A DNA stretch of 64,000 bases from Acidobacteriota bacterium. Its GTDB lineage: Bacteria > Acidobacteriota > Vicinamibacteria > Vicinamibacterales > UBA2999. The position numbers and the translations under genes are program-made. Below the pieces are notes generated by a model, which had not been told where the DNA came from, did no database searches, and worked only from the letters and a program-made list of their open reading frames with translations. The stretch spans positions 57,071-121,070 of the forward strand of contig JAUSDY010000104.1 of NCBI GenBank assembly GCA_030650395.1, given 5' to 3'. Positions 1 to 64,000 of the stretch are shown here, piece after piece (the first letter of the stretch is position 1; the number at the start of each line of letters is the position of its first letter).

Positions 1-110
1 CTCCTTCGTCGATCTGCAAGTTAAGGAAAAGCGCCCAACGTTGCAAATGAGCCGCGCGCCTCGGTGACAGGCTCGCACAGATCGTCGGGCGCGCCGGCTC
101 CATTTGCGTG

Positions 111-446
111 TTATGCCTCGGAGCTGGTTGTGGGCAACCCGAGCCACAAACACACGGCTCGCTCAACGGACGCCAACTGAGCACCGCCGAGTTTTCCCAA
201 CGAACGAATCAACTTGGCGTGCGGAATGGTGACGAGATTCTGCGCATCGAAGACGCCCACGCGTAGGAAGGAGACTGACACGGCCGCCTCGAATCGGGAC
301 TGGCGTGGACTCGTAGTGTGCGGAACGAGCGTGACAAGAGCACGATCGGTGTCCTCTGCGGGGATGCTGATGACCAGCGCGGGCCGCACCTTCGCTGCCA
401 TGCCGAGGTCCACCAACCAGACCTCGCCCCGGCGCGGCGGTGTCAT
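111..446 (-). CDS. PemK/MazF-like endoribonuclease toxin (type II TA)
   Basis: The 111-aa ORF has an N-terminal GEVWLVDLG...RPALVIS pattern and a size typical of MazF/PemK toxins. Its start overlaps the stop of the upstream ORF by 4 nt (ATGA). Confidence 0.7.
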   Translation of the reverse strand: MTPPRRGEVWLVDLGMAAKVRPALVISIPAEDTDRALVTLVPHTTSPRQSRFEAAVSVSFLRVGVFDAQNLVTIPHAKLIRSLGKLGGAQLASVERAVCLWLGLPTTSSEA

Positions 447-778
447 TCAGGCTGCTCGCGACGATCGAGTTCGGTAAACAGGCGATCGGCGGCCGCCACC
501 AAATCGTCGTCTTGCGGCAAGTCGTGCGAGGCTAAGGCCACCCGACGCGCGAGTTCTGCGACGAGCTCCGACCGATCCCGATCCGGGAGCGCCTCGAATT
601 CGTCAAGCAGCTTCTGCGTGGCTTGCGTCACGAAATCAGAGTCCCATGTTGTGTTCTTCGCGTCAAGGTTATCGGGTGATTCCGAGGCATAACTATTAGT
701 AGCCCCCGAAGCGGATCGCTCGCGGGCTACAACGCGCGCGCGATCATCACGTCGATCGCCGCAATGTGCAAAGAACAC
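443..778 (-). CDS. Putative antitoxin partner of the MazF-like toxin
   Basis: This ORF lies directly upstream of the toxin gene and overlaps it. It has an acidic helical C-terminal half (LPDRDRSELVAELARRV) resembling small addiction-module components. The N-terminal extent is uncertain. Confidence 0.45.
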   Translation of the reverse strand: MFFAHCGDRRDDRARVVARERSASGATNSYASESPDNLDAKNTTWDSDFVTQATQKLLDEFEALPDRDRSELVAELARRVALASHDLPQDDDLVAAADRLFTELDRREQPE

Positions 779-1163
779 AAGAGCTTAGCACGCTCCAAGC
801 GCCCTTGTCGCCGGTTTGGATAGCGAGCGTGGAAATGCTGTTCCGCGGATACGCGCGGCCCTCGCGTGTATCGTCACAACATGATGAAGCGCGGCGGCAT
901 GCGCAAACTATTGATTACAGCAAGGTTGCCGCACAAAGGTCCGCGGCCGTCGGCGTGGTTACGCGCGAGCCACGCACGTAACCAGGCCACCGGCGTCCCC
1001 TCACGGCCGGTCCACCGGGCTGCGGACGCCGAACTCTGACCCGGCAAACTCTGTCCCTTGACAACCCGGCGGCGACGATGGCAACGTCGTCGTCATGAGA
1101 GAAACATTACTCGCTCACCCAAGGAGGTTCCGATGACACAGCTAGCCTAGGAGGGCTGCACCA

Positions 1164-1487
1164 ATGCGTTTGAAGATTCACGGAGGCACCGTCTCAGACG
1201 GCGAGACCTCACTCTGCACGACCTGTCGCTCGGCCACCATCATTCGCGGCGCCCGCCTCTCGAACGAAATCATCTCGTGCGGCAAGCGTATGGTTCGAGA
1301 CGAAATCACATTCCGCGTCACGTCCTGTACCGGCTACTCCGATCGGCGTTGCGCGTCTCTGTACGATATGGAAGACATCGCGTGGGTCCTGCGCTCAGAC
1401 GCCCGCACCAAAAAGATCGGGTTCGTGCGCGCCCGCGACCTCAAGCCGGCCGACCGCCACCTACTGGACGAGGACGATTACTCGTAG
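1164..1487 (+). CDS. Hypothetical Cys-rich small protein
   Basis: The 107-aa ORF has an AGGAGG-type Shine-Dalgarno sequence about 9 nt upstream of its ATG. It has a CxxC plus three further Cys. I recognised no family. Confidence 0.5.
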   Translation: MRLKIHGGTVSDGETSLCTTCRSATIIRGARLSNEIISCGKRMVRDEITFRVTSCTGYSDRRCASLYDMEDIAWVLRSDARTKKIGFVRARDLKPADRHLLDEDDYS

Positions 1488-1532
1488 TCACGAGGTGCTC
1501 CGGCGCATCGATGGCACCGCCACGCTGCCCTG

Positions 1533-3203
1533 TTAGTGCCGGAAGTGCCGGCGCCCTGTGAAGACCATGGCCAGGCCGTGCTCGTCGGCGGCGGCGATCA
1601 CTTCCGCGTCCTTCACCGATCCGCCAGGTTGCACGACGGCGGTTGCGCCGGCGATGGCCACGGCGTCGAGGCCGTCGCGGAACGGGAAGAACGCATCCGA
1701 GGCTGCCACAGATCCTTTGAGGCTCACCGACTGCCCCGCCTTCATCGTCGCCACCTTGACGGCGTCGACGCGGCTCATCTGGCCCGCGCCGATCGCGAGC
1801 GTGCGGACGGCGTCGGTGAAGATCACGGTGTTCGATTTGACGTGGGCCATGACGCGCCAGGCAAAGCGCATGGCCTGCCATTCGAGCTCGGTGGGCTGGC
1901 GCCTGGTAACGACCTTGAGCGAATCCGTCGGCCAGGGCAGGTGGGCTTCGATCACCTGATCGCGTTGCTGCACGAGCAGCGCTCCGAGGATCGAGCGGTA
2001 TTCGCGGCCGATCGACAAACCTTCCGCCTTCGCGCGAGGCGCTTCGGCGGACAAGAAGGGTTTGTCGCCACTAGTTTGGGTAAAGGGCGTGAAGTCGGCG
2101 GTGACGACGCGAAGGTTCGTCTTCGTCGCGAGCACGGCCCGAGCGGTATCGCTGGCCACTGACGGCGCAACAACCGCCTCGATGAAGGTCGAGACGATCG
2201 CCCGCGCCGTGGCTTCGTCGATCGGCCGGTTGAGGCCGATGATGCCGCCGAATGCCGCGAGCGAATCGGCGTCGCGCGCGCGGACGTAGGCCTCCGCGAT
2301 CGACGCGCCCGTCGCCACGCCGCACGGGTTGGTGTGCTTGATCACCGCGGCGGCCGGCTCGTCGAACTCCAGCACGATGCGCGCGGCCGCGTCGAGGTCG
2401 AGCAGGTTGGTGAACGACAGCTCTTTGCCCTGCAGGATCGCCGGGGCGCCGAGACCAGCGGGCGGATCGAGTGAATACCAGGCGGCCAGCTGATGCGGAT
2501 TTTCTCCGTAGCGGAGATCACGCAGCTTGTGAGCGTGAATCAAAAGGTCTTGAGGACTTGAGGGCTTGAGGGCTTGCTCTCGTGAGAACGTGTCGCCTTC
2601 GACCGTGACCTCGGCGAGGGTGCCCGCGATGGCGGTGTCGTAACTGCCGGTGTGCGAAAACGCACGGCGCGCCAGCTCGAAACAGAACGCGATCGACGGT
2701 CCGCCGGCGCGGTCGAGCTCGGCAATCACTTCGTCGTAATCCTTCGGCGAGACGACGATCAGCACGTCGCGAAAGTTCTTGGCGGCGGCGCGCACGAGGC
2801 TGGGGCCGCCGATGTCGATCTGCTCAATCAGATCGTCGAACTGGATGCCGGGCTTCGCCGCGGTCTCGACGAAGGGATAGAGATTCACCACGACGAGATC
2901 GACCAGGCCGATGCCGTGTTGCGCGGCCAGCTGCAGATCTTCAGGGTGATGCCGGCGCGCGAGAATGCCGCCGTGGATCTTGGGATGCAGCGTCTTGACG
3001 CGGCCGTCCATCATTTCGGGAAAGCCGGTGACGTCGCTGACGTTCACCACCGGTAAGCCGGCCTCGGCCAGGGCCTTGGCGGTGCCGCCGGTCGACACCA
3101 GCTCGAAGCCCCGCTCGGCGAGGGCCTTGCCGAATTGAATCAGTCCCGACTTGTCAGAAACACTGAGAATCGCACGGCGCATCAACACCCTCTGAGGCAC
3201 CAC
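1533..3203 (-). CDS. purH: Bifunctional AICAR transformylase / IMP cyclohydrolase
   Basis: Full-length PurH-like translation (ILSVSDKSGL, KTLHPKIHGGIL, GENPHQ, VIKHTNPCG, QPGGS). The true start is probably the MRRAILS Met at 3182, because a repeat hairpin overlaps 3196-3215. Confidence 0.95.
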   Translation of the reverse strand: MVPQRVLMRRAILSVSDKSGLIQFGKALAERGFELVSTGGTAKALAEAGLPVVNVSDVTGFPEMMDGRVKTLHPKIHGGILARRHHPEDLQLAAQHGIGLVDLVVVNLYPFVETAAKPGIQFDDLIEQIDIGGPSLVRAAAKNFRDVLIVVSPKDYDEVIAELDRAGGPSIAFCFELARRAFSHTGSYDTAIAGTLAEVTVEGDTFSREQALKPSSPQDLLIHAHKLRDLRYGENPHQLAAWYSLDPPAGLGAPAILQGKELSFTNLLDLDAAARIVLEFDEPAAAVIKHTNPCGVATGASIAEAYVRARDADSLAAFGGIIGLNRPIDEATARAIVSTFIEAVVAPSVASDTARAVLATKTNLRVVTADFTPFTQTSGDKPFLSAEAPRAKAEGLSIGREYRSILGALLVQQRDQVIEAHLPWPTDSLKVVTRRQPTELEWQAMRFAWRVMAHVKSNTVIFTDAVRTLAIGAGQMSRVDAVKVATMKAGQSVSLKGSVAASDAFFPFRDGLDAVAIAGATAVVQPGGSVKDAEVIAAADEHGLAMVFTGRRHFRH

Positions 3204-3256
3204 TAAAGGGGTGCCCTACGAATGACCGGCACCCCCAGAAAGGGGTGCCCTACGAC
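3196..3256. repeat. Two tandem GGCACC(CC)-loop-GGGGTGCC hairpins, each followed by CTACGA
   Basis: I read GGCACC/GGTGCC at 3196-3215 and GGCACCCC/GGGGTGCC at 3228-3249. The same GGGGTGCCCTACGA word recurs, reverse-complemented, at about 49860-49875. Confidence 0.8.
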
Positions 3257-3479
3257 CAGATTTCAACGACGCGAAGAAAAAACGAACATCCAAATAATTA
3301 TCGGCGCGTTTTCGGAATTGACACCAAATGTAACGACTCGGTATCATCCCGGCAGTCCATTTCTGCGGACCAGAAGGCCGCAAGTTGCGGCCTTTTTTTG
3401 TTGCCCCTACCTCATCAGAAGGTGCGATGGGGGTCGATCACTACGGTGGCTCAGCCACCTGCAAGACAGGAATAGAACG

Positions 3480-3686
3480 ATGCGCATTACAGGCAAGGTC
3501 AAGTGGTTCAACAACGCCAAGGGCTACGGATTCATCGAGCGCGAAGGCGGCAGCGATGTGTTCGTGCACTACTCGGCGATCCAAGGCGCCGGTTTCCGTT
3601 CGCTCGAAGAGGGACAGCCGGTTGAATTTGAAATCGTCGACGGGCCCAAGGGTCCGCAGGCCGGCAACGTGACCCGCGCCGCCTAG
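3480..3686 (+). CDS. cspA: Cold-shock protein (CspA family)
   Basis: The 68-aa product [34 protein letters not shown] carries the RNP1/RNP2 motifs. It has a long 5' leader, and the longer track ORF from 3222 is rejected. Confidence 0.95.
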
Positions 3687-3701
3687 CAACCTCTTGATCC
3701 A

Positions 3702-3741
3702 CCCGGTGCCGGGCTCCCTCCCGGCACCGGTCGTTTTCTCC
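3702..3741 (+). terminator. Rho-independent terminator of csp
   Basis: An 11-12 bp GC stem (CCCGGTGCCGGG / CCCGGCACCGG) with a 6-nt loop is followed by TCGTTTTCTCC. Confidence 0.8.
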
Positions 3742-3790
3742 AACAACGTAGCGCGGAACTTCAGTTCCGCGACCAGCCCAAGCCAAACAA

Positions 3791-4417
3791 CTACTCTTCG
3801 TCCTTAACCGGCTTCACGGTCAGCGACACTTTGCCGTCTTTCATCGCCACGCGAAACGCGACCTCGGTGCCGTCGGCGCTGTACTTCTCGACCTGCGCCT
3901 TGACGAGCGCCGCGACGCGATCGAACGCGAGCGGCGCTTCGCCGGTTTCCTTCCGCGCGGCCGCCAGCCGTTCGTACAGCTCTTGCACACGCCCGCCCTC
4001 AGTGTCGGGATTCTTCACCCTCGCCTCGTGCACCAGCCGCTCCGCCGCCGGATCTTTCGGCTCGGGCGCTTTGCGTGCCTCGGCCGCAGGCGCTTCATCG
4101 GGCTCGCGCACCGGCGCCGACGAAAACGTCGCGCCGCGCTTCGGCTTGCCGAACTCGTGCGAGTTCAGCAGCCGCTCCCACAGCTCGCACAGTTTCGCGT
4201 ACCGCGTCTGAATCGTCAGGAACCTGAAGCGGTCGGCGGTGTTCTGGATGTACTGGCGATCGAATTTCTTGACCAGCCCGTCAACGCGCTTGCGCGTCTC
4301 AAACGGCTGCCGCGCCGCGCGGCCGGTGAGGTACATGTTGTACTCGGCCTCGAGGCGCTTGATCTCGCCGTCAAGCCCCATCATCTCGCGATCGAAGTCT
4401 TTCTTTTCGGGCGGCAC
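3791..4417 (-). CDS. Hypothetical coiled-coil protein
   Basis: The 208-aa ORF has codon usage consistent with the host. It has a helical N-terminal part and a Pro/Ala/Glu-rich linker. I could not confirm a family. Confidence 0.6.
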   Translation of the reverse strand: MPPEKKDFDREMMGLDGEIKRLEAEYNMYLTGRAARQPFETRKRVDGLVKKFDRQYIQNTADRFRFLTIQTRYAKLCELWERLLNSHEFGKPKRGATFSSAPVREPDEAPAAEARKAPEPKDPAAERLVHEARVKNPDTEGGRVQELYERLAAARKETGEAPLAFDRVAALVKAQVEKYSADGTEVAFRVAMKDGKVSLTVKPVKDEE

Positions 4418-4426
4418 GCGAGGGTC

Positions 4427-4831
4427 CTAGTCGAGCAGCAGAAACCAGATCAGCGGCAGCCACAGCTCGCGCGAGTACGGAATCGGGCGATCGTCGATCA
4501 GCACCTCGCAGCCATGGGGGCCGACGATCTCGAACAGGTCCTTGAGCCGCAGCGCGTCGCCCGAAAAAAATCGCGCGCGATGGCGCCGGTTGGCGCCTTC
4601 GCCGAGCTCGAGGTATTCGGCCGAGGCCCTGGCCTTCTCCACCGCGCGGTCGTATTCGGGGCCGTCGAACGGCGGGAACACCAGCGTGATGGAAAACGGC
4701 AGGTCGCGCGGCCCGAACAGCGTGGCATGCAGGTCGGGATCGAGCGCCGCAAGCTCCTGGGCCGTGGGCTCTTCGGGCGTCTCCACGTACGGCCAGAATC
4801 GTTCAAGAGGACGGTGCGTTCTCTGCGCCAT
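4427..4831 (-). CDS. Hypothetical protein
   Basis: The 134-aa ORF ends 9 nt upstream of the 3791-4417 ORF on the same strand, so the two are probably co-transcribed. I recognised no motif. Confidence 0.5.
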   Translation of the reverse strand: MAQRTHRPLERFWPYVETPEEPTAQELAALDPDLHATLFGPRDLPFSITLVFPPFDGPEYDRAVEKARASAEYLELGEGANRRHRARFFSGDALRLKDLFEIVGPHGCEVLIDDRPIPYSRELWLPLIWFLLLD

Positions 4832-4879
4832 TGTGAATGGGAATCGTACCTTAAAGACTGCACGGCATAAAGTGCCTAG

Positions 4880-6292
4880 GTGCGTACGGTGCCTGAGGTG
4901 CCTAGGGGGTTGGTGCCGGTGCTATTCTGGCCCGTGCCTGATTTTCGACTGATTCCCGCGATCGACGCGCTTCGACAACGTGACGGTGTGCGTGCGCTTG
5001 AAGCGACGTTTGGCGCCGACGCCACCACCGACGCCCTCCGCGTTGGCGCGGAGCAACTGCGCGGCGCCATTGCATCCGGGGCCGGGCCGTCGAATGCCGA
5101 ATCAGCCGCTGCCCAAATCGAACAGGCCGCCGCAACCTCGCTCACCGTGCGGGCGCGCGGGTCGTTGCGGCCCGTCATCAATGCCACCGGCGTCATCATC
5201 CACACCAACCTCGGGCGGGCGCCGATTGCGCCCGCGGCGCTCGAGAGGCTGGCGGAGGTTGCGAAGGGCTACTCGAACCTCGAATACGACTTGTCTGAGG
5301 GCGCGCGCGGATCACGCAGCGTGCATGCCGAATCGCTCATCACCGCGCTCACCGGCGCCGAGGCGGCGATCGTCGTCAACAACAATGCCGCGGCGATCCT
5401 GCTGATCCTCACCGGGCTCGCCGAGGGCCGCGAGGTGCTGATTTCGCGCGGCGAGCTGGTCGAGATCGGCGGCGGCTTCCGCGTCCCCGACGTGATGCGG
5501 CAGTCGGGCGCCGTGCTGCGGGAGATCGGCACCACCAACCGCACCCGCGTCAACGACTACACCTCGGCGGTATCGCCGAACACCGCGATGTTCCTGCGGG
5601 TGCACCCATCGAACTTCCGCATCGAGGGATTCACCGAGCGGCCGTCGCTGGCCGAGCTGATCGCCGGCGCGCAGGCGATGCGCGTGCCGGTGATCGAGGA
5701 CCTCGGCAGCGGCTGCCTGGTCAGCGACCTGGCAGATGAGCCGACGGTGCAGGCGTCGATCGAAGCCGGCGTCGACCTCGTCTGCTTCAGCGGCGACAAG
5801 ATGCTGGGCGGGCCGCAGGCCGGCATCATCGCGGGCAAGACAGCTCTCGTCGATCGGCTGCGCGCGCACCCGCTGATGCGGGCGCTCCGGGTCGACAAGC
5901 TCACCTACGCGGTTCTCGAAGCGACGCTGGCGGAGTACGTGGCCGGTCGCGCCGCCGCTACCGTTCCGGTGCAGCGCATGCTGCACGCCAGCGCCGAAGA
6001 GATCGAAGAGCGCGCGCGGGCGCTTGGCGATCGCCTGGCCGCCGGCGGCTGGAACGTGGCGCTCGTCAGCGGATCGTCGGCGGTTGGCGGCGGCAGCGCA
6101 CCCGGCCTCGGGCTTGCGACGGTGCTCCTGACGATTCAGCGTGAAGGACAGTCGGCGTCGGCCACCGAAGCGTGGCTGCGGACGTTGGACCCGCCGGTCA
6201 TTGCGAGGATCGAGAACGACCGCGTCGTGTTGGACTTACGGACCGTACTTGCCGAGCAGGATGACGCGCTGACGCGCGTGTTCGGGGTCTAG
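4880..6292 (+). CDS. selA: L-seryl-tRNA(Sec) selenium transferase
   Basis: SelA-like translation throughout (NATGVIIHTNLGRAP, FSGDKMLGGPQAGIIAGK). The GTG at 4880 lies inside a GGTGCC repeat, so a GTG at 4934 (VPDFRLIPAIDAL) is the more likely start. Confidence 0.88.
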   Translation: MRTVPEVPRGLVPVLFWPVPDFRLIPAIDALRQRDGVRALEATFGADATTDALRVGAEQLRGAIASGAGPSNAESAAAQIEQAAATSLTVRARGSLRPVINATGVIIHTNLGRAPIAPAALERLAEVAKGYSNLEYDLSEGARGSRSVHAESLITALTGAEAAIVVNNNAAAILLILTGLAEGREVLISRGELVEIGGGFRVPDVMRQSGAVLREIGTTNRTRVNDYTSAVSPNTAMFLRVHPSNFRIEGFTERPSLAELIAGAQAMRVPVIEDLGSGCLVSDLADEPTVQASIEAGVDLVCFSGDKMLGGPQAGIIAGKTALVDRLRAHPLMRALRVDKLTYAVLEATLAEYVAGRAAATVPVQRMLHASAEEIEERARALGDRLAAGGWNVALVSGSSAVGGGSAPGLGLATVLLTIQREGQSASATEAWLRTLDPPVIARIENDRVVLDLRTVLAEQDDALTRVFGV

Positions 6293-7782
6293 AAGATAGT
6301 GCTGATCGAGGCTTGCGCGAACGCGATGAGCTTCGCGGGCAGCACGCCGAGGTAGAGGATGCCAATTAATGACAGCACCAGGCCTGCCATCGCAATCCTG
6401 CTGATCTGCGCCGGCACCGGCCGCGCGTCACGCTCGGTCATGTACATCATCACCACGATGCGCAGGTAGAAGAAGACCGAGACAACGCTCGAAAGTACGC
6501 CGATGATCGCCAGGCCGTAGTAGTCGGATCCGATCGCGGCGCTGAACACGTACCACTTTGCGATGAAGCCCGCCGTCGGCGGGAAGCCGCCGAGCGACAG
6601 CAGGAAGAACGTCATCAGCGTGGCCAGCCCCGGATGGCTGTGCCACAGGCCCGCATAGTCGCGCAGGTCGTCATTGGCGCGCTCGCGCGTGCCGAGCAGC
6701 GCAATCACGCCGAACGCGCCGAGGTTGGTGAGCGAGTACGCCGCCAGGTAGAACAGGATCGCGGCCTTGCCCGTTTCGCCACCCGCGCCGCTGCCGGCGA
6801 CCAGGGCGGTCAGCATGTAGCCACCGTGTGCAATGCTCGAATACGCCAGCATGCGCTTGAGGCTGGTCTGCGCCACCCCCACCACCGTCCCCAGGATCAT
6901 CGTCGCTGCCGCAATCAGCGCCAGCACCGGGGCCCAGTCGGCCACCATCGGGCCGAGCGCGTTCAGAAACACGCGCACGAACGCGGCCACGGCCGCGGCC
7001 TTGACGCCGGTGGACATGAAACCGGTGACGACGGCCGGCGCGCCCTCGTAGGCGTCGGGCGACCACATGTGGAACGGCACCGCGGCAATCTTGAACGCGA
7101 AGCCCACGATCAGCAGTCCGACGCCGAGCAGGATCAGCGGGTTGCCGCTCATCGACTGCGCGGCAATCGACGAGCTGATCGCCTCGAGGTGTGTGCTCCG
7201 GGTCACGCCGTAGAGGAACGCGATGCCGTAGAGGAAGAACGAGCTGGCAAACGCGCCAAGCAGGAAGTACTTGAATGCGGCTTCGGTACCGGCGGCGTTG
7301 TCCCTGCGGATGCCGGTGAGCACGTAGACCCCGATCGACATCGTTTCGAGTGCCAGGAAGATCAGCAGCAGGTCGTTGGCCTGCGCCATCAGCATCATGC
7401 CGAAAATCGAGAACAGCAGGATCGCGTAGTACTCGCCCGCGGGCAGCCCGTCACGCTCGATCGTCTGGCTCGAGAAGATCACGGTGATGATGCCGGTGAC
7501 GGCGATCACGCACACCACGAACAGCGAGAAGTTGTCGGCCGTGACCACGCCGAAACTGGTGGCGTTGCGATCCCACAGCGACGGATTCCCCCCGAACAGC
7601 GTCGTCAATGACGAGGGCCAGGGCGCGGACGTGACCAGGGCGCCCAGCAGCCCGATGATCGCGAGCCCGCCGATGGGCATCTTCTCGCCGCGGTCGCGAA
7701 ACGCCTCGGCGAGCAGCACCACGAGGCCGGCGAGGGCCACGCAGAGCATCGGGATGACCGCGTCGAATTGACTGGTGATCAT
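6289..7782 (-). CDS. nuoN: NADH-quinone oxidoreductase subunit N
   Basis: Polytopic antiporter-like subunit at the last position of the nuo cluster. Its start overlaps the nuoM stop (ATGA). Confidence 0.9.
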   Translation of the reverse strand: MITSQFDAVIPMLCVALAGLVVLLAEAFRDRGEKMPIGGLAIIGLLGALVTSAPWPSSLTTLFGGNPSLWDRNATSFGVVTADNFSLFVVCVIAVTGIITVIFSSQTIERDGLPAGEYYAILLFSIFGMMLMAQANDLLLIFLALETMSIGVYVLTGIRRDNAAGTEAAFKYFLLGAFASSFFLYGIAFLYGVTRSTHLEAISSSIAAQSMSGNPLILLGVGLLIVGFAFKIAAVPFHMWSPDAYEGAPAVVTGFMSTGVKAAAVAAFVRVFLNALGPMVADWAPVLALIAAATMILGTVVGVAQTSLKRMLAYSSIAHGGYMLTALVAGSGAGGETGKAAILFYLAAYSLTNLGAFGVIALLGTRERANDDLRDYAGLWHSHPGLATLMTFFLLSLGGFPPTAGFIAKWYVFSAAIGSDYYGLAIIGVLSSVVSVFFYLRIVVMMYMTERDARPVPAQISRIAMAGLVLSLIGILYLGVLPAKLIAFAQASISTIF

Positions 7783-9383
7783 CGGGACACCGGAGCGGAA
7801 GGGTTCTGAACGGTTCTGAATGGTTCAGAAAGGTTCGGAAGGGTTCGGACCGGTTCGGAAGGGTTCGCCACGCGCACCGGCTGATGCAGCTGCACGCGAT
7901 CGACGATGCGCTGCACGGCCGGCTCCATGGGTTTCAGGAACACATTCGGGAACACGCCCATCAGGATGGCCGCCGCCGCCAGCGGACCAACGATGGCCCA
8001 TTCGCGGACCGACAGATCCGGCAACAGCTTGTTGTGATCGTTGGTCACGGTGCCGTAGAACACGCGCTGGAACATCCACAGCATGTAGACGGCCGAGAGG
8101 ATGACGCCGAGCGCGGCGATGATCACGAAGCGCTCGTCCCAGCGAAACGCGCCGAGCATGATCAGGAACTCGCCGATGAAGCCGTTCATGCCGGGCAGGC
8201 CGATCGACGACAGCGTGATGATCAAGGTCACCGCCGTAAACCGCGGCATCACGGCCTTGAGCCCGCCGAACTCGCTGATCAGGCGGGTGTGCCGCCGATC
8301 CGACAGCATGCCCACCAGGCAGAACAGCGCGCCGGTGCTGACGCCGTGCGCGAGCATTTGAAACGACGCGCCGTGCACGCCCTGCGTGTTCATGGCGGTG
8401 ATGCCGAGCACGACGAAGCCCATGTGGCTCACCGACGAGTACGCCACCAGCTTCTTCATGTCGGGCTGCACCATCGCCACGAGCGCGCCGTAGACAATCG
8501 CGATCACGGCCAGCGTCGCCAGCACCGGCGAGAACATCAACGCGGCGTCAGGAAACAGCGGGTAGGCGAAGCGGATCAAGCCGTAACCGCCCATCTTCAG
8601 CATCACGCCGGCCAGGATCACGGAGCCGGGCGTCGGCGCCTGGACGTGCGCATCCGGCAGCCACGTGTGGAACGGGAACAGCGGCACCTTGATGATGAAA
8701 GCGATCGTGAAGGCGAGGAAGAACCAGTACTGCGTGTCGGCTGGAATCTGCAGCTCGTAGAGCTTGAGCAGGTCGAAGCTGTACTCGCCGGTCATGGTGT
8801 GGTGGATCCACGACAGGCCGATGATGGCGACGAGCATCAGGACGCTGCCGGCCATGGTGTAGAGGATGAACTTCACCGCGGCGTAGATGCGCTGGTCGTA
8901 GCCCCAGATGCCGATCATGAAGTACATCGGGATCAGGACGAAGTCCCAGAAGATGTAGAACAGGAAGACATCGAGCGCGCAGAAGACGCCGATCATCGAC
9001 GCCTCGAGCAGCAGCATCAGGATCGAGAACTCCTTGACGTGCTTGTCGACGCTCACCCACCCTGAGAGCAGTGCAAGCGGCGTCAGGAAGCCGGTCAGCA
9101 CCAGCAGCAGCAGGCTGAGGCCGTCGATGCCGACGTAGTAGTCGATGCCAAACGACGGGATCCACGGGTGGCGCTCGACCAACTGGAACGCGGGCGCGTC
9201 AGCCGACGGGTCGAAGCCGGCCCACAGGGCCAGCGTCACCGCAAAGGCGACGAGCGACACCCCCAGCGCCAGGTTGCGGATCAAGCCGTCCTTCGAACCG
9301 TCACGGTTCGGAACGAACATCAGCAGCACGGCCCCGATGACGGGCAGCGTGATGGCGAGTGAAAGTAACGGCAACCCGGTCAC
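7779..9383 (-). CDS. nuoM: NADH-quinone oxidoreductase subunit M, with a repeat-derived C-terminal tail
   Basis: NuoM-like translation (WLPDAHVQAPTPGSVILAG). The last roughly 30 aa (NPSEPVRTLPNLSEPFRTVQNPSAPVSR) are encoded by a 10-bp tandem repeat. Confidence 0.9.
   Translation of the reverse strand: MTGLPLLSLAITLPVIGAVLLMFVPNRDGSKDGLIRNLALGVSLVAFAVTLALWAGFDPSADAPAFQLVERHPWIPSFGIDYYVGIDGLSLLLLVLTGFLTPLALLSGWVSVDKHVKEFSILMLLLEASMIGVFCALDVFLFYIFWDFVLIPMYFMIGIWGYDQRIYAAVKFILYTMAGSVLMLVAIIGLSWIHHTMTGEYSFDLLKLYELQIPADTQYWFFLAFTIAFIIKVPLFPFHTWLPDAHVQAPTPGSVILAGVMLKMGGYGLIRFAYPLFPDAALMFSPVLATLAVIAIVYGALVAMVQPDMKKLVAYSSVSHMGFVVLGITAMNTQGVHGASFQMLAHGVSTGALFCLVGMLSDRRHTRLISEFGGLKAVMPRFTAVTLIITLSSIGLPGMNGFIGEFLIMLGAFRWDERFVIIAALGVILSAVYMLWMFQRVFYGTVTNDHNKLLPDLSVREWAIVGPLAAAAILMGVFPNVFLKPMEPAVQRIVDRVQLHQPVRVANPSEPVRTLPNLSEPFRTVQNPSAPVSR
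7791..7871. repeat. 10-bp tandem repeat GGTTC[T/G/A]GAAN, about 7-8 units
   Basis: Consecutive units ggttctgaac, ggttctgaat, ggttcagaaa, ggttcggaag, ggttcggacc, ggttcggaag and ggttcgccac are read from 7802 to 7871. Confidence 0.9.
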
Positions 9384-9390
9384 GTCGTGC

Positions 9391-11397
9391 TCATCTCCAC
9401 AGGTAGTAGGCGAGGATGGCGACCGCGCCCATGAAGGTCGATGCCGCGTAGGTCTTGACCGACCCGTTCTGCATCAACCGGAGCACGATGCTCACACCAC
9501 TCACGAGGTAGCCGGCGCCGTTGACCGCGCCGTCGACCACCTTGACGTCGAAGCCGCGCCAGAGGCCCTCCTCCGACACCACCTTGATCGGCTGCACGAT
9601 GGTGGCGTCGTAGATCTCGTCAACGTAGTACTTGTTGAGCAGCAACCGGTGCACCCCGGAGTACTGCTGCGCCAGCCGCGCGGGAATGTCGCGGCGTTTC
9701 AGCCACAGGAAGGTGGCGAGGCCGATGCCCGCGAACGCCACCAGCGACGACACCACCATCAGCGTGATCTCCAGTGAGGCATGGTCGCCAGCGGCTCCCG
9801 CCTCTTCGCCCGGCAGGCACTCTTCGAGCGCCAGCCCCGCCAGCTCGCCCGTCGTCACCGGCGCGCCGCAGTTGGTGGCCTGGAAGGCGGGCTCGAGCCA
9901 CACGCCCAGCGTGTTGTGGCCGCCGAGCGCGTGTGGAATGCCAATGTAGCCGGCAAGGATCGAGCCGATCGCGAGCACGATCAGCGCGAAGGCCATCGGG
10001 GCCGGCGCATCGTGAAGGTGCGTACCGTGCGTACTGTGCGCTACGGCTGGCTCCGCGTGACCAAAGCGCTCTTCACCGTGAAAGGTCAGGTGGACGAGGC
10101 GGAACATGTACGTCGCCGTCAGCAGCGACGTCAGCACGCCGACCACCCAGAGGATCTGGTGGCCGTGAAGGAACGTCTCGAACAGGATCTCGTCCTTCGA
10201 GAAGAAACCGGCCAGGCCCGGTACGCCGGCGATCGCGATTGCGCCGATCACGAACGTCCAGTAGGTGATCGGGATGTGTTTTTTCAACCCGCCCATCTTG
10301 CGGATGTCCTGCTCGCCGTGCAGCGCGTGAATCACCGCCCCCGAGCCGAGGAAGAGCAACGCCTTGAAGAACGCGTGGGTGTAGAGATGGAAGATGCCCG
10401 CGCCGAACGCGCCGACGCCCATCGCCAGGAACATGTAACCGAGCTGCGACACCGTCGAATAGGCCAGCACCCGCTTGATGTCGTTCTGCACCAGGCCGAT
10501 CGTGCCCGCGAACAGCGCCGTCGAGGCGCCGATCACCGCGACGATGGTCATCGTCATGGGCGCGTGCTCGAACAGCACGGCGTTCCTGCCGATCATGTAG
10601 ACACCAGCCGTCACCATGGTGGCCGCGTGGATCAGCGCCGACACCGGCGTCGGGCCTTCCATCGCGTCGGGCAGCCAGGTGTAGAGAGGAATCTGCGCCG
10701 ACTTGCCGGTGGCGCCGATGAACAGCAGCAGCGAGATGATCGAGAGCGTGCCGAAAGTGGCTTCGACCGGCATCGCCTTCACCGCCAGCGCCACGGTCGT
10801 GAAGTCGAGCGACCCGAAGGTCGTGAACATCAGCAGCGCGCCGAGGATGAACGCGAAGTCGCCGATGCGGTTGACGATAAACGCCTTCTTCGCGGCATCC
10901 GACGCCGACTGTTTCTGGTAGTAGAAGCCAATCAGCAGGTACGAGCACAGGCCCACGCCCTCCCAGCCGACGAACATCACCAGGACGTTCGAGCCGAGCA
11001 CCAGCATGAGCATGAAGAAGCAGAACAGGTTGAGGCAGGAGAAGAACCGCGCGTAATCCGCATCGGTCTCCTCGTGCATGTAGGCAAGCGAGTAGATGTG
11101 GATCAGCGAGCCGATGCCGGTGATGACGAGGATCATCACCGCCGACAGCGCGTCGAGGCGCAGCGCCAGGTCGATCGACAGGTCGGCCGAGGTGACCCAG
11201 GTGAAGAGCGTCTGGTTGATCTGCCGCGACTCGGGCGCGATGCCGGCGAGCGTCCACACCTGCATGGCGGCGATCGCAGACGAGATCACCATCACCAGCG
11301 CGGCCAGGCCGCCAGACACCGGCTTGGGCAGCCGCTTCCCGATCGTCGCGTTGACGAGGAAGCCGGCGAACGGGAGCAGTGGAATCAGCGCCAGCAA
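9391..11397 (-). CDS. nuoL: NADH-quinone oxidoreductase subunit L
   Basis: 668-aa antiporter-like subunit (WLPDAMEGPTPVSALIHAATMVTAG) with a long C-terminal lateral-helix region. Confidence 0.93.
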   Translation of the reverse strand: MLALIPLLPFAGFLVNATIGKRLPKPVSGGLAALVMVISSAIAAMQVWTLAGIAPESRQINQTLFTWVTSADLSIDLALRLDALSAVMILVITGIGSLIHIYSLAYMHEETDADYARFFSCLNLFCFFMLMLVLGSNVLVMFVGWEGVGLCSYLLIGFYYQKQSASDAAKKAFIVNRIGDFAFILGALLMFTTFGSLDFTTVALAVKAMPVEATFGTLSIISLLLFIGATGKSAQIPLYTWLPDAMEGPTPVSALIHAATMVTAGVYMIGRNAVLFEHAPMTMTIVAVIGASTALFAGTIGLVQNDIKRVLAYSTVSQLGYMFLAMGVGAFGAGIFHLYTHAFFKALLFLGSGAVIHALHGEQDIRKMGGLKKHIPITYWTFVIGAIAIAGVPGLAGFFSKDEILFETFLHGHQILWVVGVLTSLLTATYMFRLVHLTFHGEERFGHAEPAVAHSTHGTHLHDAPAPMAFALIVLAIGSILAGYIGIPHALGGHNTLGVWLEPAFQATNCGAPVTTGELAGLALEECLPGEEAGAAGDHASLEITLMVVSSLVAFAGIGLATFLWLKRRDIPARLAQQYSGVHRLLLNKYYVDEIYDATIVQPIKVVSEEGLWRGFDVKVVDGAVNGAGYLVSGVSIVLRLMQNGSVKTYAASTFMGAVAILAYYLWR

Positions 11398-11401
11398 CGG
11401 A

Positions 11402-11701
11402 TCACCATTTGAGCGTCGTGAACGCTTCGGGGTTGAGCGATTCGCGGGTGCGGAACAGCGCGATGACGAGCGCCAGGCCCACGGCGGCCTCTGCGGCCGC
11501 GACGGTCATCACGAAGAACGTGATGATCTGGCCGTCGACGGTGCCGAACTGACGGCCGAACGCCACGAACGTCAGGTTGACGGCGTTCAGCATGATCTCG
11601 ACCGACAGCAGCATCGTGATCAGGTTGCGCCGCAGGAACACGCCGACCGCACCGATGCAGAACAGCAGGCCCGACAGCACGAGGTAGTGGCCAATCGGCA
11701 C
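11402..11701 (-). CDS. nuoK: NADH-quinone oxidoreductase subunit K
   Basis: 99-aa three-TM protein (LSVEIMLNAVNL, AAAEAAVGLA) in the expected operon position. Confidence 0.92.
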   Translation of the reverse strand: MPIGHYLVLSGLLFCIGAVGVFLRRNLITMLLSVEIMLNAVNLTFVAFGRQFGTVDGQIITFFVMTVAAAEAAVGLALVIALFRTRESLNPEAFTTLKW

Positions 11702-11703
11702 GG

Positions 11704-12252
11704 TCAGTCCTCCCTCTTGCGTGCGAGCACGACGGCGCCGACCATCGCGATGATGATGAGGATCGACGTCACTTCGAACGCGAACATGTAACCGGCGGAG
11801 CCGTCGCCAGCGCCGCTGAAAAGCTTCACGCCGAGGTCCGACACCGAGGACGCCGCAGCGGTGTCATCGCCGACGCCGGCAGACAGGCCTGGCGTTCTCG
11901 ACAACGCCCAGCCAAGCTGCAACGCCATCAACAGCGCCAGCACGGCACCGATGCGGACCGCGCCGGGCCGATAGAGCGGATGCGACTTGTCCCACTCCGC
12001 CGCGTCTTCGCGCGGCACGTTGAGCAACATCACCGTGAACAGGAACAGCACCATGATGGCGCCGGCGTAAATGATGATCTGCACCACCGCGACAAACGGC
12101 GCCTCGAGCAGCACGTAGAGGCCCGACAGGCCGAAGAACGACGCGATCAGCGCCAGCACGCTGTAGACGGGGTTGCGCTGCGACACGACCAGCAACGCGC
12201 CCAGCACGGCGACTCCGGCGAACGCGTAGAACAGCAAGGCGTCGCTAGACAT
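11704..12252 (-). CDS. nuoJ: NADH-quinone oxidoreductase subunit J
   Basis: 182-aa membrane protein between nuoH and nuoK (VVQIIIYAGAIMVLFLF). Confidence 0.88.
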   Translation of the reverse strand: MSSDALLFYAFAGVAVLGALLVVSQRNPVYSVLALIASFFGLSGLYVLLEAPFVAVVQIIIYAGAIMVLFLFTVMLLNVPREDAAEWDKSHPLYRPGAVRIGAVLALLMALQLGWALSRTPGLSAGVGDDTAAASSVSDLGVKLFSGAGDGSAGYMFAFEVTSILIIIAMVGAVVLARKRED

Positions 12253-13294
12253 TGAAGTAGAGAATTCCCGCCGCCGTAAGCAGCAAGTTGACGGTGGCCA
12301 GCGGCAACAGCACCTTCCATCCGAACGACATCAGCTGGTCGTAGCGAAAGCGCGGCAGCGTCCAGCGCAGCCACAGGTAACAGAACAGCAGGAACGCCAG
12401 CTTGATCACGAACCAGATCCAGCCGTATTCCGTCGGAATGAACGGGCCGTGCCAGCCGCCGAGGAACAGGTTCACGGCCACGGCCGAGACCGTCACCATG
12501 TTGATGTACTCCGCCATAAAGAACATGGCGAAGCGCATCGAGCTGTATTCGGTGTGATAGCCGGCAACCAGCTCCTGCTCGGCTTCCGGGAAGTCGAACG
12601 GCGCGCGGTTGGTTTCGGCAATGCCCGCGCACGCGAACACGAAGAAGCCGAGGAACTGCGGGAAGATGTACCACTTCGGGATCACGCCGAGCCAATAGCC
12701 GCTCTGCTGGCCGACGATCTCTTTCAGCGACATCGTGTCGGCCATCATCACCACGGTGGCCAGCGACATGCCGTACGCCAGTTCGTAGCTGATCATCTGC
12801 GCCGAGCTGCGCAAGCCGCCCAGCAGCGAATACTTGGAGTTGCTCGCCCAGCCGGCGAGCACGATGCCGTAGACGCCCATCGAGGCGACGGCGAAGATCA
12901 CCAGTACGGCGACGTTGACGTCCGCGATCATCAGCGCCATGGGCTCGTCGAGCAGGCCGAAAAACGTGGTCGGCGCGCCGAAGGGTACCGGCGCGAACGC
13001 CAGGAACGCGGTGGTCACCGAGATAATGGGGGCCAGCGAGAACAGGAAGGCATCCGCCGCCTTCGGCCGCAGCTCTTCCTTGAAGAACAGTTTGACGATG
13101 TCGGCGATCGGCTGCAGCAGACCCTGGGGCCCCACCCGGTTCGGACCGTTGCGCTGTTGCATGAACGCCGAGACCTTGCGCTCGGCGTAGACCATCACGG
13201 CCGCCGAAATCTGCAGCGCCATGAACACCACGCCGACGATCGCCGAGTAGGCGATGAATTCGGGCGAGGTGACGTAGTCGATGATGCCCGACAC
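12245..13294 (-). CDS. nuoH: NADH-quinone oxidoreductase subunit H
   Basis: NuoH/ND1-like translation (AERKVSAFMQQRNGPNRVGPQGLLQP, ETNRAPFDFPEAEQELVAGYHTEY). Confidence 0.95.
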   Translation of the reverse strand: MSGIIDYVTSPEFIAYSAIVGVVFMALQISAAVMVYAERKVSAFMQQRNGPNRVGPQGLLQPIADIVKLFFKEELRPKAADAFLFSLAPIISVTTAFLAFAPVPFGAPTTFFGLLDEPMALMIADVNVAVLVIFAVASMGVYGIVLAGWASNSKYSLLGGLRSSAQMISYELAYGMSLATVVMMADTMSLKEIVGQQSGYWLGVIPKWYIFPQFLGFFVFACAGIAETNRAPFDFPEAEQELVAGYHTEYSSMRFAMFFMAEYINMVTVSAVAVNLFLGGWHGPFIPTEYGWIWFVIKLAFLLFCYLWLRWTLPRFRYDQLMSFGWKVLLPLATVNLLLTAAGILYFNV

Positions 13295-13295
13295 G

Positions 13296-15281
13296 TCAGT
13301 GCGTCTCCACCGGTTTATCCGCCGTAGCCTTGGCGAAGGTGGACGTGCGCGCGCGATACGGCGCGGCCGCGGGCTGCTTGCCCTTCACGTAGGCCTCGAA
13401 CTCGGGCTTGAACCACTTGAGCGTGGTCAACACCGGCGTCGCCGCGGCGTCGCCGAATGCGCAGAGCGACTTGCCGTTGATGTTGTTGGCGACGCTTTCG
13501 AGCAGCGCGATGTCTTTCGAGGTGGACTTGCCGCCGATCATGCGGTGCAGCAGCCGATACAGCCAGTCGGTGCCTTCGCGGCACGGCGTGCACTTGCCGC
13601 ACGATTCGTGCTGGTAGAAGTGCAGCAGGTTCTCGGCGAGCCACACCATGTCGGTGGTGTCGTCGAGCGCGATGATCGCGGCCGAGCCGAGCATCGAGCC
13701 GGCGCGCTGGATGTCGTCGAAGCTGGCCGGGATGTCGATCTGATCCGGCATCAGGATCGGCACCGACGATCCGCCCGGGATCACCGCCTTGAGGGTGCGG
13801 CCGTCGAGCGGCCCGCCGGCATAGTCGTAGATCAATTCCTTGAGCGTCACCTTCATCGGCGCTTCGAACACGCCGGGATGCTTGACGGCGCCGCTGACGC
13901 AGAACAACTTCGGCCCGCCGTTCTTCTCGGGGCCGAGCGCCGCGAACCAATCGGCGCCGCGCGTCATCACCAGCGGCACGTTGCAGAGCGTCTCGACGTT
14001 ATTGACCGCGGTCGGGCAGTGCCACGCGCCTTCGACCGCCGGGAACGGCGGCTTGAATCGCGGCTGCGCGCGCTTGCCTTCCAGCGATTCGAGCAGCGCC
14101 GTTTCTTCACCGGCCTCGTACGCACCAGCGCCGCGATGCAGGTAGATCTCGCAGTCGAAGCCGGAGCCGAGGATGTTGTTGCCGACGAAGCCGGCGCGCC
14201 GCGCATCGGCGATCGCCTTCTCCATCGCGGGAAAGAGGTGATAGAACTCGCCGCGAATGTAGATGTAGGCGGCCTTCGATCCGATCGCGTAGCAGCCAAT
14301 CAGGCACCCTTCCACCAACAGGTGTGGGTTGCGCTCCATCAGCAGGTGATCCTTGAAAGTGCCCGGCTCGCTTTCGTCCGCGTTGCAAACGATGAACTTG
14401 GGCTTGGGCGACTTCTTGTCGACGAACTGCCACTTGAGCCCGGTCGGAAAGCCCGCGCCGCCGCGGCCGCGCAGTCCGGATTTCTTGACGTCCTCGATCA
14501 CGGCGTCGGGCGTCATGCCGAGCGCCTTCTTCAAGCCTTCGTAGCCCTGCTGGTTCTTGACGTAGTGATCGAATTCCGCGCCGCCGGGCGTGAAGGCGTA
14601 CTTCGTCAGCACGGGCTCGTAATTCGGGTCCGCCTTGCACTTCGCCGGCGTGGTCGTCTTGCCCTGGTGATCGCCGCGCTGCTCGACCTGCAGGTGGCAG
14701 CCGTTGAGGGCCTTCAGTCCCTCGGTCTTGATCTTGTCGACCAGCGCGCCGGTCTCTTCAGGCTTGAGCAGCTCGTGCCAATGCTCGTTGTTGACCATCA
14801 TCACGGGCGCGCGGTCGCACGCGCCGAGACATTCCATCGGCTGGATGGTGAACATGCCGGTGGCGTCGGTCTCGCCCGGCTTGATCCCGAGCTTGTGCTG
14901 CAGCTCTTCGACCACGCGCTCGGCGCCGGCCAGCGCGCACGACAGCGTCGTGCAGACTTGCAGCACGTACTTGCCCACCGGGTTGCGGTGGAACATCACG
15001 TAATACGACGCCACGTCTTCGACTTCCGCCGTGGTGCAGCCGATCACCTCGGCGACGTGCCGCGCCGCGTTGTTCGAGATGTAGCCCTGCTGTTCCTGCA
15101 CCAGGTACAGCGCATGGAGGATCGCCGACTTGCGATGTTCGGGCGCATAGTGCGAGGCGAACTCCTCGAAGTTCGCGCGCGCCGTGCCGGTGTAGGCAAA
15201 CTCCGGGCCTTCCGGCAGCGTGACCCGCATGGAGCGGTGCCACTCGGTCGTGCCGTAGGGCATCGCGGGATGGAAACTCAT
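13296..15281 (-). CDS. nuoEF: NuoE-NuoF fusion protein (NADH dehydrogenase 24-kDa and 51-kDa modules in one ORF)
   Basis: The N-terminal part has the NuoE 2Fe-2S Cys pattern (CTTLSCALAG ... CLGACDRAP). The C-terminal part has the NuoF FMN and N3 motifs (GRGGAGFPTGLKW, ESCGKCTPCREG). There is one continuous frame of 661 aa. The ATG at 15281 overlaps the nuoD stop (ATGA), so the longer 840-aa track ORF is rejected. Confidence 0.9.
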   Translation of the reverse strand: MSFHPAMPYGTTEWHRSMRVTLPEGPEFAYTGTARANFEEFASHYAPEHRKSAILHALYLVQEQQGYISNNAARHVAEVIGCTTAEVEDVASYYVMFHRNPVGKYVLQVCTTLSCALAGAERVVEELQHKLGIKPGETDATGMFTIQPMECLGACDRAPVMMVNNEHWHELLKPEETGALVDKIKTEGLKALNGCHLQVEQRGDHQGKTTTPAKCKADPNYEPVLTKYAFTPGGAEFDHYVKNQQGYEGLKKALGMTPDAVIEDVKKSGLRGRGGAGFPTGLKWQFVDKKSPKPKFIVCNADESEPGTFKDHLLMERNPHLLVEGCLIGCYAIGSKAAYIYIRGEFYHLFPAMEKAIADARRAGFVGNNILGSGFDCEIYLHRGAGAYEAGEETALLESLEGKRAQPRFKPPFPAVEGAWHCPTAVNNVETLCNVPLVMTRGADWFAALGPEKNGGPKLFCVSGAVKHPGVFEAPMKVTLKELIYDYAGGPLDGRTLKAVIPGGSSVPILMPDQIDIPASFDDIQRAGSMLGSAAIIALDDTTDMVWLAENLLHFYQHESCGKCTPCREGTDWLYRLLHRMIGGKSTSKDIALLESVANNINGKSLCAFGDAAATPVLTTLKWFKPEFEAYVKGKQPAAAPYRARTSTFAKATADKPVETH

Positions 15282-16459
15282 CGATCGACGTCTCCCATCA
15301 CCACGTCGAGCGAGCCGATCACCGCGATCACGTCCGCGATCATGCCCCCGACGATGAACTTGTGCAGCGACTGGCAGGCCATCAGCCCGGGCGAGCGCAT
15401 GTGCACGCGCCACGGACGGTTGGTGCCGTCCGACACCACGTAGCAGCCGTGCTCGCCGCGCGGCCCCTCGACCGGCACATAGGCATCGCCGGCAGGAACC
15501 TTGAAGCCCTGCGAGTAAATCAGGAAGTGCTGAATCAGCGCTTCCATCTCGGTGTAAACCTGGTCCTTGGGCGGCGGCACGATGCGCTTGTCGTTGCAGG
15601 CGAACTCGCCGACCGGCGAGATCCGCTCGAGCGCCTGCTGGCAGATCTTGACGCTCTCGCGCATTTCGGCGACGCGCACCAGGTAGCGATCGTAGACGTC
15701 GCCGTTGGAAGCGCCGATCACGTCGAAGTCGTAGCTCTCGTAGCCGGTGTACGGGAACGCCCGGCGGACGTCGTAATCGCCGCCGGCGGCGCGCGCGATC
15801 GGGCCGTAGAGGCCCCACTTGCAGCAGTCGGCGTACGCGATCACGCCGACGCCGCGGGTGCGATCGAGCCAGATCGGGTTCTTGGTGATCAGCGTCTCGT
15901 ATTCATCGAGCTTGCCGGGCAGGCGATCGAGGAACTCCTTGACGGCTTCCTTGTAGCCGCGCGGGATGTCTTCGCGCAGGCCGCCGACGCGAATGTAGCT
16001 CGGGAAGAAGCGGAACCCGCCGAGCATCTCGTTCAGGTTCATCAGGATCTCGCGCTCGCGGAACGCGTAGAGCATCCCGGTGATCGCGCCGATCTCCATG
16101 GTGTGCGTGCCGAACCACACCAGGTGGCTGCTGATCCGCTGCAGCTCGGCGATCAGCACGCGGATCGCCTGCACGCGCTCGGGCATCTCGAGGCCGAGCA
16201 GCTGTTCCACCGTCAGGCAGAACGCGAGGCTGTTGGACTGCGGCCCGAGATAGTCCATGCGCTCGACCAGCGGGATCACCTGCTGCCACTTCTTCTGCTC
16301 GCAGGTCTTCTCGATGCCGGTGTGCAGGAAGCCGATGGTGGGCGTGACCGACACGACGGTCTCGCCATCGAGCTCCAGCACCAGCCGCAGCACGCCGTGC
16401 GTGCTGGGGTGCTGTGGCCCCATGTTGACCGTCATCGTCTCGGTGCGAACGTCAGCCAT
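15278..16459 (-). CDS. nuoD: NADH-quinone oxidoreductase subunit D
   Basis: 393-aa NuoD-like translation ([33 protein letters not shown]). Confidence 0.95.
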
Positions 16460-17030
16460 TCAACTCGTCCTCAACCAGCTCACAAAGGATGTGCAACAGC
16501 GTGATGTGCACCTCCTGAACCCGCGGCGTGCGGTCGTCGTCTACGCCGAGGTGAATCTTCGCGATCGTTCCCGCCTGTCCGCCGCGCCCGGTCAGCGCGA
16601 TGGTGACCAACCCGCGATCGGTGGCCGTCTCGAGCGCCCGCAACACGTTCGGCGAGTTGCCGCTCGTCGTAATCCCCAGCGCCACGTCGCCGGGCTTGCC
16701 GTGCGCCTCGATCTGCCGCGCGAACACGCGATCGAACCCGTAATCGTTGCCGAGCGCCGTCAGGATGCTGGTGTCGGTCGAGAGCGCCATTGCCGGCCAC
16801 GCGCGCCGTTCCCGCTCGTATCGCCCGACCAGTTCAGCAACGAAGTGCTGCGCATCCGCGGCGCTGCCGCCGTTGCCAAACGCCAGTACTTTCCCGCCCG
16901 CCTTCAAGGCCTTGCCGATCGCGCTCGCGGCCTCGACTACCGGGCCCACGCCGGCCGCCATCCGCTCGTGTGCGGCAGCCGCTTCGCGCAGCGCGCGAAC
17001 CGCGTGCGCCGCGCGTGTCTCGTCGGCCAT
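16452..17030 (-). CDS. SIS-domain protein, GmhA/DiaA-like (phosphoheptose-isomerase family), embedded in the nuo operon
   Basis: 192-aa ORF with the [12 protein letters not shown] motif and the TTSGNSPNV motif typical of GmhA/DiaA SIS proteins. Its start overlaps the nuoC stop by 1 nt, and its 3' end overlaps the nuoD start by 8 nt. Confidence 0.8.
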
Positions 17031-17647
17031 TACTCCTTCGGAGCCTGGCTAGCCGACCTGTCCACCGTAGCCTTGGCGAAGGTGGAAGCCTTTGGCGTAG
17101 GCTGCCGCGAATAGCGATCGCGCTCCATGTTCGCCCGGAACTCCTCTTCGGTGACCTGCAGCGGCATGTAGGTCTGCGCGTCTTTGCGGAGCTGCACCGG
17201 GTAGTCCTTGCGCAGCGGGTGGCCTTCCCAGTCGTCCGGCATCATCAGCCGCCGTAAATCTTCATGACCCGTGAACACGATGCCGAACAGGTCGTAGAGC
17301 TCGCGCTCGGGCCAGCCCGCGCCCGGAAACACCGGCGTCAGCGACGGCACTTCTTCGTCCTTGTTGACGCGCACCTTGAGGCGCACGCGCGCGCGGCGAT
17401 GCGGCGACACCAGGTGATACACCACGTCGAAGCGCGGGTCGCGATTGGGATGAAAGTCCACCGCGGTCACGTCGGAGAAGGCAATGTATTCGAGCCCGGG
17501 GCCCTGCAACGCCTGGCACGTGGCGATCAAATCCTCACACCGCACGAGGATGCCCGGCGTGACGTCGGAATCCGACGACACCAGCGGCTCGTACGTGGCC
17601 GAAGGTACAGACGCCGCCAGCGCCGTGATGATCTCGGCCGCGCTCAT
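17030..17647 (-). CDS. nuoC: NADH-quinone oxidoreductase subunit C
   Basis: NuoC-like core ([27 protein letters not shown]). The C-terminal tail ...[11 protein letters not shown] is encoded by a dispersed repeat. Confidence 0.9.
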
Positions 17648-18138
17648 GCGATGCGAACCTTGGGTGTCTGATCGAGCGTCGAATTGGCGATCTTCTTCTG
17701 CAGCTGCACGATGCCGTAGATCACCGCTTCAGGCCGCGGCGGGCAGCCGGGAATGTAGACGTCGATCGGCACCACCTGGTCGGAGCCCTGAACGATGGCG
17801 TAGTTGTCGAACACGCCGCCGCACGAGGCGCACGCGCCCATCGAGATCACCCACTTGGGCTCGGGCATCTGGTCGTAGATGCGGCGCAGCGCCGGCGCCA
17901 TCTTGCGCGACAGCCGGCCGGCGATGATCATCAGGTCCGACTGCCGCGGCGAGCCGCGGAACACTTCCGCGCCAAACCGCGAGATGTCGTAACGGCTCGA
18001 CGCCATCGACATCATCTCGATCGCGCAGCACGCCAGGCCGAATGTCACCGGCCAGATCGCCGAGCGGCGCGCCCACTGGATGACGAACTCCGCCGTCGTC
18101 GTTACAACCGGGATTTCGTAATCAGTTTCGAGTCCCAT
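17644..18138 (-). CDS. nuoB: NADH-quinone oxidoreductase subunit B
   Basis: NuoB motifs are present ([25 protein letters not shown]). Confidence 0.95.
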
Positions 18139-18556
18139 AGCGGTATCTCTTGATTGCAGCCGGACCGGGCTTCGGCGGATGCACGTAATCCGGATCGTAT
18201 TCCGGTCCCCAGTCGAGCACGCCCTTGCGCCAGATGTAGATGTAGCCGACGACCAGGATGAGGAAGAAGACGACGATCTGGATCAGGCCCGGCCACGACA
18301 GCCGGCGCATCGCCATCGCCCATGGATAGAGGAACGCGACCTCGATGTCGAACAGCAGGAAGATCATCGCGATGAGGTAGTACTTCACCGACTGCCGCTC
18401 GCGCGCGTCGCCGACCGGCGGCATGCCGCACTCGTAGGCCGCCAGTTTTTCTGGAGTGGGATTGCGGGGCCCAAGGAAAGACGACAGCACCACGGACACG
18501 ATGCCGAAGCCGATTCCAATGACTCCTAACAGTAGGATTCCGCCCCAGCCGTCCAT
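18122..18556 (-). CDS. nuoA: NADH-quinone oxidoreductase subunit A
   Basis: Three-TM protein with YECG and [15 protein letters not shown] motifs. It is the first gene of the cluster and has a C-terminal extension overlapping nuoB. Confidence 0.9.
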
Positions 18557-18606
18557 GTCCTCAACCCGCTTGTGAAGGATATCACACGCACTACAATCGC
18601 ATCTGG

Positions 18607-21552
18607 ATGAGGATGACTTCGGAGCGGTTCGTCGTCGGCGCCGTCCTCGCCATGTCGCTGGTCACGCTGGTGCTGCAAGCGGTGGTGCTGCGCCCGCATT
18701 TGTGGCCGGCGGGCGCCGGGCTGGCCCTCACCGGCGACACGGTGATGGGCACGCTCGCGGCGCCGCGCCCGGTCGCGGTCATTCGCCCGCCAGATGTGAG
18801 CCGCATCGAAGGCGCCGACGTCACCGTCGCACGGGTCTGGCCGGGCGGTCGCGCCGAACGCGCCGGTCTGCAAGCAGGCATGCGGGTCGGCGCGATCGTG
18901 AACAGCAGCGGAGAAACACTGTCGCTCGCCGACGGCCTGCCGGCCGATTCGGCCGGTGTGCTGCGGGTGTGGCGCGAGATGCATCGGCTGCGCCCGGGCA
19001 GCGCAATCACGATCGAGGTGACGGGTGGGGACAAACCTGCCGGTGGGGACAAACCTTTAGGTTTGTCCGAGACCCGCACGATCATTCTCGAGCAGCCGGC
19101 GATCTGGTCGACCGGCGGCAACACGCTCGGGCCGTGGCTGCGCCTTCACCTCGGGCCCCTCTCGCAGGTGACGGCGTTTCTGGCAGGGGCGGCGACGCTG
19201 CTGTTTCTTGGCGCGAGCGGAACCACGGCCGCGCTGATGACGCTGGCGTTGATTTTCACCGCGGTGGCCAATGGCGGCCCGCTGCTCGGCGCGGAAATGA
19301 CGATTCCGGTCCTGGGACCGCTGCTCCTCTTCTTCAACTGGATCGTGACGCCGTTGTCGTTCCCGATCATCGGTCTCGCGGTGCTCTATTTCCCGCACCA
19401 GGCCGAGATTCTCGATCGGCATCGGTGGATCGTCCCCGCGATGGCACTCACCGCGCTCCCGATGCTGGTCATCGGGTTGTCCAGCGCGGCATTCCTGTTG
19501 GGTTCAGATAGCGTGCTGCCCGCCCTCACGTGGCTGGCCGAGCGCCCGTGGACGTTCGACGCCTCCTTCGCTCTCGCATTGGCCGCCAACGTGCTGATTG
19601 TGATCGAAGGCATCGGCCGCTATCGCACCAACCTGGACGCCGACGAGCGGCGCCGCATTCAGATCGTCGTCTACACGGGCGTGCCGGCGGTGTTTGCGTA
19701 TGCCCTCAAGACCGGCATTCCGCTGCTCGGCGGACTCGCGGGCCGTCCGATTGAGCTGCCGTGGATGATCGAGGCGCTGCTGCAGGCGATTGTCCTGCTG
19801 CCGGCGTTCGGACTGCCGTACGCCGTCGCGGTGCGCCACGTGTTCAGCCCGCGCACTGTGCTGCGGCGCAGCCTCCAGTACGCCTTTGCCAAGCGCACGC
19901 TGACCGTGCTGGTGGCGCTGCCGGTGATCGCGCTGGTCGCGTCGTTGGTGCAGCAGCGCGATCAATCACTTTCAGCGATCATCGGCGGCCGGCCGCTGTT
20001 CTATTTGATCTGCCTGGTGATGCTCGCGCTGGCCGTGCGCTATCGCGACACGGCGCAGCGCTGGCTCGATCAACGGTTCTTCCGCGCCGAGTACGACGCG
20101 CGCGAGATTCTCGTGTCTCTAGCGGGGCGCGTGCCGTACGAAGCGGACCCGCGCGACCTGGTCGCAAGGGTCGTGACGCAGATCGATTCGGCGCTGCATC
20201 CCGAGAGCATCGCCGTTCTGGCCGGCGAGGTGGTGTCGAGCCAGACACCCGGCGGAGGATCCGTGATGCTCGGCTCGTTCGAGCCGGTGAGCGCGCTACG
20301 CGCGGAGGCGGCGCCGCTTCGCGCCGACAGCGCGCTGGTGACGCTGCTGCGATGGTCTGACAAGCCGCTCGAAGTGTTCCTGGACGACGAGCAGTCTCCA
20401 GTGTCGCGGGTGCCACCGGCCGATCGGATGTGGCTGGCGTCGCTCGAGGCGGCGCTGCTCGTCCCGATTTTCGCCGGCGGCAGCGATCCGCGGCCGTTGG
20501 TGGGAGTGATCGCGCTTGGGCACAAGCAGTCTGAAGAGCCGTACACGCCCGAAGATCGCGAGCTGCTGCGCGGCATCGCGGTGCAGATGGGCGTGGCGCT
20601 CGACTTGTCGCGATTGCGCAAGCAGATCGGCGCGACTTTTGCTCCCGGAATGACCGGCGGGATGGAAGGCTCGACACCAACGATGGTGGTGGGCGGGACC
20701 GGCACGCCGGCGGTGATGGGCGTTGGCGTGGTGGTCGACGGCAAGTACCGCGTCGACGCGATCATCGGGCAGGGCGGCATGGGCGCGGTGTTTCGGGCCT
20801 GGGACCTGCGGCTCGAGCGCGCGGTGGCGATCAAAGTAGTGCGCGCGGAGCTGCTGTCCGATCCGGATTCGCGCGCGCGCTTCAAGCGCGAATCCCAGAT
20901 CGTCGCCAAGCTGCAGCACCCGGCGATCGTCACGGTGTTCGACTACGGCACCCTCGCCGACGGTGCGGCGTTCCTCGTGATGGAGTTCGTTCCGGGCGAA
21001 GACCTGCGCAGCCTGTTGAAGCGCGAGCGTAAGCTCGGAGAGCAGCGCATGGTGGCGCTGATGAGCGGTATCTCCGCCGGCGTCGATTCGGCGCACAAGT
21101 CCGGCATCTTCCACCGCGATCTCAAACCGGAGAACATCCTGTTACCGGAAAGCGGCACCGGTCCCAAGGTCGTGGACTTCGGCGTGGCCAAGCTCACCAC
21201 GGCCCCTGGCGCAGAGGGCAGCCACATGACCTCCACCGGCACCATCGTCGGCACGCCGGCCTATATGGCGCCGGAACAATTGCGCGGCGACGCGGTCGAT
21301 GGGCGCGCCGATGTGTTCAGCCTCGGCGTGATGGCGTACGAAATGCTGACGGGGAAACTGCCGTACGGCGGCGGGTCGTTCTTCGATATCGGAATGAAAC
21401 AGGCGGCGGGAGAAATCAAGGTCGACACCGGAGACATACCGCCGGAGCTGGCGGCGATCATCCGCCGCTCCATTGCTTATGAACGAGACGGGCGTCCCGC
21501 ATCTCCTGGGGACTTCGCTGAGGAGCTCCGCGGAATAACCAAGAACAAATAA
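18607..21552 (+). CDS. Membrane Ser/Thr protein kinase with N-terminal PDZ-like, polytopic and GAF-like regions
   Basis: The C-terminal Hanks kinase domain shows GQGGMGAVF, AIKV, HRDLKPENILL, DFGVAKL and GTPAYMAPE. A PDZ-like segment (VARVWPGGRAERAGLQAGMRV) sits near the N-terminus. Multiple hydrophobic helices and a GAF-like block precede the kinase. Confidence 0.9.
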   Translation: MRMTSERFVVGAVLAMSLVTLVLQAVVLRPHLWPAGAGLALTGDTVMGTLAAPRPVAVIRPPDVSRIEGADVTVARVWPGGRAERAGLQAGMRVGAIVNSSGETLSLADGLPADSAGVLRVWREMHRLRPGSAITIEVTGGDKPAGGDKPLGLSETRTIILEQPAIWSTGGNTLGPWLRLHLGPLSQVTAFLAGAATLLFLGASGTTAALMTLALIFTAVANGGPLLGAEMTIPVLGPLLLFFNWIVTPLSFPIIGLAVLYFPHQAEILDRHRWIVPAMALTALPMLVIGLSSAAFLLGSDSVLPALTWLAERPWTFDASFALALAANVLIVIEGIGRYRTNLDADERRRIQIVVYTGVPAVFAYALKTGIPLLGGLAGRPIELPWMIEALLQAIVLLPAFGLPYAVAVRHVFSPRTVLRRSLQYAFAKRTLTVLVALPVIALVASLVQQRDQSLSAIIGGRPLFYLICLVMLALAVRYRDTAQRWLDQRFFRAEYDAREILVSLAGRVPYEADPRDLVARVVTQIDSALHPESIAVLAGEVVSSQTPGGGSVMLGSFEPVSALRAEAAPLRADSALVTLLRWSDKPLEVFLDDEQSPVSRVPPADRMWLASLEAALLVPIFAGGSDPRPLVGVIALGHKQSEEPYTPEDRELLRGIAVQMGVALDLSRLRKQIGATFAPGMTGGMEGSTPTMVVGGTGTPAVMGVGVVVDGKYRVDAIIGQGGMGAVFRAWDLRLERAVAIKVVRAELLSDPDSRARFKRESQIVAKLQHPAIVTVFDYGTLADGAAFLVMEFVPGEDLRSLLKRERKLGEQRMVALMSGISAGVDSAHKSGIFHRDLKPENILLPESGTGPKVVDFGVAKLTTAPGAEGSHMTSTGTIVGTPAYMAPEQLRGDAVDGRADVFSLGVMAYEMLTGKLPYGGGSFFDIGMKQAAGEIKVDTGDIPPELAAIIRRSIAYERDGRPASPGDFAEELRGITKNK

Positions 21553-21618
21553 CGAAGAACCAATATGGAATAAACCAACGAAGCGGTTTGGTTATTGGTA
21601 ATTGGTTATTCGTTATTT
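21547..21618. terminator. AT-rich imperfect inverted repeat; probable bidirectional terminator
   Basis: Roughly 32-nt arms (aaataacgaagaaccaat... / ...attggttattcgttattt) lie between convergent genes. T-runs flank the repeat on both strands, and it overlaps both stop codons. Confidence 0.6.
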
Positions 21619-21885
21619 TTTCTTTTTAGGTTCCATCGCCGCGAGGCGGCGTTCGATTTCCGCGACGGCCTGGCCGATTTGATCGCGCCGGGTCTGGTGC
21701 GTGGTCACTTCGAGCTGGCGTTGCAGCTCGGTGCGTGCCAGGCGGAGCGATTCGGTCTGCCGCGCGTATTCAGGATCCACCTTGGGGCCCCTGTCCTTCT
21801 GGGCCTTGCGGCTCTCTTCCAGTTCGTCCATGCGCTCTTGCAAGCGCGCTTCAGCGTCGATCAGGCCTTCGCCAGCGTCACCCAT
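21613..21885 (-). CDS. Hypothetical coiled-coil protein
   Basis: Charged helical 90-aa product starting at the internal Met (MGDAGEGLIDAEARLQERMDELEE). The longer ORF to 21972 would overlap the lhr start and a repeat. Confidence 0.45.
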   Translation of the reverse strand: MGDAGEGLIDAEARLQERMDELEESRKAQKDRGPKVDPEYARQTESLRLARTELQRQLEVTTHQTRRDQIGQAVAEIERRLAAMEPKKKK

Positions 21886-21950
21886 GTAGACGCTGATTAT
21901 GCCACAGAGATGCGCCGCAGATGACGCAGATGACACAGAATTGAAATTGC

Positions 21951-24900
21951 GTGTCCGATCAGCTGTGGTCACATTTTCATCCGGCGGTGGCCGAGTGGTT
22001 TCACTCGGTGTTCACGTCTGCCACGACGCCGCAGCGCCGGGGGTGGCCGGCGATTGCGCGCGGCGAGTCGGCGCTGATCCTGGCGCCGACCGGAAGCGGC
22101 AAGACGCTGGCGGCATTTCTGTGGTCGCTCAACCGATTGATGTTCGAGCCGGTGCCCGACAAGATGCGCCGGTGCCGCGTGCTCTACATTTCACCGCTCA
22201 AGGCGCTGGCGGGCGATGTCGAGCGCAACCTGCGGGCGCCGCTGGCGGGCATTTCGAATGTGGCCGCCGGCAAGGGGCTGCCCTTTCATGTGCCGGCGAT
22301 CGCCGTGCGGACGGGAGACACACCGAGCTCGGAGCGCGCCAAGTTTCAACGCGCGCCGGCCGACATCCTGATCACGACTCCTGAGTCGTTGTTCCTGCTG
22401 CTCACATCGAACGCGCAAGAGAGCTTGCGATCGGTAGAGACGGTGATCATCGATGAGATTCACGCGCTGGTGTCGACTAAGCGCGGGGCGCACATGGCGC
22501 TATCGCTCGAGCGGCTGGAGCGGCTGGTTGACGGGCCGCTGCAACGGATCGGATTGTCGGCGACCCAGCGGCCGTTGGAGGAGGTGGCGAAGTTTCTTGG
22601 CGGTGCTGTCCTCAAAGAAACCACCCGTTCGACTCGGGTTTCGTCCGCTTCGCGAACAAAACCCTCGCTCAGGGCAGGCGAAGAATCGATCCACGACGAG
22701 TTCCAAGACGATCGCGCGGTCAAGTATCGGGCGGTCACGATCGTCGATGCGAGCGCGCCGAAGCAGCTCTCTGTCACGGTGCAGACGCCGGTCGAGGACA
22801 TGGCGGAGATGGGTAAGCCGCTCGAGCAGCCGAGCGGGCCGGCCGGGCGGGGGCCGGTGGCACAGTCGATCTGGAGCTCGATTCACCCCAAGCTGCTCGA
22901 GTTGATTCGATCGCACAAGTCGACGCTGCTGTTCGTCAACAGCCGGCGGCTGGCCGAGCGCCTGGCGGGGGCGTTGAACGAGCAGGCCGGCGAGCCGCTG
23001 GTGCGCGCGCATCATGGCTCGCTGGCGCGCGCGCAGCGCACCGAGATCGAAGACCTGCTCAAGGGCGGGCATTTGCGCGCGCTGGTGGCGACCTCGTCGC
23101 TCGAGCTCGGCATCGACATGGGCGCGATCGATCTCGTCATCCAGATCGAAGCGCCGCCGTCGGTGGCCAGCGGCCTGCAGCGCATCGGCCGCGCCGGCCA
23201 CCGCATCGACGAGGTGAGTGAAGGCATCATCTTTCCGAAGTTCCGCGGCGACCTCGTGGCATGTGCAGCGGTGACGGCGGCCATGCGGCAAGGCAAGGTC
23301 GAGTCGTCTCGCTACCCGCGCAACCCGCTCGACGTGCTGGCGCAGCAGCTGGTGGCGATGGCGTCGATGGAGCGATGGCCGGTCGATGAGCTGTATCACA
23401 CCGTGCGATCGGCGGCGCCGTTTGCCGAGCTGAGCCGGCCGATCTTCGACGGCGTGTTGGACATGTTGTCGGGCCGATATCCGTCGGACGAATTCGCGGA
23501 GCTGCGGCCGCGGATCACCTGGGACCGCGTCCACGGCACGGTGCTGGCGCGGCAAGGCGCCAAGAAGGTCGCGATCGCCAACGCCGGCACCATTCCCGAT
23601 CGCGGGCTCTACGGGGTCTTTCTCTCGGGCGCCGACAAGGACAAGGCGCGGGTCGGCGAGCTCGACGAAGAGATGGTGTTCGAGGCGCGGGCCGGCGAGA
23701 CGTTCTTGCTGGGCGCCTCGACGTGGCGCATCGATCAGATCACGCACGATCGCGTGCTGGTGTCGCCGGCGCCGGGCGAGCCCGGCAAGATGCCGTTCTG
23801 GAAGGGTGAGGGCCCGGGACGGCCGGCCGAACTCGGCATGGCGATCGGCAAGCTCGTGCGCGAGTTGAGGAACACGCCACATGCCGAAGCGCTGGAACGG
23901 CTCCAGCGCGATCACGGACTCGATGCGCTGGCCAGCGCGAACCTCCTGAGGTATCTCGACGATCAGCACGCCGCGGCCGGCGCGGTGCCCGACGATCGCA
24001 CCATCGTGATCGAGCAGTCGCGCGACGACATCGGCGACTGGCGCGTCGCCGTGCTGTCGCCGCTCGGCAGCCGCGTGCACGCACCGTGGGCGATGGCCGC
24101 GACCGCGCGGATCCGCGACGTGCAGGGTCTCGACGTCGAAGTGATGTGGTCGGATGAAGGGTTCGTGGTCCGCTACCCGGATGGCCAGGCCGCGCCCGAT
24201 ACCTCGCTGCTGATACCGGACCCGGATGAAGTCGAGCGGCTCGTGGTGCGGCAGCTGGGATCGACCGCGATGTTTTCCGCGCGCTTCCGCGAAGCGGCCG
24301 GACGCGCGCTGCTCCTGCCCCGCCGCCGTCCCGGCGCACGCGCGCCGTTGTGGCAATTGCGCAAACGAGCCGCCGATCTGCTCGCGGTGGCGGCGCGGTT
24401 CGGATCGTTCCCGATCATCCTCGAGACCTATCGCGAGTGCCTCCGCGACATCTTCGATCTGCCGGCCCTCACCGACATCCTGAGGCGCGTGCGCAGCCGC
24501 TCGCTGCGCGTGGTCAACGTCGAATCGAAGACGCCCTCGCCCTTTTCATCGTCTTTGCTATTCGGCTACGTCGCCAACTACATCTACGACGGCGACGCGC
24601 CGCTGGCGGAACGGCGCGCCCAAGCATTATCGGTCGATCAGTCGCAGCTACGCGATTTGATCGGCGACACCGAGCTGCGCGATCTGCTGGACGAGACCGC
24701 GCTCGAGACACTCGAAGCCGAGCTGCAGTACCTGCCCGAGCGCTTTCATGCGCGCTCCACCGACGCGGTGCACGACTTGCTGCTGCGGCTTGGCGATTTG
24801 ACTCGCGGTGACATCGAGGCTCGCAGCGTCGCGGGCGTGGCAGCGCCGGCCGTCGCCGAGCTCGTGGCCGATCGGCGGGCGATCGACGTTCGGATTGCGG

Positions 24901-26654
24901 GACAGCCGAGACTCATCGCGGTGGAAGACGCCGCTCGCTATCGCGATGCCGTCGGCACGCCCCTTCCACCGGGCCTGCCCGAGACCTTGCTCGAGCCGGT
25001 CGCCGATCCGATCGGCGACCTCGTCCGGCGGTTTGCGCGCACCCATGGTCCATTCGCCAGTGGCGATCTGAGCGCGCGCCTCGGTCTTGGCGCCGCGGTG
25101 GTCGACGCGGCGCTGGTGCGGCTGCGCGCGACTGGCCGCGTCACTGATGGCGAGTTCCGGCCGGGCGGCCGCGGACGCGAATGGTGCGACGCCGAAGTGC
25201 TGCGCACCGTGCGGCAGCGCTCGCTCGCGAAGTTGCGGCAGCAAGTGGAACCGGTCGACGCGTCGGCCCTCGGCCGCTTCCTGGTCACGTGGCACGGCCT
25301 CGCGCGACCGCGCACCGGCCTCGACGGGCTGCTCGACGTGATCGAACAGCTGCAGGGCGTGCCAATCGTGGCGTCGCTGCTCGAGCGCGACGTGCTGCCC
25401 GCGCGCGTGCGCTTCTACACGCCCGACATGCTCGACACGCTGCTGGGCGCAGGCGAGGTGACGTGGACCGGCGTCGAGCCGCTCGGCGAGCGCGACGGCC
25501 GCATCGCGCTCTACCTGACCGATCACGTCTCGCGTCTTCGACCGCCGGACTCGCTGGCGCCGGCACGGAACCAGGGGCTGACCGAAGGCGACACCAGGCT
25601 GGTCGCGTGGCTGCACCGGCACGGCGCGTCATTTTTTGCCGCGCTGCACGATGCGGCGGGCGGCGGCTTCCCCAAGGAAACCGTCGACGCGATCTGGGAC
25701 CTGGTGTGGCGGGGACTGCTGACCAACGACACGATGCACGCGCTGCGCGCCTTCACCGCACCGCCGGAACGCGCGAGAACACCCAATCGCAGCGGCGCGT
25801 TCCGATCGCGACGCCTGATTCCGCCCTCGGCCGAAGGGCGCTGGGCGCTGGTCGGCGCGCCGGAGACCGAGCCGACCAGGTGGGCTACCGCCATGGCGCA
25901 ACAGCTGTTGACGCGGCACGGCGTGGTCACGCGCGACGTCACAGCGGTCGAGTATTTGCCGGGCGGGTTCTCCGCGATTTATCCGGTGCTGAAACGCCTC
26001 GAAGACACCGGCCGCATCCGTCGCGGATACTTCGTCGCCGGGTTGGGAGCGGCGCAGTTTGCGCAGACCGGCGCGATCGATCTGCTGCGCGATGCGAGGG
26101 AGTCCCGGGATGAGGACGTGACCGTGACGCTGTCGGCTGCAGATCCCGCCAACCCGTACGGTGTGTTGATCCCCTGGCCGACTCCCATGGAAGGGCCACA
26201 GATAACACAGACAATACAGCCGCAGATTACGCAGATGACACAGACTTCAAAATACCAAAGCCAAGAGACGAAGACACGTGGCGCCACACGATCGGCGGGC
26301 GCGCGGGTGGTTCTCGTCAACGGACGGTTGGTGTGTTGGATTGGCCGCGGTGATCGGCAGCTGATCGTCTCGCTGCCGGACGATGAGCCGGAGCGATCGA
26401 GGGCGGGCCACGCGATGGCGCGTGAGCTGGTGGCGCTGGTGCATCGTGCACCCGAGGGCCGGCGCGGATGGTTGATCGAAGAGATCAACGGCCAGCCGGC
26501 AGCCGACGATCCCGCGGGCCGGTTCTTGATCGACGTCGGCTTTGCCGCGACCCACAATGGCTTGCAGTTTCGAATTGGGAAAGGCTTGAAACCGAATCGT
26601 CCCAGCCCTCCAGCCCTCGAGCCCTCGAGCCCTCGGGATTCGGACGATGCCTGA
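21951..26654 (+). CDS. lhr: Lhr-family ATP-dependent DEAD/DEAH-box helicase (large helicase-related protein)
   Basis: The 1567-aa product has helicase motifs (APTGSGKT, DEIH, SAT, HHGSLAR..R) and a long Lhr-type C-terminal domain. The start is GTG. Two repeat-derived in-frame segments lie near the C-terminus. Confidence 0.92.
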   Translation: MSDQLWSHFHPAVAEWFHSVFTSATTPQRRGWPAIARGESALILAPTGSGKTLAAFLWSLNRLMFEPVPDKMRRCRVLYISPLKALAGDVERNLRAPLAGISNVAAGKGLPFHVPAIAVRTGDTPSSERAKFQRAPADILITTPESLFLLLTSNAQESLRSVETVIIDEIHALVSTKRGAHMALSLERLERLVDGPLQRIGLSATQRPLEEVAKFLGGAVLKETTRSTRVSSASRTKPSLRAGEESIHDEFQDDRAVKYRAVTIVDASAPKQLSVTVQTPVEDMAEMGKPLEQPSGPAGRGPVAQSIWSSIHPKLLELIRSHKSTLLFVNSRRLAERLAGALNEQAGEPLVRAHHGSLARAQRTEIEDLLKGGHLRALVATSSLELGIDMGAIDLVIQIEAPPSVASGLQRIGRAGHRIDEVSEGIIFPKFRGDLVACAAVTAAMRQGKVESSRYPRNPLDVLAQQLVAMASMERWPVDELYHTVRSAAPFAELSRPIFDGVLDMLSGRYPSDEFAELRPRITWDRVHGTVLARQGAKKVAIANAGTIPDRGLYGVFLSGADKDKARVGELDEEMVFEARAGETFLLGASTWRIDQITHDRVLVSPAPGEPGKMPFWKGEGPGRPAELGMAIGKLVRELRNTPHAEALERLQRDHGLDALASANLLRYLDDQHAAAGAVPDDRTIVIEQSRDDIGDWRVAVLSPLGSRVHAPWAMAATARIRDVQGLDVEVMWSDEGFVVRYPDGQAAPDTSLLIPDPDEVERLVVRQLGSTAMFSARFREAAGRALLLPRRRPGARAPLWQLRKRAADLLAVAARFGSFPIILETYRECLRDIFDLPALTDILRRVRSRSLRVVNVESKTPSPFSSSLLFGYVANYIYDGDAPLAERRAQALSVDQSQLRDLIGDTELRDLLDETALETLEAELQYLPERFHARSTDAVHDLLLRLGDLTRGDIEARSVAGVAAPAVAELVADRRAIDVRIAGQPRLIAVEDAARYRDAVGTPLPPGLPETLLEPVADPIGDLVRRFARTHGPFASGDLSARLGLGAAVVDAALVRLRATGRVTDGEFRPGGRGREWCDAEVLRTVRQRSLAKLRQQVEPVDASALGRFLVTWHGLARPRTGLDGLLDVIEQLQGVPIVASLLERDVLPARVRFYTPDMLDTLLGAGEVTWTGVEPLGERDGRIALYLTDHVSRLRPPDSLAPARNQGLTEGDTRLVAWLHRHGASFFAALHDAAGGGFPKETVDAIWDLVWRGLLTNDTMHALRAFTAPPERARTPNRSGAFRSRRLIPPSAEGRWALVGAPETEPTRWATAMAQQLLTRHGVVTRDVTAVEYLPGGFSAIYPVLKRLEDTGRIRRGYFVAGLGAAQFAQTGAIDLLRDARESRDEDVTVTLSAADPANPYGVLIPWPTPMEGPQITQTIQPQITQMTQTSKYQSQETKTRGATRSAGARVVLVNGRLVCWIGRGDRQLIVSLPDDEPERSRAGHAMARELVALVHRAPEGRRGWLIEEINGQPAADDPAGRFLIDVGFAATHNGLQFRIGKGLKPNRPSPPALEPSSPRDSDDA

Positions 26655-27474
26655 AGGCGACTCGATCTACCGGGCCGCGCGGTCCATGAACAAGGTGCTC
26701 GCCGGGCACGTGGTCACGAAGTTCGATACCGCGTACGCGCACCTCTCGCGAGTAGACGACGACACGCCGATCGCGGGCCGGACCATCGAGCGGTGCGAAT
26801 CGGCTGGGAAGCACCTCTTGATCGTCTTCAGCGGCGATCTCATCCTGCGGACCCACATGCGCATGAACGGCTCGTGGCATCTCTACCGTCACGGCGAGCG
26901 ATGGTGGCGCGGGCCGCACGCGATGCGCGTGAGAATCGACACCGCAGACTGGGTGGTCGTGGCTTTCGATGTGCCGGTCGCCGAGTTCGTGACCTCGCGC
27001 CAGCTGCAGACGACCGATCCTGTAGCCGCGCTCGGGCCCGACCTGCTCAAGCCGGCGTTCGATCGCGACGAAGCGGTGCGCCGCATCGTCATCAGCGGCG
27101 CGACGCCGATCGCGCAGGCGCTGCTCGATCAGCGACTGGTCGCGGGCATCGGCAACGTCTACAAATCCGAGGTGCTGTTTCTCGGCGGCGTGCACCCCGA
27201 CACGCCCGCCAGCGCGGTGCCCGTCGCGGCGCTCGAGCGACTGCTCGACATCGCGCGCACGCTGCTGCAGACCAACGTCATCGAAGGGACACCGGCGGCG
27301 ATTCAAACCTACCGTTCGCTGAGACGCACCGCGCCCGGAGCGGATCACGACGACAACCTGTGGGTCTACGGCCGCAAGGGTAAGCCGTGCCGCCAGTGCG
27401 GCGCGCCGATCGAGTCAAAAAAGATGGGTCTCGATGCGCGGACGACCTACTGGTGCCCGCGCTGCCAGGGATGA
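26647..27474 (+). CDS. nei: Fpg/Nei-family DNA glycosylase (endonuclease VIII-like)
   Basis: N-terminal MPEGDS (catalytic Pro2/Glu3), an H2TH region (GIGNVYKSEVLF) and a C-terminal zinc finger (CRQCG...CPRCQ). It overlaps the lhr stop by 8 nt. Confidence 0.9.
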   Translation: MPEGDSIYRAARSMNKVLAGHVVTKFDTAYAHLSRVDDDTPIAGRTIERCESAGKHLLIVFSGDLILRTHMRMNGSWHLYRHGERWWRGPHAMRVRIDTADWVVVAFDVPVAEFVTSRQLQTTDPVAALGPDLLKPAFDRDEAVRRIVISGATPIAQALLDQRLVAGIGNVYKSEVLFLGGVHPDTPASAVPVAALERLLDIARTLLQTNVIEGTPAAIQTYRSLRRTAPGADHDDNLWVYGRKGKPCRQCGAPIESKKMGLDARTTYWCPRCQG

Positions 27475-27547
27475 TTGGGGTCAGGCCCCCATTTTCACAC
27501 TCGGACAGACACGGAAGTGTGAAAACGGGGGCCTGACCCCAATCATC
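27470..27547. repeat. Near-perfect 31-bp-arm palindrome with a 16-nt loop
   Basis: gatgattggggtcaggcccccattttcacac (27470-27500) pairs with gtgtgaaaacgggggcctgaccccaatcatc (27517-27547) with one mismatch. The nei stop codon lies inside the left arm. Confidence 0.9.
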
Positions 27548-27568
27548 CCAATGGGCTACGATTTACTA

Positions 27569-28072
27569 ATGGCCAGCACGTACTCCTTCGATGTGACGTC
27601 GACCATCGACCTGCCCGAAGTCGACAACGCCGTGAACCAGGCCCGCAAGGAGATCGGCCAGCGCTTCGACTTCAAGGGATCGATCGCCGCCATCGACCTC
27701 GATCAGAAAGCCAACACGCTGACGCTCACCGCCGAAGACAACTTCAAGCTCGAGTCGGTGTGGGACGTGCTGCAAACGCGATTGATCAAGCGCAGCGTGC
27801 CGATCAAGAACATGAAGCGCGAAGAGATTCTGCCGGCGTCGGGCAGCACGGTGAAGCAGGTGATCACGCTGCAGCAGGGCATTCCGAGCGACGCCGCGCG
27901 CGAGATCGTCAAGCACCTGAAAGACCTCAAGATGAAGAAGGTGCAGGCCCAGATTCAGGCCGACCAGCTGCGCGTGTCGTCGCCGTCCAAAGACGAGTTG
28001 CAGGCCGCGATGGCGGCCCTGCGCGCGAAAGACTTCGGCATCGCCCTCCAGTTTGGCAATTTCCGCTCGTAA
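27569..28072 (+). CDS. yajQ: YajQ-family (UPF0234) nucleotide-binding protein
   Basis: The 167-aa product MASTYSFDVTSTIDLPEVDNAVNQARKEIGQRFDFKGS is a typical YajQ N-terminus. The longer track ORF from 27434 reads through the palindrome and is rejected. Confidence 0.88.
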   Translation: MASTYSFDVTSTIDLPEVDNAVNQARKEIGQRFDFKGSIAAIDLDQKANTLTLTAEDNFKLESVWDVLQTRLIKRSVPIKNMKREEILPASGSTVKQVITLQQGIPSDAAREIVKHLKDLKMKKVQAQIQADQLRVSSPSKDELQAAMAALRAKDFGIALQFGNFRS

Positions 28073-28820
28073 GGGGCACGTCCCGCTCGAACGGGCGATC
28101 TCGAAGCTGGGCCTCGCCAGCCGGACCCAGGCGCGCGCGCTCATCCTCGACGGGCGCGTTTCGATCGACGGCGCCATCGTCACCGATCCCGCCCGGGCGG
28201 TGGTGCCCGAGCGCATTCAGATCACGATCGACGGCGCCACGAAAGCGCGGCCGTCGCCGATCACCATCCTGCTGCACAAGCCTCGCGGGGTTGTAACCAC
28301 GCGGTCCGACCCGCAGGGACGCAAGACCGTGTTCGATCTGTTGGAGGGCCTCTCCGCGCACGTGGTGCCGGTCGGCCGCCTCGACCTCGCGACCAGCGGC
28401 GTCTTGATCCTGACCAACGACACGCGCTTCGCCGATTGGCTCACCGATCCGAGATCGGGCGTGCCGCGCGTTTATCTCGCGACGGTCGAGGGCAAGGCCA
28501 CACCTGATACCGCCGCCGCACTCGTGACAGGCGTGACCATCGGCGGGGATCGCCTCGCCGCCGCAGCCGCGGCGGTCCGCAAGTCGTCGGCGCGCGAAAG
28601 CCATCTCGTGATCACGCTGACCGAGGGCAGGAACCGCGAGGTGCGCAGGCTGCTCGAGGCCGCCGGCCACCCTGTGACGCGGCTACGACGCGCCCAGTAT
28701 GGCGGGCTCGACATCGGAACGCTCGCGCCCGGCGAATGGCGGCGGATCAGCGCCGCTGAAATCGCGCGCGCGTTTCCGGGTTGGTCTCAGGCCAGGAAGC
28801 GCGAGCCAAATCCGAAATAG
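28053..28820 (+). CDS. Pseudouridine synthase, RsuA/RluB/RluE family
   Basis: S4-like N-terminus (LSKLGLASRTQARALILDGRVSIDG) and catalytic motif GRLDLATSGVLILTND. The start would be a TTG overlapping the yajQ 3' end, so it is uncertain. Confidence 0.85.
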   Translation: MAISARKGHVPLERAISKLGLASRTQARALILDGRVSIDGAIVTDPARAVVPERIQITIDGATKARPSPITILLHKPRGVVTTRSDPQGRKTVFDLLEGLSAHVVPVGRLDLATSGVLILTNDTRFADWLTDPRSGVPRVYLATVEGKATPDTAAALVTGVTIGGDRLAAAAAAVRKSSARESHLVITLTEGRNREVRRLLEAAGHPVTRLRRAQYGGLDIGTLAPGEWRRISAAEIARAFPGWSQARKREPNPK

Positions 28821-29779
28821 AAGAGCAGGGTCGCGACGTCGGTGAGGGCCAGCACCACCGGGCCCGCCGCGATTTTTGGATCCGCCTTGGCGGCGTGCAA
28901 TAACGCGGGGAACGCGACGCCGAGCAGGCACGCCACGATCATCGACGCCGTGATCGCCGCGGCGATGGTGGCCGCCACCGTGGGCTCGCCGCGCCAGAGG
29001 AACACGACGCTGCCCACGACCGCGCCGCAGGCGAGGCCGAGGAGCGTCGCCGTCCGCAGCTCCTTCCACAACGCCACCATCAACCGCTTCAACACGAACG
29101 GCCCATCCGTCAGGCTCTGCATCGTCAGCGTCACCGCCTGCATGCTCACGCTCTCACCGAGCGCGAGCACGATCGGGATGAACAGCGCCAGCACCACCAC
29201 CTCCGCGAGCAGGTGCTCGAAGCGGCTGGCGATGAACGCGGCGATCAGCCCGCCGGCGACATTGGCCAGCAGCCACGGAAAGCGGTCCTTGAACGCCGAC
29301 CACGGCGATCGCTGCGCGGTGCCGTGCACGCCGATCAGCTGGAAGATGTCGTCGTAGGTCCGCCGCGCCAGGTCGATGACCTCGTTGGTGAACAGGCTGA
29401 CGTCGACGACGCCGAGCAAGCGGCCGCCGCCGTCCACGACGGGAAATGCCAGCAGCCGCCGGGTCGCGAAGTACTCGCTCGCGATCAGCACGGTGGCCCA
29501 ATCGGGGATCGCCACGACGTTGTGGACCATCACTTCGGTAACCTTGTGATCCGGTTCTGCACTCAGCAGCCGCCGCGTCGGCACGACGCCCACCAGCCGG
29601 TCGTCGTGATCGACGACGTAAAAGTAGTGGATCGAGCTCGGCAGCGTCGACGTGCGGATCAACGTCATCGCGTCCTGGATCGTCTGTTTGGGCTCGAGCA
29701 CGACGAGGGCCGGCCGCGCGAACGGCAGGATGGGCTCGTGGAGCTGAGCCGCGGAAAGGGGGGCGACAGACATGGTCAT
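28787..29779 (-). CDS. mgtE: MgtE-like magnesium transporter (CBS pair plus MgtE membrane domain)
   Basis: CBS-like segments (VMVHNVVAIPDWATV..., FPVVDGGGRLLGVVDVS) are followed by an MgtE-type TM domain (LALFIPIVLALGESVSMQ). There is no long N-domain. Its 3' end overlaps the convergent synthase gene by 34 nt. Confidence 0.75.
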   Translation of the reverse strand: MTMSVAPLSAAQLHEPILPFARPALVVLEPKQTIQDAMTLIRTSTLPSSIHYFYVVDHDDRLVGVVPTRRLLSAEPDHKVTEVMVHNVVAIPDWATVLIASEYFATRRLLAFPVVDGGGRLLGVVDVSLFTNEVIDLARRTYDDIFQLIGVHGTAQRSPWSAFKDRFPWLLANVAGGLIAAFIASRFEHLLAEVVVLALFIPIVLALGESVSMQAVTLTMQSLTDGPFVLKRLMVALWKELRTATLLGLACGAVVGSVVFLWRGEPTVAATIAAAITASMIVACLLGVAFPALLHAAKADPKIAAGPVVLALTDVATLLFYFGFGSRFLA

Positions 29780-29815
29780 ACGATAGTAGCGGCGGCACGT
29801 CCGGCCCGCGCCTTT

Positions 29816-30643
29816 CTACACAAAGAAGTCGAGTCTGAGGTCGGCCTCCGCGACCGCGGGGTCGCGATAGCCCGACAAATCGCTCACGCCCGCCGCCCGC
29901 AGCACGTCTTCGTCGATCAGAAACCGCCCGGTGACTTCCCTGCTGGGCTGCGTCAGCACCCAATGGGCGGCATCCGCCATGATGGCGGGCGAGCGCGTCA
30001 TTTTTCTCGCGGCCTGGCCGGCGATCAATCGGATCGCCTCGGTGTCGATCGTCGTTCGCGGCCACAGCGCATTGAAGGCGATGCCTTGCGCGCGGAACTC
30101 TTCAGCCATGCCGAGCACGCATAGCGACATGCCGAACTTCGCCATCGTGTACGCCACGTGCGGCGCGAACCACTTTGGTTCCACGATCGACGGCAACGGC
30201 GGCGCGAGGTTGAGCACATGCGGGTTGCTCGATTTCAGCAGGTGTGGAATGGCCTTCTGCGAGCACAGAAAAGTGCCGCGGGTATTGACCTGGTGCATCA
30301 GGTCGAAACGCTTCATCGGCGTGTCGAGCGTGCCGGTCAGGCCAATCGCCGAAGCGTTGTTCACTAGGATGTCGATGCCGCCAAAACGATCGACGGCGGC
30401 CGCGATCGCCGCCTCGACCTGCGCTTCATCGCGAATGTCGACCTGCACCGCCAGCGCCTGGCCTCCGGCCTTCTCGACGTCGGCGGCCGCGGTATGGATC
30501 GTGCCCGGCAGTTTCGGATGCGGCGCCGTCGTCTTTGCGGCAATGACGATGTTGGCGCCGTCGGCGGCGGCGCGGAGGGCAATGGCGTGGCCGATGCCGC
30601 GCGAGGCGCCGGTGATGAAGAGGGTCCTACCACGTAACGTCAT
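29816..30643 (-). CDS. SDR-family oxidoreductase
   Basis: Rossmann motif TGASRGIG, followed by NNAS and YxxxK (YTMAKF) motifs. Confidence 0.85.
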   Translation of the reverse strand: MTLRGRTLFITGASRGIGHAIALRAAADGANIVIAAKTTAPHPKLPGTIHTAAADVEKAGGQALAVQVDIRDEAQVEAAIAAAVDRFGGIDILVNNASAIGLTGTLDTPMKRFDLMHQVNTRGTFLCSQKAIPHLLKSSNPHVLNLAPPLPSIVEPKWFAPHVAYTMAKFGMSLCVLGMAEEFRAQGIAFNALWPRTTIDTEAIRLIAGQAARKMTRSPAIMADAAHWVLTQPSREVTGRFLIDEDVLRAAGVSDLSGYRDPAVAEADLRLDFFV

Positions 30644-30667
30644 GTTGATGGTTATACTCCACGCGTC

Positions 30668-31900
30668 ATGAGCGCACGAGATGTCGTTGCCAACCTCCGC
30701 GAGCTGGCGGCCCTCACCGCCACCCCCGAGGGCGCGCAGCGCCTGGCGTGGGGGCCGGTGTGGCGCGAGGCCCGGCAGTGGTTCAACGGGAAGTTAGCCG
30801 CGCTTGGCATTGAGCCGGAGCTCGATGCGGCGGGCAACAGTTGGGCGACGCTGCGGGGCGAGTCGGAACGGACGGTGATCATCGGCAGTCACCTGGATTC
30901 CGTGCCGAACGGTGGATGGCTTGACGGCGCGCTCGGCGTGATGGCCGGCCTCGAAGCGCTGCGGATGTTCAAGGATCGGCGGCCACCGGTGACGATCAAG
31001 GTGGTGGACTGGGCCGACGAGGAAGGCGCGCGATTCGGCCGGAGCCTGCTCGGCTCTTCGGCCGCCAGCGGCAGCTTGAAGGTCAGCGAGGTGGAACAGC
31101 TCGTCGACAAGACCGGCACCCGCCTGGTCGACGCGCTGCGCGAGAACGGCGTCGAGCTGACGCGGATGCACGAGTCGCAACGGTTCCTGAAGGCGATCGA
31201 TGCGAAGGCCTATCTCGAGCTGCACATCGAGCAGGGACCGGTGCTCGAGGCCATCAACAAGCCGACCGGTGTCGTGCTGGGCACGTTCGGCGTCGAGCGT
31301 CATGTGCTGCGCTTCACCGGCCAGGCCGCGCACTCCGGCTCCACGCCGATTCCGATGCGCCGCGATGCGTTTCTCGCCGCGGCCGAAAGCGCGCTCGCGT
31401 TCAGGGCGATTGCGACGAAGCATACGACGGCGACCGCCCGCGTGGTGTGCACGGTGGGAACGGTGAAGGTCGAGCCGGGGATCGTCACCGCGGTCCCCGG
31501 TGTCTGTGAGATCTCGCTGGATCAGCGCGCGCTCGATGCGAAGGTGCTGGCGCGCATGCTGGACGAGGCACGAGAGGCGGCGGCAACGGCCGCGAAGAGC
31601 AACAACGTGTCGGTCGAGTGGAAGCGCGTGTGGCAGATCGAGCCGCGCCCGTTCGATCCAAGACTGATTGCGCTCTGCACCGACGCGGTGCGCGAGGTCA
31701 CCGGCGAGGCGCCGCAGCTGCCGTCGGGGCCTCTCCACGACGCCGCCGAGATGGTGCCGCACATGCCGGTCGTGATGATGTTTGCGTACTCGTCGAACGG
31801 ATTGTCGCACTGTAAGGAAGAAGACACGCCGGGTCCGCACTTGGAGAAGACGATTGAAGCGTTTCTGAAGCTGGTCGAGAAGACCGTCGCCAGCGCCTGA
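30668..31900 (+). CDS. M20-family Zn-dependent amidase (allantoate amidohydrolase / N-carbamoyl-L-amino-acid hydrolase type)
   Basis: Translation typical of this family: GSHLDSVPNGGWLDGALGV, DEEGARFG, ELHIEQGPVLE and RFTGQAAHSGSTP. Confidence 0.8.
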   Translation: MSARDVVANLRELAALTATPEGAQRLAWGPVWREARQWFNGKLAALGIEPELDAAGNSWATLRGESERTVIIGSHLDSVPNGGWLDGALGVMAGLEALRMFKDRRPPVTIKVVDWADEEGARFGRSLLGSSAASGSLKVSEVEQLVDKTGTRLVDALRENGVELTRMHESQRFLKAIDAKAYLELHIEQGPVLEAINKPTGVVLGTFGVERHVLRFTGQAAHSGSTPIPMRRDAFLAAAESALAFRAIATKHTTATARVVCTVGTVKVEPGIVTAVPGVCEISLDQRALDAKVLARMLDEAREAAATAAKSNNVSVEWKRVWQIEPRPFDPRLIALCTDAVREVTGEAPQLPSGPLHDAAEMVPHMPVVMMFAYSSNGLSHCKEEDTPGPHLEKTIEAFLKLVEKTVASA

Positions 31901-31916
31901 CGGCGTCCTTATTTAT

Positions 31917-32816
31917 CCGCAGATTACGCAGATTACGCAGATTCAAGACAGCTCATGCGAGGACCCGCGGCGCCGGGCTCCGCCCGGCTTGGTCGCGGCA
32001 GGAGTGCCGGAAAACAAAAAAGCCAAGACCAATTCCCCGCTCTCTTGTTTTCCAGCACTCCCGCCACGACCGGCCCTACGGGCCGCCACGAGTCCGCACA
32101 CCGATCAGCTTTTGCGACAGCGCGGCGCTTCACTAGTTGCGATTACTGCGATCCCAGCCACCTTAGTAACGGGAATCAGGCGCAAACATGCGCGGCACAC
32201 CGAATGCACTTCTCGGTCGCATGGCCACCGTTCAACCACTGGAGCGTGATCCTGACACCTACAGCATCATCGGTGCCGCCATGGCGGTCCACTCGGAACT
32301 GGGGTGCGGGTATTTGGAAGCAGTCTATAAGGCCGCCTTGCGGATCGAGTTCCGCCGGCGTTCGATCGCGTTCTGGCCCGAGGTGCCCTTGCCCATTGAT
32401 TACAAGGGCGAGCGGCTGCCGATGAACTATCGCGTCGACTTCGTGTGCGGGCAGGTGCTCGTCGAAGCGAAGGCCGTCGCCATGTTGGCACCAGCCCACG
32501 TATCGCAAGTGATTAACTATTTGCGCGCCTCGGGATTGAAGCGAGGACTGCTGCTGAATTTCGGCAGGCCAAGCCTCGAACATCAGCGCGTAGTGTGGAA
32601 ATACGAATCGTCAGCCCGATGATCGGGCCGGGCCCTTGTATTTAATGTCAGGACCCGCGGCGGCCCTTTGGGCCGGCGGCGAAGTCGTGGGCGTGATCGC
32701 GAGAGTTCCCATATCAGCACTCTCGTGATCGCGTCCATGACTTCGCCCCAAGCCGGGCGGAGCCCGGCGGCGCGGGTCCTCAAGAACCAATCGGCGTAAT
32801 CTGCGTAATCTGCGGA
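31917..32816. mobile_element. Cassette-like unit: a GxxExxY gene bounded by about 60-bp imperfect inverted repeats
   Basis: The left end has CCGCAGATTACGCAGATTACGC (31917-31945) plus GAGGACCCGCGGCGCCGGGCTCCGCCCGGCTTGG (31959-31992). The right end carries the reverse complements at 32748-32781 and 32794-32816. I saw no transposase or target-site duplication. Confidence 0.5.
32188..32622 (+). CDS. GxxExxY protein (PD-(D/E)XK nuclease-like superfamily)
   Basis: The signature GYLEAVY is followed by the DFVCGQVLVEAK core and a QVINYL segment. The start may be the Met at 32221. Confidence 0.8.
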   Translation: MRGTPNALLGRMATVQPLERDPDTYSIIGAAMAVHSELGCGYLEAVYKAALRIEFRRRSIAFWPEVPLPIDYKGERLPMNYRVDFVCGQVLVEAKAVAMLAPAHVSQVINYLRASGLKRGLLLNFGRPSLEHQRVVWKYESSAR

Positions 32817-32856
32817 CAAAACAAAACGCCCGGCCCCCTCATCGGGAACCGGGCGT
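32815..32856 (-). terminator. Rho-independent terminator of the Tat/zinc-ribbon gene
   Basis: On the minus strand, the stem ACGCCCGG / CCGGGCGT (32826-32833 and 32849-32856) is followed by TTTTGTTTT. Confidence 0.7.
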
Positions 32857-32881
32857 CTCACGTAATCTCTGCCGAACTTAA

Positions 32882-33208
32882 CTATTCGACGTAGCTGTAA
32901 CCACAGTTCTCGCACACCCACATGCGGCCCTGCTTGTACATGTTGTAGGCGCACTGCGGGCAGACCCGGTACTCGCGGCCCTCGTCGTCGACCAGCTTCT
33001 TCTCGCCGTCTTTCTTCTCGCCGTCAACGGGCGGATCCTTCGGCGGCTCTTCCTTCTTCTTCTCTTCTTCCGGCTTCGGCTGAGGCGGTGGCGGCTGCTG
33101 CTGTGCGAACGCTGGGGCAACGGCCAAGCCGATCGCCGCGGCAAACATGGCGGAACCGCGAAGGAAGCTACGGCGATCGAGACTGCTACCCGTCAGGTTG
33201 TCGAACAT
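32882..33208 (-). CDS. Tat-signal protein with Pro/Lys/Glu-rich linker and C-terminal zinc-ribbon
   Basis: Twin-arginine signal (DRRSFLRGSAMFAAAIGLAVAPAFAQ), a low-complexity linker, then CPQC...CENC. Confidence 0.65.
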   Translation of the reverse strand: MFDNLTGSSLDRRSFLRGSAMFAAAIGLAVAPAFAQQQPPPPQPKPEEEKKKEEPPKDPPVDGEKKDGEKKLVDDEGREYRVCPQCAYNMYKQGRMWVCENCGYSYVE

Positions 33209-33470
33209 TTGGACGCTGTCTCCCTGAAAATCGCGGCCGGGCTAACCCCCAGCCTGACAACATTATAACGTGAGACCTCGCTGTAGCCGCGGTAGTCGCT
33301 GGCGCGGCGAAGGCGGGAAAAAAGCCGGGTGGGGACATTTGCGGCTCACGTGCTGACGCCCCACCCGGTGCTTCCCCTCTGTCGTTGTGATTTGAAGAAT
33401 ACGACAGGCCGCTGACGGGTTTGTAATCGATTGTCTTTCAGGGCACGGGTATGCTAGGGCTTCCGAGCGA

Positions 33471-33860
33471 ATGACACCGGGACACGGCACGCTCAGCTTC
33501 GAGCTCACGAACGACCTCGCGGAGATGTCCGTGCTCGCCGAACATCTCGAGCAGTTTTGCGCCGGCCACGGCCTCGGCCCCGAGGTCTTCTCACAACTGA
33601 ATCTGGCCCTCGACGAGATCGTGACCCACATCATCGCTCACGGATACCGAGACGAGGGGCGCGAGCATCGCATCCGGATCACCCTCGCACACGACGGCGC
33701 AAGCGTGACGGCGCGGATCGAGGATGATGCGGCGGCGTTCGATCCGCTGGAGCGCGACGATCCCACCCAGGGGATCAATCTCCTGAAGACGCTGGTCGAC
33801 GAGGTCACCTACTCGCGCGAACGGGGCCACAACGCGTTGATCGTCAGAAAGACAGTGTAG
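33471..33860 (+). CDS. Anti-sigma regulatory factor-like ATP-binding protein (RsbW/SpoIIAB-type HATPase)
   Basis: The 129-aa product has an N-box-like LALDEIVTHIIAHG motif and IEDDAAAFDP. I saw no adjacent STAS or sigma-factor partner. Confidence 0.65.
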   Translation: MTPGHGTLSFELTNDLAEMSVLAEHLEQFCAGHGLGPEVFSQLNLALDEIVTHIIAHGYRDEGREHRIRITLAHDGASVTARIEDDAAAFDPLERDDPTQGINLLKTLVDEVTYSRERGHNALIVRKTV

Positions 33861-33922
33861 AGCGGACCTTCAGGTCCGCTATGGACGAAGGGTCAGTCAA
33901 ACCGCGGATCTAAAGATCCGCG
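33861..33922. repeat. Two REP-like hairpins (AGCGGACC-TTCA-GGTCCGCT; CGCGGATC-TAAA-GATCCGCG)
   Basis: Read directly at 33861-33880 and 33903-33922, downstream of the PQQ dehydrogenase gene. Related hairpins are at 3751-3771 and 35988-36007. Confidence 0.85.
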
Positions 33923-33949
33923 CTACGGTTCCGCGCACAATATTCCGCG

Positions 33950-35974
33950 TCACCTAAGTTTCCGTCGCTCGGCGAGGAGGAACGCGCGCAGCGCCGCGAC
34001 CTCGGCATCGGTGATGCGAAACGGCGGCATGCCGCGTCCCGCCAGCGCGCCCTTCTGCAGAATGTTCGGCAGCGCGTCGTAGGTCACGGGCGCGAGGCGG
34101 CGCAGGTCGGGCGCGGTCGTGCCGGCGTTATGGCAGCGCGCGCATTGCGCTTCGAACAGTGCCCCGCCGCTCGCAATCTGCTCGGCCGTGGCCTGGAACT
34201 CGATCGGCGCGACCGCCGTCGTCTGCGCCGGACGCACCGGCGCCGGCTCCGAGCCGTTCAGCGCGAAGGTGTAGAGCAAACCCTTGCTGCGGTAGCGCGG
34301 CACAAACGCGCCGCCCCATCCCGCCATCACGCTGACGTATTGCTGGCCGTCGATCTCGTAAGTGATCGGCGCCGCGAGCACGCCGGTGCCCGTCCATGCC
34401 GACCACAACCTCGCGCCATCGGTAGCGCGATAGGCGATGAAGTCTCCGGCCGCCGTGCCCTGGAATACGAGGTTGCCGGCCGTCGCCAGCGTGCCGCCAT
34501 TCCAATAGGCCGGGTACTCGACCTTCCACCGTACTTGTTGCGCGATCGGATCCCACGCCAGCAGCCGCCCCGTGTAAACCGCCTTCGAGTCGCCGGCGTG
34601 ATCGATGCCCCCGGTGCCCGCGGCAAGGTTGATCCGATTGGGAACGAACTCGAAGTTCTCCGGCTGCGAGTACTCCCGCGCGTTGTCTTGCGTCGGGATG
34701 TAGACCAGCCCGGTCTTCGGGCTGTACGACATCGGCTGCCAGTTATGGCCGCCAAGCGGCGCCGGCCGCGCCAGGAACGGCTGGCGAATGTAGTCGGCGC
34801 CTTCTTTTTCCTTCGGCCGTCCGGTCTGCATGTCGACGCCGGTGGCCCACGTCACCTCGACGTATTTCTCCGCCGAGATCAGCTCGCCGGTCTTGCGATC
34901 GAGCATGTAGAAGAAGCCGTTCTTCGGCGCCTGCATCAGCACCTGTCTCACGGTGCCGCGGATGCGCACGTCGGCCAGGATGATGTGCTGGGTCGCGTTG
35001 TAATCCCACGAATCGCCCGGCGTGGTCTGGTAGTACCACGCCATGCGGCCGGTGTCGGGATTGAGCGCAAGAATCGACGACAGGTAGAGGTTGTCGCCGC
35101 CGCCGGGGCTGCGAATGAACCGGTTCCACGGCCCGCCGTTGCCGGTGCCGACATAGATCAGGTTCAGCGCCGGGTCGTAGGCCATCGAGTCCCACGCCGT
35201 GCCGCCGCCGCCGTAGATCCACCACTTGTCGCCGCTCCACGTGGCCTTCGCCTTCTCGAGCTCCGGGTGCTCCTGCGGCTGCGCCGGATCGCCCGGCACC
35301 GTGTAGAAGCGCCAGTCGAGATTGCCGTTCTCGGCGTTATACGCAGAGATATAGCCGCGGATGCCGTACTCGGCGCCACCGTTGCCGATGATCACGCGGC
35401 CCTTCACGACGCGCGGCGCGGCGGTGATCGTGTACGCCTTCGTCTGATCGACGGTGACGACCGACCACACCACCTCACCCGTCTTCGCATCGAGCGCGGT
35501 CAGGCGGCCGTCAAAGGCGGCCGCGTAGACGCGGCCCTTGTAAAACGCGACGCCGCGATTGACGACGTCGCAACAGGCGAAGCGCTCGTACCTCGGATCC
35601 ACTTTCGGATCCCACTTCCATAACTGCTTGCCGGTTTTTGCATCCAGCGCAAACACGATGCCCCACGACGCGGTCGTATACATCACGCCGTCGACCACGA
35701 GCGGCGTGGCCTCGAGCACGCGATCGGTGCCGGTATCGAACGTCCAGGCCAGCCTGAGCTGCTGGACGTTCAGATCGCTGATCTTCTCCAGCGGGCTGAA
35801 GCGCTGCTCGTCCTGCGTGCGCCCGTGCGTGAGCCACTCGCCGGGCCGATTGTTCGCCGCTTTGAGCGCCTCATCGTCTACCACTGGCCGCTGGGCCGAG
35901 AGCGATAACGACCACAGGGCGGGCGCCAGCAATCCGATCAGCCCGATCGACAGGAGATATCGCTTGATTGACAT
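33950..35974 (-). CDS. PQQ-dependent alcohol dehydrogenase with C-terminal cytochrome c domain (quinohemoprotein type)
   Basis: It has a signal peptide, the vicinal Cys pair [10 protein letters not shown], propeller W motifs, and a C-terminal CARCH heme-c site. Confidence 0.88.
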
Positions 35975-35987
35975 GGTTACTCCGTTA

Positions 35988-36007
35988 GGCGGGTCTAAAG
36001 ACCCGCC
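35988..36007. repeat. REP-like hairpin GGCGGGTC-TAAA-GACCCGCC
   Basis: A perfect 8-bp stem with a TAAA loop lies between the PQQ dehydrogenase start and the end of the next gene. Confidence 0.85.
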
Positions 36008-36008
36008 T

Positions 36009-36512
36009 CTACTCCAGCACCACGGGACCGGTGCGCTCGTGGTCGCTTTCCATCAGCTCGGGATGCTGGTGGAATAATCGCGCACACGCATTCCACCTCA
36101 GCAACGCATCGTCTTGATCGACCGGCTTGACCGCGTCGGCACGCTCGAACGCGCGCATCGCCTCGCGCAGCCAATCCCCCGCCGGCAAGAAGCGGCCGGG
36201 GCCGCCGCGATCGAGCAGCACCCGGGCGCGCCGCTCCGCGACCACGCCGGAATAATAGGCGCGTTCGTATTCGGCGCCGAGTGTCGCCACCAGCTCCCGG
36301 GCGCGCGTCACGACGCCCGCCTCACCTCGATGGAAGGTATCGGTAAGGGCGAGGATCAACGTCACGAGCGCGGCGCGGTTAGCTGGGTCGACGCGCAGCA
36401 CATCTTCACAGATGCTCTGCGCCTCTTCCGGCTCGTTGAGCAGACGATAATGCTCGGCTTTTGCCAGGGCGGCAGGAATCGCCGCAATTGATAACCGTTT
36501 CAGCTCGAACAT
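36009..36512 (-). CDS. Hypothetical helical (TPR-like) protein
   Basis: The 167-aa ORF has host-like composition and helical-repeat character ([30 protein letters not shown]). I could not confirm a family. Confidence 0.55.
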
Positions 36513-36885
36513 CGTCAGTGAAATCGCACCGGAGGGTGGCGATTATGTCATGGCTGCATTACTTTCGCTACGCGACTGGATCGCCCCCGGCAACGCCGCC
36601 ACCGCGCTCAAGCTCGCGCCGCCTGATGGACAGCCTGCTGTAACAGTGTCGCGGACCGATCCGGTCGCGTCTATCGGCGTGCGGCTCGGCCTAATCGCGA
36701 TTGCCTCGTTTGCGACGTGCCGGCGGGGCGCAAGATGAGGGGCGATCCCATCATCGCGCTGCGCGCCGAATGAGATCGGCGGCGTCAGACACGGGGAACC
36801 CTCTCCTTGAAGAGGCAAGAGCCACCTAGCGGCCTTCCAAAGATGATCTTCAGTTTGGTATCTGTGACCCTCTTGGCGACAACTT

Positions 36886-37234
36886 ATGAGTTTGGAGAGT
36901 AATCGCGCCAAAGAAGCGCTGACGGAGCTCGTCTCAGAGGCGAAAGGCTACCACGCTCACCTCATCGTCGAGCGAATCGTCGTCAAATATCGACGAGATT
37001 GCATCCACCGAGGCTGAGGCCGGAATCGCTGCGGCGGCAGCCGCAGCTAACAAGGCTGGCGTGACCATCGCCAAGGCGTCAAACTATGTGGCTAGTACGA
37101 GTGCTGCCGTTGCCGAAACGGCTAGGCAGCTTCAGGAGTCGATGGCGGCTGCTAATAAGGATACGAAAGAGGTCGATACAACGCTTCGCGAGATCATCGA
37201 CTTCGTCGACCACCGAGTTGTAAATCGCTCATGA
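36886..37234 (+). pseudogene. Split small helical ORF at the head of the low-GC operon (two frames)
   Basis: Frame A runs from the ATG at 36886 to the TGA at 37017 (43 aa). Frame B is open from 36923 to the TGA at 37232-37234 (Ala-rich helical, ...TLREIIDFVDHRVVNRS). Its only canonical in-frame start before the late ATG is the GTG at 37061. The frame B stop overlaps the next ATG (ATGA). Confidence 0.35.
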
Positions 37235-37665
37235 CGCAGAGCTCGCACCGTCATGACCTGATCATCGGAATGACGTTGGCTGAGGTTTTTCTGCTAGCGT
37301 TCTTGGTAGGGTGGCTTGGGACGCGGAAGGAAATAAGACTCATCACAATCAGTGCTGCTGATCTAAGGCGACAGAACGCCGAGCTCGCCGCGAATCTCGC
37401 TAAGACGCAAGCGGAGCGAGACGAACTACAGAAACGCTATGACGAACTATTAAAGAGCTTGCCTGGTCGAGACCCACGCACTGGCGAATGGATTCGCTTT
37501 GGTGAGAAGCCTAAGTGTAGTGTGGAGGACAACGTCCTGATTCACGCTTCGATGCGAGGAGGAATCGGCGAGGTTCGGCTCTTACAGCACTTCGAATCTT
37601 GGATGACTGACAGCTCGTTTTGCCCAATTCGTCACAGGCAAACCGCAATGCCGCACTGGTGCTAG
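37231..37665 (+). CDS. Membrane-anchored coiled-coil protein (orphan)
   Basis: The 144-aa product has an N-terminal TM helix (LIIGMTLAEVFLLAFLVGWLG) and a coiled-coil segment (LRRQNAELAANLAKTQAERDELQKRYDELLK). G+C is visibly lower than in the flanks. Confidence 0.6.
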   Translation: MTQSSHRHDLIIGMTLAEVFLLAFLVGWLGTRKEIRLITISAADLRRQNAELAANLAKTQAERDELQKRYDELLKSLPGRDPRTGEWIRFGEKPKCSVEDNVLIHASMRGGIGEVRLLQHFESWMTDSSFCPIRHRQTAMPHWC

Positions 37666-37683
37666 GATCAACCCAGTTTCGAT

Positions 37684-38379
37684 ATGGCAACTCCAACCAA
37701 GGCAACGCTCACCGCCATTCAAGGAGAGTTCGAGATAAAGAGCCAATTCTCGAACAACTTCTGGGGTCTGCTACACGACGTTCCGACCTTCTATAACGCC
37801 TTATTGAACAGCTTAGGACGCTTTGGCGTCTCACTATCATCGGTGAGAATCGAAGGCGGTGACGGCACCCTTGGTGGCGTCAATGTCAGCACGTGGCTTG
37901 TCGACTTTGGGTATCTCCTCAAGATTCATATCGACGGCGTAACCCTTAGCTGCCCCCGGACTGATAGAGTGGATTTGAGCGGACTGACGGAGTTGCTGGC
38001 GGCCGTTGACAGTCTTGTGATTGGCCTGACGGATATTCCTTGCTGGCGCTCTCACGTAGCTAGCGTTTCTGTTCATGCCAAGACGTCGGAGAGTCCACGG
38101 GAAATAACGTCGCGATTCGTGAATACTCCCAACTTCCCACCAAAATCGATTGTTGGATCTGGGTTTGTCGTCTATTTCACGCCGAAGGAAAACGTTGCGC
38201 AGTCCGGATTGACCGTTGACTTATCCGCGATCAGCACGGAGGCCCTATTCGTTAAGTACTCGACGACGCTCGTCGGTGACATCGCAATGGCCGCAGTGCC
38301 AACGATGGTTAGTTCTGCGATGTCGACCGCACTGAATTGTGTCGGCTTTGAATTAGCCGACCTTGATGCTCTGATATAG
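37684..38379 (+). CDS. Orphan 231-aa protein
   Basis: It starts 18 nt after the previous stop and I recognised no catalytic motif. The N-terminal pattern AIQGEFEIKSQF faintly recalls the uncharacterised TIGR04255-type families; this is from memory and unverified. Confidence 0.55.
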   Translation: MATPTKATLTAIQGEFEIKSQFSNNFWGLLHDVPTFYNALLNSLGRFGVSLSSVRIEGGDGTLGGVNVSTWLVDFGYLLKIHIDGVTLSCPRTDRVDLSGLTELLAAVDSLVIGLTDIPCWRSHVASVSVHAKTSESPREITSRFVNTPNFPPKSIVGSGFVVYFTPKENVAQSGLTVDLSAISTEALFVKYSTTLVGDIAMAAVPTMVSSAMSTALNCVGFELADLDALI

Positions 38380-38381
38380 CC

Positions 38382-38927
38382 ATGTTGGGACAGTACTTCG
38401 ACCAGGTCACGCCCGGGGTCAGCCGCCCGCGCTTCCGTCGAGAGGCGGAGAGACGTAGCCAATCCTCCGGACCGGCCCGCTCTATCTCTGCGCGACCGTG
38501 GAATACAGGTGTCTTGCGAGTGGTGGTGTCGTCTGGAGAACCATCGCTAGAATGGCGAATTCAAAAACAACGCTCCCAGGAGCAGACTGCGGAGGGTTCG
38601 CTACTACACTCGATTCGCCATCTCTTGGAATCTGGAGAAGTCGAGAAAGCACGTGGAGCCCTAGAAGCAATTGGTGCCGAGACGACAGGGCAAGAGTTCC
38701 TTAGGCTCCGGAGGCTCCTTGGCCGTCCGACCGTCCGCGTTACAGCCGCGAATGAAAGGGACCACGCGGCAGACTTTGCATGGTTGGTCCAACACGCTGG
38801 GAATTATCACGGTCGTTGGGTCGCGCTTGCGAACGGCACGCTGTTGGGTGAAGCGAAGACGCTAGCGGCTCTTAGTGAGCTCATCGCTGCCGCAGCTGAT
38901 AGGCCTCTGGTAATACGGGTCGACTGA
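38382..38927 (+). CDS. Protein with DUF5678-like C-terminal domain
   Basis: It starts 2 nt after the previous stop. The C-terminal segment YHGRWVALANGTLLGEAKTLAALSELIAAAADRPLVIRV matches my recollection of the DUF5678 pattern (unverified). The Arg/Ser-rich N-terminal third makes the start uncertain. Confidence 0.5.
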   Translation: MLGQYFDQVTPGVSRPRFRREAERRSQSSGPARSISARPWNTGVLRVVVSSGEPSLEWRIQKQRSQEQTAEGSLLHSIRHLLESGEVEKARGALEAIGAETTGQEFLRLRRLLGRPTVRVTAANERDHAADFAWLVQHAGNYHGRWVALANGTLLGEAKTLAALSELIAAAADRPLVIRVD

Positions 38928-38929
38928 TC

Positions 38930-39382
38930 GTGCCACTAAACTTTGTCGACGGCAGCGCCTTCAGCGTGGGCCGGGCGCCTTATCTCGATTCGTTGCCAGG
39001 TTTCACCGACCGCTCAGCGAGAATCTGCATCTCAATGCGTGTTGCTGAGTTGAATTTTGATTCAACCGCCATAGTCGACACAGCTGCTCCTTGGTCGATA
39101 ATCGAACCCGAATTGGCCGAGAGTGCCGGCCTTTTGGAGCTCGAAGGAGTAGCGATTCCTATAAAGACTTGGTTCGGAACGGCCAAGGGGAAACTAGTGC
39201 CGGTGGCAATCACGCTTTTGGCCAAGGACGGCGTTCCTCTAAATCTAGAAGCTACGGTCTTCGTAAGCGCTGATTGGCCGAAGGGCTGGAACTTTATCGG
39301 GTACCACGGGTTTCTGGAGCGAATCAGGTTCGCAATCGAACCCTCACCCACCAACTACTTCTACTTCGGCCCAGCGGATTAG
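38930..39382 (+). CDS. Retropepsin-like (clan AA) aspartic-peptidase fold protein with DTA in place of DTG
   Basis: The GTG start is 2 nt after the previous stop. The segment STAIVDTAAPWSII aligns with the hydrophobic-D-T/S-G-A motif, and the C-terminal NFIGYHGFLERIRFAIEP resembles the dimer-interface end of bacterial retropepsin-like proteins. Confidence 0.55.
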   Translation: MPLNFVDGSAFSVGRAPYLDSLPGFTDRSARICISMRVAELNFDSTAIVDTAAPWSIIEPELAESAGLLELEGVAIPIKTWFGTAKGKLVPVAITLLAKDGVPLNLEATVFVSADWPKGWNFIGYHGFLERIRFAIEPSPTNYFYFGPAD

Positions 39383-39423
39383 CTAAATCAGATCCCTCGA
39401 TTGAATGCCGTCGAATTGGCCCG

Positions 39424-40170
39424 TTAGCCACTAATCATCCGCAGCAGACGGCTTACAGGATCGTAGAAACTATCGACGACGCGCTCCTTGAGGGGGATGA
39501 TCGCGTTATCGGTGATGTGAATGTGCTCGGGGCACACCGTGGTGCAGCACTTGGTGATGTTGCAGTAGCCGATGTTGCTCTTGTCCTTGAGGTCGGCCAA
39601 CCGGTCGTCGGTGTCGAGCGGGTGCATCTCGAGCGCCGCCGCGTAGACGAAGAAGCGCGGCCCGATGAACTCTTCGTGCTTGTCGTGGTCGCGCAGCACG
39701 TGGCAGACGTCCTGGCACAGGAAGCACTCGATGCACTTGCGGAATTCCTGGACGCGGTCGATGTCTTGCTGCGCCATCCGCCAGGTGCCGTCGGGGGCAT
39801 CGGGCTTGCGCGGCTTGAACTTCTTCAAGCCTTTCTTGGTGCGGAAGTTCCACGACACGTCGGTCACGAGGTCCTTGATCAGCGGGAACGTGCGCATCGG
39901 CTCCACGGTGACCGGCTCGTCGAGGTTGATCGAATTCAACCGGCTCATGCACATCAGGCGCGGCTTGCCGTTGATTTCGGCGGAGCACGATCCACACTTT
40001 CCCGCTTTGCAGTTCCAGCGGCACGCGAGGTCCGGCGCCTGCTCCGCCTGGATCTTGTGCACCGCGTCGAGCACGACCATGCCTTCGGAGATTTCGGTCG
40101 TGTAGTTCTTGAACGCGCCGGCGCCCCCGCCGGGCTCGCTTCTCCAGATGCGAAAGGTGGCCTGGCTCAC
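39424..40170 (-). CDS. sdhB: Succinate dehydrogenase / fumarate reductase iron-sulfur subunit
   Basis: Cys clusters are present (CRWNCKAGKCGSC; CIECFLCQDVC; CNITKCCTTVCP). Confidence 0.9.
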   Translation of the reverse strand: MSQATFRIWRSEPGGGAGAFKNYTTEISEGMVVLDAVHKIQAEQAPDLACRWNCKAGKCGSCSAEINGKPRLMCMSRLNSINLDEPVTVEPMRTFPLIKDLVTDVSWNFRTKKGLKKFKPRKPDAPDGTWRMAQQDIDRVQEFRKCIECFLCQDVCHVLRDHDKHEEFIGPRFFVYAAALEMHPLDTDDRLADLKDKSNIGYCNITKCCTTVCPEHIHITDNAIIPLKERVVDSFYDPVSRLLRMISG

Positions 40171-41984
40171 TGCTTCTGCTCCTCGATGACTTGCTTCAAC
40201 TCGGGCGGAATCTCCGCGAGCGGCACGCGCGAGACCGTCATCGACCCGTCCGGCTGCCGTTTCGTCGCGATATTGAATGTGCCGAACTCAGCCACCTTGT
40301 CGGGATAGTCGTCGCGGAAGTGGCCGCCGCGGCTTTCTCTCCGTTCGATCGCCGACCGCGCAATCGTTTCGGACACGTCGAGCAGGTTCCGCAGGTCGAT
40401 ACAGGTGTGCCAGCCCGAGTTGTACTCGCGGTGGCCTTCGATGCCCACACGGGCCGCACGCTCGTTGAACGCGGCCAGCTTCTTGATCGCCTCCTGCATT
40501 TCGCTCTCGGTGCGCACGATGCCGACGAGGGCCTGCATGGTCTCCTGCAGGTCCTGCTGCACCTTGTAGGGGTTCTCGCCCGACGCGCCACGCTCGAACG
40601 GCGCCAGCGACGCCTTGATCGATCGCTCCACCGCGCCGTCGTCCACTTTGGGCGGGGCGCCTTTGCGGGCGTGCTGCGCGGCATACTCTCCCGCGCGCTT
40701 GCCGAAGACGATCAGGTCCGACAGCGAGTTGCCGCCCAGGCGGTTCGCGCCGTTGATGCCGGCGGCGCATTCGCCCGCGGCGAACAATCCCGGAATGGTG
40801 GACTCCTGCGAATCAGCGTCGACCTTGATGCCGCCCATGACGTAGTGCGTGGTCGGTCCGATCTCCATCGGTTCCTTGGTGATGTCGAGATCGGCCAGCT
40901 CCTTGAACTGGTGGTACATGCTCGGGAGCTTGCGCTTGATGTGCTCCTCGGCGTTGGGAATCCGCTCCTTGATCCAGGCGATGTCGAGGAAGACGCCGCC
41001 GTGCGGCGAGCCGCGCCCGGCCTTCACTTCGCGCCGGATGCAGCGGGCGACGTGGTCGCGCGTCAGCAGCTCGGGCGGCCGCCGGGCGGTCTTGTCGTGC
41101 ATCACGTAGCGCCAGCCCTCTTCCTCGTCGGCCGCCGTCTGCGGTTTGTAGTTGTCGGGGATGTCGTCGAACATGAAGCGGCGGCCTTCGCTGTTGCGCA
41201 GCACGCCGCCTTCGCCGCGCACGCCCTCGGTCACCAGTAGGCCGCGTACGCTCGGCGGCCAGACCATGCCCGTCGGGTGGAACTGGACGAACTCCATGTC
41301 GATCAACTGGGCGCCGGCGCGGTAGGCCAGGGCGTGGCCGTCGCCGGTGCCTTCCCAGCTGTTGCTGGTGATCTGGTAGGCGCGGCCGATGCCCCCGGTC
41401 GCCAGGACGATGGCCTTGGCGGAAAACACGTGGAAGCGACCGCGCTCCCGGTCGTAGGCCAGCACGCCGGCGGCGCGGCCGCCGTCGAGGATGACCTCGA
41501 TCACGGTGTGCTCCATGTGCACCGTAACGCCTAGATAAGTCGTGTGGTCTTGCAGGGTGCGAATCAGCTCGAGGCCGGTGCGATCGCCGACGTGCGCCAG
41601 GCGCGGATAGCGATGCCCGCCGAAGTTGCGCTGGTTGATGCGGCCATCGGGCGTTCGGTCGAAGACCGCGCCCCAGCCTTCGAGCTCGCGGACCCGATCG
41701 GGCGCTTCCTTCGCGTGGATCTCGGCCATGCGCCAGTTGTTGACGTACTGCCCGCCGCGCATGGTGTCGGCGAAATGCACCTTCCAGCTGTCGCGGTCGT
41801 CGTTGTGCGCCATCGCCGCGGCCATGCCGCCTTCGGCCATCACCGTGTGCGCTTTGCCGAGCAGGGATTTGCAGATCAGGCCGACGGTGACGCCGCTGTT
41901 GGCGGCTTCGATGGCGGCGCGCAGTCCCGCGCCGCCCGCGCCGATGACGAGGACGTCGTACGAATATGTCGTATGCGCCGCCAT
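40167..41984 (-). CDS. sdhA: Succinate dehydrogenase / fumarate reductase flavoprotein subunit
   Basis: The 605-aa product starts at MAAHTTYSYDVLVIGAGGAGLRAA and has the FAD-binding motifs HPTG and RGEGG. The longer track ORF to 42551 overlaps sdhC and is rejected. Confidence 0.93.
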   Translation of the reverse strand: MAAHTTYSYDVLVIGAGGAGLRAAIEAANSGVTVGLICKSLLGKAHTVMAEGGMAAAMAHNDDRDSWKVHFADTMRGGQYVNNWRMAEIHAKEAPDRVRELEGWGAVFDRTPDGRINQRNFGGHRYPRLAHVGDRTGLELIRTLQDHTTYLGVTVHMEHTVIEVILDGGRAAGVLAYDRERGRFHVFSAKAIVLATGGIGRAYQITSNSWEGTGDGHALAYRAGAQLIDMEFVQFHPTGMVWPPSVRGLLVTEGVRGEGGVLRNSEGRRFMFDDIPDNYKPQTAADEEEGWRYVMHDKTARRPPELLTRDHVARCIRREVKAGRGSPHGGVFLDIAWIKERIPNAEEHIKRKLPSMYHQFKELADLDITKEPMEIGPTTHYVMGGIKVDADSQESTIPGLFAAGECAAGINGANRLGGNSLSDLIVFGKRAGEYAAQHARKGAPPKVDDGAVERSIKASLAPFERGASGENPYKVQQDLQETMQALVGIVRTESEMQEAIKKLAAFNERAARVGIEGHREYNSGWHTCIDLRNLLDVSETIARSAIERRESRGGHFRDDYPDKVAEFGTFNIATKRQPDGSMTVSRVPLAEIPPELKQVIEEQKQ

Positions 41985-42787
41985 CAGATAATCCTCAGGT
42001 CGGTCCAGATCCCCATCGAGCAGAGGCGGACGTAGACATCGGCAAACATGACCGAGAACAGGCTGCACCACGCGAACAACTGGTGGCGATTGTTCAGGCT
42101 GCTGGAGCAGGAATAGCAGGCGTCGCTGATGGCCGATTTCGAGATCTCGTCCTTGCGGCCGCCCACGAGATGGCGCATCGAGTGGCAGCCGAGCGTGTAG
42201 CTGCTCAGCAACACGACGTTGACGAGCAGCACAATCGTGCCGACGCCGATGCCGAAGCGCTCCTGACCCGTGGCGGGATCGGCGAACCACATCGCCTTCC
42301 AGACGTCGTACGACAGCATGAAGAGAAACGCCACCGCGGCGTACAGAAAATAGCGATGGATGTTCTGCATGATCAGCGGGAACGAGTTCTCGCCGAGATA
42401 GCCCTGGCGAGGCTCGCCCACCGCGCACGACGGCGGATCGGCCCAGAACGACTTGTAGTAAGCCCCTCGGTAGTAATAACAGGTGAAGCGGAACCCGCCG
42501 GGGAACGGGAGGATCAGCAGCGCCGGCGAGAACGGCAGCAGCCCCGGCCACCAGCCGGGCTTAGGGCCGAACCACGAGTGAGGTGAGTCGCCCCACAATT
42601 CCGGCGCGTAGAACGGCGAGAGGTACGGTCCGAAATGATAATGCTCGCCCTGGAAGGCCGCCCAGGTCGCGTAACCGATGAAAGCTGAGAGTCCGAGAAA
42701 AACACCGAGTGGCGCCGCCCACCACGTATCGCGCCGGGCTGTCTGCCCGAAGCCACGGTGGACGGCCGTAACCGGGATTACCTGCAT
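41984..42787 (-). CDS. sdhC: Succinate dehydrogenase / fumarate reductase membrane anchor (single large subunit)
   Basis: The 267-aa polytopic protein lies directly upstream of sdhA, with a 1-nt overlap (TGATG). The C-A-B gene order and anchor size recall the mycobacterial Sdh1-type locus (from memory). Confidence 0.6.
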   Translation of the reverse strand: MQVIPVTAVHRGFGQTARRDTWWAAPLGVFLGLSAFIGYATWAAFQGEHYHFGPYLSPFYAPELWGDSPHSWFGPKPGWWPGLLPFSPALLILPFPGGFRFTCYYYRGAYYKSFWADPPSCAVGEPRQGYLGENSFPLIMQNIHRYFLYAAVAFLFMLSYDVWKAMWFADPATGQERFGIGVGTIVLLVNVVLLSSYTLGCHSMRHLVGGRKDEISKSAISDACYSCSSSLNNRHQLFAWCSLFSVMFADVYVRLCSMGIWTDLRII

Positions 42788-42899
42788 GAAGGCCGCCTTC
42801 GAGAATACTGCGTGTATATGACGGCATAACGATATCTGGACATCACCCAGATATCAACTTCCAGCAGATCTAGCGGAGTATGTGGTCGCGCTCAACGAG

Positions 42900-44942
42900 T
42901 CATGGCTGCGGCGGGATGCTCGACAGCGCGATCGGCGCGACGACGAGGCCTGTCGACGTATGCAGCGGGCAGGCGTCCGGCGAGCGGCCGATGCCCACCA
43001 TGTCGCCGTAGACCTCGCCGTATAACTCGCAGTACTCCGTCGCCAGTCCGCCCGATTCCTTGCAGCGGCGAATGTGCGTGATGCCGGCAGGCGCGGTAAT
43101 CCAGTCGGGCTTATTGTCGGTCGTCGCTTGCTTCATGAAGCCGGCCCACGCCGGCACGGCGACCACGCTGGCAAACCCGCGGCGCATGATTTGCTGCGGA
43201 CGGTCGTACCCCATCCACACGCCGGCGGCCAGGTTCGGCGTGAAGCCGACGAACCACGCGTCGTTGTGATCGTCGGTCGAGCCGGTCTTGCCGCCCGCCG
43301 GCAAGCTGAACCCCGCGGTGCGAGCGCCATAGGCCGTGCCGTGATCCACCACGTCGGCCAGCATCGAGGCCATCAGGAACGCGGTGGTTTCGCTCAGCAC
43401 GCGATGCCCTTCGGATTCAGCGCGATAGAGCACGCGGCCGTCGGCGTCTTCGACGCGGCGGATAAACGTCGGCGGCTGCAGGATGCCGCCATTCGCGAAT
43501 ACCGTGTATGCCGACGTCAGGTTGAGCAGGCTGACCTCGCCGGTGCCAAGCGCCAGTGACGGCACGGCGGGCATCGAGTCGAGGCCCATGCGGGCGGCAA
43601 GGTCGATCGTCGGCCGCAGGCCGACGCGCTGCAACAGGTGAACGGCGGCGCGATTGCTCGAGTGCACCAGCGCCGAGCGCAGCGTGGTCGATTCCATCTC
43701 GTGCTCGCCGCCCGGGAGATACGCGCCCTGGAACGACGCCACCGACTCTTCGAGACCGCCGATGGTCGTGCCCGGCGAATACCCGGCTTCGAGCGCCGCG
43801 GCAAACACGAACGGCTTGAAGGCGGAGCCAGGCTGCCGCTTCGCGTCGGTGGCGCGATTGAACGGGCTTTCCACAAAATTACGGCCGCCGACCATGGCGC
43901 GGACAAAACCGGTCGAGGGCTCGATGGCGACCAGCGCCGCCTGCAGCGGCTCGCCTTGAACGCGGCGTTTGTCGAGCTCGGCCAGGCGCTTGAGAACCGC
44001 CTGTTCGGCGAATCGCTGCACGTCGGAATCGAGCGTGGTGTAAACGCGCAGTCCGCCGGTCAGCACTTTTTCGATGCCGAACTGCTCGTACAGCATTTGC
44101 GTGACGGTGTCGACGAAGTACGGCCCGCCATTCGCCTTGGCCGGGTCCTGCGCCGAACGCGTCGCCGCTGAGGAAAGGGTCGCGGCCACGGGAATCACGA
44201 CGCTGCTCGCGTAGACGCCCGGATCGAGCAGCCCCTCTTGCAACATCTCCTGCAGCACCCAATCGCGGCGCTCCCGGACGCGCGCCGGCGTGCGGCGCAA
44301 TCCGTAGCCTGACGGCCGATTGATCAAGGCCGCCAGCGTTGCGCCTTCGGTCGCGTTCAGTTGCGATGCCGGCTTGCCGAAGTAGCCGCGCGACGCGGCT
44401 TCGACGCCGTAATAGCCGTCGCCGAGATAGACGCGGTTGAGATAGGCCTGAAGGATCTCGTTCTTGCCGAAGCGCGTTTCCAGCTCCGCCGCCAGCCACG
44501 CCTCACGGATCTTACGGCTGAAGGTCTTCGTCCGATCCAGGAACGCGCCCCGCACGAACTGCTGGGTGATGGTGCTGCCGCCCTCGACGATGCGCCCCTG
44601 CCGGAGGTTCGCGACGGTCGAGCCGGCGATGCGCCTGAAGTCGACGCCGGTGTGCTGGTAGAAGCGGCGGTCTTCGGTCACCAGCACCGCGTTGACGAGG
44701 TGGCCGGAGATCTGCTCGAGCGCTACCGGGATGCGATGCTCGCGGTAGAGCGCCGAGATGGCTCGATCCTTCGAGTCGAAGATAACCGTGGATTGCGGGC
44801 CCGAGTCCAGGGTGAATCGCTCGCTGACGGCGTCAACGTCCTGGTGAATCTGCCAAACGACGTAAACCGCGGCTCCGGCGCCCACCAGCACGAGCATGAG
44901 CAGGACACGAAGCGCGTTGCGGAGTGAAAACAGTGCATACAT
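42900..44942 (-). CDS. Penicillin-binding protein 1A family (glycosyltransferase plus transpeptidase)
   Basis: It has an N-terminal TM helix, GT51 motifs (EDRRFYQHTGVD, GGSTITQQ) and transpeptidase motifs (SAFKP, SSN, KTGST). Confidence 0.92.
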   Translation of the reverse strand: MYALFSLRNALRVLLMLVLVGAGAAVYVVWQIHQDVDAVSERFTLDSGPQSTVIFDSKDRAISALYREHRIPVALEQISGHLVNAVLVTEDRRFYQHTGVDFRRIAGSTVANLRQGRIVEGGSTITQQFVRGAFLDRTKTFSRKIREAWLAAELETRFGKNEILQAYLNRVYLGDGYYGVEAASRGYFGKPASQLNATEGATLAALINRPSGYGLRRTPARVRERRDWVLQEMLQEGLLDPGVYASSVVIPVAATLSSAATRSAQDPAKANGGPYFVDTVTQMLYEQFGIEKVLTGGLRVYTTLDSDVQRFAEQAVLKRLAELDKRRVQGEPLQAALVAIEPSTGFVRAMVGGRNFVESPFNRATDAKRQPGSAFKPFVFAAALEAGYSPGTTIGGLEESVASFQGAYLPGGEHEMESTTLRSALVHSSNRAAVHLLQRVGLRPTIDLAARMGLDSMPAVPSLALGTGEVSLLNLTSAYTVFANGGILQPPTFIRRVEDADGRVLYRAESEGHRVLSETTAFLMASMLADVVDHGTAYGARTAGFSLPAGGKTGSTDDHNDAWFVGFTPNLAAGVWMGYDRPQQIMRRGFASVVAVPAWAGFMKQATTDNKPDWITAPAGITHIRRCKESGGLATEYCELYGEVYGDMVGIGRSPDACPLHTSTGLVVAPIALSSIPPQP

Positions 44943-44988
44943 ATCGTTCGCTCTGCCACGAGACAGAGCAAAGGCGATGCCGACAAAA

Positions 44989-45070
44989 CCAGGGTGCCAA
45001 GGGCAAGAACCAGGGTGCCAGGGGTGCGTACGGTGCCTGGGGTGCCAATAGGAGGGTGCCTAGGTGTTGA
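44989..45070. repeat. GGTGCC-rich repeat cluster
   Basis: There are multiple GGTGCC words. The 24-mer GGTGCGTACGGTGCCTGGGGTGCC (45023-45046) matches 4879-4902 at 23 of 24 positions. Confidence 0.85.
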
Positions 45071-45177
45071 AAGTGCACTTTTGAACGGTGCCCATCACGC
45101 CAACCCGAGCGCTGGCGCGCTTCGCGCGCACCGTAGCTGAGCCAGCGGATCAGCAGGCTTCCGCTATGGCTGCTTGC

Positions 45178-45570
45178 TCATGCGCTCCCCTCCGTCGTAT
45201 GGATCACCACCTCACTAGTGAGCGTGCGATGCACCGGGCACTTTTTGGCAATTTCGACAAGCCGCTCGCGCTGGTCACCCTCGAGATCGCCTTCGATGGT
45301 GAGGTGCCGATTGATGACGTACGTGCCGTCGACCGAAGCGCCGGTCAAGCGCACCGCCACCCGCCGAACCACCCAGCCCTTCCGCGCCGCATAGCCTTTG
45401 ATGGTCATCGAGGTGCACGCGCCAAGCGCGCCCAGAAGCAGCTCATGCGGCCCGGGCCCCGCATCGCCACCGCCCTGGTCGGTTGGCTCGTCGGCGCGAA
45501 TGCAGTGCTTGCCGATAGCGATGTCTTGAGCGTACGGTTCGGCGGTGGAAGAAACGATCACGTCGCGCAT
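45178..45570 (-). CDS. osmC: OsmC/Ohr-family peroxiredoxin-like protein
   Basis: 130-aa product with GPHELLLGALGACTSMT and AKKCPVHRTL motifs. Confidence 0.88.
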   Translation of the reverse strand: MRDVIVSSTAEPYAQDIAIGKHCIRADEPTDQGGGDAGPGPHELLLGALGACTSMTIKGYAARKGWVVRRVAVRLTGASVDGTYVINRHLTIEGDLEGDQRERLVEIAKKCPVHRTLTSEVVIHTTEGSA

Positions 45571-45583
45571 GGCCGGATGATAC

Positions 45584-45688
45584 GTGAGAACCTCGTGAGG
45601 AACCCTCGTGAGGAACCCTCGTGAGGAACCCTCGTGAGGAACCCTCGTGAGGAACCCTCGTGAGGAACCCTCGTGAGGAACCTCCGTC
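45584..45688. repeat. 13-bp tandem repeat GGAACCCTCGTGA, about 7-8 copies
   Basis: Six perfect units span 45599-45676, with degenerate units on both sides. The array fills most of the 152-bp divergent osmC/permease intergenic region. Confidence 0.92.
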
Positions 45689-45722
45689 TCTTCTGTAGAA
45701 GTTTCAAGACCTGAGACTCGCG

Positions 45723-48098
45723 GTGAGGCAATTGCGCCGGAAGCCGGTATTCACGGCGACGGCCGTCCTCACGCTGGCCATCGGCATGGGCGTCAACGCC
45801 GTCGCCTTCACCGTGGTCAACGGCTTCCTGTTCAGGGGATTTGCCGGCAATCGCTTGCCCGGCGTTGGCCGCGTGATGACGACGCCCGGGGGCGACGAGG
45901 CCGGAAACGGCTCCCTGCCGGACTTTGAACGGTTCGCGGCGGCCACACGCGGCTCGCTCGACCTCGCAGCCGAAGGACGATCGACGCTTCCCTGGCGGCA
46001 CGACGGCACCACCGACACGGCATGGGTCCTGTTCGTGACGCCGAACTACTTCTCGATGGTGGACGCCGCGGTGATCGCCGGCCGCCTCGTGGTCGGCACC
46101 GAGAACGGCATTCCCGACGTCGTCGTCGGTGAGCGATTCTGGCGCGAGAAGCTGGGCGCGGCCTCCATCAACGGTCTGAGCCTTCGCTTGAATAACACCG
46201 ACGTCGGCGTCGCGGGCGTCCTGCCGGAAACGTTCAGCGGCCCGGCAGGAACCTATTCGCCAGACATCTGGCTGCCGCTGGATCAGATTGCATTGTTTGG
46301 AACGTCGCCGAAACTCCAGGCGCGCGACACGCATTGGCTGTTCTTCCTCGGACGGCTCGACCCGGAATCGAGCGTCGCTGAAGTGCAAGGCCAGCTGGAC
46401 ACCGCGACGGCCGGCATGGCGAGCGACTGGCCCGATTCGCATCGCGATCGCGGCGCGCGGTTCAGGATGCTGAGCGAACTTAATAACGAGTTGCGCGGCA
46501 TCGCGGCCGGCGCGGCAATCGGCATGGGCTTGATCGGTTTGGTCCTGCTGCTCGCCTGCTTCAACGTCACGAACCTGCTGCTGGCGCGCGCGGTCGAGCG
46601 CGAGCGCGACATGGGCATCCGCACCGCGCTCGGCGCCAGGCCGGCGCGGCTGATGCGGCTGGTGGTGATCGAAGGGTTCGTGATCGCGGGCCTGTCAGGC
46701 GCCGCGGCCCTGCTCCTCGCCTGGTGGACGCAGTCGCTGGTCGGCACCTTCGCGATGCCGATCGAACAGCCGCAGCATATCGACCTCACGCCGGATTTGA
46801 ACGTCGTCGCATTCATCACCGTCCTCGTCGTCATCGCGGGCGTGCTGCCTGGCCTGTGGCCAGCCCTTTCGGCCGCGCGCGTCGACGTCTTGCGCGTGCT
46901 CGGTTCGCAGGGCGGGAGCTCGGCGGGCGGACGGCCGTCGCCGATGCGCCGCTGGCTGGTCGGCGCGCAAATCGCCGGTTCAACCGCGTTCCTGGCGATT
47001 GCCGCCTTGTTCATCCAATCGATCGGCCGCATCGTCGAATTGGACCTGGGCTTCGATCGCGATCGGCTGGTCGTCGCCGAGTTCGACCCCGCCTCGAGCG
47101 GTTACCGGCCGGACGCCGCGGAGCGTTACGTCAACGAGCTGCTCGCGCGAATGCGGGCGCTGCCGGGAGTGACCGATGCCGCGGTGATCGACCGCGCGCC
47201 GTTCTTCATCGGTTTCGAGCGCCTCACGCCGGTGTGGCCCAACGGCGGCACCTGCGAATCCAATGCCTGCCCGAAGATCGCCACGCTGGCAGCCGGGCCT
47301 GGTTATTTCCGGACGATGGGGATCTCGTTGGTGGCGGGGCGGGAGTTTCAGCCGGTGCGAGGCGCCGCGGAAGTCGTGATCAACCAGCCGTTCGCCAAAC
47401 AGCAATGGCCGGATGGCCGTGGCCTGGGCGAGACGCTTCGACTCGGCGAACGCGGTGAGGCCGTCACCGTCGTCGGCATTACGGCGGCGCACCAGACCCG
47501 GGGCTTGAATTGGGTACAGCCCACGCTGTACTTCCCGCTGTCTCGCGAACAGTACGAGAGCGGATTGACGGTGGTCGCACGCACCACTACAGATGCGGCG
47601 GCCCTCGTGCGGCCGATTGTGGAAGCGGGCCAGGCGCTGGACTCGAACGTACCGCTGCTCGCCGTGAAGACGATGCAGCAGCGCATGGGCGTGCAGATGT
47701 GGCCGTTCCGTACGCTCAGCCGGGTGTTCTCGATCTGCGGCGTTCTGGCGCTCATCCTGGCGACCGTGGGGCTGGCAGGCGCGGTGATTCACGCGGTCAG
47801 CCGCCGTCAACGCGAATTCGGCGTGCGCGTGTCGATCGGCGCGACCCCTCGCGACCTCGTGGTGAATGTGATGCGCAGCAGCGCGGCACTGCTGCTGCCC
47901 GGCCTCGTCATCGGCACGCTGCTCGCGGCATCGGTCGCGCGGCTGGTGCAGGTGGTGTTTCTCGGCGTGAACGTGCTGAACCCGCTCACCTATCTCGCGG
48001 TGGCGCTGCTTGAATGCACGATCGTGCTGGTGGCGTGCATCGGCCCCGCACTGCGCGCCTCGCGCGTCGATCCGCTGGTGGCACTTCGGGCCGAATAG
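45723..48098 (+). CDS. Duplicated FtsX/MacB-type ABC permease (ADOP family)
   Basis: The 791-aa product has the N-terminus LRRKPVFTATAVLTLAIGMGVNAVAFTVVNGFLFR and two FtsX-like four-TM modules. I saw no adjacent ATPase gene. The start is GTG. Confidence 0.88.
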   Translation: MRQLRRKPVFTATAVLTLAIGMGVNAVAFTVVNGFLFRGFAGNRLPGVGRVMTTPGGDEAGNGSLPDFERFAAATRGSLDLAAEGRSTLPWRHDGTTDTAWVLFVTPNYFSMVDAAVIAGRLVVGTENGIPDVVVGERFWREKLGAASINGLSLRLNNTDVGVAGVLPETFSGPAGTYSPDIWLPLDQIALFGTSPKLQARDTHWLFFLGRLDPESSVAEVQGQLDTATAGMASDWPDSHRDRGARFRMLSELNNELRGIAAGAAIGMGLIGLVLLLACFNVTNLLLARAVERERDMGIRTALGARPARLMRLVVIEGFVIAGLSGAAALLLAWWTQSLVGTFAMPIEQPQHIDLTPDLNVVAFITVLVVIAGVLPGLWPALSAARVDVLRVLGSQGGSSAGGRPSPMRRWLVGAQIAGSTAFLAIAALFIQSIGRIVELDLGFDRDRLVVAEFDPASSGYRPDAAERYVNELLARMRALPGVTDAAVIDRAPFFIGFERLTPVWPNGGTCESNACPKIATLAAGPGYFRTMGISLVAGREFQPVRGAAEVVINQPFAKQQWPDGRGLGETLRLGERGEAVTVVGITAAHQTRGLNWVQPTLYFPLSREQYESGLTVVARTTTDAAALVRPIVEAGQALDSNVPLLAVKTMQQRMGVQMWPFRTLSRVFSICGVLALILATVGLAGAVIHAVSRRQREFGVRVSIGATPRDLVVNVMRSSAALLLPGLVIGTLLAASVARLVQVVFLGVNVLNPLTYLAVALLECTIVLVACIGPALRASRVDPLVALRAE

Positions 48099-48111
48099 GG
48101 ATCCCCGATCC

Positions 48112-48528
48112 CTACTCGCGCGAGTTCATTAAGAACGTAGCAGTCTGATGGAAGAACTCTCGCAGTACGAGCTCGGCATCGGCGGGGAGCGCGGCTTGAT
48201 CGAGCGCGCGATCCATCAGCGCCACCCAGCGATCGCGGGCGCGCTGGTCGAGCCGGAACGGGTGATGCCGCATCCGCAGCCGTGGATGGCCGCGCGCCTC
48301 TTCGTAACGCGGCGGGCCGCCAAAGCGGCCGACCAGGAATTCGCGCAGTCGATGCTCGGCGCCCGGCAGGTCGTCTTTCGGATACATCGGCCCAAGCACA
48401 TCGTCCGCAGGCACTTGCGCGTAAAAGGCCGACACCAACCGAGCGAAGCCGTCTTCGCCGATCCGCCCGTAGACCTCGCCTTCCGAAAGCCCGTCGCCAG
48501 TCACCAGACGATCATATGATCGAGCCAT
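48112..48528 (-). CDS. glbO: Truncated hemoglobin (group II / trHbO-like)
   Basis: 138-aa product with FARLVSAFYAQV...MYP...LREFLVGRFGGPPRY...GHPRLRMRH. Confidence 0.85.
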   Translation of the reverse strand: MARSYDRLVTGDGLSEGEVYGRIGEDGFARLVSAFYAQVPADDVLGPMYPKDDLPGAEHRLREFLVGRFGGPPRYEEARGHPRLRMRHHPFRLDQRARDRWVALMDRALDQAALPADAELVLREFFHQTATFLMNSRE

Positions 48529-48832
48529 GGAAGACGACGCACCGAAGAGTGCCGTGGAGCTGGCGATGGCGCGCTTTAAGAAGCAGGATGCGGACGCCGG
48601 CGTGAGCGAGACGCCGATGACCGCGGACCAGAAGGCGGAGATCGCCGAGGTGCGTCAGACCTACGGCGCCAAGCTCGCGCAGGAAGAAATCCTCTACAAG
48701 ACGAAGCTGCACGCGTCGGTCGACTACGACGAGCGGCAGAAGATGGAAGAGCACTACCGCCGCGACGTTGAGCGCATCACCAACGAGCGCGATCGGAAGA
48801 TCGAAAAGATCCACCAGAAGCCCGGCGTCTGA
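48527..48832 (+). CDS. Hypothetical charged helical protein
   Basis: This is a 101-aa ORF. Its ATG shares the CCATGG palindrome with the globin start, so the true start could be the internal Met at 48566. Confidence 0.4.
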   Translation: MEDDAPKSAVELAMARFKKQDADAGVSETPMTADQKAEIAEVRQTYGAKLAQEEILYKTKLHASVDYDERQKMEEHYRRDVERITNERDRKIEKIHQKPGV

Positions 48833-48850
48833 CGCGGCTTACCTGAACCG

Positions 48851-49783
48851 CTACCTAAACAGGCTTCGCGCCACGAACCAGACGTTGGCCGGACGCTCCG
48901 CCAGCCGCCGCATGTACCACGGGAACCAGTAATCGCCGTAGGCGATCAACACCCGGAGCGCGGCGCCGTCGTGCGCGAGCCGCAACTGGGCGGCCCGCTG
49001 AATTCCGTACAACATGTGAAATTCGTACTCTGCCGGAGCCACGTTCACCGCGGTGGCATGCCGGCGAATGGTGTCGATCAGGGTGATGTCGTGCGTGCCG
49101 AACACCGGCCGTGCGCCGCCGATGCCCGCACCCGGCGCGAGCATCGCCTGCGCCAGCGCGAGGTAGTTGGCATCGACGTCGCTCTTCTTCGGAAAGGCGA
49201 CAGTGGCCGGCTCGTTGTAGGCGCCCTTCACCAGCCGCACGCCGATGCCGCGGCCCATCACGCCGGCAAGGTCTTCGCGGGTGCGGAACAAATACGCCTG
49301 CAGGCAGACGCCGATGCGGGGGAACTCGGCGCGCAGCCGGCGCGTGAGATCGAGCGTCACGTCGACATAGCCGGATTGCTCCATGTCGATCCACAAATAG
49401 TTACCGGCCTGGTGCGTGCGCGCCGCAAGCGCGCGCAGATGCCCGAAGGCCAGCTCGCGATCGACGTCAAGTCCGAGCTGGGTCAGTTTGATCGACGGCT
49501 CGCAGGACAGGCCGGCCTGGTGAGCAACGCGATCGATGCCCTCGAGGTAATGCCGCGCCACCGCCTCGGCTTCCGCAAGGTCGGTGACGTTTTCGCCTAA
49601 GCGGGTGAAAACGGCGCCGATGCCTTCCACCGACATCGCCCTGGCGGCGACCAGCATGTCGTCGAACGACTCGCCCGGCATGAACTTCGACACGGCGCGC
49701 CGTACGAACGGCGCCTTGGTGCCGTGCTCACGCAACCATTTGCTGTCGGAGGCTTTCAGGAAGAGAGTGCGGCCGACGCCCAT
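48851..49783 (-). CDS. Proline dehydrogenase
   Basis: The 310-aa product starts at MGVGRTLFLKAS. PutA-type PRODH barrel motifs are present (IDMEQS, RLVKGAY, THD). The longer track ORF to 49891 translates tandem repeats and is rejected. Confidence 0.85.
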   Translation of the reverse strand: MGVGRTLFLKASDSKWLREHGTKAPFVRRAVSKFMPGESFDDMLVAARAMSVEGIGAVFTRLGENVTDLAEAEAVARHYLEGIDRVAHQAGLSCEPSIKLTQLGLDVDRELAFGHLRALAARTHQAGNYLWIDMEQSGYVDVTLDLTRRLRAEFPRIGVCLQAYLFRTREDLAGVMGRGIGVRLVKGAYNEPATVAFPKKSDVDANYLALAQAMLAPGAGIGGARPVFGTHDITLIDTIRRHATAVNVAPAEYEFHMLYGIQRAAQLRLAHDGAALRVLIAYGDYWFPWYMRRLAERPANVWFVARSLFR

Positions 49784-49799
49784 TCGCGGAAAGTATATC

Positions 49800-49853
49800 G
49801 GGCTTGAGGGCTTGAGGGCTTGGGGGCTTGGGGCTTGGGGCTTGGGGCTTGAG
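49800..49853. repeat. 8/7-bp tandem repeat (GGCTTGAG x2, then GGCTTGG-type units)
   Basis: Read directly. The same 8-mer family occurs at 2548-2576 inside purH and, as its complement, at 26602-26636 in the lhr 3' end. Confidence 0.9.
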
Positions 49854-49933
49854 CCGTGCTCGTAGGGCACCCCTTCCGCCTTCGCGCGCAAAGCGCGCTT
49901 CGGCGAGACTCGCCGTAGCCTTGGCGGAGGCGG

Positions 49934-51226
49934 TTATGGGGTGCCGTCGTGTGCGCGAAGCGAATGAAGCGCTCCGATGCGGGCCAGCTGAGGCCACACC
50001 GCGCCCACCATCGCGACAACGAGCAGCGTCGCCAGGCCGCCGCCGACGACCGACAGCGTCGGGCCAAACAGCGCCGCGGTGGCGCCGCTTTCAAATGCGC
50101 CAAACTCGTTCGAGAAGCCGATGAACACGTAGTTGATCGCCGAGACACGTCCGCGCAGGTGATCGGGCGTAATGATCTGCTCGAGCGTCAGACGGATCAC
50201 CACGCTGACGTTATCGAAGACGCCCGTCAGGAACAGGCACGCGAGCGAGAGCGGAAACGATCGCGACAGGCCGAAGCCGATGGTGGCAAGACCGAAACCC
50301 GCCACCACCATCAACAACACGCGGCCCGGCCGCTGCCACGCCGGCAGCCTGGTCGTCATCAGCGCCATCGTCAAGGCGCCGAGCCCGGGAGCGGCGCGCA
50401 GCCAGCCGAGACCGGCCGGTCCGACGGCGAGAATGTCTTTGGCGTAGATCGGCAAGAGCGCGACGGCCCCGCCGAACAGCACGCCAAACAGATCGAGCGT
50501 GATCGCGGAAAGAAACAACGGGTTCTGCCGCACGAAACGAAACCCGGCAAACAGATCCTTCGCGCTGCGCTTGTCGGTGGCCGGCGGCGGCACGCGCAGC
50601 GGCAACGTCCGCAACATGCCAATGAAGATCAGCTGTCCCACGGCCGCAGCGGCAAACGGCGCCGTCGCCGTCCCGGTGGCGGCAATCAGCATCCCGCCCA
50701 CCGCCGGACCAGTGATCGCCGCCAGTTGGAACGTGGACGAGAGCCACGCATTCGCGTTGGCGAACTCGGCCGGCGCGAGCAGCTGCGGCAGGATGGTGTT
50801 GACCGACGGCGACGCAAACGCGCGCGCGGTGCCGACCACGACGAGCAGCGAGTAGATCGCGTAGGTCGGGCCGTTCAACCACGACACCAGCGCAAGCCCG
50901 ATCGCGGCGAGCGTCAAGAGCGCGTGCGCGAAGATGCCGACGTTACGGCGCGGATACCGATCCGCGGCGTTGCCGGCGACGATCATCAGGAACAGCACGG
51001 GCGCCAGCTCCGCAGCGCCGACCAGGCCCAGGGCCCACGGATCGCCGGTGCGCTCGTATAACTGCCAGCCGACGGCAACCGAGATCATCTGCCAACCGGC
51101 AATGGCCGCGAAGCGGCCGATCGCGAATGAGCGCACGAATGGGTAGCGGAGCGCGGCGTAAGCGTCTGCAGGAGGGGTCAACGGTGAAGTTTCACGATAG
51201 CATGGCGATCGCGTGCGCATCGGCAT
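49934..51226 (-). CDS. MFS transporter
   Basis: The 430-aa product has about 12 hydrophobic segments and a GNAADRYPRR loop motif. The start is uncertain because it overlaps the divergent glycosyltransferase start. Confidence 0.85.
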   Translation of the reverse strand: MPMRTRSPCYRETSPLTPPADAYAALRYPFVRSFAIGRFAAIAGWQMISVAVGWQLYERTGDPWALGLVGAAELAPVLFLMIVAGNAADRYPRRNVGIFAHALLTLAAIGLALVSWLNGPTYAIYSLLVVVGTARAFASPSVNTILPQLLAPAEFANANAWLSSTFQLAAITGPAVGGMLIAATGTATAPFAAAAVGQLIFIGMLRTLPLRVPPPATDKRSAKDLFAGFRFVRQNPLFLSAITLDLFGVLFGGAVALLPIYAKDILAVGPAGLGWLRAAPGLGALTMALMTTRLPAWQRPGRVLLMVVAGFGLATIGFGLSRSFPLSLACLFLTGVFDNVSVVIRLTLEQIITPDHLRGRVSAINYVFIGFSNEFGAFESGATAALFGPTLSVVGGGLATLLVVAMVGAVWPQLARIGALHSLRAHDGTP

Positions 51227-52496
51227 TCAAGCCTGGGGTAGTGAAGGCGACATCCGGCCCCTGATCGCGCTCGGTCACGGACTGGTCGAGCGCGGCCACG
51301 AAGTCGAGCTCGTTTATACCGACATCGCGGACCGGCGCTACGAGGCGGTCGCCTCCGCCCTGGGCCTGCGGGCCCGCGCCGTGGCGACGCCGGTCGTGTC
51401 AGACATCAACGAGACGCATCGGATCGGCCTCGAGATCATCAATGCGCGCGATCCGCTGGCGCAGGGCAAGATCATCTTCGACGAGTTTCTGAAACCAGTC
51501 GAGCGCGAGCTCTATGAAGCCGCCACGGACTTGTGCGCGAGGTCCGATCTGCTCGTCGGGCATCTCGTGTTGTACCATCTACGGGCGGCCGCGGAGCATG
51601 CGGGCAAGCCCGAAGTGAGCGTGACCTTTGCGCACACCATGCTGCCCTCGCGCCATCAACATCCGCACGGAGCGCCGCGGCTCGGCGAGTGGGCGAATGC
51701 CGTCGAGTGGCGCATCGGCAGGATGGCTCTGAACCTCTTGCTGCGGCCGGGCGTCAACCGCTTTCGTCGCCGCGTGGGGCTCGGTCCAATCAAGGACCTG
51801 CTGCTCGACGGATGGGCGTCGCACCTGCTCAACTTAATCGCGGTGAGCCCCGCGCTCTGCGCCGGCCAACCGGATTGGCCGGCGTGGAACCGCGTGTGCG
51901 GTTTCCTGGCATTGCCGTCGACCGAACACGAGGCCGTCTCGCCGGAGCTCGCGCGGTTTCTCGCTGATGGTCCGCCGCCAGTGTTCATGGGATTTGGCAG
52001 CCTCATGCCGTTGCAGTCGTCGCACCTGACCGAGACGATGGCGCTGCTGAGGGAAGCGGCGCGGCTGGCCGATTGCCGCGCGATCATCCAGGCCGATGTG
52101 GGGGCACCCCCTTCTTTGGGGGTGCCTGGCGATGATCGCGTGATGATCGTGAGCCGCACGCCGCACGCGCAGGTTTTTCCGCAATGCGCCGCGGTGGTGC
52201 ATCACTGCGGCGCCGGCACGACACATACGACGCTCAAGGCCGGCGTGCCTTCGGTGCCGGTGCCTCATGTCTCCGATCAATTCCAGTGGGCCACCGAGCT
52301 TCGGCGCGTCGGCGTCGCGCCGGCGGCGATCCCGCGACGGCAACTCACGGCGACGCGGCTAGCGGCGCGGATTCGCGAAACGCTGCAGAATCCGCGAATG
52401 CGCGAGTGCGCGCGGCAGATCCAGGCGGAGATGAAGGATGACGATGGGCCGAGGACGGCCGCGAGGTTGATCGATGAGGTACGATTTTTGATATGA
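51213..52496 (+). CDS. UDP-glycosyltransferase (GT1, MGT / sterol-glucosyltransferase-like)
   Basis: It has the N-terminus MRIGIQAWGSEGDIRPL and the C-terminal donor-binding motif HHCGAGTTHTTLKAGVPSVPVPHVSDQ. It also contains an in-frame 24-bp palindrome. Confidence 0.85.
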   Translation: MRIGIQAWGSEGDIRPLIALGHGLVERGHEVELVYTDIADRRYEAVASALGLRARAVATPVVSDINETHRIGLEIINARDPLAQGKIIFDEFLKPVERELYEAATDLCARSDLLVGHLVLYHLRAAAEHAGKPEVSVTFAHTMLPSRHQHPHGAPRLGEWANAVEWRIGRMALNLLLRPGVNRFRRRVGLGPIKDLLLDGWASHLLNLIAVSPALCAGQPDWPAWNRVCGFLALPSTEHEAVSPELARFLADGPPPVFMGFGSLMPLQSSHLTETMALLREAARLADCRAIIQADVGAPPSLGVPGDDRVMIVSRTPHAQVFPQCAAVVHHCGAGTTHTTLKAGVPSVPVPHVSDQFQWATELRRVGVAPAAIPRRQLTATRLAARIRETLQNPRMRECARQIQAEMKDDDGPRTAARLIDEVRFLI

Positions 52497-52509
52497 CCGG
52501 TCCGGAGGG

Positions 52510-53004
52510 GTGCGCATGGTCTCAAGGAGTGGACAACGGTTCGCGATCGTCACGGTGCTGGCCGCCTGTTTCGTCGGTTTCTGGACGCCGCAAGCCTCGG
52601 CGCAGTCCTTAATAAGCTTCAGTGGCGGCGCCTCGATCGATCCGACCCAGGTCTACGCGGGGGTGGCGTGGGAGTCGCCCGATATTGGCGGGCGCTTCCG
52701 GATCCGCCCCGGCATCGACGGCGGCTTCGGCGACGGCGTGCGGCTGGCGACGATCAACCTCGATCTCATCGTGAAGTTTCCGTTGGGCACCTCGGGGTGG
52801 GCGCTGGTGCAGGGCGGCGGGCCGGTGATCACCCTGTCGAAAGTCACCGGGTTCGAGGATGCGCCGAACGAGCTGCACGCCGGCGGCAGTTACCTGTTCG
52901 GCTTCGCGCACGACAACGGGTTCTTCACCGAGTTCCGCGTCGGCGGCGGTAACTTCGTGCCGCAGCTGAAACTGGGAGTGGGCTGGGCCGTAGAGATCAA
53001 ATAA
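52510..53004 (+). CDS. Secreted small beta-rich protein (possible outer-membrane beta-barrel)
   Basis: It has a signal peptide ending in ASAQ, alternating hydrophobic beta-strand patterns and a terminal aromatic-rich strand. Confidence 0.5.
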   Translation: MRMVSRSGQRFAIVTVLAACFVGFWTPQASAQSLISFSGGASIDPTQVYAGVAWESPDIGGRFRIRPGIDGGFGDGVRLATINLDLIVKFPLGTSGWALVQGGGPVITLSKVTGFEDAPNELHAGGSYLFGFAHDNGFFTEFRVGGGNFVPQLKLGVGWAVEIK

Positions 53005-53044
53005 TTTTCTCCTGCTCTTCTGATCTCTTGTTTAAGCTTCCCGG

Positions 53045-53578
53045 ATGAGAGAGCGCACTTTCACGTGGGAAGATCCCGCGAACTTGTGGGATGCGGCGTC
53101 GGCACTGTCGGGTGTCGAACGGCTGCAGATGGTGGTCGACGGCAAGCTGCCGGGGCCGCCGATGGCGCGGCTGATGGATATTCGGATCGTGGAAGTCTCA
53201 AACGGCCGCGCGGTGTTCGCCGGCACGCCGGCCGAATTCCATTACAACCCGATTGGCGTCGTTCACGGCGGCTATGGCGCCACCATCCTCGATTCGGCCA
53301 TGGGCTGCGCCGTGCACAGCACGCTCAAGGCCGGCGATATCTACACGACGCTGGAACTGAAGATCAATTTTTTGCGGCCGCTCACCTCGACGACCGGCAT
53401 GGTGCGCGGCATCGCCATCGTGATCCACGCCGGCCGAACGACGGCGCTGGCCGAAGGGCGGCTCGAAGACGCAGGCGGAAGGCTATGCGCCTACGCTTCG
53501 AGCACGTGCCTGATCAGGCGAGTTCAGAGTTCAGAGTTTAGAGTTAAGAACCAGCCCGCAGACCGGAGCCGTTCTTAA
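53045..53578 (+). CDS. PaaI-family hotdog thioesterase
   Basis: It carries the NPIGVVHGGYGATILDSAMG motif. The last roughly 15 codons run into an inverted repeat. Confidence 0.82.
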   Translation: MRERTFTWEDPANLWDAASALSGVERLQMVVDGKLPGPPMARLMDIRIVEVSNGRAVFAGTPAEFHYNPIGVVHGGYGATILDSAMGCAVHSTLKAGDIYTTLELKINFLRPLTSTTGMVRGIAIVIHAGRTTALAEGRLEDAGGRLCAYASSTCLIRRVQSSEFRVKNQPADRSRS

Positions 53579-53602
53579 CTCTTCACTCTGAACTCTTAAC
53601 TG
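53520..53602. terminator. Long imperfect inverted repeat between convergent genes
   Basis: The arms at 53520-53551 and 53571-53602 are complementary at 28 of 32 positions, with a 19-nt loop. The repeat overlaps the thioesterase stop. Confidence 0.65.
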
Positions 53603-53603
53603 A

Positions 53604-54809
53604 CTATTTCTTCACGTATCGCTGAAGCTTCCTCGGTCCCACTTCGGCGCCGTAGATCACGCCGTTGGCATCCACGACGACCCCTTCGGCCGCGAGGGTG
53701 CCGCCGGGCGGCTTGCCGCCATCAGCCATCTTCGCGACAACCTTGCCGTCGACCATCTCGTAGGTCAGCCCCTGGTGTGACGGATCGGGAATGAACGCGG
53801 TGACTTTCCCGTCGCGCGCGCTACCAATGCGAATCCCGCGTTTCCACATGTGATGCGGCGGACTCACGGAGCCGGACTCCGAGTCCGCGCCGTAGAGCAT
53901 GTCGTTCTTGTCGATGTAGATCCCGCTCAAGCGGCTGAACTGGTACCACGTGTCCAGCGTCTTGAAGGTCGCGGCATCGAGCACCTGGATGCGGTTGTTG
54001 GCACGGTCGGCCACGAACAGGCGGCCCTTCGAGTCGAACGCCAGGCCGTGCGGCTGATCGAACTCGCCTTCGAGCGCGGTGCCCTTCTTGCCGTACTGCA
54101 TCAGGAACTTGCCGGTCTTGTCGAACTTGATCAGGCGCGAGTTGGGGCCGCCGTGACCCTCGGCCACCAGGATGTCGCCGTTGGGATAGGTGATGACGTC
54201 GTTCGGCGCGAAGAACGAGGCCGGGTCCGCCGCATCGGCGCCGGCCGGGTTGCCTCCGGCCTGGCCGAGCGTGAGCAGCACCTTGCCCTCGGGGCTGAAC
54301 TTGACGACCTGATGCCCGACGACCTTCGCCGGCATCGCCGGCAGCGGCGCGTCAGCGGGCGAACCGGGGGCGCGCGCGGGCAGGTTGCTGTTGCCGTCGG
54401 TCACCCAGACGTTGCCGTCGCGGTCGACGTGAATGCCGTGAGGGAATACGAACATGCCCTGGCCAAAGCTCGTCACCAGCTTGCCGCTCGAGTCGAACTT
54501 GAACACGGTGTTCAGCGGCGACATTTCGCCCTTGGCGCGGTCCCAGCAGGTGTTGACCTGGCAGCGCTCGGCGACCCAGATGCTGCGGCCGTCCTTGTCG
54601 ATCTCGACGGCGCTGGTCGAGCCCCAGGTCCGGCCCTCGGGCAGCTTGGCGTAGCCTTCGATCGTGTTGTAGGGATTGGGCAAATCGTTGACCGGCGGTG
54701 CCGCCATCCACGCAGGTGGAGGCGCTTGCGCGAACGTCAGTCCGCCCCATGCTCCGGCCGCCACGACCCCGGCAACTACCACTAGACCCACTCGCAGTAC
54801 ACGTCCCAT
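53604..54809 (-). CDS. Secreted NHL-repeat / six-bladed beta-propeller protein
   Basis: It has a signal peptide and repeated blades of the form ...PHG(I/L)xxDxxGNxxVxD (PHGIHVDRDGNVWVTD, PHGLAFDSKGRLFVAD). Confidence 0.6.
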   Translation of the reverse strand: MGRVLRVGLVVVAGVVAAGAWGGLTFAQAPPPAWMAAPPVNDLPNPYNTIEGYAKLPEGRTWGSTSAVEIDKDGRSIWVAERCQVNTCWDRAKGEMSPLNTVFKFDSSGKLVTSFGQGMFVFPHGIHVDRDGNVWVTDGNSNLPARAPGSPADAPLPAMPAKVVGHQVVKFSPEGKVLLTLGQAGGNPAGADAADPASFFAPNDVITYPNGDILVAEGHGGPNSRLIKFDKTGKFLMQYGKKGTALEGEFDQPHGLAFDSKGRLFVADRANNRIQVLDAATFKTLDTWYQFSRLSGIYIDKNDMLYGADSESGSVSPPHHMWKRGIRIGSARDGKVTAFIPDPSHQGLTYEMVDGKVVAKMADGGKPPGGTLAAEGVVVDANGVIYGAEVGPRKLQRYVKK

Positions 54810-54879
54810 CAGATGCCTCCCCTTGAGCAGCAGATATTACACTTTCCCGGGATAAGATTGTTCTTCCAGACTTCTTGAG

Positions 54880-55917
54880 GTGACAAGCATGCGCGCCACT
54901 GCGTTCACGATCCTCGCCCTCGTCTCCACTGCCGCGGTAGCCACCGGGCCCTTCGACTCGCTGCGCGAAAACGCGCTGCTCGCTCAGGGCGGGCAACCAG
55001 CGCCTCCCGTAGTCGCCGAGACGACCGCGACCGCGATCCCCGGCGTCATTGCGGCGGGAACGAAAGTCGAAGTCATCAAGAGCGGCTTCACCGGCACGGA
55101 AGGCCCGATCGGCCTGCCCGATGGCAGCCTGATCTTCACCGAGACGCAGGCCAACCGCATCACGAAGATCGACAAAGACAACAACACCTCGCCCTTCCTC
55201 GAAAACACCAACGGCTCGAACGGTCTGGCGTTCGACAGCAAGGGCCGCCTGATCTCGGTGCAGACCACGCCGGGCAAGACGCTGATCGGCGTGCTGTACC
55301 CGAAGGGCCAGGAAGCCACGCTCTCGGATAATTACGACGGCAAGCCGTACGGCCGCCCCAACGACCTCGTCGTCGACAAGAAGGGCGGCGTCTATTTTTC
55401 CGAGCCGGGCCCGAACGCGACGCCCGGCCAGCCGCCGCCGGTTCCAGCGCTAACGCCCGCCGTCTACTACGTTCCGGCCGGCGGCACGTCGATCCGGATC
55501 GCTGAAGGCATCGGCCGTCCAAACGGCATTCAGCTGAGCCCGGACGAAAAGACGCTCTACGTGAACGACACCAGCGGCGAGTACGTGCTGGCGTTCGACA
55601 TCAAACCGGATGGCACGGTTGGCAACCGGCGCAACTTCGCCAAGTACCCGACCGTGAACAAGACGGCGGCTGGTGGTGTCACCAGCGGCGCCGACGGCCT
55701 CGCTCTCGATAACGCGGGCCGGCTCTACGTCGTCTCGCTCGGCGGCGTGCACGTCTTCAATCCGAAGGGTGAGCTGCTCGGCACGATTCCGCTGTCGCTT
55801 CAGGGCCAGAACATCGCGTTCGCGGGGGCCGACAAGAAAACGCTGTATGTCGTCGGCCGCGGCGCCGCGTTCAAAGTTCGACTGTTGACGGAAGGTTACC
55901 GGGGCCGTGCCAAGTAA
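54880..55917 (+). CDS. SMP-30/gluconolactonase/LRE-family protein
   Basis: It has a signal peptide and motifs TEGPIGLPDGSLIF, NGLAFDSKGRLI, PNDLVVDKKGGVYFS and PNGIQLSPDEKTLYV. Confidence 0.85.
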   Translation: MTSMRATAFTILALVSTAAVATGPFDSLRENALLAQGGQPAPPVVAETTATAIPGVIAAGTKVEVIKSGFTGTEGPIGLPDGSLIFTETQANRITKIDKDNNTSPFLENTNGSNGLAFDSKGRLISVQTTPGKTLIGVLYPKGQEATLSDNYDGKPYGRPNDLVVDKKGGVYFSEPGPNATPGQPPPVPALTPAVYYVPAGGTSIRIAEGIGRPNGIQLSPDEKTLYVNDTSGEYVLAFDIKPDGTVGNRRNFAKYPTVNKTAAGGVTSGADGLALDNAGRLYVVSLGGVHVFNPKGELLGTIPLSLQGQNIAFAGADKKTLYVVGRGAAFKVRLLTEGYRGRAK

Positions 55918-55941
55918 CGGCGACGGTGTGGTGGAGGTGCA

Positions 55942-56190
55942 ATGCCAATCTTTGAATACGCCTGCAAGAAGTGCGGCAAGGAATTCGAGACGCTGGTGCG
56001 CCCCGGATCGGACGCGCCGGCGTGCCCGGCGTGCCAGAGCACCGAGATTGAAAAGCTGATCTCGATCCCGGCCGTGAAGTCAGAGTCGACGCATGCGTTG
56101 GCGCTCGGCGCGGCGAAGAAACGCGACCAGAAGGCCGCCACGCACAACGCCCGCGTGCAGCGCGAGTACGAACTGCACCACAACGATTGA
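55942..56190 (+). CDS. FmdB-family zinc-ribbon protein
   Basis: MPIFEYACKKCGKEFE...CPACQS is a CxxC...CxxC motif with the typical N-terminus. Confidence 0.8.
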   Translation: MPIFEYACKKCGKEFETLVRPGSDAPACPACQSTEIEKLISIPAVKSESTHALALGAAKKRDQKAATHNARVQREYELHHND

Positions 56191-56209
56191 AACCAAGGGT
56201 CCGTGTTCA

Positions 56210-56395
56210 ATGTCGCTTCCAACCGCCACCGGGCAGGCGCAGTGCCCCGAATGTCTTGCCGATGTCACTTTGAGCAAGGTGATGCAGAACGAAATCACGC
56301 AGTGCCCCGGCTGCGGGGCCGAGCTCGAGATCACCGCCCTCGAGCCCCTCACGCTGGCGCTCGCGCCGCAGGAGGAAGAGGACTGGGGTGAATAG
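56210..56395 (+). CDS. lysW: Amino-group carrier protein LysW/ArgW
   Basis: The 61-aa product has a zinc-ribbon (CPEC...CPGC) and the diagnostic C-terminal EDWGE. Confidence 0.88.
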
Positions 56396-57338
56396 CCCCG
56401 GCAAGCCGCGCGTCGGCGTGCTCTACAGCCGCGTGCGCGTCGAAGAGAAGCTGCTGTTCGAAGCGTTCGAACGCCGCGGCGTCACGCTCGACCTGATCGA
56501 CGATCAGAAGTTGATCTTCGACATCACCGACGTCGACAACCACCCCTACAAGCACTACGACGTCATCGTCGAGCGCTGCATCAACCACAGCCGCGCGCTC
56601 TACAGCCTGAAGATCCTGAACGACCAGGGCGTGAAGACCGTGAACACCGCGCTCTGCGCCGACATCTGCGGCAACAAGCTGATGACGACGAGCGCGCTGG
56701 CGGCGGCGAGGGTGCCCCAGCCGAAGGCGCTGGTGGCGTACACGGCCGAAAGCGCCATCGAGGCGATCGAGCGGCTTGGGTATCCCGCCGTGCTGAAACC
56801 GACGGTCGGGTCATGGGGACGGCTGCTGAGCAAGGTCAACGATCGCGACGCCGCCGAAACGATCCTCGAACACAAGGAAACGCTCGGCAGCTATCACCAC
56901 AGCATTTTCTACATCCAGGAATACGTGAAGAAGCCGGGCCGCGATATTCGCGCGTTCCAGGTCGGCCCGGAAACGATCTGCGCGATCTATCGCACCTCGC
57001 CGAACTGGATCACCAATACCGCGCGCGGCGGGTCGTCCAGCAACTGCCCGGTCACGCCCGAGCTCGCCGATATCTGCACGCGCGCGGCCAGAGCGTGCGG
57101 CGGCGGCGTGGTGGCGCTGGATTTGTTCGAAGACCCGGAGCGCGGGCTGCTGGTCAACGAAGTGAACTACACGATGGAGTTCCGCAACAGCATTGCGCCC
57201 ACCAACGTGAACATTCCCGAGCGCATGGTGGACTTCTGCCTGAAGGTCGCGGCCGACGGCTGGGCCGCCGCCAACGGCTGGCCGGACGAAGGCCGGCGCC
57301 TCGCCTCGATCTCGCTCACCGAAGGCGCGTCCGCGTAG
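56388..57338 (+). CDS. lysX: RimK/LysX-type ATP-grasp ligase (carrier-protein ligase)
   Basis: ATP-grasp translation, with a GTG start overlapping lysW by 8 nt. Confidence 0.85.
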
Positions 57339-57340
57339 TC

Positions 57341-58396
57341 GTGGCCGATCGCCTTTCCGTTTCGATCATCGGCGCGTCGGGCTACACCGGCGGCGAGCTG
57401 CTGCGGCTCGCGCTGGCGCATCCGCAGCTCGAGGTCAGGCAGGTCACGAGCGAGCGGCTCGATGGCCAGTTCGTGCACTTCACGCATCCCAACCTGAGAA
57501 CGCGAACGCAACTGAAGTTCGTGCGATCCGAAGCCGTCGAGAAATGCGATCTGCTGTTCCTGGGCCTGCCGCACGGCAGCGCGATGAGCCGCATCGATCA
57601 GCTCTCGACACTTGCCGATCGCATCGTCGATCTGAGCTCGGACTTCCGCTTGCGGAACGCGGCTGACTACGACACGTGGTACGGCAAGCCGCACACCAGT
57701 CCGGCCTGGCTCGAGAAGTTCGTTTACGGATTGCCGGAGCTTCACCGCAAGGAGCTTGCCGCCACGAACTACGTGAGCGGCGTTGGCTGCAATGCGACGG
57801 CAACCACGCTTGCGGTCTGGCCGCTGGCGGCCGCCGGACTGATCGACACCGGCCGCGGCATCATTTGCGAAGTCAAGGTCGGGAGCAGCGAAGGCGGCGC
57901 GGCATCCGCCGATTCCACGCACCATCCGGAGCGCGCGGGCGTGATGCGCAGCTTCGCGCCAACCGGTCATCGCCACACAGCCGAAGTGCTGCAGGCGCTC
58001 AAGCTCAAAGACATCGTGACCGACGTGCACCTGAGCGCCACGGCGGTCGACAACGTCCGCGGCGTCCTGGCCACGGCGCATGCGTTCGTGAAATCCGGCA
58101 CCGCCGAGAAGGACGTGTGGAAGGCCTACCGCGAGGCCTACACGCACGAGCCGTTCGTGCGCATCGTGAAGGAACGGACCGGCCTCTATCGCTACCCTGA
58201 GCCGAAGATTCTCTCCGGCAGCAACTATGCCGATGTCGGCTTCGAGATGGATCCGAAGACCGGCCGGGTGGTCGCGCTGTGCGCAATCGACAACCTGATG
58301 AAGGGCGCGGCCGGCACCGCGCTGCAGTGCGCCAACATCATGATGGGATGGGACGAAACCCTCGGTCTCGAGTTCCCAGGGTTACATCCGATTTAG
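57341..58396 (+). CDS. lysY: LysY/ArgC-type semialdehyde-forming reductase
   Basis: The GTG start is 2 nt after the lysX stop, giving MADRLSVSIIGASGYTGGELLRL, and the active-site region GCNATA is present. The longer track ORF from 56813 is rejected. Confidence 0.85.
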   Translation: MADRLSVSIIGASGYTGGELLRLALAHPQLEVRQVTSERLDGQFVHFTHPNLRTRTQLKFVRSEAVEKCDLLFLGLPHGSAMSRIDQLSTLADRIVDLSSDFRLRNAADYDTWYGKPHTSPAWLEKFVYGLPELHRKELAATNYVSGVGCNATATTLAVWPLAAAGLIDTGRGIICEVKVGSSEGGAASADSTHHPERAGVMRSFAPTGHRHTAEVLQALKLKDIVTDVHLSATAVDNVRGVLATAHAFVKSGTAEKDVWKAYREAYTHEPFVRIVKERTGLYRYPEPKILSGSNYADVGFEMDPKTGRVVALCAIDNLMKGAAGTALQCANIMMGWDETLGLEFPGLHPI

Positions 58397-58398
58397 TA

Positions 58399-58477
58399 CA
58401 GTTGCCAGTTAACAGTTGCCAGTTTCCAGAAGGACTAGTGTCTTTTTTGTTAACTGTTAACTGTTAACTGTTAACTG
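58399..58477. repeat. Intergenic repeat: CAGTTGCCAGTT x2 facing GTTAACT x4 (imperfect 26-nt inverted repeat)
   Basis: I read the left arm at 58399-58424 and the right arm at 58449-58477, with a T-run in the loop. It lies between lysY and lysZ. Confidence 0.85.
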
Positions 58478-58495
58478 AGACAAGCACAGAGTTTC

Positions 58496-59299
58496 ATGAT
58501 TGTTGTCAAAGTTGGCGGTGGGACTTCGCTCAACGTCGACGCTATTGTCGCCGACATCGTGGCGCTTCGCGCGAAGGGCACCGAGTTGTTGCTGGTGCAC
58601 GGCGGTGCGCAAACGACCAATGCGGTGGCGGAGGCGTTGGGCCATCCGCCGCAGTTTGTGACCAGCGAAACCGGACACCTCAGCCGCCGCACCGATCGGC
58701 GGACGCTCGAGATTTTCGAGATGGTGTACTGCGGGCAGCTCAACAAGATGTGGGTCGAGAAGCTCCAGCGTCAGGGCGTCAACGCCGTCGGCCTGTCGGG
58801 CCTTGACGGCCGCATCTTCGAAGGCACGCGCAAAGACACGCTGCGGATCCGCGTCGAGGGCCGCCGGATGGTGCTGCGCGACGACTGGACGGGCACCGTC
58901 GAGAAGATCAATGTCGGCTTGCTGAAGGTGCTGATCGACGCCGGCTACTTCCCCGTACTGACGCCGCCGGGCTCGTCGACGGCTGGTGAAGCGATCAACG
59001 TCGACGGCGATCGTGCCGCCGCCATGGTCGCCGGCGCATTCCACGCCGACGCGCTGGTGATCCTCACGGATCAAGTGGGACTGCTCGAGAAGTTCCCCGA
59101 CGAATCGACGCTGATTGCAGAGATTCCGAAAGCCCAGGCCGGCCGCTTCATGGAGTTCGCCGAAGGCCGCATGAAGAAGAAGGTGATGGGCGCCGTCGAG
59201 GCCATTGGTGAGGGCGTGAGAAAAGTGATTTTCGCTGACGGCCGCGTCGTAGACCCGGTTTCAAAAGCTCTCGCAGGCGCAGGAACGCATATCTCATAG
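58496..59299 (+). CDS. lysZ: LysZ/ArgB-type amino-acid kinase
   Basis: MIVVKVGGG...LLLVHGGAQ, a typical amino-acid kinase fold. Confidence 0.85.
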   Translation: MIVVKVGGGTSLNVDAIVADIVALRAKGTELLLVHGGAQTTNAVAEALGHPPQFVTSETGHLSRRTDRRTLEIFEMVYCGQLNKMWVEKLQRQGVNAVGLSGLDGRIFEGTRKDTLRIRVEGRRMVLRDDWTGTVEKINVGLLKVLIDAGYFPVLTPPGSSTAGEAINVDGDRAAAMVAGAFHADALVILTDQVGLLEKFPDESTLIAEIPKAQAGRFMEFAEGRMKKKVMGAVEAIGEGVRKVIFADGRVVDPVSKALAGAGTHIS

Positions 59300-59328
59300 A
59301 AGTGAGAAGTCAGAAGTGAGAAGTCAGA

Positions 59329-60531
59329 ATGAACTGGGCAGAGACTGAGGAGCGCATTCTCGGCGGCACCACGGCGCGGCGCGGCGATGTTGTCATCACC
59401 CGCGGTGAAGGCTGCTGGGTCTACGACGAGAGCGGCAAGAAATATCTCGACCTCGGCTCCGCCCAGGGCGTGGCGATGCTCGGTCATTGCCATCCGCGCG
59501 TGACCGCGGCCATCGCCGAACAGGCCGAGACCCTGACGCTGTGCCCCAACTATCTTTACAACGACAAGCGTGCGGAGTTCGCACAAGCGCTCGTCGATGT
59601 CCTGCCCGGGCATCTTCCGCATGTCTTTCTCGCCAATAGCGGCGCCGAAGCGGTTGATGGCGCGTTGAAGTTCGCGCGGCTCGTCACCAAGCGGCCGGCG
59701 TTTGTCGCCACCACCAAAGGCTTTCACGGCCGCACCATGGGCGCGCTGTCGGTGACGTGGGAGCCGAAGTACCGTGACGGGTTCCTGCCGCTGCTCGAGA
59801 CGACGCACGTGCAGTACAACGACTCGGCCGCGCTCGACAAGGCGATCACCGACACGACCGCGGCGGTGATCCTCGAGGTGGTGCAGGGCGAGAGTGGTGT
59901 CAACGTCGGCACGCCGGATTTTCTGCAATCCGCGCAGCGGCTGTGCCGCGACCGCGGCGCGATGCTGATCGTCGACGAGATCCAGACCGGCTTCGGGCGC
60001 ACCGGGACGTGGTTCGCGATCGAGCACGCCGGCATCGCGCCCGACATGATGTGCCTTGCCAAAGGCCTTGGCGGCGGCTTCCCGATGGGCGCGTTTGCGT
60101 ACACCAAAGCGATTCGCGACGTGTTGTCGCCGGGCGCGCACGGCAGCACTTTTGGCGGCTCTCCTCTTGCGTGCGCCGCCGGCCTCGCCGCCATCGAAGC
60201 CTATCGTGATGAAGGGCTGATCAAGCGAAGCGCGATCCTGGGCGCCAACATGCGAAACACGCTGCGAGGCGCGCTCGAAGGCGTCGCGGCGGTGCGCGAC
60301 ATTCGTGGACTCGGACTGATGATCGCGGTCGAACTGCGCACCAAAGTGGCGCCGGTGTTGAAGAGCCTGATGCTCAATCACGCTGTCATCGCGCTGCCGG
60401 CGGGCCCGACCGTGCTTCGCCTGCTTCCTCCTCTCGTGATCAGCGACAGCGAGATCGACTTCGGCGTGCAGGCGATCGCACGCGCGATCAAGGAGCTTCC
60501 GCCTTCGCCCGCGGGGCTTCGGCGAGACTGA
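59329..60531 (+). CDS. lysJ: LysJ/ArgD-type class III aminotransferase
   Basis: Motifs [26 protein letters not shown] and [10 protein letters not shown] (PLP-binding Lys). Confidence 0.88.
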
Positions 60532-61667
60532 TGGAGCGCGCGGCGGCCATCGAGCTGGTGCGCGGCCTGGTGGCGATTCCCTCGATCTCACGCCACGAGG
60601 CGCCGGCGTCCGCCTGGCTCGTCGAGCAGATGCGCGCGGCCGGCTACGATCGCGCGTTCGTAGACGAGGCGGGCAATGCCGTCGGCGAGCTGGGCGACCC
60701 GGCGGCACCCAGGACCATCGTGCTGCTCGGCCACATCGACACCGTTCCCGGCAACATCCCCGTGCGCATTGAGCCTTCGGCTGACGGCGATCTGCTGTTC
60801 GGCCGCGGCAGCGTCGACGCCAAGGGCCCGCTCGCCACCTTTGTCGCCGGTGCCGCGCGGTTCGGCGCCCGCGCCGCGCGCGACGCCGGCCTCCGCGTGG
60901 TCGTGGTCGGCGCCGTCGAAGAAGAGGCGGCAACCAGCAAGGGCGCGCGCTTCATTGCCGCGCGGTTCAACGGCACAACTGATCCGATTCCAACCGCGTG
61001 CATCGTCGGAGAGCCCAGCCACTGGCGCCGCGTCACCCTCGGCTACAAGGGGCGCCTGCTCCTCGACCTCACGGCCGATCAGCCGATGGCGCACACGGCA
61101 GGACCGGATGCGAGCGTTGCGCCAGTGGTCGTGGATCTGTGGAACTGGGTGACCGCACATGCCGCCCGTTACAACGCTGGTAAAGACAAGGCGTTCGATC
61201 AACTGAGCCCGAGCCTGCGGCGGTTCGTGACATCAACCAGCGAGCAGATGCACGACCTCGTCGACGCGCAAATCGCGTGGCGCCTCCCGATCGGGTTCGA
61301 CGCCGATGCGTTCTCGGATGAGATCCGCGGCTGGCCCGCCACCCACCCGCCCGCTGCCAAGACGGTGTTTAATTTCCGTGTCCGCGGCTTCGAGCGGCCG
61401 TGGCGCGGCGATCGCAACAACATCCTGGTCAGGAGCTTCCTCGCAGCGGTCCGCACCGAAGATCCGGCGGCGCAGCTGGGATTTGTCCTGAAGACCGGCA
61501 CCAGCGACATGAACGTCGTCGCCCCTGTATGGAAGTGTCCGATCGTTGCGTACGGCCCAGGTGACAGCGCGCTGGATCACACGCCCAACGAGCACTTGCC
61601 GCTCGACGAATACTGGCGCGCCGTCAACGTCATCGATCACGTGCTACGCGTGTTCGCAACACAATAA
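60531..61667 (+). CDS. lysK: LysK/ArgE-type M20 deacylase (carrier-protein hydrolase)
   Basis: M20 motifs ([26 protein letters not shown]). Its start overlaps the lysJ stop. Confidence 0.82.
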
Positions 61668-61677
61668 ACAGGCGTTC

Positions 61678-61712
61678 AGGAGATCAGGAGAATTATTTCT
61701 CCTGATCTTCCT
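61678..61712 (+). terminator. Rho-independent terminator after lysK
   Basis: A perfect 11-bp stem (GATCAGGAGAA / TTCTCCTGATC) with a TTAT loop is followed by a T-rich tract. Confidence 0.7.
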
Positions 61713-61721
61713 GTTCCTGTT

Positions 61722-63230
61722 TCATTTCTGCATGGTCAGCAAGGCCGCGAAGATTTCGATCCCTTCCCATAAGTGACCGACGCGCAGGTTTTCGTTCGCC
61801 GCGTGCTGGTTGTTGTCGAAGTTCACCACCGCCAACCCAATCGTCGGCATCGCCAGTGTGTCGCTGAAGGTCGAGAACGGCAGGCTGCCGCCGATGGTCG
61901 GCATCTGGACCAGCCGCTGATCGAGCGCGCGGATCGCGTTGGCGGTCGTCACCGTTCGCGGATCTTCCATTGACGTCTTGGCGACGCCGTAACCGCCGGC
62001 GTTGCGCGTGAACCGCGCGATCAATGGATACGTGCGCCGCATCGCCGCGTCCGGCTCCTGATTAATGACGAAGAAGCCCTGCTCGCGCACGTGGGCTTCG
62101 AGCCGATCAAGCTGCTTGGCTGCGCTCAATCCGTTCACGAGGCGCATCTCGATGCGCGCGGAGGCGGAGCCGGGAATCGCTGATCGCGTGCCGGTGTAAA
62201 CGTTGCCGGCCTCGAGACCGAGGATGCTGAGCGTCGGACGATTGTGCTGAAGCTCGATGCGGCTCTCGGGATGCTCCTGGCGCATCAACCCGAACTCCTC
62301 GAGCAGTTGTTGATCGACATTCGGGATCTCATCGACGGCGCGGCGCTCCGCCGCCGTCAAGGGCACCACGTCGTCGTAGAAGTTCTTGATCACGACATTG
62401 CCCTTGTCGTCCTTCATCGATGCGAGCAGCTTCGCGAGCGCCATCGTCGGATCGGTGACGAAGTTGCCGTAGTTGCCGCTATGCAAGTCGCCATTGGCGC
62501 CGTAGACCTTGATGACGGCGCTGGCGCCGCCGCGGCTGCCGTAATACACCGTCGGCAGGCCGCTCGGATGGCGCGGGCTGTCCACGACCACGGCGATATC
62601 ACCGCGAACCCGATCAGCGTTGGCGATCATCGCGGGGGTGAAGTTTGGCGAGCCGCCTTCTTCTTCGCCATCGAGCACGACGTTGATGTTCCAAGGCAGC
62701 GTCGCGTTGGCTGACGCGAGTCCATCAACCGCGGCAAGCAACGCGATGATGGGGCCCTTGTCGTCGGAGGTGGATCGACCATAGATACGCAGATCCGGGT
62801 CGATCGGGCCGCTGATGGATTGCAGGTCGACGCGCGTGTCGCCTTTGTAGGCGGCCGGCGCGAACGGCGCGCCGCGCGTCCACTCCTTCGGGTCGCTCGC
62901 CTGGCCGTCGTAGTGAATGTAGAAGGTAATGGTGCCCTTCGCGGCCGGCGACGTCTTGCGGGCAAACACCACCGGGTTGCCCTTGGTTTCAAAACGCGTC
63001 ACCGCGAAACCGCGCTTCTCGAACATCGCGGTCAGCAAATCAGCGTTCTTCAGGATGTCCGCGCGATTCGCCGCGAGATTCGGCAGCGAGATCAGCTGAA
63101 ACAGCTCGGCGAGAATCTGCTTCTCGTTCTTCGCGCGCCAGTCGCGGACTCGAAGGACTTCGGCAGTTGGAGCCGCCAGCATCGACACCGTCGTCGTGAT
63201 CGCGAACAGGCAAGCCAGGGCGTGACGCAT
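61722..63230 (-). CDS. Secreted M20-family metallopeptidase (dipeptidase-like)
   Basis: It has a signal peptide and motifs YIHYDGQ, GRSTSDDKGP and DGEEEGGSP. Confidence 0.82.
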   Translation of the reverse strand: MRHALACLFAITTTVSMLAAPTAEVLRVRDWRAKNEKQILAELFQLISLPNLAANRADILKNADLLTAMFEKRGFAVTRFETKGNPVVFARKTSPAAKGTITFYIHYDGQASDPKEWTRGAPFAPAAYKGDTRVDLQSISGPIDPDLRIYGRSTSDDKGPIIALLAAVDGLASANATLPWNINVVLDGEEEGGSPNFTPAMIANADRVRGDIAVVVDSPRHPSGLPTVYYGSRGGASAVIKVYGANGDLHSGNYGNFVTDPTMALAKLLASMKDDKGNVVIKNFYDDVVPLTAAERRAVDEIPNVDQQLLEEFGLMRQEHPESRIELQHNRPTLSILGLEAGNVYTGTRSAIPGSASARIEMRLVNGLSAAKQLDRLEAHVREQGFFVINQEPDAAMRRTYPLIARFTRNAGGYGVAKTSMEDPRTVTTANAIRALDQRLVQMPTIGGSLPFSTFSDTLAMPTIGLAVVNFDNNQHAANENLRVGHLWEGIEIFAALLTMQK

Positions 63231-63255
63231 GGCGTGAGTATAAAGAAAAACAAGG

Positions 63256-63651
63256 CTAGGTCAGGCGGACGATGCCCGGCACGCGGTCGAAGTCGGCGTC
63301 AAAGCTCATGACCCGGCTGATGCCTTCCCGCACCATGACGGCCACATGCAACGCGTCGCGCGCCGACAGCGCCCTGGTCCCAATCACGAGGTCACGCGCG
63401 CGCAGCACATCGTCTTCTTCGACGGCGACCACTTCGTCCACCACGCCGAGCAGCGCGTCGAAGGCAGGCTGGATGGCATCGCGGCGATTGATCGCGACAT
63501 AGCGGTGCAGGATCTCCTGCAACACCTCCGCACTCGTCACCAGCCGTTGTTCGGATGCCACGGCCGCCTCCAACAGCCGCTGCGCCTCGGCCTTCAGCGG
63601 ATGCTGCCGCCCCACGAGATACATGGGCACGTTCGAGTCGATGAAGATCAT
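63256..63651 (-). CDS. vapC: PIN-domain toxin VapC
   Basis: The 131-aa product starts MIFIDSNV and has conserved acidic residues (D5, E42, D99, D118 region). Confidence 0.85.
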
Positions 63652-63905
63652 TCGCGCGGGTCCTGGTAACCCCGCTCGATCTCCCGGAGCATCTGGTCGA
63701 TGTTCGGGGCCGGAAATGCGTGGTGCGCCGCCGCCCGGATGGCGGCCATCTTCTTCTTGGCGTCAACACCGGGCGCCGCCTTGCGCGCGGCACGCAGCGC
63801 CTGCCGCACCCACTCCGCCGTGGTCATGCGCTGCTGGCGCGCGTAGCGCTGGATTTCGCTCAGCTCCTTCGCGTCCAGAACGACCTGCAGCCGCTGCTTC
63901 TCCAT
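63648..63905 (-). CDS. vapB: Ribbon-helix-helix antitoxin VapB
   Basis: The 85-aa ORF overlaps the vapC start by 4 nt. It has an RHH-like N-terminus ([21 protein letters not shown]). Confidence 0.75.
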
Positions 63906-64000
63906 CTGATGAGTATATTTGACTCATTACATGTAGTCAATATGACTCAACCGGCCGGATCCCGCCCCCGCCGAGTAGAATCCATCCGTATGCCCAAGTC

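Follow-up and report, generated by a model that had tools for sequence, protein, structure and literature searches.

The window, a stretch of 64,000 nucleotides from an Acidobacteriota bacterium (contig JAUSDY010000104.1), contains three adjacent plus-strand genes, here called A, B and C, which lie in an island of low GC content (Table 1). This island is flanked by a minus-strand gene of 167 aa on one side and by sdhB/sdhA on the other, and the module occupies the same sdh-adjacent position in the metagenome-assembled genome L002.

The A-B-C module and its genomic context

The stop codon of A is located 2 nt ahead of the start of B, and the TGA stop codon of B, ending at position 38927, is likewise separated by 2 nt from the GTG start codon of C at 38930. 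The region 37684-39382 is probably organized as a translationally coupled A-B-C operon, in which the B-C pair would constitute the conserved core. The original prediction, whose ORF coordinates and motif strings are all present in the window, had described a two-gene arrangement; the close spacing and the conservation of the B-C pair agree with this description, but the unit found in the window comprises three genes. In the public annotation, C is called from an internal ATG (P0001, 115 aa). The GTG start is favored because the N-terminal 35 residues that it adds are conserved among homologues.

Table 1. Position of the A-B-C module and of its protein features in the window.
Feature	Position	Strand	Description
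Low-GC island with A-B-C	36700..39450	.	53-58% GC vs 63-70% in the flanks; composition profile
Gene A	37684..38379	+	231 aa; first gene of A-B-C; uncharacterized
Gene B	38382..38927	+	ATG start; 181 aa; DUF5678-domain partner
B residues 1-53	38382..38540	+	Variable N-terminus, predicted disordered; AF2 pLDDT <50
B residues 56-113	38547..38720	+	Helical region including conserved TPR-like hairpin
B residues 114-128	38721..38765	+	Exposed linker; AF2 pLDDT ~72, no secondary structure
B residues 129-179	38766..38918	+	DUF5678 domain (helix-strand-strand-helix-strand); AF2 pLDDT >=93
Gene C	38930..39382	+	GTG start; 150 aa; predicted single-domain retropepsin fold, putative aspartic peptidase
C residues 50-53, D-T-A-A loop	39077..39088	+	gac aca gct gct; equivalent to retropepsin D-T-G-A
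C residues 121-134, NFIGYHGFLERIRF	39290..39331	+	F-I-G motif and following helix/strand; most conserved block of the family

No tRNA, integrase or convincing flanking repeats were identified in the island, and scanning the same region for Rfam families, tRNAs, repeats and promoters/terminators was uninformative. Comparison of the five island ORFs with PADLOC, NCBIfam and PHROGs gave nothing significant. Two of these ORFs (37061-37234 and 37231-37665) were considered as further module members and rejected, as they are unconserved at other loci and uncalled in the public annotation of the same sequence. A homologue of gene A precedes B at another locus (L001; E = 7e-13), and 28 A-like genes were identified among 87 loci (28 of 96 modules, that of the window included), always directly upstream of B (alignment A5). 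Searches of Pfam, NCBIfam, PADLOC, PHROG and PDB sequences returned no match for A, and its role is unexplained by the reading of the B-C pair given below. Copies of the A-B-C subclade at L001 and L003-L005 adjoin integrase, resolvase or transposase genes.

The association of B with C is close to obligatory. Among 96 C genes from genome loci, 94 are directly preceded by a gene homologous to the B core, with the intergenic distance estimated at -12 to +30 nt. In the reverse test, a scan of metagenomes that used a narrow B alignment, C followed B in about 27 of the 30 cases that left space for a downstream gene, and two of the three B genes without C keep C remnants. Within the C family, these counts bear out the predicted juxtaposition of a DUF5678 gene and a retropepsin-like gene. 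Tandem arrays indicate duplication of the pair as a unit, and genomes with two paralogous C types carry a separate B beside each. An intact C without adjacent B was encountered once, at L020, and no B-C fusion protein was present among the best 150 family representatives. One candidate fusion (P0244, 330 aa) was rejected, its N-terminus resembling an over-extended high-GC ORF and not a B domain. Most copies are located in conserved synteny, either aspS-[B-C]-aroB or galK-[B-C], and the immediate neighbors of 137 modules are mostly the housekeeping genes aroB, galK, aspS and Sir2. This conserved synteny indicates long vertical inheritance of most copies. No relatives were found on plasmids or viral contigs; outside of the Acidobacteriota, the distribution of the module is patchy.

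Domain organization of B and C

Only one relative was retrieved by a word-indexed search for homologues of full-length B, while a profile of its core yielded 110 matches. The closest orthologue (P0084, from the syntenic metagenome-assembled genome) is full-length and 49% identical, and the first 53 residues of B show similarity to the L002 orthologue only. In the AF2 model, the region that follows is composed of four helices (residues 56-66, 70-83, 87-97 and 104-113), and the conserved alignment columns define a TPR-like hairpin with the consensus IRxL...ARxLxEAL...L. The TPR resemblance is seen in weak matches of B to PDB entries, both by sequence profile and by fold, and in a TPR_14 match in the homologue at L006, which falls below the Pfam cut-off; a Foldseek search of the B model against PDB gave no significant match. 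The adjoining linker, in which D127 is invariant and P115 is shared by 90% or more of the sequences (alignment A3), may be regarded as a candidate docking or cleavage segment.

The C-terminus of B (HGRWVALANGTLLGEAKTLAALSELI...PLVIRV) had been attributed to DUF5678, and several lines of evidence support this assignment, even though the window protein itself scores only 14.0 bits against PF18929 (E = 0.045, residues 141-177; threshold 23.2). Five of six scanned B-like homologues reach 20.2-22.7 bits against the same cut-off, while P0084 scores 13, and many B-family proteins carry precomputed PF18929 matches together with the NCBI name "DUF5678 domain-containing protein." In addition, two Pandoravirus "DUF5678 domain-containing proteins" rank 2 and 4 in a Foldseek search of the B model against BFVD (prob 0.96-0.97; 65-68 columns at an rmsd of 3.1-3.7); their weak E-values of 0.17-0.26 reflect the shortness of the domain. 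Two tryptophans of the domain, Trp134 and Trp146 (GxWVAL motif), are invariant. A literature search found no paper describing DUF5678, the B-C pairing or a retropepsin antitoxin, and one passing mention of DUF5678.

For C, 82 homologues were identified with E-values down to 5e-30, and the C profile, searched exhaustively with HMMER, returned 940 clusters (50% identity) at E <= 1e-3. The family is estimated at about 650-940 such clusters, mostly from Acidobacteriota. The predicted catalytic loop lies within AIVDTAAPWSII (residues 47-58), where it reads I-V-D-T-A-A, with the Asp, the Thr and the subsequent Ala in place and an Ala instead of the Gly, as had been noted for the DTA triplet at 39077-39085. 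The second, hydrophobic-hydrophobic-Gly motif (F122-I123-G124) lies within NFIGYHGFLERI (residues 121-132), and its G124 is invariant in alignment A1, as are Y125, G127, L129, R131, I132, R133 and F134.

The anticipated retropepsin-like nature of C is supported by both sequence and modeled structure. Window C remains below threshold for gag-asp_proteas (PF13975; 18.9 bits vs 28.2) and Asp_protease_2 (PF13650; 18.7 vs 24.3), and homologues at 43-48% identity carry both domains. A profile of the C family matched the Ddi1 protease domain in PDB (E about 0.01), aligning DT[GA]A with the catalytic DTGA. The AF2 model of C (pLDDT 85.5, pTM 0.79) is predicted to adopt a retropepsin fold, as the top 50 PDB matches found by Foldseek are all retropepsins (E 7e-5 to 5e-4), with APRc (5c9f) ranking best, followed by HIV-1 and FIV proteases. 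The position of the family just below the Pfam thresholds and the truncated start of the public C call represent an annotation gap.

Alanine and glycine in the catalytic loop

The loop of 226 family proteins reads DTG in 124 and DTA in 94 cases, and the Asp is kept in 224 of them; DTR, DPA, TTA and HNQ occur as rare variants. Similarly, the 96 genome-derived members exhibit Asp in all cases, Thr in 95, Gly in 66 and Ala in 30, with the subsequent A53 in 93. Overall, the DTA share of the family amounts to about 31-42%. At least seven switches between Gly and Ala were counted on a neighbor-joining tree, each without other change in the conserved core, and DTG and DTA paralogues are co-resident in single genomes. 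DTA genes are under purifying selection (dN/dS = 0.11-0.23), and 26 of 33 DTA-type pairs maintain the aspS-[B-C]-aroB position. Because of the repeated switching, the retention of the Asp, the low dN/dS and this conserved position, DTA is a common and selectively maintained variant of the family and not a mark of decay. The original prediction had raised an inactive pseudo-protease as the meaning of the Gly-to-Ala change, and the same observations argue against it. The alignment of homologues shows DTA to be widespread, so that it looks like an interchangeable state and not a lineage-specific degeneration. A coupling between the conserved C-terminal His of B and the Gly/Ala state of C was also considered and rejected, since the PWC clade contradicts it and only the A-containing subclade gives a hint of it.

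Possible functions of the B-C pair and comparison with known systems

The reading that we prefer, to which we would give somewhat less than an even chance, is that C is a cytoplasmic, homodimeric aspartic protease, that B is its dedicated DUF5678 partner, acting as regulator and/or substrate, and that DTA is a working form of the catalytic loop. In all single-domain retropepsins, the two-Asp active site arises by homodimerization. Since its 150-aa chain has one catalytic loop, C would likewise have to dimerize for activity, each chain contributing one Asp. In this model, B, with its disordered N-terminus, TPR-like hairpin, conserved-Pro linker and C-terminal DUF5678 domain, would bind C via the DUF5678 domain and/or the hairpin, and the two proteins would act as a complex. 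B might gate the protease, be its specific substrate, or both, and its linker would be the candidate segment to lie in the substrate cleft of C. Gly and Ala at the third loop position would be functionally interchangeable in the family, and the DTA protein of the window would then function like the other members and not be degenerate. The intact solo C at L020, the lack of a fusion among the best 150 representatives and the sub-threshold Pfam scores of the window proteins count against this model. Two further points against it are that a non-catalytic binding protein might also keep Asp and Thr fixed for structural reasons (the "fireman's grip"), and that the Gly-to-Ala change in the DTG of bovine pregnancy-associated glycoprotein 1 has been interpreted as eliminating catalytic activity. 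The broader proposal is possible but rather doubtful: DUF5678 would be the dedicated partner (inhibitor or antitoxin, activator or cleavable substrate) of an undescribed cytoplasmic family of bacterial retropepsin-like proteases, the pair would represent a new two-component system of regulated proteolysis or of toxin-antitoxin-like character, and DTA would be a functional alternative to DTG.

Several other scenarios were weighed against the protease-partner model. C, or at any rate its DTA form, might be a catalytically dead module for binding peptides or proteins, which would cooperate with B through binding only. A precedent is provided by inactive members of the pepsin family in which the catalytic loop is changed. 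The replacement of the loop Gly in C fits this scenario, and the low-frequency DTR, DPA, TTA and HNQ variants suggest that some family members have probably lost catalysis. However, Asp and Thr are nearly invariant in DTG and DTA lineages alike, and repeated switching in an otherwise unchanged core points to equivalent states rather than to one-way loss. Ala is, moreover, the smallest possible replacement, and an assessment of retroviral protease motifs demanded only a small residue at the Gly position and classed DTAAD as potentially active (PMC6058741). On balance, this scenario is considered quite improbable.

The pair might also function as a type II toxin-antitoxin-like addiction module, with C as a growth-arresting protease toxin and B as a labile, binding antitoxin that may be degraded or cleaved to release C, an arrangement that we consider unlikely. 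Gene order and sizes would fit, since a small upstream partner (125-180 aa) is tightly coupled to a downstream enzyme of 145-152 aa, as seen in the 2 nt gap of the window and the narrow spacing in the 94 modules. The occurrence of several copies per genome and of tandem arrays, the orphan or degenerate B copies at L038 and L077, and the location of the A-B-C subclade in a low-GC island (window) or beside integrase, resolvase or transposases (L001, L003-L005) are in line with such a role. Furthermore, C is truncated, internally deleted or frameshifted beside an intact B at L002, L091, L104, L107 and L108. This apparent asymmetry, in which C is lost and B is kept, was considered as evidence of toxicity, but B has in turn decayed beside an intact C at L072 (frameshift) and L047 (no hairpin), and together with the solo C at L020 these cases leave no clear asymmetry. 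Against an addiction module also stand the absence of a DNA-binding or known antitoxin domain in B, the lack of PADLOC, NCBIfam or Pfam toxin-antitoxin family matches for A, B and C, the stable aspS or galK synteny of most copies, and the failure to find plasmid or viral relatives. A role in anti-phage defense or abortive infection, in which B, or A together with B, would sense infection and free C to cleave host or phage targets, appears very unlikely. It draws on the L001 module, whose neighbors include an integrase, a resolvase, a methylase/Mrr-like/NA-iREase1 fusion gene, DUF6602 and an SNase gene, on the low-GC island around the window copy and on the patchy taxonomic distribution outside of the Acidobacteriota; yet none of the three proteins has a PADLOC match, and the 137 modules are mostly surrounded by housekeeping genes in stable synteny.

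For DUF5678, which has no known function, the B-C pair provides a concrete hypothesis, namely that of an aspartic protease partner. In addition, the Gly/Ala switches and the co-resident DTG and DTA paralogues constitute a natural experiment on the need for the glycine in catalysis. Compared with type II toxin-antitoxin modules, the pair shares the tight two-gene operon, the small upstream partner, multiple copies, tandem duplication and occasional decay, but it is without a known toxin or antitoxin domain and mostly resides in stable chromosomal synteny. B agrees with PF18929 in the sequence and predicted fold of its C-terminal domain, to which it adds the hairpin, the linker and the variable N-terminus. 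With regard to PF13650 and PF13975, the DTG subclade matches both models and window C aligns over the same region (residues 46-93), whereas window C and most members of the DTA/PWC clade remain below the gathering thresholds, and the C family has invariant features of its own, such as W55 and the GYxGLLxRIRF block. The Ddi1 entries (PDB 2i1a and 4z2z) are the only solved structures matched by the C sequence profile; Ddi1, however, is a eukaryotic multidomain shuttle protein, and the similarity is limited to the N-terminal half of the fold.

Few retropepsin-like proteases from bacteria have been investigated, among them APRc, RimB, the Pseudomonas Rlo enzymes, SpoIIGA and PerP. APRc is a membrane-associated, autoprocessing protease of an intracellular pathogen and carries the canonical Gly in its catalytic loop. 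It represents the best structural match of the C model (RC1339 of Rickettsia conorii, PDB 5c9f/5c9b; PMC4140852), with a Foldseek E-value of 6.7e-5 and TM-scores of 0.58/0.65 over 136 columns at 16% sequence identity. Both are single-domain bacterial retropepsin folds, predicted in the case of C, with one catalytic loop per chain; in contrast to APRc, C is paired with a DUF5678 gene, frequently has DTA and, as judged by eye, appears to lack an N-terminal hydrophobic segment or anchor. Characterized bacterial A2 peptidases involve other protein factors (PMC11957791). For example, RimB of Pseudomonas is a cytoplasmic retropepsin-like endopeptidase that forms the tripartite RimABK complex with its partners RimA and RimK, stimulates RimK and removes the glutamates that RimK adds to RpsF (PMC11957791). 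No sequence relationship between RimB and C was detected, its partner is an ATP-grasp ligase and not a DUF5678 protein, and RimB-RimK fusions exist, whereas the best 150 C representatives include no fusion with B. As a protease with a dedicated partner, RimB nevertheless offers the closest functional analogy to the model proposed for the B-C pair.

Gene organization and pairing of B and C

Genes A, B and C are co-directional and closely spaced, B beginning only 2 nt after the stop codon of A, and C 2 nt after that of B. All peptide strings cited in the original prediction were found in these ORFs: AIVDTAAPWSII represents residues 47-58 of C, NFIGYHGFLERI its residues 121-132, and HGRWVALANGTLLGEAKTLAALSELI...PLVIRV the C-terminus of B. 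A public annotation calls C as a 115-aa protein (P0001) that begins at an internal ATG (39035). Since the 35 residues upstream of this ATG are kept among homologues, the upstream GTG is likely the true start.

Features of the A-B-C module and its surroundings (nucleotide positions refer to the window; residue counts for C are from 96 genome-derived members)
Feature	Position	Strand	Description
Low-GC island	~36700-39450		GC 53-58%, flanks 63-70%
Region upstream of A	36513-37683		1.17 kb, low GC, no gene called in the public annotation of the identical sequence (L122)
57-aa ORF	37061-37234		upstream of A, overlaps 144-aa ORF, uncalled in public annotation
144-aa ORF	37231-37665		upstream of A, uncalled in public annotation
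Gene A	37684-38379	+	ORF, 231 aa
Gene B	38382-38927	+	ORF, 181 aa, ATG start
Gene C	38930-39382	+	ORF, 150 aa, GTG start
Catalytic loop of C	39077-39085	+	DTA
B, N-terminus	residues 1-53		disordered (AF2 model)
B, helical part	residues 56-113		helices including a TPR-like hairpin (AF2 model)
B, linker	residues 114-128		exposed (AF2 model)
B, C-terminal domain	residues 129-179		helix-strand-strand-helix-strand, pLDDT 93 or more (AF2 model)
C, position 50	residue 50		D 96/96
C, position 51	residue 51		T 95/96
C, position 52	residue 52		G 66, A 30
C, position 53	residue 53		A 93/96
C, position 55	residue 55		W 96/96

When one genome per GTDB species was scanned with a C profile, 80 loci were obtained, mostly from Acidobacteriota MAGs (Thermoanaerobaculia, Vicinamibacterales) and in a minority of cases from a few Nitrospira, Methylomirabilia, Binatia, Gammaproteobacteria and Paracoccaceae. 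Adding the earlier loci and the window brought the number of C-like genes to 96. Of these, 94 immediately follow a B-like gene in the same orientation, the spacing being estimated at -12 to +30 nt, with ORF limits in high-GC loci taken as the longest ORFs and adjusted by profile coordinates. The two exceptions are located at a contig edge (L073) and in a locus with a genuine solo C (L020). A reverse test starting from B in metagenomes (35 loci) identified C downstream of about 27 of the 30 B genes with sufficient 3' sequence, and two of the three remaining genes retain C remnants. Within this C/B family, to which the measurement applies, the predicted pair is genuine, holds in both directions and is close to obligatory. 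Tandem arrays copy the B-C pair as a unit (e.g., three copies in L016), and many MAGs encode two paralogous pairs at separate loci. An A-like gene precedes B in 28 of the 96 modules including the window, which is therefore a member of an A-B-C subclade.

In Acidobacteriota MAGs with two pairs (L014/L045, L050/L063, L029/L066, L038/L077 and others), the paralogues occupy different conserved sites and every C is adjoined by its own B. The WS type often adjoins galK and usually carries DTG; the PWC type is located between aspS and aroB and usually carries DTA.

Domain assignment and the catalytic loop

Its predicted fold and sequence motifs place C in clan AA. Residues 46-93 of the window protein score below the Pfam cut-offs for two families named in the original prediction, gag-asp_proteas (18.9 bits, cut-off 28.2) and Asp_protease_2 (18.7 bits, cut-off 24.3), and PF13650/PF13975 are present in a subgroup of its 82 homologues. 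A 45-member C profile matched the Ddi1 retropepsin domain in the PDB (E about 0.01), placing DT[GA]A over the catalytic DTGA. The AlphaFold2 model (pLDDT 85.5, pTM 0.79) retrieved only retropepsins among its best 50 Foldseek matches in the PDB. Rickettsia APRc ranked first (5c9f; E = 6.7e-5, TM 0.58/0.65), with HIV-1 and FIV proteases next. C also has the second clan-AA hallmark, hydrophobic-hydrophobic-Gly, at F122-I123-G124, with G124 invariant in the alignment of C homologues. The retropepsin-like assignment of the original prediction is therefore borne out by homologue domains, profile and model. Because C does not reach the Pfam gathering cut-offs and has Ala in place of the signature Gly, it was filed as a divergent retropepsin-like family outside PF13650 and PF13975.

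Likewise, B is assigned a DUF5678 domain on family-level sequence evidence and predicted fold, in agreement with what had been proposed for its C-terminus. Residues 141-177 of the window protein match DUF5678 (PF18929) at a sub-threshold 14.0 bits (cut-off 23.2) and the closest orthologue, P0084, at 13 bits; five of six B-like genes scanned from other loci reach 20.2-22.7 bits, and many of the 110 proteins retrieved with a B-core profile carry a precomputed PF18929 match or the NCBI name "DUF5678 domain-containing protein." The B model had no match among PDB structures; in a set of predicted viral structures (BFVD), the top named matches were Pandoravirus DUF5678 proteins (prob 0.96-0.97). Pandoravirus genomes encode annotated DUF5678 proteins (A0A2U7UD66, A0A2U7UG46), and the matched region is the C-terminal domain of B. 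In the alignment of B homologues, linker residue P115 is present in at least 90% of sequences, and D127 further on is invariant. In most B proteins the C-terminal sequence is P-[LFM]-[LVI]-H-x-[ILF], of which the His is highly conserved. In the window (38904-38924, residues 175-181, PLVIRVD) and in L002, Ile or Val replaces this His. Within the A-containing subclade, His loss tends to accompany a non-Gly loop in C (4/5 versus 1/23), a trend that does not hold in the PWC clade. Gene A had no match in Pfam, NCBIfam, PADLOC, PHROG or PDB.

The G-to-A replacement in the catalytic loop of the window protein is present as described, and it was considered whether C might be a non-catalytic pseudo-protease. 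Among 226 family proteins, some of them representatives drawn from an exhaustive HMMER search, the loop reads DTG in 124, DTA in 94, DTR in three, DPA in two and DSG in one, and Asp is absent from two. A neighbour-joining tree implies at least seven G/A changes at position 52, the parsimony count being a rough lower bound, and DTA is thus not lineage-specific; the window DTA is an independent switch within a mainly DTG clade. DTA-type genes are under purifying selection (dN/dS 0.11-0.23, with partly saturated dS values), and within the mostly-DTA PWC clade 26 of 33 members lie at the conserved aspS-[B-C]-aroB site. A published assessment of retroviral protease motifs says no more of this residue than that it must be small, and rates DTAAD potentially active (PMC6058741). 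From these counts, repeated switches, selection, synteny and rating, we take DTA to be a normal form that the family maintains, and see in it no evidence of degeneration. The Asp of the loop is conserved among homologues; its near-absolute conservation together with Thr fits catalysis best and would fit a structural role also. A pseudo-protease appears quite improbable.

Genomic setting and gene decay

The module is located in a low-GC island bordered by a 167-aa minus-strand gene on one side and sdhB/sdhA on the other; a search of the island ends for a tRNA, an integrase or convincing flanking repeats found none. The 144-aa ORF encodes a coiled-coil-like region preceded by a hydrophobic N-terminal stretch, possibly a membrane helix. 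No homologue of this or of the 57-aa ORF was found in the other loci, and both may be island cargo, remnants or non-coding. In the nearest relative of the window module (L002:818-1534, MAG GCA_038919045.1, versus window 38930-40170), B is intact and C homology ends at about codon 66, where the sequence passes straight into sdhB antisense at about residue 190. This junction is either a deletion that took away the 3' portion of C together with the 3' end of sdhB, or a MAG assembly chimera.

Housekeeping genes predominate among the immediate neighbours of 137 modules (aroB 12, galK 10, aspS 6, Sir2 5). The A-B-C subclade looks more mobile: besides the low-GC island of the window, transposases are adjacent in L004 and L005, and integrase, resolvase and restriction-like genes adjoin the L001 module. 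The L001 surroundings (L001:5667-9000) look like a defence or mobile island, with a 561-aa protein matching N6_N4_Mtase, Mrr_cat (weakly) and NA-iREase1 beside A-B-C, DUF6602 and SNase genes nearby, and integrase and resolvase upstream. No relatives were found on plasmids or viral contigs. PADLOC had no match to A, B or C, and a phage-defence role for the module seems very unlikely.

Both partners show decay. Truncation, deletion or frameshift affects C in L002, L091, L104, L107 and L108; B has a frameshift in L072 and is shortened in L047, and orphan or degenerate B copies exist in L038 and L077. The orphan B of L038 (5422-6180) fuses two B cores in one 252-aa ORF just past a complete B-C pair; that of L077 (6864-7295) has lost the invariant Trp of the GxWVAL motif. 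A toxin-antitoxin-like module, as the gene arrangement might suggest, is an unlikely reading, and no literature linking retropepsins to antitoxins was found.

Proposed function

Our tentative preference is for a dedicated two-protein unit, in which C would act as a cytoplasmic, homodimeric aspartic protease and B would bind C as its regulator, its substrate or both. Since retroviral proteases prefer to cleave before Pro, the exposed linker of B with its conserved Pro could, speculatively, enter the substrate cleft of C. The one paper found to mention DUF5678 does so in passing. The link between DUF5678 and a retropepsin-like protease, the optional gene A and the alternation of Gly and Ala across the family appear not to have been described before. 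A precedent for a protease with a dedicated partner is RimB, the retropepsin-like protease of the RimABK complex, which acts on what its partner RimK produces (PMC11957791).
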